A stretch of 12,093 nt of DNA, from NCBI GenBank assembly GCA_965368975.1, contig CBDUPA010000051.1, positions 1 to 12,093 on the forward strand, given 5' to 3'. Made by a program: the position numbers and the translations under genes. This document shows, one piece after another, positions 1-12,093 of this stretch (position 1 is the first letter of the stretch; every line of letters begins with the position of its first letter). Origin of the DNA: an uncultured bacterium (GTDB taxonomy: Bacteria > Acidobacteriota > Thermoanaerobaculia > Multivoradales > JAHZIX01). The notes under the pieces were generated by a model. The model saw only the letters and a list, made by a program, of their open reading frames with translations. It did not search any database and was not told where the DNA came from.

Positions 1-50
1 AGAACCAGTTGATCATGGCGAGCACGGTCCGGCTCTAGATTCATACCAGG

Positions 51-53
51 TAC
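51..53 (+). repeat. Left junction core TAC (3-bp direct repeat; integrase catalytic Tyr codon)
   Basis: ccagg|TAC|gatcgc. Integrase-like coding starts abruptly here. The same frame upstream has a stop (TAG 36-38) and no ATG/GTG/TTG before 51. Confidence 0.8.
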
Positions 54-134
54 GATCGCCACTCATACGACCCCGAGAAGTCCGATGCCTTGACCCGCTG
101 GGCGGACAGGCTGGAGCAGATCCTCGCTGGGTAA
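51..134 (+). pseudogene. int: Detached 3' fragment of the integrase gene (YDRHSYDPEKSDALTRWADRLEQILAG*)
   Basis: Hand translation of 51..134 (TAA 132-134) fits the typical post-nucleophile tail of P4-like integrases (Y-D/N-R-x-x-Y-x-x-E-K/R-x-x-A-L/M-x-x-W-A-D-x-L). It has no start codon or RBS of its own and is too short for the ORF track. Confidence 0.9.
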
Positions 135-161
135 CGCGCTGCACCTTCGGGAAAACGACGA

Positions 162-218
162 TTCCACGAGAAATCCGAGCTGGCCCCGTTGACCACTCGC
201 CGCGTTCGCGAATAGAAC
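162..218 (+). promoter_or_regulatory. Putative sigma70-type promoter with conserved upstream box, copy 1
   Basis: TTGACC (189-194), 18-bp spacer, TAGAAC (213-218). 162-204 matches 961-1003 at 33/43 positions ungapped. Confidence 0.55.
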
Positions 219-273
219 CCACCACCACAGAGGGCGGCAATCCTGCCGCCGCTCAGCCAGCAAGGAGATCACC

Positions 274-690
274 ATGGGTTTCGAGTTCTACGAAGGCAAG
301 ACCACCGACAGCGCAGCGACCGCCGAAATCACTGTCCGCCGGGGCGGTGTCCTGGTCCTGACCGCCGCGACCGTCGAGATGCTGGGCAAGGAAACGACTC
401 ACGTCCAGCTCGGCTTTGATGTATCGAACCGCGCCATCGGTCTCAAGGCTGCGCCCGAGGGTGCCCGCGGCGGCTACCGGCTGCGGGTGCAGAGCAACAG
501 CGTCTCGCGCCTGATCGATGGCAAGCGCTTGTTTGCCGACCACGGCTTGAGCGCCGAGAAGGCGCGCCGCTTCGACGCCGAGGACTTCGGCGGTGGCGTT
601 GTCGGCTTTCGGTTGCCCGAGGCGGTCGAGGGTACCGAGATGCCGAGCAAGCCGGCAGCGCGAGCCAAGGCGCGCAGCGCCAAGAAGTGA
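274..690 (+). CDS. Hypothetical protein, 138 aa; beta-rich core with basic Ala/Lys/Arg tail, possibly DNA-binding
   Basis: AAGGAG RBS at 262-267, strong GC3 codon bias, C-terminus SKPAARAKARSAKK. Function is inference only. Confidence 0.85.
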   Translation: MGFEFYEGKTTDSAATAEITVRRGGVLVLTAATVEMLGKETTHVQLGFDVSNRAIGLKAAPEGARGGYRLRVQSNSVSRLIDGKRLFADHGLSAEKARRFDAEDFGGGVVGFRLPEAVEGTEMPSKPAARAKARSAKK

Positions 691-960
691 AGCACCCAGC
701 TTCCTCCCACCTCCGAATCGCACCTCGACTTTGCCGCTCCCACCGGGGCGGTTTTCCTTCGTAGCCACCGCCAGACCACGCACTCAGCCCTCCACGGCTG
801 CCCTCCATCAATGGAGAGCCTGCCTCCAGCCTGAACCCACCCTTGCCGGGTATCAGGCCACCTGAGTGACCTTGGTCACGCCCTCCAGGGCTCTCCATGC
901 CCTCTTCCCACCGCTGGCTACTTGATCACCACCAGACCAAGCGCTCTATTGCCCGAACGG

Positions 961-1017
961 TTCCCCGAGAATTCCGATGCCGTCCCGTTGACGAGTCGTC
1001 GCGAGATCCCGTATCCA
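961..1017 (+). promoter_or_regulatory. Putative promoter with conserved upstream box, copy 2 (upstream of the XerC-like gene)
   Basis: TTGACG (988-993), 18-bp spacer, weak -10 TATCCA (1012-1017). Diverged repeat of 162-204. Confidence 0.5.
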
Positions 1018-1128
1018 TGGAGAGAGCAAGACGACCGAAGAGACGAACTACACGGGAGTTACGACGTAGCTGACGCCTCCTTTCCAGCTCAACAGCCAAA
1101 GTCAGTCACCAGGAGAAAGGACACATCC

Positions 1129-2031
1129 ATGATCACCACCGCCAACCCGGCCCGCCTCTACATGGCCAGCCTGTCCAAAGGCAGTCAAGGTATGCGCCGC
1201 TGCCTCGACAAGATCGTCGACATCCTCGATCCCAGCCACACGATCGACACCTATCCTTGGTGGCGGCTGACCTACGCCGACGGCATGGCCGTACGGCAAG
1301 CCCTGGTCGAACGCTACCAGCCGGCCACCGTCAATAAGATCCTTTCCACCCTGCGCGGTGTGCTCAAGCAGTGCTGGGCGCTGGGTCTGATCGACGCCGA
1401 CGCCCACCAACGCGCCGCCGCCGTGCCGAATGTGCGCGCTTCCAAACTGCCAGCCGGCCGCGCCCTGGAGATGCCCGAGATCGTGCAGTTGTTTACGGCC
1501 TGCACCAGCGATGCCGGCCCCAAGGGCGCGCGCGATGCCGCCATGCTCGCGGTCCTGTATGGCTGTGGCCTGCGCCGGGGTGAGGTCGCCCGCCTCAACG
1601 TCGCCGACATCGACCTGGAGGAGGGCGCGGTCCTCGTGCACGGCAAAGGCAACAAAGAGCGCACGGTCTACCTGACCGATGCCGGGTGCCAGTACCTGGC
1701 CGCTTGGCTCAACGTCCGGGGCGATGAGCCAGGCCCGCTCTTCTGCCCGATCCGCCAGACTGGCGAGATCCGCCACACCCGCCTGCGCGGCAGCTGCATC
1801 GCCTACATCCTGCGCAAACGTCAACAGCAAGCGGGTGTAGACCACTTCTCGCCGCACGATCTTCGACGTTCCAACGTTACGCACTTGCTGAGTGCTGGCG
1901 TCGATGTCTTTACAGTCCAGCAACTCGCCGGTCACGCCAACGCCAACACCACCCTTCGCTATGACCGCAGAGGGGAGCAGGCCAAGCGTCAAGCCGTCCA
2001 GAGTCTGGAGCTTCCGACTCGGGCTGCTTGA
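1129..2031 (+). CDS. Intact XerC/D-like tyrosine recombinase, 300 aa, no arm-binding domain
   Basis: Catalytic set present: LYGCGLRRGE (R), HGKGNKER (K), SPHDLRR (HxxR), LAGH (H), TTLRY (Y). RBS AGGAGAAAGG at 1111-1120 supports ATG 1129 over the track's TTG 922. Confidence 0.95.
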   Translation: MITTANPARLYMASLSKGSQGMRRCLDKIVDILDPSHTIDTYPWWRLTYADGMAVRQALVERYQPATVNKILSTLRGVLKQCWALGLIDADAHQRAAAVPNVRASKLPAGRALEMPEIVQLFTACTSDAGPKGARDAAMLAVLYGCGLRRGEVARLNVADIDLEEGAVLVHGKGNKERTVYLTDAGCQYLAAWLNVRGDEPGPLFCPIRQTGEIRHTRLRGSCIAYILRKRQQQAGVDHFSPHDLRRSNVTHLLSAGVDVFTVQQLAGHANANTTLRYDRRGEQAKRQAVQSLELPTRAA

Positions 2032-2116
2032 GCCTCTTCTGGGTGTACATTGCCCGTACCTTGCACCGTGCAGGGTGTGCCGAGGTAGGTACCAGTTGAG
2101 AGCGTTCTCGACGCCG

Positions 2117-2158
2117 TTCGCAGCGAGGTAAGAGGGGGTGCCACCCGTTTCTACCTCG
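2117..2158. repeat. Palindromic repeat copy A (GGGGGTGCCACCC core), possible terminator or binding site
   Basis: CGAGGTA (2124-2130) pairs with TACCTCG (2152-2158) around GGGTG-C-CACCC. Diverged copy at 2497-2526. Confidence 0.55.
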
Positions 2159-2237
2159 TTAGTTCAGCTGCAAGATTGCTACTTCTCGGCAGGAATCGGT
2201 GGCCGAACCTGAGGAAGAAGGGCTCGGCAATTGACGC

Positions 2238-2276
2238 GCGTCGATTCATGCGTCGGTTGATGCGTCGATTCATGCG
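2238..2276 (+). repeat. Three tandem 12-bp repeats
   Basis: GCGTCGATTCAT / GCGTCGGTTGAT / GCGTCGATTCAT / GCG. Extra TGCGTCG copies at 2454-2460 and, inverted, at 2419-2425. Confidence 0.85.
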
Positions 2277-2496
2277 GTAGGAGCGAGAGAGGTCGCAAGC
2301 GCTGAGATTGTGACCTCAAATCTTCGGCAAGTCTCTGCAGCACAATTGGTTACACGCGCCCTTGAGGTGAAGTAGATTCTTGCCGAGCTTGGCCATCGCT
2401 CGTTCCCGCCCGTGATACCGACGCAAAATGGCCAAAAATCAACTGAGTCGTTATGCGTCGAAATAGCTCCCCAGCTCTAGCGTGAGTATTCCGAGC

Positions 2497-2526
2497 TTCG
2501 CAGGGGGTGCCACCCCTGCTTACCTC
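2497..2526. repeat. Palindromic repeat copy B
   Basis: TTCGCAGGGGGTGCCACCCCTGCTTACCTC shares TTCGCAG, AGGGGGTGCCACCC and TACCTC with copy A. GCAGGGGGTG-C-CACCCCTGC is a near-perfect palindrome. Confidence 0.6.
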
Positions 2527-2937
2527 TGCTCCACGCTGGCTCCACCCTGGTACACCTTCGGACCATGCGCCGTACCTTGGCTGAAGCTAGCCGAAGTAGG
2601 CGTTGCGTAGCGACCTGAGCTGAGCTGAGCGAGGGGACCGGAGGGTGTCGCCGGGCGTCGGCGAGGTGGAATCCGAGTGCCTTGCCCGCACCTCTGGTGA
2701 CTGGTTACGTGGTCCCGGAAACGACGAAATGGAATGCCCATACGAACTCGTAGCGACCGGCGAGATCGTGACGAGGCTCGGCGATTTGTCGCCCGGAGTC
2801 GGAGACATTTTGCCGAAGCCCGGCACAGCGAACTGGAAGTAGCCAGACAGGTTCTGCTGCACCGATCTCGCAAATGTTAGAGTAGATGCGAAGGATCCGG
2901 AGGTCTTGCCGGGAATACAGTTCAAAGGAGTAGCTAC

Positions 2938-4554
2938 ATGTTGAAGAGCTTATCGCTGATACTTCTACTAGCGAGCTTACTAGGAGCTTCCAGTCTGGAG
3001 GAAGCGTGCGGACGACTCGGTGATGTGGACCGACTTACTGGGCCCCATTCTCCTCTTCTTAGTGAATTCGGCGTTTTTCGCTCTGATGGCAGGTCTGAGT
3101 ATGACCTTATTGGTTTCACGGCCATCTCGCAGTATGGACATGATCAAGTAGCTAGTGAGTTCTTAGATCTTCCGGTTGGCGTGCATTCCTTTCAGCTAAG
3201 GCACTTCTTATCCTGCCCCCAACGCACTGGCTATGATGAGTCTTTATACATCTATCGCCAGGATTTCGATAATGTTATGTCTCGGTTCTATGCTGAAGAT
3301 TTTACGATTGACTTAGACTCTTGGGAGGTTGAAGAGCAGGATATTCCCAGGCGTATTGCAACGCATCGGCGTGATGGTGATGCAATTGTGTTGCCGATCA
3401 AACGAGGAGACGGCGCCATTCAGAAGTTCCGAATTGCATTGCTAATATCGCCGCAGGAAACCGCTAGAATAGTTAGAAAATTGAGCTGGTCTTCGATGCG
3501 CCTCATTGGTAGGGATATTGCTATCTACGATGATAGCGATATTCATGTATTGACCCGGGTCAACGGCCATCGCAAGGCATCTCAAGTTGAAGCGCTGAGG
3601 ATTATAAGAGACCATCTCGGGGATGCTTACTCAGTTATCGTATTTGATGTTGAGATTTCCCAGGAAGATAATTTTAACATTACTGAACCGAGCTGTATTC
3701 TGCCTGTCCTCCTCCACGGGGGGCTACTGGACAGGGAATTGATCAAACTAGGAGGTTATGGAGATTGCTCTCAGGCCGGTATTCTCTTTGATGGCAGGGA
3801 ATTTCATGATGACCTCAATGACTTGAGCTTGGCGTCGAAAGCCTATACAGCCTCGCAAAGGTTGCGCACCGCACTGGAGGAGTCTTCGCGTCAAGTTCGG
3901 CCTGCCTTGTGCGGGTCTAAGAACAACAATCGAGAAGTAGAGTGCGTTAGACTGACCGAGGTACTGAGTGTCTTGGATCGCCTTGAGACAGATGCGGTAG
4001 CGCTGTTTGAGCAGGAAAGGAACTTGGCGGGACTGGGTAGCTACTTCCTGGTGGGATTACATAGAATTCGCAACCTGGTCTGGTCTCTTAGAGAAGATGA
4101 CCGGTTGAGAACATCGCACGTGTCGGATCTGTCGCGGGTCAGGTTGGCTCTTGCTAACTCCTATGATTCGCATGACATTAATAGCTTGGCTATGAAGGGG
4201 AATTTGTGGATAGACACCAAGAAATGGTTGAGTGACTTGATAGATCAAGTGAGAGATACGAGTGGAGATCTCTCTGTGACAGTTTCTATCCGGAGTCTGC
4301 CAGTTGGCGCTATTGTCCGCATTTACCCTGTATTGCTATCCGAAGAAGTGAGAACTTTTAGAACAAATCAACAAGCAGAGATTTTTAGAGGCCTCTATGC
4401 ATACAAGGTTGAGTTATTTGGATACAAGACTATACAGGGAGATAATCTCGACCTAGTTAACGATAAGAGAAATGAGTTTATCTGTACACTGATTAGTGTC
4501 GAGGCGGAAGGTGATGAAGGAAACTGTGTGCCATACTCTTCTAGGGAGCCGTAG
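2938..4554 (+). CDS. Hypothetical exported protein, 538 aa; signal peptide, possible C-terminal PEGA-like domain
   Basis: AAGGAG RBS 2925-2930. N-terminus MLKSLSLILLLASLLGA. C-terminal VSIRSLPVGAIVRIY...GLYAYKVELFGYKT resembles the PEGA pattern. GC is lower than the backbone. Confidence 0.8.
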   Translation: MLKSLSLILLLASLLGASSLEEACGRLGDVDRLTGPHSPLLSEFGVFRSDGRSEYDLIGFTAISQYGHDQVASEFLDLPVGVHSFQLRHFLSCPQRTGYDESLYIYRQDFDNVMSRFYAEDFTIDLDSWEVEEQDIPRRIATHRRDGDAIVLPIKRGDGAIQKFRIALLISPQETARIVRKLSWSSMRLIGRDIAIYDDSDIHVLTRVNGHRKASQVEALRIIRDHLGDAYSVIVFDVEISQEDNFNITEPSCILPVLLHGGLLDRELIKLGGYGDCSQAGILFDGREFHDDLNDLSLASKAYTASQRLRTALEESSRQVRPALCGSKNNNREVECVRLTEVLSVLDRLETDAVALFEQERNLAGLGSYFLVGLHRIRNLVWSLREDDRLRTSHVSDLSRVRLALANSYDSHDINSLAMKGNLWIDTKKWLSDLIDQVRDTSGDLSVTVSIRSLPVGAIVRIYPVLLSEEVRTFRTNQQAEIFRGLYAYKVELFGYKTIQGDNLDLVNDKRNEFICTLISVEAEGDEGNCVPYSSREP

Positions 4555-4683
4555 GCTAGTAGGAATTGCAGTCGGAAGGCAGTGGCTAGCTTCTGAGCTG
4601 GCCTCCGCTATCGTCGTGATTCTAGCCGAAGGAACTGGGGCACCGGACTACTCGACTCTTAAGGTTGAAAGGAGGCAGTCTCT

Positions 4684-5286
4684 ATGAAGGAACCAATACG
4701 GAATCTTGCTCACACGAGACTCTACATTAGATACGTACTAACATTCGGGGTGGGCGTAGGCATTGGGCTGGCTCCGTTTCTTGGCCGAGCTGGAATTCCT
4801 GGATTCTCTGGAGTACTGCAATTGTTCCCTGTTGGTCTTCAAAGGGATCTTGTTCCTCTGAGTGCCTTTCTGATGGGAAGCGTTGCGGTCGCAGTGCAAT
4901 TCTACTCCAGGACTTACGTGGGTTATGAGAGAATCAAGAAGACATTTAGGAGAGCTCTTATGGTCCTTGCGTTGTCTTTTTTGTCTCTTGTAATTGGGTA
5001 CTCTGTGCTTGTTGTCTCGGTGCCTGTGCAAATGGCTGAAGAAAGTGTCGCCTTTGTTACTTCTGTCATGCGCCCCGATTCCTGTGTTTGCAGCAGGAAT
5101 GTTTCAGATGTGCAATGCATTCAACAGATCTCCCTGAATCCTGCTGCAGTTGAGTCCTGTTGGGGAAGTTTGCGGGTGAAGATTAGTAAATTGATACTTC
5201 GACTGAATTATCTGTTGGTCACGGCCTCATTTGGTGCGATAATTGGCATATTGTTGATTCGAGATATCAAGAAGTCGGGAGGGTAA
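4684..5286 (+). CDS. Hypothetical membrane protein, 200 aa, about 4 TM segments and a loop with 4 Cys
   Basis: AAGGAGG RBS 4669-4675. Four hydrophobic stretches. Loop SCVC...QCI...SCW before the last helix. Confidence 0.85.
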   Translation: MKEPIRNLAHTRLYIRYVLTFGVGVGIGLAPFLGRAGIPGFSGVLQLFPVGLQRDLVPLSAFLMGSVAVAVQFYSRTYVGYERIKKTFRRALMVLALSFLSLVIGYSVLVVSVPVQMAEESVAFVTSVMRPDSCVCSRNVSDVQCIQQISLNPAAVESCWGSLRVKISKLILRLNYLLVTASFGAIIGILLIRDIKKSGG

Positions 5287-5414
5287 CTTGTGTGGATTCC
5301 CACGTTGAGCCCCGAGCAGGGTGGTGTCAACTCTTGGTCGAGCATGGCAGAGTAGGCCGATGAACCACCGGACAGGTCTGTCAACTTCGTGTCGAGCCTG
5401 GCAGAAGTAGGCCT

Positions 5415-6204
5415 ATGAGCCATCAAGCACTGAGCTACAGAGGGCACCGATTCCCACCTCAGATCATCAGCTATGCTGTTTGGCTCTACTACCGGTTCAG
5501 CCTCAGCTTCCGCGACGTCGAAGATCTGCTTGCAGAGCGAGGAGTGACAGTCTCTTATGAGGCTATCCGTCAGTGGTGCGGGAAGTTTGGTAGCGAATAC
5601 GCTCGCCGAATCAAGAGAAGGGCCGGTCGCCTCGGTGACATCTGGTACTTGGACGAGATGTTCGTGAAGGTCCAGGGGCGCGAGCATTACCTGTGGCGAG
5701 CAGTGGACCAAGAGGGTGATGTCCTCGACATCCTGGTGCAGTCTTCGGCGAGATTGCCGAGCGGCGAAGCGTTTCTTCCGGAAGCTACTAAGGCGGCCGC
5801 TGGCCGCAACCAAAGGTCAGCCCAGTCTGGCCAGAAGAGCGGCCGAGCACTCGCGTGGCGAAAAAATCGGCCTTCCGAAAGCGGCCATAACTCAGTGACA
5901 AAGAGTGAGTTGCAGGTGGAACCCGAAGAAGAACTTCGAAAATTCCAAGTTGTGGAGTAGTAAGCCACTAAGGGGGCAGGGTGCAACCCCGAACCGTTTG
6001 ATAACCGACAAGCTCAGAAGCTACGGTTCGGTTCGTCGGGAAGTGATGCCCTCGGTTCCGCATATAACCGATCGTTGGGCGAACAACAGGGAAGGAGTTT
6101 TCGCATGAAGCAGTTCGTCAGCGAGAACGGCAACAGCGTAGATTCAAGAGCCCGACAGACACGCTCAGCGATTCCTCTCCGTACATGGAGTCGTTGGGAA
6201 CCTC
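5415..6204 (+). pseudogene. IS6-family DDE transposase pseudogene (frameshifts, 180-bp insertion, truncated 3' end)
   Basis: YRGHRFPPQIISYAVWLYYRF...WYLDEMFVK...YLWRAVDQEGDVLDILVQS. Frameshift near 5745 into RRDCRAAKRFFRKLL. Resumes after the insert as GQGATPNRLITDKLRSYG...NNR, then SHEAVRQRERQQRRFKS and HAQRFLSVHGVVGNL in shifted frames. Confidence 0.93.
5794..5973. mobile_element. 180-bp non-coding insertion (MITE-like) inside the IS6 transposase
   Basis: Transposase similarity stops at RKLLR and resumes exactly 180 bp later. Flanked by AAGCTACTAAGG (5782-5793) and AAGCCACTAAGG (5962-5973). Hairpin GCGGCC-GCT-GGCCGC at its left edge. Confidence 0.7.
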
Positions 6205-6266
6205 TCTGTGCCATTAATCAACTTGACGATACCGACAATACCGATCAAGTGTAAGGGAGATTAAAC

Positions 6267-7832
6267 GTGGGATTTCGCGTTGAAGTAGATGAAGACTCGC
6301 AGGCACTCCTTGACAGAATTCGAACCCACCCAGGTATGGTATTCGATCGGCCATATAAAGGATATCTCCTGTTCCTGGCTGGGGCTGCTGACAAGAGCGC
6401 GGTTGAATGGATTGCCTCCAACTCCTTAGCGCTCGACTCTTTGACTGGCGAGGATGTAGCTTTTGCAGTCTTTGTGCGCAGGTTTAAAATGAAGCTAATT
6501 ACAGGGCACCGCACTTGGACCAAGAAAAGATTTCTCGGTGAGATTCCAATTGAGGGAGATCTGAAGATACACAGGATATCAGAATTGATAAAGTCTGGGC
6601 AATGGGGATGGGTTGCTGATGGGGATGAAATTGCAGCTGTGACCTACGCAGTTGATCGCATAGCAAGAGGCCTGAACATTCTGGACAAGCTTCCGTGCGT
6701 AGTAGTACTAGATGCTGTACCTTCAAACAGAATAAATGTAATTCCTCTTTCGGAAGCCACGAGAGCATCCTTCATCGAGCTGCTTCGCAGGGCTCTGTCA
6801 AAGTTATTGAGAATGAAGGGTTGCGAGCTGATCGAATCTTCAGTTCAGCGCCTTACCAATCTCCATGGCGCAATCGATAGGCCCTCGCGTCTTCGTCTGT
6901 CAACCAAGCAATCGTTAAGAATTGCCAAGAGAGACCTAGAGCGTGCAACGCTTTCTCATCCTACATTTCCAGAGGAGCCTGAGAAGATTTCGGTCAATAT
7001 TTCTAGTGGGATTTTAACAACAATATCAAGGCAATGGATGGAGGCCGCCGAAGCACTCCGGAATGGATCTTTGCCGGAATTCCGTAGAGCTCTGTCTGGT
7101 CGATCAGGAAGGGAAAAGTACAAATCTAAGAAGATGTGTCAACTTCCTGGGCTCAGAGTACAAGACTTTCGGAGTGTATTTCAGCACGCTGAATGTCATT
7201 CCCTGGAGTTGCTCCAGTTGAATACAGCAATTCAGTACTGCCAGGCCAAAAGGCTAACGACGGGAACTGAGAAGGAGAATCATATTGGTGACTTTGTGCG
7301 GGAGCAAATTCTCAGCACGTCAAGAAGTCGAGATCTGAAATTGGATAACAAGGGAGAGGTTGAGAGAAGTCCTGAATCTCTTGAAGGCAGGCGAGAGACC
7401 ATCATCGACGATATTATGTCGCGCGTTCCATCTGAAGAAAGTCTTCGACGCAACATAATTGAGATCAGGAAAGATAGAGCCTTACAGAAATGGCAAAATG
7501 AGCTGGCAGAGTACGAAGAGAGAACCGCAAAGCACATGAAAAACTTGGATGCGCTCAAACAGAAAGTAGCGACGATCGAAAGACAATTGAGTTCCTTGAG
7601 TCCTGAAAGAACGGAAGAGCTAACTCAAGAGGCGGCGGCGAAGTATGAAGCCGCTGTGAGAGATTATCTTGCAGAGAGTCCTCCGTCGTTCTGGGAGGCA
7701 GTTTCGGATTCTCTTAGAGAAATGAAGCTTGAGCATTACAGCTCCAGCATCCCTGTACGTGCTGCGGAAATTGCTGGAGGAATATTCAAGCCAGATTTCT
7801 TGCTTAAATTTTGGCAGACCGCGGCGGGCTAA
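6267..7832 (+). CDS. Hypothetical protein, 521 aa; N-terminal alpha/beta domain and C-terminal coiled coil
   Basis: GTG start with AAGGGAG RBS 6253-6259. Long lower-GC ORF. Charged heptad-like region (LQKWQNELAEYEERTAKHMKNLDALKQKVATIERQL). Confidence 0.85.
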   Translation: MGFRVEVDEDSQALLDRIRTHPGMVFDRPYKGYLLFLAGAADKSAVEWIASNSLALDSLTGEDVAFAVFVRRFKMKLITGHRTWTKKRFLGEIPIEGDLKIHRISELIKSGQWGWVADGDEIAAVTYAVDRIARGLNILDKLPCVVVLDAVPSNRINVIPLSEATRASFIELLRRALSKLLRMKGCELIESSVQRLTNLHGAIDRPSRLRLSTKQSLRIAKRDLERATLSHPTFPEEPEKISVNISSGILTTISRQWMEAAEALRNGSLPEFRRALSGRSGREKYKSKKMCQLPGLRVQDFRSVFQHAECHSLELLQLNTAIQYCQAKRLTTGTEKENHIGDFVREQILSTSRSRDLKLDNKGEVERSPESLEGRRETIIDDIMSRVPSEESLRRNIIEIRKDRALQKWQNELAEYEERTAKHMKNLDALKQKVATIERQLSSLSPERTEELTQEAAAKYEAAVRDYLAESPPSFWEAVSDSLREMKLEHYSSSIPVRAAEIAGGIFKPDFLLKFWQTAAG

Positions 7833-8200
7833 TTTTAGCTAGAAATAAGGATCAACTGGCAGGGTATTGTCACGTTGAGCGCTGTGCGGAAAGGCTTCGC
7901 CCGTGTCTCGGCCATCCTCTTGACCTGCACCCCGAAAACTGGTCCAGCTAGAACGAGAGAATCTCAATTTCTGAGGTACTCCCGATTTCTGGTTTCTCCT
8001 TGTAGCCAACGGTAGCAAGAGGAGCAAGTCCAGGCGGGACCAGGGCGGGGCAGGTGGGTCCATTTTAGGGTCCCGCAGGACGTTAATTTACCGCAGCCCC
8101 CTGACAGCCACTGAAACGCTCCAAGCCGAATCATTTCAGTACTTACCGGCGGGGTATGTGACCTACTGCAAGCCGGCCAAACCTCATGCAAGCCTTCGCT

Positions 8201-8221
8201 TAACTGATTCGTAATCAGTTA
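8201..8221. promoter_or_regulatory. Perfect inverted repeat TAACTGATT-CGT-AATCAGTTA, putative protein-binding site
   Basis: 9-bp perfect arms with a 3-bp spacer, AT-rich, in the non-coding gap between convergent genes. Confidence 0.5.
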
Positions 8222-8426
8222 CGTTGGTCAGGTTGGCCCGATTCTTGCTTTGATCCTAACCACTGTGTCCACAACAGTTAGTCTGTTGTAGCTGCTCAGC
8301 GAGTGAGTGGGGATTCATGGTGCGGGACTCCATCGGGGCCTGCTGGCATGCAAGTCAAAGGACTGGGCACGATTGTCCTGGCTCGTCTCGGGTTCTATGG
8401 GCGCCGCTTCTCGGCGTGGTGTCCGG

Positions 8427-8900
8427 TTAGAGGTAGCCTTGGATCGACAGGTTTGGGCTTCGATACCCAGCAGCAACCATCCGGGCCAGGAGGCCATCTG
8501 CTTCGGCGAGCGTCAACTTGTCGGATCTGACTAGGTTGATCAGAGCGCCAAGCGTTCCGGAGATCTTCAAGCCAAGTTTGTGAGCGACCTTCCGTGCGTC
8601 CCGATCATCGGTCACCGCAATGGCGTCGTTGGCCTTCGCTAGAGCTAGGCAAGCGATCTCTCCTCGATCCAAGGGAGGTTGGAGCCGTTCCACTTCCGCT
8701 AGGTGTTCTGGCTCAGGCTCCAGTACAGGAATCTCGCTCCAATCCAAGATTGGAAGAAGCCCGAGGCGTTCGCCTTCTCTCAGTTCCTCCATCACGGCAT
8801 TCGGCATGACCAAGTCAGGGAAGGCTCGCGTCGGAAGATCCGGCCTCTGGACGTGGGCGAAATTGCTCAGGAGGGTGGTGTTCGAGACAGCGCGGATCAT
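8427..8900 (-). CDS. DUF3368-type PIN-domain protein (VapC-like toxin), 157 aa
   Basis: AVSNTTLLSNF, PNAVMEEL, LDRGEIACLALA, AVTDDRDARKVA, GTLGAL motifs. ATGA overlap with the upstream gene at 8897-8900. Confidence 0.9.
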   Translation of the reverse strand: MIRAVSNTTLLSNFAHVQRPDLPTRAFPDLVMPNAVMEELREGERLGLLPILDWSEIPVLEPEPEHLAEVERLQPPLDRGEIACLALAKANDAIAVTDDRDARKVAHKLGLKISGTLGALINLVRSDKLTLAEADGLLARMVAAGYRSPNLSIQGYL

Positions 8901-9298
8901 GAGGCTGTGGCGGCCAATTCCTCAGCTATTGCAATCTCTTCTCTGGCTTCGGCTTCGTCTACAGGCCCTTGGCGCAGGGGGATCTCTAGTCGAAGGAACC
9001 GAGCTTGGAGGTCGAATCTTGAAATTCCGAGCATCTCGGCTGCCTTACCCAGACTTACCTCTTCGTTGAGATAGGCGTGCATTGCGCGACTCTCGAGAGG
9101 GAGTTGACTATTGCCGGGCGACAAACGACTGACCCAACTGGCGATCCCTTGTAGCAGCCGAAAGTCGAGGGGGTCCAGGAGGACGACCTGCTCTTGGCCA
9201 GCCGACTGGAGCACGGCGGGCTGACCGTCTCGGACTTGGGCAACCACATCGGTAGTGTGGCCTTCCAGATCAGATGTCGAGATGGTTCGAAGGGTCAT
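8897..9298 (-). CDS. Putative antitoxin, 133 aa: Phd/YefM-like N-terminus plus UPF0175 HTH domain
   Basis: GGAG RBS before ATG 9298. MTLRTISTSDL...VVAQVRDGQPAVL...VVLL is Phd-like. AYLNEEVSLGKAAEMLGISRFDL is the UPF0175 pattern. Translationally coupled to the PIN gene. Confidence 0.85.
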   Translation of the reverse strand: MTLRTISTSDLEGHTTDVVAQVRDGQPAVLQSAGQEQVVLLDPLDFRLLQGIASWVSRLSPGNSQLPLESRAMHAYLNEEVSLGKAAEMLGISRFDLQARFLRLEIPLRQGPVDEAEAREEIAIAEELAATAS

Positions 9299-9368
9299 GG
9301 CGGTCTCCAGAGAGTGCTGAGAACTAGAAGCACCTAGCCTGTGCTCAGAGGGCTTCGGCTCAGCCTGC

Positions 9369-9396
9369 ATTCTACTCCATGCCACCCGCCGGTCAC
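9369..9396 (-). promoter_or_regulatory. Possible promoter of the TA operon
   Basis: Minus strand GTGACC (9396-9391), 16-bp spacer, TAGAAT (9374-9369), about 70 bp upstream of the antitoxin start. Confidence 0.4.
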
Positions 9397-9557
9397 GTGG
9401 TTGACCATCCGCCTGAGCCCGAGGTATTGGTACCAGCCCATCCGGGTGGCAGCCTGTTCAGCCTTGCTGGCCCAGGCTGCGCCCTTCCAGCAAGACGGCC
9501 CGATCCGGTGTTACGAGCACCGAACCAGGCCTAGCCACTCAAAGGAGGATGAATCCC

Positions 9558-9968
9558 ATGAGTGACCAACCGCAGCATACCAACACGCAGCCTCCGAACT
9601 CCCTGCAATCGCGTCACTGGGAGGCGCACGCCGTCTTCCGCGAGACGTACCTGCACCTCTACCCGGAAGCTCACATCCGCGACGCCTTCCGCCGCGTCGG
9701 CGTCACCCTCTACGACAACGCCTTGCTCCACGAAGAGACGTACCGCGAACGCGGCGAGGTGCCGGTCAAGTCCGACTTGCGCGCCGCGCTCGAAGATCTG
9801 CGCCAGCTTCAGGGCTACATCCACCACCTCGGCGCCGAACCCGGCAGTGTCAACGATGCCGAGATCGTCCAGTTCCAGAGCCTGGCAATCGAGGTCTCCA
9901 ACCAGTTGGCTGCACAAGCGATTCGGCTCGAAGAGAAGCTGGGAACCGCTCCGGACCTGGAGAGCTGA
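9558..9968 (+). CDS. Hypothetical helical protein, 136 aa; first gene of the integrase operon
   Basis: AAGGAGG at 9542-9548 fits ATG 9558 (ATG 9549 is too close). Strong GC3 bias. Next gene starts 3 bp after the stop. Confidence 0.85.
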   Translation: MSDQPQHTNTQPPNSLQSRHWEAHAVFRETYLHLYPEAHIRDAFRRVGVTLYDNALLHEETYRERGEVPVKSDLRAALEDLRQLQGYIHHLGAEPGSVNDAEIVQFQSLAIEVSNQLAAQAIRLEEKLGTAPDLES

Positions 9969-9971
9969 TTG

Positions 9972-10961
9972 ATGCCGGACATGGACACCGGCACCTACGT
10001 CGCACAAGCGGAGCAAGAGCTACAGCGGTGCTGTGAGCGGCTGCTTGGTCGCTTCGGACCAGAGCTTGCGCGACATCCACTCCAAGTCCGCATCGAGGGC
10101 TTGCCCACTAGATCGGAGCGCAGCAAGGACGAGCAGCCTTATCCCATCCGGGTCCCTGCGCATGCACTGGCCGGTTCAAGATCCGAACTCTTGGCGGCGC
10201 TGCTCCATGCGATAGTGCACTGGGTCAACGGACTTCGCGGCCTCAAAGACTGCTGCCATCGCGGGTACCACAGCCGAAGGTTCCGCGATCTTGCGCAGGA
10301 GATTGGCTTCGAGGTGGGGGAGCGGGTCCACCGCTTCGGCTGGGTCGACCTCCGGCCCGGTGCAGAGCTGAAGGCGGAGCTGCAAGAGATCGTGCTCGAT
10401 GAGAGTTCTCTGGCTCCGCTGCTTGCAGCTCTGTCCGCCGACCAAAGAAGGCCTCGACTGTGCCCTGCGAACCTCCTCAAAAGCCAGCCGACGAGCCCAT
10501 ACTGGCGCGCCAAGGAACTGTTGTTGCCGAGGGTGCCACGCTTTCGCGTCGAGCTGGTGCGTGAGGCTAGTGTACCGCTGCACAGCTATCCCCGGGTCCA
10601 GGCTGGAGGTGATGCGGCGGCGCTGCTCTGGCAAGTGCTGCAGGGCTATGACCGCGAGGCTCTGGCTGTACTCTTCCTCGACGCAAACCGCAGAGTGATT
10701 GGCTGGGACGTACCGTACATCGGCATCTTGACGGGAGCCCAAGCCGAGCCCCGGGGGGTCTTCGTGCCGGCTCTGCTGGCCAATGCGCGGGCGGTCGTGG
10801 TGGGGCACAACCACCCGTCTGGCAATCCGAGACCGAGCCGGCAGGATGAGCGGTTCACGTATCGGCTGCGCGAGGCCGGGCGATTCCTGGGTGTCGAGCT
10901 GTACGCATCGCTCACGCTCGCGGGCGCTGGCCAATGGTGCCAAGTGCAGCCGGTGCGGTGA
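9972..10961 (+). CDS. radC: Fusion of an SprT-like (degenerate HAxxH) domain and a RadC-like JAB/MPN domain, 329 aa
   Basis: C-terminal DREALAVLFLDANRRVIG...HNHPSGNPRPSRQD is the RadC JAB motif. N-terminal ALLHAIVHW...GYHSRRFRDLAQEIG resembles SprT-like HExxH...H with E replaced by A. Confidence 0.85.
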   Translation: MPDMDTGTYVAQAEQELQRCCERLLGRFGPELARHPLQVRIEGLPTRSERSKDEQPYPIRVPAHALAGSRSELLAALLHAIVHWVNGLRGLKDCCHRGYHSRRFRDLAQEIGFEVGERVHRFGWVDLRPGAELKAELQEIVLDESSLAPLLAALSADQRRPRLCPANLLKSQPTSPYWRAKELLLPRVPRFRVELVREASVPLHSYPRVQAGGDAAALLWQVLQGYDREALAVLFLDANRRVIGWDVPYIGILTGAQAEPRGVFVPALLANARAVVVGHNHPSGNPRPSRQDERFTYRLREAGRFLGVELYASLTLAGAGQWCQVQPVR

Positions 10962-10971
10962 GGGAGGTGGC

Positions 10972-12051
10972 ATGCCGAAGGCCCACCTGACCCACCGCAT
11001 CATCGACACTTTCGTTGCCGGGCGTTGGATGACCGATTATTGGGACGGACAGTTGCCCGGCTTCGGGGTGCGTGTCTCCAAGAGCGGTCGCAAGACGTTC
11101 ATCGTGCGCTACCAGGGCGCCAACGGCAGCAAGCGACGTCTCAATCTGGGAATGTACCCGGTGATGAGCTTGGCCGAGGCCCGCGACCAAGCGCGCGAGA
11201 AGCTCGCGGCGATCGCACGCGGTGAGGATCCGCAGGTCGAGAAAGTGGCCGAGCGACAGGCGCCGACCTTCGGGGAGCTGTCCGAGATCTACCTGGAGCG
11301 TCACGCCAAGGTGAAGAAGCGCCGCTGGCAGGAAGATGAGCGAAAGCTGCGCGTGGACCTGCTGCCTCACTGGAAGAGTCGCAAGGCCGGGAGCATCGCC
11401 CGCGCCGACGTCACGGAGCTACTGGACGGCATCGTCGCCCGAGGCGCGCCGATCATGGCCAATCGGGTCAAGGCGCTGATCTCGAAGATCTTCAACTTCG
11501 GGATCGGGCGCGGCTTGGTCGAACACAATCCCTGCCTTCTGGTGCCGATGCCGGCACGGGAGCGTCCGCGCGAGCGGGTGCTCAGTGAAGATGAGATCCG
11601 TCGATTGTGGACGCTCCTCGAAGACGAGAATCCGACGATGAGTGCCACCTTCAAGATGCGTCTCCTGACCGCGCAGCGGGGGGTCGAGGTCTTGAAGATG
11701 CGCTGGCGGCACATCGACGGCACCTGGTGGACGATCCCTGCCGAGGTGGCCAAGAACGGCTTGACGCACCGCGTCCCGCTTGCGCCCCAGGTCCTGACAC
11801 TGCTCGACGAGCTACGCCCGCAGACGGGCAAGTCGGCGTGGGTCTTTGCCAGTCCGCGCAAGACCAGCCGTCCTATCGTCTCGGTGCAAAGTGCGGCCGA
11901 ACGTCTCGCCGAGCGGTCCGGCATTGCGTTCACGCCCCATGACCTGCGGCGCACGGCGGCCAGCTTTATGACGTCGATGGGCATCTCGCGCCTGGTCGTC
12001 TCGAAGCTGCTCAACCATGTTGAGAGTGGTGTCACCTCGATCTACCTATGA
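10972..12051 (+). CDS. int: Tyrosine integrase with N-terminal arm-binding domain (P4-like), truncated right after catalytic Tyr358; 359 aa as integrated, 384 aa when rejoined
   Basis: GGGAGGTGG RBS before ATG 10972. Arm domain DYWDGQLPGFGVRVSKSGRKTFIVRY...LGMYPVMSLAEAR. Catalytic TAQR, AKNG, PHDLRRT, LLNH, TSIY. Ends Y-L-stop and lacks the normal C-terminal helix. Confidence 0.95.
   Translation: MPKAHLTHRIIDTFVAGRWMTDYWDGQLPGFGVRVSKSGRKTFIVRYQGANGSKRRLNLGMYPVMSLAEARDQAREKLAAIARGEDPQVEKVAERQAPTFGELSEIYLERHAKVKKRRWQEDERKLRVDLLPHWKSRKAGSIARADVTELLDGIVARGAPIMANRVKALISKIFNFGIGRGLVEHNPCLLVPMPARERPRERVLSEDEIRRLWTLLEDENPTMSATFKMRLLTAQRGVEVLKMRWRHIDGTWWTIPAEVAKNGLTHRVPLAPQVLTLLDELRPQTGKSAWVFASPRKTSRPIVSVQSAAERLAERSGIAFTPHDLRRTAASFMTSMGISRLVVSKLLNHVESGVTSIYL
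12043..12045 (+). repeat. Right junction core TAC (integrase Tyr358 codon)
   Basis: cgatc|TAC|ctatga. Integrase similarity ends here and the same trinucleotide opens the tail at 51-53. Confidence 0.8.
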
Positions 12052-12093
12052 ACGTGTCAACTACTGCGCGGAAGTCTTCATCGGAATTCTTCT

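Follow-up and report, generated by a model that had tools for sequence, protein, structure and literature searches.

Genes and features of the window

The window, by which we mean the whole stretch of DNA that was analysed (12,093 nt), is an entire 12-kb contig, C51, of an assembly that is 99.3% complete and whose shortest contig measures 2702 nt. It carries an intact tyrosine recombinase gene with a small partner gene, p138, upstream and non-coding elements on either side. These are followed by low-GC cargo, a tRNA-like attachment site, a toxin-antitoxin pair and the backbone genes p139 and RadC, and an integrase gene (int) of the P4 type is split between the two ends (Table 1).

Table 1. Features of the window, by position.
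Feature	Position	Strand	Remarks
R, right end	1-50	.	Matches end of contig C54, 47/47 shared bases
int 3' piece	51-134	+	Y-DRHSYDPEKSDALTRWADRLEQILAG-stop; TAC at 51-53, 26 more codons, stop
p138	274-690	+	138 aa, no family match; usual upstream partner of the recombinase clade
Terminator-like hairpin	733-752	+	3' of p138; kept in aligned copies
attX (name given here)	801-901	+	Structured, ~90 nt, conserved; upstream of recombinase gene
Recombinase ORF	1129-2031	+	Intact simple (Xer/XerA-like) tyrosine recombinase, 300 aa
Palindrome, first direct copy	2136-2146	.	GGGTGCCACCC, then TACCTC; downstream of recombinase
Palindrome, second copy	2505-2515	.	Same GGGTGCCACCC; downstream of recombinase
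Conserved block	2739-2838	.	~100 nt, sharp end at ...GAACTGGAA; 14 copies aligned
Low-GC cargo	2938-7832	+	ORFs of 538, 200 and 521 aa, no family match
Truncated IS6 transposase	5415-5960	+	Within cargo
P arm	8034-8203	.	Element-specific, GGGACC/GGGTCC repeats; conserved in 10 copies
Attachment core (putative)	8204-8218	+	CTGATTCGTAATCAG; copy of tRNA-Thr(CGT) anticodon stem-loop
Degenerate tRNA 3' half and P' arm	8219-8350	.	P' arm conserved
PIN-like toxin	8427-8900	-	Cargo between P' arm and p139; PADLOC candidate PDC-S70
UPF0175/Phd-like antitoxin	8897-9385	-	Paired with PIN-like toxin; PADLOC candidate PDC-S70
p139	9549-9968	+	Backbone gene, no family
RadC-like JAB protein	9969-10961	+	Backbone gene
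int body (Int')	10972-12051	+	P4-type; arm-binding, central and catalytic domains
R, left end	12046-12093	.	Identical in C55 and C56

The recombinase gene and its neighbours

An earlier, sequence-only reading of this DNA had described a complete XerC-like recombinase on the same strand as int. The open reading frame, a match to Pfam Phage_integrase (PF00589; 119.6 bits against a cut-off of 27.1, E 1.6e-34) and six catalytic residues all bear this out. The residues (Arg149, Lys173, His243, Arg246, His269 and Tyr278) are invariant across 29 homologues and align with the motifs GLRxxE, GKGNKER, HxLRH and GH...Y of E. coli XerD (PDB 1a0p). The protein has two domains, the arm-binding domain being absent. 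Its start codon is the ATG at 1129, with AGGAG 14 nt 5' of it; an alternative in-frame TTG lies at 922, but homologues begin at the MITTANPA position instead.

Among solved structures the best sequence matches are XerA (4a8e, 3.9e-23) and XerD (1a0p, 2e-19), and the best NCBIfam names are XerC (139 bits), XerA and XerD. The scores nevertheless stay below the curated cut-offs, both for the XerC and XerD equivalogs (139.3 bits against 335.15 and 117.8 against 329.6) and for the integron integrase models TIGR02249 (80.5 against 265) and NF011946 (50.2 against 435). Separate host genes for XerD (C27, 340.6 bits, above the cut-off) and a XerC-like protein (C11, 333.2 bits) lie elsewhere in the genome.

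The recombinase gene occurs in ten copies, all on repeated islands. All seven full-length copies have an open frame, the other three being cut solely by contig ends, and the median dN/dS across the 21 pairs of full-length copies is 0.105. With ten paralogues, seven of seven frames open and a dN/dS of this size, the ORF goes beyond chance. The recombinase is intact, under purifying selection and part of a mobile element.

The product of p138 was modeled with a pLDDT of 77. Its best fold in VIA-align was MraZ (1n0e; Z 6.1, rmsd 8.7), a weak match given a usual noise of 7-8, and a Foldseek search returned no match at E <=0.001. The p138 protein may be an AbrB/MraZ-like DNA binder. Given the terminator-like hairpin that follows its gene, the recombinase may be transcribed from a promoter region of its own.

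Between this hairpin and the recombinase lies attX, which contains nested inverted repeats and at which rearrangement breakpoints cluster (at ~802 and ~890). Twelve instances were found in the genome, eight upstream of a recombinase gene and four orphan; in C52, a 183-nt direct repeat of attX with 75% identity flanks a 7.2-kb PrimPol-Mom-terminase module. The exact motif of the palindrome downstream of the gene has 22 occurrences genome-wide, of which six fall within 5.9 Mb of large contigs (C1-C27 minus C7 and C15). Allowing up to one mismatch, at least two sites are present 3' of the recombinase in eight of nine copy regions, and C49 has one. As a clade-wide site the motif was rejected, GGGTG[GC]CACCC giving no match within 1.2 kb 3' of the gene in 80 related loci.

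Copy-to-copy similarity is gone within 47 nt of the recombinase stop in 7/8 copies with a continuing contig. The conserved block is present twice in each of C41, C54 and C28, and past it the cargo is unrelated from copy to copy. No convincing consensus RNA fold or hairpin was obtained for this block (about -10.5 on either strand), and Rfam gave no match on the window at E <=1. The non-coding blocks of the window, attX included, show no similarity in related loci of other genomes, and no attC-like repeat series was seen in the window or in the aligned downstream blocks. A second Xer-like gene of C28, which precedes the same block, was set aside as an example of recombinase-block pairing; it belongs to an IS91-like unit.

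Island copies and the tRNA-Thr site

The order p139-RadC-Int-p138-recombinase is contiguous in seven other copies. Three recombinase copies (C37, C52 and C57) have no int on their contig and are preceded by terminase-like and Mom genes, with PrimPol in addition in C52. The genome holds two backbone types with the recombinase common to both. Family searches recognised no replication gene in the p139-RadC-Int-p138 backbone. On C28 alone there are at least three consecutive island units.

The P arm and core were found in ten copies, with the conserved post-recombinase block 5-24 kb ahead of each. The exceptions to a recombinase before the block are C28b, where an IS91-like unit replaces the gene, and C38 and C48, where the gene would fall beyond the contig end. 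After the core, the 3' half of tRNA-Thr is near-perfect in 5/10 copies, while the remaining five, the window among them, have an unlike sequence of equal length there. The real tRNA-Thr(CGT), at C15 c[32296-32370], is the head of a tandem island array. By the Islander definition, which asks for an intact tRNA gene and a displaced 3' fragment of like orientation, the family is tRNA-bounded, having tRNA-Thr and five near-perfect copies of its 3' half after P arms. In the window, the P-arm/core/P' site is in the unrecombined configuration. Inverted CTGGAA/TTCCAG sequences at both cargo borders were also considered as a border motif and dropped, being clear in few copies only.

The interrupted int gene

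The split of int mentioned in the sequence-only reading is likewise real: the body ends at TAC near the right end of the window and the tail lies at the left. The cut falls right after the Tyr codon TAC (12043-12045), and Int' terminates ...SIY-L-stop. Ten copies in the genome show the int 3' end, and in seven of them it is continuous with the tail (C15, C28 twice, C45, C49, C50 and C56); four of these seven intact copies have TAT as the Tyr codon.

Outside TAC, the flanks (48-50 nt) are 100% identical at three right and two left junctions. The int genes that adjoin these identical flanks are ~80% alike and differ right up to the junction. Elsewhere in the assembly contigs overlap by 55 nt, and the contigs that bear the flanks stop at a shared 55-mer. 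Identical flanks beside int genes of ~80% likeness, on contigs that end one 55-mer in, point to a separate, unassembled repeat, which we call R. R, which we know only through the ends of contigs, is probably a short, IS-like multi-copy element; the junctions would look no different if the target locus were repeated or heterogeneous.

We looked for R more widely. Its left end, exact or with up to three mismatches, was found among 60 relatives and 400 phylum genomes in its own three contigs only. Exact scans gave no match to either end in metagenome contigs, and none in viral contigs. Short-word BLAST of the R ends against the assembly returned chance words only, and no contig end in the assembly overlaps C51 by 15 nt or more. 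One public read run, which contained 23% of the sampled words and gave contigs of 170-360 nt at a depth of ~3, yielded no joints and no useful loose ends.

The int side and the outside sequence have TAC alone in common, and the arms that flank it are unlike. On the int side, the arms of the three cut copies read TCGATC, AAGATC and GCAGTC, with no resemblance to the TTCATA/TATGAA of the outside sequence. Since only TAC is shared and the arms differ, the junction would be a poor substrate for a tyrosine recombinase. The proposal that the intact recombinase acts at TAC, or switches int on and off there, consequently finds little footing, insertion of R being the likelier event.

The recombinase clade in other genomes

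Scoring of 8000 candidates gave 4344 clade proteins at E <=1e-10. Its members mark genomic islands in Acidobacteriota, Chloroflexota, Planctomycetota, Armatimonadota and other phyla. Many of the Chloroflexota loci showed no island features, and at L089, the locus checked with Pfam, the neighbours look chromosomal. A literature search found no papers on DUF6908, a frequent neighbour, and one on tyrosine recombinases of Acidobacteria returned nothing specific.

Of 80 loci from other genomes, 25 have p138; among the 31 loci whose identity is 53% or higher, 23 do. DUF6908 sits immediately upstream of the recombinase in 15/80 and RadC is found in 16/80. A P4-type int turned up in a single locus of the 80, with 31% identity, 10 kb off and on the opposite strand. 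The co-occurrence check that the sequence-only reading had suggested thus speaks against a link of the clade to split int genes, three copies in this genome also having no int on their contigs. The recombinase is not tied to the split int, because int is mostly contiguous here, is missing from the contigs of those three copies and occurs at one locus in 80. Within 400 phylum genomes, no relative of the P4-type Int exceeds 48% identity, and eight regions fetched around such relatives had no p138, RadC, recombinase or tRNA nearby.

Queries with tyrosine and serine recombinases found a second recombinase within 10 kb at eight of the 80 loci and none at the other 72. Three tRNA islands have the clade member as the sole recombinase found. 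In L030 the order is tRNA-Arg-RadC-...-p138-DUF6908-recombinase-chromosomal gene; in L070 the island is bracketed by a 54-nt direct repeat that spans tRNA-Val from the anticodon stem to the 3' end; and in L046 a tRNA-Arg fragment (nt 32-77) lies upstream of RadC-p138-recombinase. Few relatives showed direct repeats on either side of the island. In four distant relatives another integrase adjoins the tRNA. It is of the tyrosine type in L050 and L083 and a large serine recombinase in L051 and L079, and the clade recombinase lies at the island's other end.

Paralogues in three other genomes likewise lose similarity just past the recombinase stop. In 7/70 related loci the upstream 450 nt are partly repeated elsewhere in the locus; L097, for instance, has an 87-nt repeat (97%), and in L075 the recombinase gene is flanked by a 42-nt repeat. 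Extra 3' gene fragments at eight loci raised the idea of an attachment site within the recombinase 3' end, which was rejected: the nucleotide check of L024 proved to be a self-match, and the fragments of the other seven start anywhere from aa 172 to 259 and look like decayed tandem copies.

Proposed role of the recombinase

The sequence-only reading gave the recombinase a part in the recombination of its own element. This remains likely, as the gene is intact, under purifying selection and carried by a mobile element. What finds no support is the single element bounded by TAC, given that the module is contiguous in seven copies, the outside flanks are identical and a tRNA-Thr site lies elsewhere in the window.

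The explanation that we favor, to which we give an even chance, is that the recombinase belongs to the backbone and serves the tRNA site, not TAC, the break in int being a separate event. On this explanation a simple, functional tyrosine recombinase would be the signature of an uncharacterised island family of wide distribution, with an ancestral layout of tRNA - RadC ... p138 - (DUF6908) - recombinase. In this genome the family has at least ten copies, stacked in tandem behind tRNA-Thr(CGT), most of which have gained a P4-type Int between RadC and p138. The recombinase would most likely act at the putative attachment core, integrating and excising islands and sorting the units of the tandem array. 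At least three diverged int genes would have received R at their catalytic Tyr codon, presumably by means of R's own enzyme. Directly observed are the intact gene and the selection on it, its copy number, the contiguity of int in other copies, the identical R flanks, the tRNA-derived site and the synteny in other phyla. Both the assignment of the enzyme to this site and the nature of R are what we infer from these patterns.

The tRNA-Thr site could also have another user. P4-type integrases are a class that commonly targets tRNA genes, and the P4-type Int, with its arm-binding domain, could use this site with its repeat-rich P arm. The recombinase would then be an accessory enzyme: the P4-type Int, or in relatives the integrase next to the tRNA, would integrate and excise the island, and the recombinase would use a simple island-borne site to resolve multimers or tandem units, or to insert or exchange modules at attX. 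We regard this as possible, if on balance unlikely. An accessory role fits the four loci where another integrase adjoins the tRNA; L050 and L051 share a layout of PrimPol/D5, an unknown gene and the recombinase while their tRNA-proximal integrases differ, and L079 and L083 are similar. It also agrees with the number of attX instances, a third of them away from the gene, with their clustered breakpoints, with the direct repeat around the C52 module and with the upstream repeats of L097, L075 and five other loci. Cre, Xer and IntI have simple sites and no arm-binding domain, and in lacking that domain the recombinase resembles them. Against this, it is the sole recombinase within 10 kb at 72/80 loci, among them the tRNA islands L030, L046 and L070, and neither attX nor the palindromes are conserved in other genomes. 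With no replication gene recognised in the backbone, moreover, a need for dimer resolution is not evident.

More doubtful is an arrangement of two recombinases with two attachment systems, in which the Xer-like enzyme would work at the ancestral tRNA anticodon-loop site and the P4-type Int would have a second attachment point in its own catalytic-Tyr codon. Insertion at that codon would cut Int, making it 'suicidal' in the manner of SSV and Mx8, and the Xer-like enzyme would be the sole route of exit. In a variant, R may be a homing-type element that targets the catalytic-Tyr codon of integrase genes and locks islands in place.

We consider it improbable, and more so than the arrangement just described, that the window is one complete island with its crossover inside int at TAC, excised by the second recombinase or acted on by it at TAC, as first proposed. 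The empty target site would then read TTCATACCAGGTACCTATGAA. The window does have TAC at both ends, next to the int tail on the left and the int body on the right, the outside sequences when joined form a dyad, TTCATA-CCAGGTACC-TATGAA, with the look of a recombinase core, and the P-arm/core/P' site within is unrecombined. An attP inside int is known in Mx8 (PMC6070905) and from archaeal 'suicidal' integrases (PMC8371274), as the available parts of these sources describe. However, the identical right flank is abutted by three different int genes and the left by two, which would require several identical targets or a mixed population, and neither flank extends into any contig of the nearly complete assembly. 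The shared TAC with variable int-side arms, the TAT codon in four of seven intact copies and the lack of association of the clade with such int genes elsewhere also weigh against it.

A host housekeeping XerC/XerD or an integron integrase with no island function, which the NCBIfam names and the variable cargo 3' of the gene might bring to mind, is scarcely credible and is refuted by scores far under the cut-offs and by ten copies on repeated islands, the genome having its own XerD and XerC-like genes and no attC-like repeat series having been seen.

Implications

The clade is large and unnamed, and usually comes with p138 and DUF6908, both uncharacterised partner proteins. Once it and its attachment sites are named, island-finding tools could delimit many islands in environmental genomes. 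With at least ten diverged tandem copies, two backbones and an Int repeatedly hit at its catalytic codon, this genome is a rich natural experiment. Should R turn out to target integrase genes site-specifically, one mobile element would be disabling others. More generally, a gene split across both ends of a contig should first be checked against the repeats of the assembly.

Comparison with known systems

In build, the recombinase is close to XerA of Pyrococcus abyssi and XerD of E. coli, with ~300 aa, two domains, no arm-binding domain and the catalytic set R-K-H-R-H-Y. It differs from XerC, XerD and XerA in falling under the family cut-offs and in being multi-copy and island-borne in a host that has its own XerC/D.

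Typical tRNA-island integrases have an N-terminal arm-binding domain. The present recombinase lacks one, whereas the island also bears a true P4-type Int. Cre/loxP of P1, the Xer-like resolvases of plasmids and IntI are simple tyrosine recombinases whose own site is adjacent on the mobile element. The arrangement here is like that of Cre and IntI, with a structured element just ahead of the gene and variable cargo behind it, but nothing resembling loxP, cer or attC was identified. Unlike IntI, the gene is oriented towards the cargo, not away from it, and its score for the IntI family is below the cut-off.

The int body and short C-terminal piece of the window are split just as IntP of Mx8 and the SSV-type systems leave theirs. 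In those systems attP is paired with a host attB with which it has a core in common; here TAC alone is shared, the outside sequence is an identical multi-copy repeat and most int copies in the arrays are intact. The available part of a review restricts 'suicidal' integrases to archaea (PMC8371274).

In site architecture there is a likeness to tRNA-gene islands with an anticodon-centred crossover (Islander class A, P4-type integrases), as the islands here bear a 3' half of tRNA-Thr that begins at the anticodon stem and are themselves stacked behind the intact tRNA, and similar fragments of tRNA-Val and tRNA-Arg are also found in relatives. The accessible portion of the Islander paper counts 2083 islands with an anticodon-centred attP, and reports tandem arrays, of which those with at least three islands are rare, at four arrays in a database of 3919 islands (PMC4383910). 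Set against these, C28 has at least three consecutive units and the genome has ten copies of the attachment site.

Recombinase and its copies

The sequence-only reading placed an intact XerC-like enzyme inside the left end of the window, and this was confirmed: the ORF, a match to the Pfam tyrosine-recombinase catalytic domain (1.6e-34) and the catalytic residues are all present. R149, K173, H243, R246, H269 and Y278 do not vary across the protein and 28 aligned homologues, and they align with the E. coli XerD motifs GLRxxE, GKGNKER, HxLRH and GH...Y. By sequence, the closest solved structures are archaeal XerA (4a8e, 3.9e-23) and XerD (1a0p, 2e-19). The recombinase lacks an arm-binding domain; the neighbouring integrase gene, int, encodes one.

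Identity with the host XerC or XerD was considered and rejected, with scores of 139 bits against a cut-off of 335 and 118 bits against 330, respectively. The host's own Xer genes lie elsewhere in the genome, XerD (above the cut-off) on contig C27 and a XerC-like gene on C11.

Ten recombinase copies were found in the genome. All seven full-length copies are open and the three others are interrupted by contig ends alone. Median dN/dS is 0.105 for the recombinase (21 pairs), 0.128 for int, one copy of which has a stop, and 0.18 for p138, a backbone protein without family match. At least 4344 relatives score at E <=1e-10 among 8000 candidates, under names including Acidobacteriota, Thermoanaerobaculia and 'Deltaproteobacteria' MAGs, and our literature search returned nothing specific on them. 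The enzyme is an island-borne simple tyrosine recombinase of an uncharacterised, very widespread clade.

Coordinates of the features discussed; positions without a contig name refer to the window
Feature	Position	Strand	Detail
int tail	51-134		begins with TAC at 51-53; the 47-50 nt ahead (within 1-50) identical to C54
Terminator-like hairpin	733-752		after p138
Structured element, ~90 nt	801-901		directly upstream of recombinase
Recombinase ORF	1129-2031	+	300 aa; ATG start with AGGAG ahead
Palindrome GGGTGCCACCC + TACCTC	2136-2146, 2505-2515		two direct copies
Conserved block, ~100 nt	2739-2838		abrupt end at GAACTGGAA; unrelated cargo beyond
Cargo	2938-7832		GC 44-50% vs backbone 60-68%; ORFs of 538, 200 and 521 aa without family match
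Truncated IS6 transposase	5415-5960		in cargo
Attachment-site block	8029-8356		
Core	8204-8218		anticodon stem-loop CTGATTCGTAATCAG
PIN-like toxin + UPF0175/Phd-like antitoxin	8427-9385	-	matches PADLOC candidate defence system PDC-S70
int body	10972-12051		P4-type: Arm-DNA-bind_3, central and catalytic domains (domain search); Int' ends ...SIY-Leu-stop, TAC at 12043-12045
48 nt past right TAC	12046-12093		100% identity with C55 and C56
tRNA-Thr(CGT)	C15 c[32296-32370]		immediately ahead of backbone copy (ARAGORN)
Tandem array	C15:1-32370		behind tRNA-Thr(CGT); at least two units
Tandem array	C28:32800-65600		behind tRNA-Thr(CGT); at least three consecutive units
Y2 transposase (IS91 family) + adjoining XerD-like tyrosine recombinase	C28:59350-61410 (L114 855-2908)		in place of p138 + recombinase in one island unit
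int copy	C56:2466-3539		internal TGA stop

Backbone and flanking elements

The window is contig C51 of an assembly of 59 contigs (7.1 Mb), in which many contig pairs share an overlap of precisely 55 nt, as a k=55 assembly graph leaves behind. Contig C32 (48262 nt) is probably a circular replicon, since its two ends share such an overlap.

Both ends of the window (2 kb on the left, 2.6 kb on the right) are represented by many paralogues at 76-86% nucleotide identity, and a protein-level map gives the conserved backbone p139 (a second protein without family match) - RadC-like - P4-type Int - p138 - recombinase. In 7 of the 8 copies with a continuing contig, paralogue similarity stops no more than 47 nt past the stop codon of the recombinase, so the recombinase forms the edge of this backbone; sequence 3' of it differs among copies, and the same loss of similarity is seen in three other genomes. 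Three copies (C37, C52 and C57) are preceded by terminase-like and Mom genes, joined in C52 by PrimPol, and no int was found on these contigs.

The conserved structured element upstream of the gene has 12 copies, of which 4 are not next to the recombinase gene, and it contains nested inverted repeats (in most copies CTCTCCATCGTGGAGAG; GTGACCTTGGTCAC; CCCTCCAGGG). Breakpoints gather at its edges, and a 7.2-kb PrimPol-Mom-terminase module in C52 has it on either side as a 183-nt direct repeat. The 450 nt upstream of the gene are partly repeated in 7 of 70 related loci.

Downstream of the recombinase, all nine copy regions examined carry the 11-bp palindrome GGGTG(G/C)CACCC, usually then TACCTC; allowing one mismatch, eight have at least two sites and C49 has one. 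Outside these regions the genome almost lacks it. Exact matches number 22 genome-wide, with 6 in the 5.9 Mb of large contigs. In other genomes the region 3' of the gene yielded no such palindrome. It may serve a family-specific protein as its operator. The p138 model (pLDDT 77) has MraZ (Z 6.1, rmsd 8.7) and plant B3 domains (Z 3.6-4) as its best folds, which gives only a hint that p138 could be an AbrB/MraZ-like DNA binder. The conserved block ahead of the cargo occurs twice in each of C41, C54 and C28.

Tandem islands at tRNA-Thr

The attachment site was defined by aligning the C15 tRNA region with ten copies of the attachment-site block. The core is common to all ten, and ahead of it each copy has an arm that is specific to the element and rich in GGGACC/GGGTCC (P arm). 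After the core, five copies have a near-perfect tRNA-Thr 3' half and five, including the window, have unlike sequence of equal length; a P' arm ending ...GGGGCCTGCTGGCATG then follows in every copy. The alignment shows the classical pattern for islands integrated at the tRNA anticodon loop and stacked in tandem. The small contigs C41-C59 are mostly pieces of such units.

Each unit runs core - tRNA 3' half/P' - variable slot - p139 - RadC - Int - p138 - recombinase - ~700 nt - conserved block - variable cargo - P arm - core. Given this order, the window is not a single element bounded by TAC, the catalytic Tyr codon at which int is cut, and its insertion as a unit through TAC is the less likely reading. 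It holds one unit from the recombinase to the core, then the next unit from the core to int, and lies between two copies of a probable repeat, R.

The break in int

The int body is contiguous with its 27-codon tail in C15, C28 (twice), C45, C49, C50 and C56. At the broken copies, the int sequences adjoining the R flanks are ~80% alike and divergent up to the junction (TCGATC, AAGATC and GCAGTC before TAC). C51 and C55 terminate on one shared 55-mer and C56 two bases further, which is assembler behaviour where several unique paths enter one repeat. Neither R end occurs elsewhere in the assembly. The shortest contig retained is 2702 nt, so a collapsed repeat below that size, or one binned out by depth, would be missing. 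Because identical flanks adjoin diverged int, contigs end at a common 55-mer and the ends are unplaced elsewhere, we take each outside flank to be, probably, one end of an element, R, that is present in several copies and has inserted into at least three diverged int genes, each time at the Tyr codon. If joined, these ends would give TTCATACCAGG-TAC-CTATGAA. A repeated or population-variable target locus could also produce the same ends. Searches of 60 relatives, 400 phylum genomes, metagenome contigs and viral contigs did not find R, and the sole public run sharing words with the window was too thin to reveal junctions. The unit after the C56 int copy with a stop contains a HicA-like toxin ORF, an orphan structured element, a glyoxalase-like gene and a 5'-truncated int ending in R.

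The proposal that the recombinase acts at the TAC break is unsupported, as the R flanks are identical at diverged int genes and int is unbroken in 7 of the 10 copies having a 3' end on a contig. The two DNA partners joined by a tyrosine recombinase normally need to share an overlap of 6-8 identical bp and to have core arms that resemble each other. Here the int site and R have only TAC in common, the int-side arms show no conservation beyond coding need, and the Tyr codon is TAT in 4 of 7 intact copies. A 3-bp duplication or 2-3-bp crossover fits a transposase or serine recombinase better. R may be a site-specific element targeting integrase genes, and it is notable that this unseen repeat has struck three int genes at the catalytic codon.

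Recombinase loci in other genomes

We compared 80 recombinase-bearing loci (L-numbers; one-genome-per-species contigs, 44-69% identity, many phyla), searched with the window's proteins. p138 is present in 25, including 23 of the 31 at >=53% identity, and lies upstream on the same strand in 22. RadC is found in 16 loci and DUF6908, on which we found no paper, directly upstream in 15. A P4-type int-like match was seen at only one locus (L044; 31% identity, 10 kb downstream, opposite strand), which speaks against the suggested co-occurrence of this clade with split-int elements. With tyrosine- and serine-recombinase queries added, any second recombinase within 10 kb was found in 8 of 80 loci. At L040, RadC, p138 and the recombinase are adjacent, and by this comparison the P4-type Int seems to have joined the backbone between RadC and p138.

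In three islands at tRNA genes this enzyme is the sole recombinase found. L030 runs tRNA-Arg - RadC - methylase - ATPase - ... - p138 - DUF6908 - recombinase - chromosomal gene; the L070 island is flanked by a 54-nt repeat corresponding to tRNA-Val from anticodon stem to 3' end; and L046 has a tRNA-Arg fragment (nt 32-77), then RadC - p138 - recombinase. These layouts share with the window's family the circular-form order recombinase - attachment site - RadC.

Several recombinase-island copies lie tens of kb apart (L041, L042 and L068 on one 475-kb MAG contig; L047; L049), and some of these multi-copy genomes have extra recombinase 3' fragments resembling decayed tandem units.

The site used by the recombinase

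Because the enzyme is so often its island's only recombinase, we favour the reading that it would act as an integrase at the tRNA site. An accessory role at a site of its own, for example as a multimer resolvase, suits loci where another enzyme lies beside the tRNA (a tyrosine recombinase at L050 and L083, a large serine recombinase at L051 and L079) and the recombinase is at the far end; a PrimPol/D5 gene is present as well at L050 and L051. The structured element could then be a recombinase site for module uptake. Two recombinases within one tandemly stacked island family are notable, and this genome supplies many natural variants of the clade.

Comparison with known systems

The split int recalls that of Mx8 (PMC6070905) and the archaeal 'suicidal' integrases, said to be exclusive to archaea (PMC8371274). 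Both are defined by a core shared with the host site, and the window differs from both in this respect. Xer/XerA-type simple recombinases have the same build as the recombinase, but it scores below their cut-offs. Tandem arrays are known among Islander-type tRNA islands and seldom exceed two, with 4 arrays of at least three listed in a database of 3919 islands (PMC4383910). The island family described here matches those Islander-type islands with an anticodon-centred crossover.
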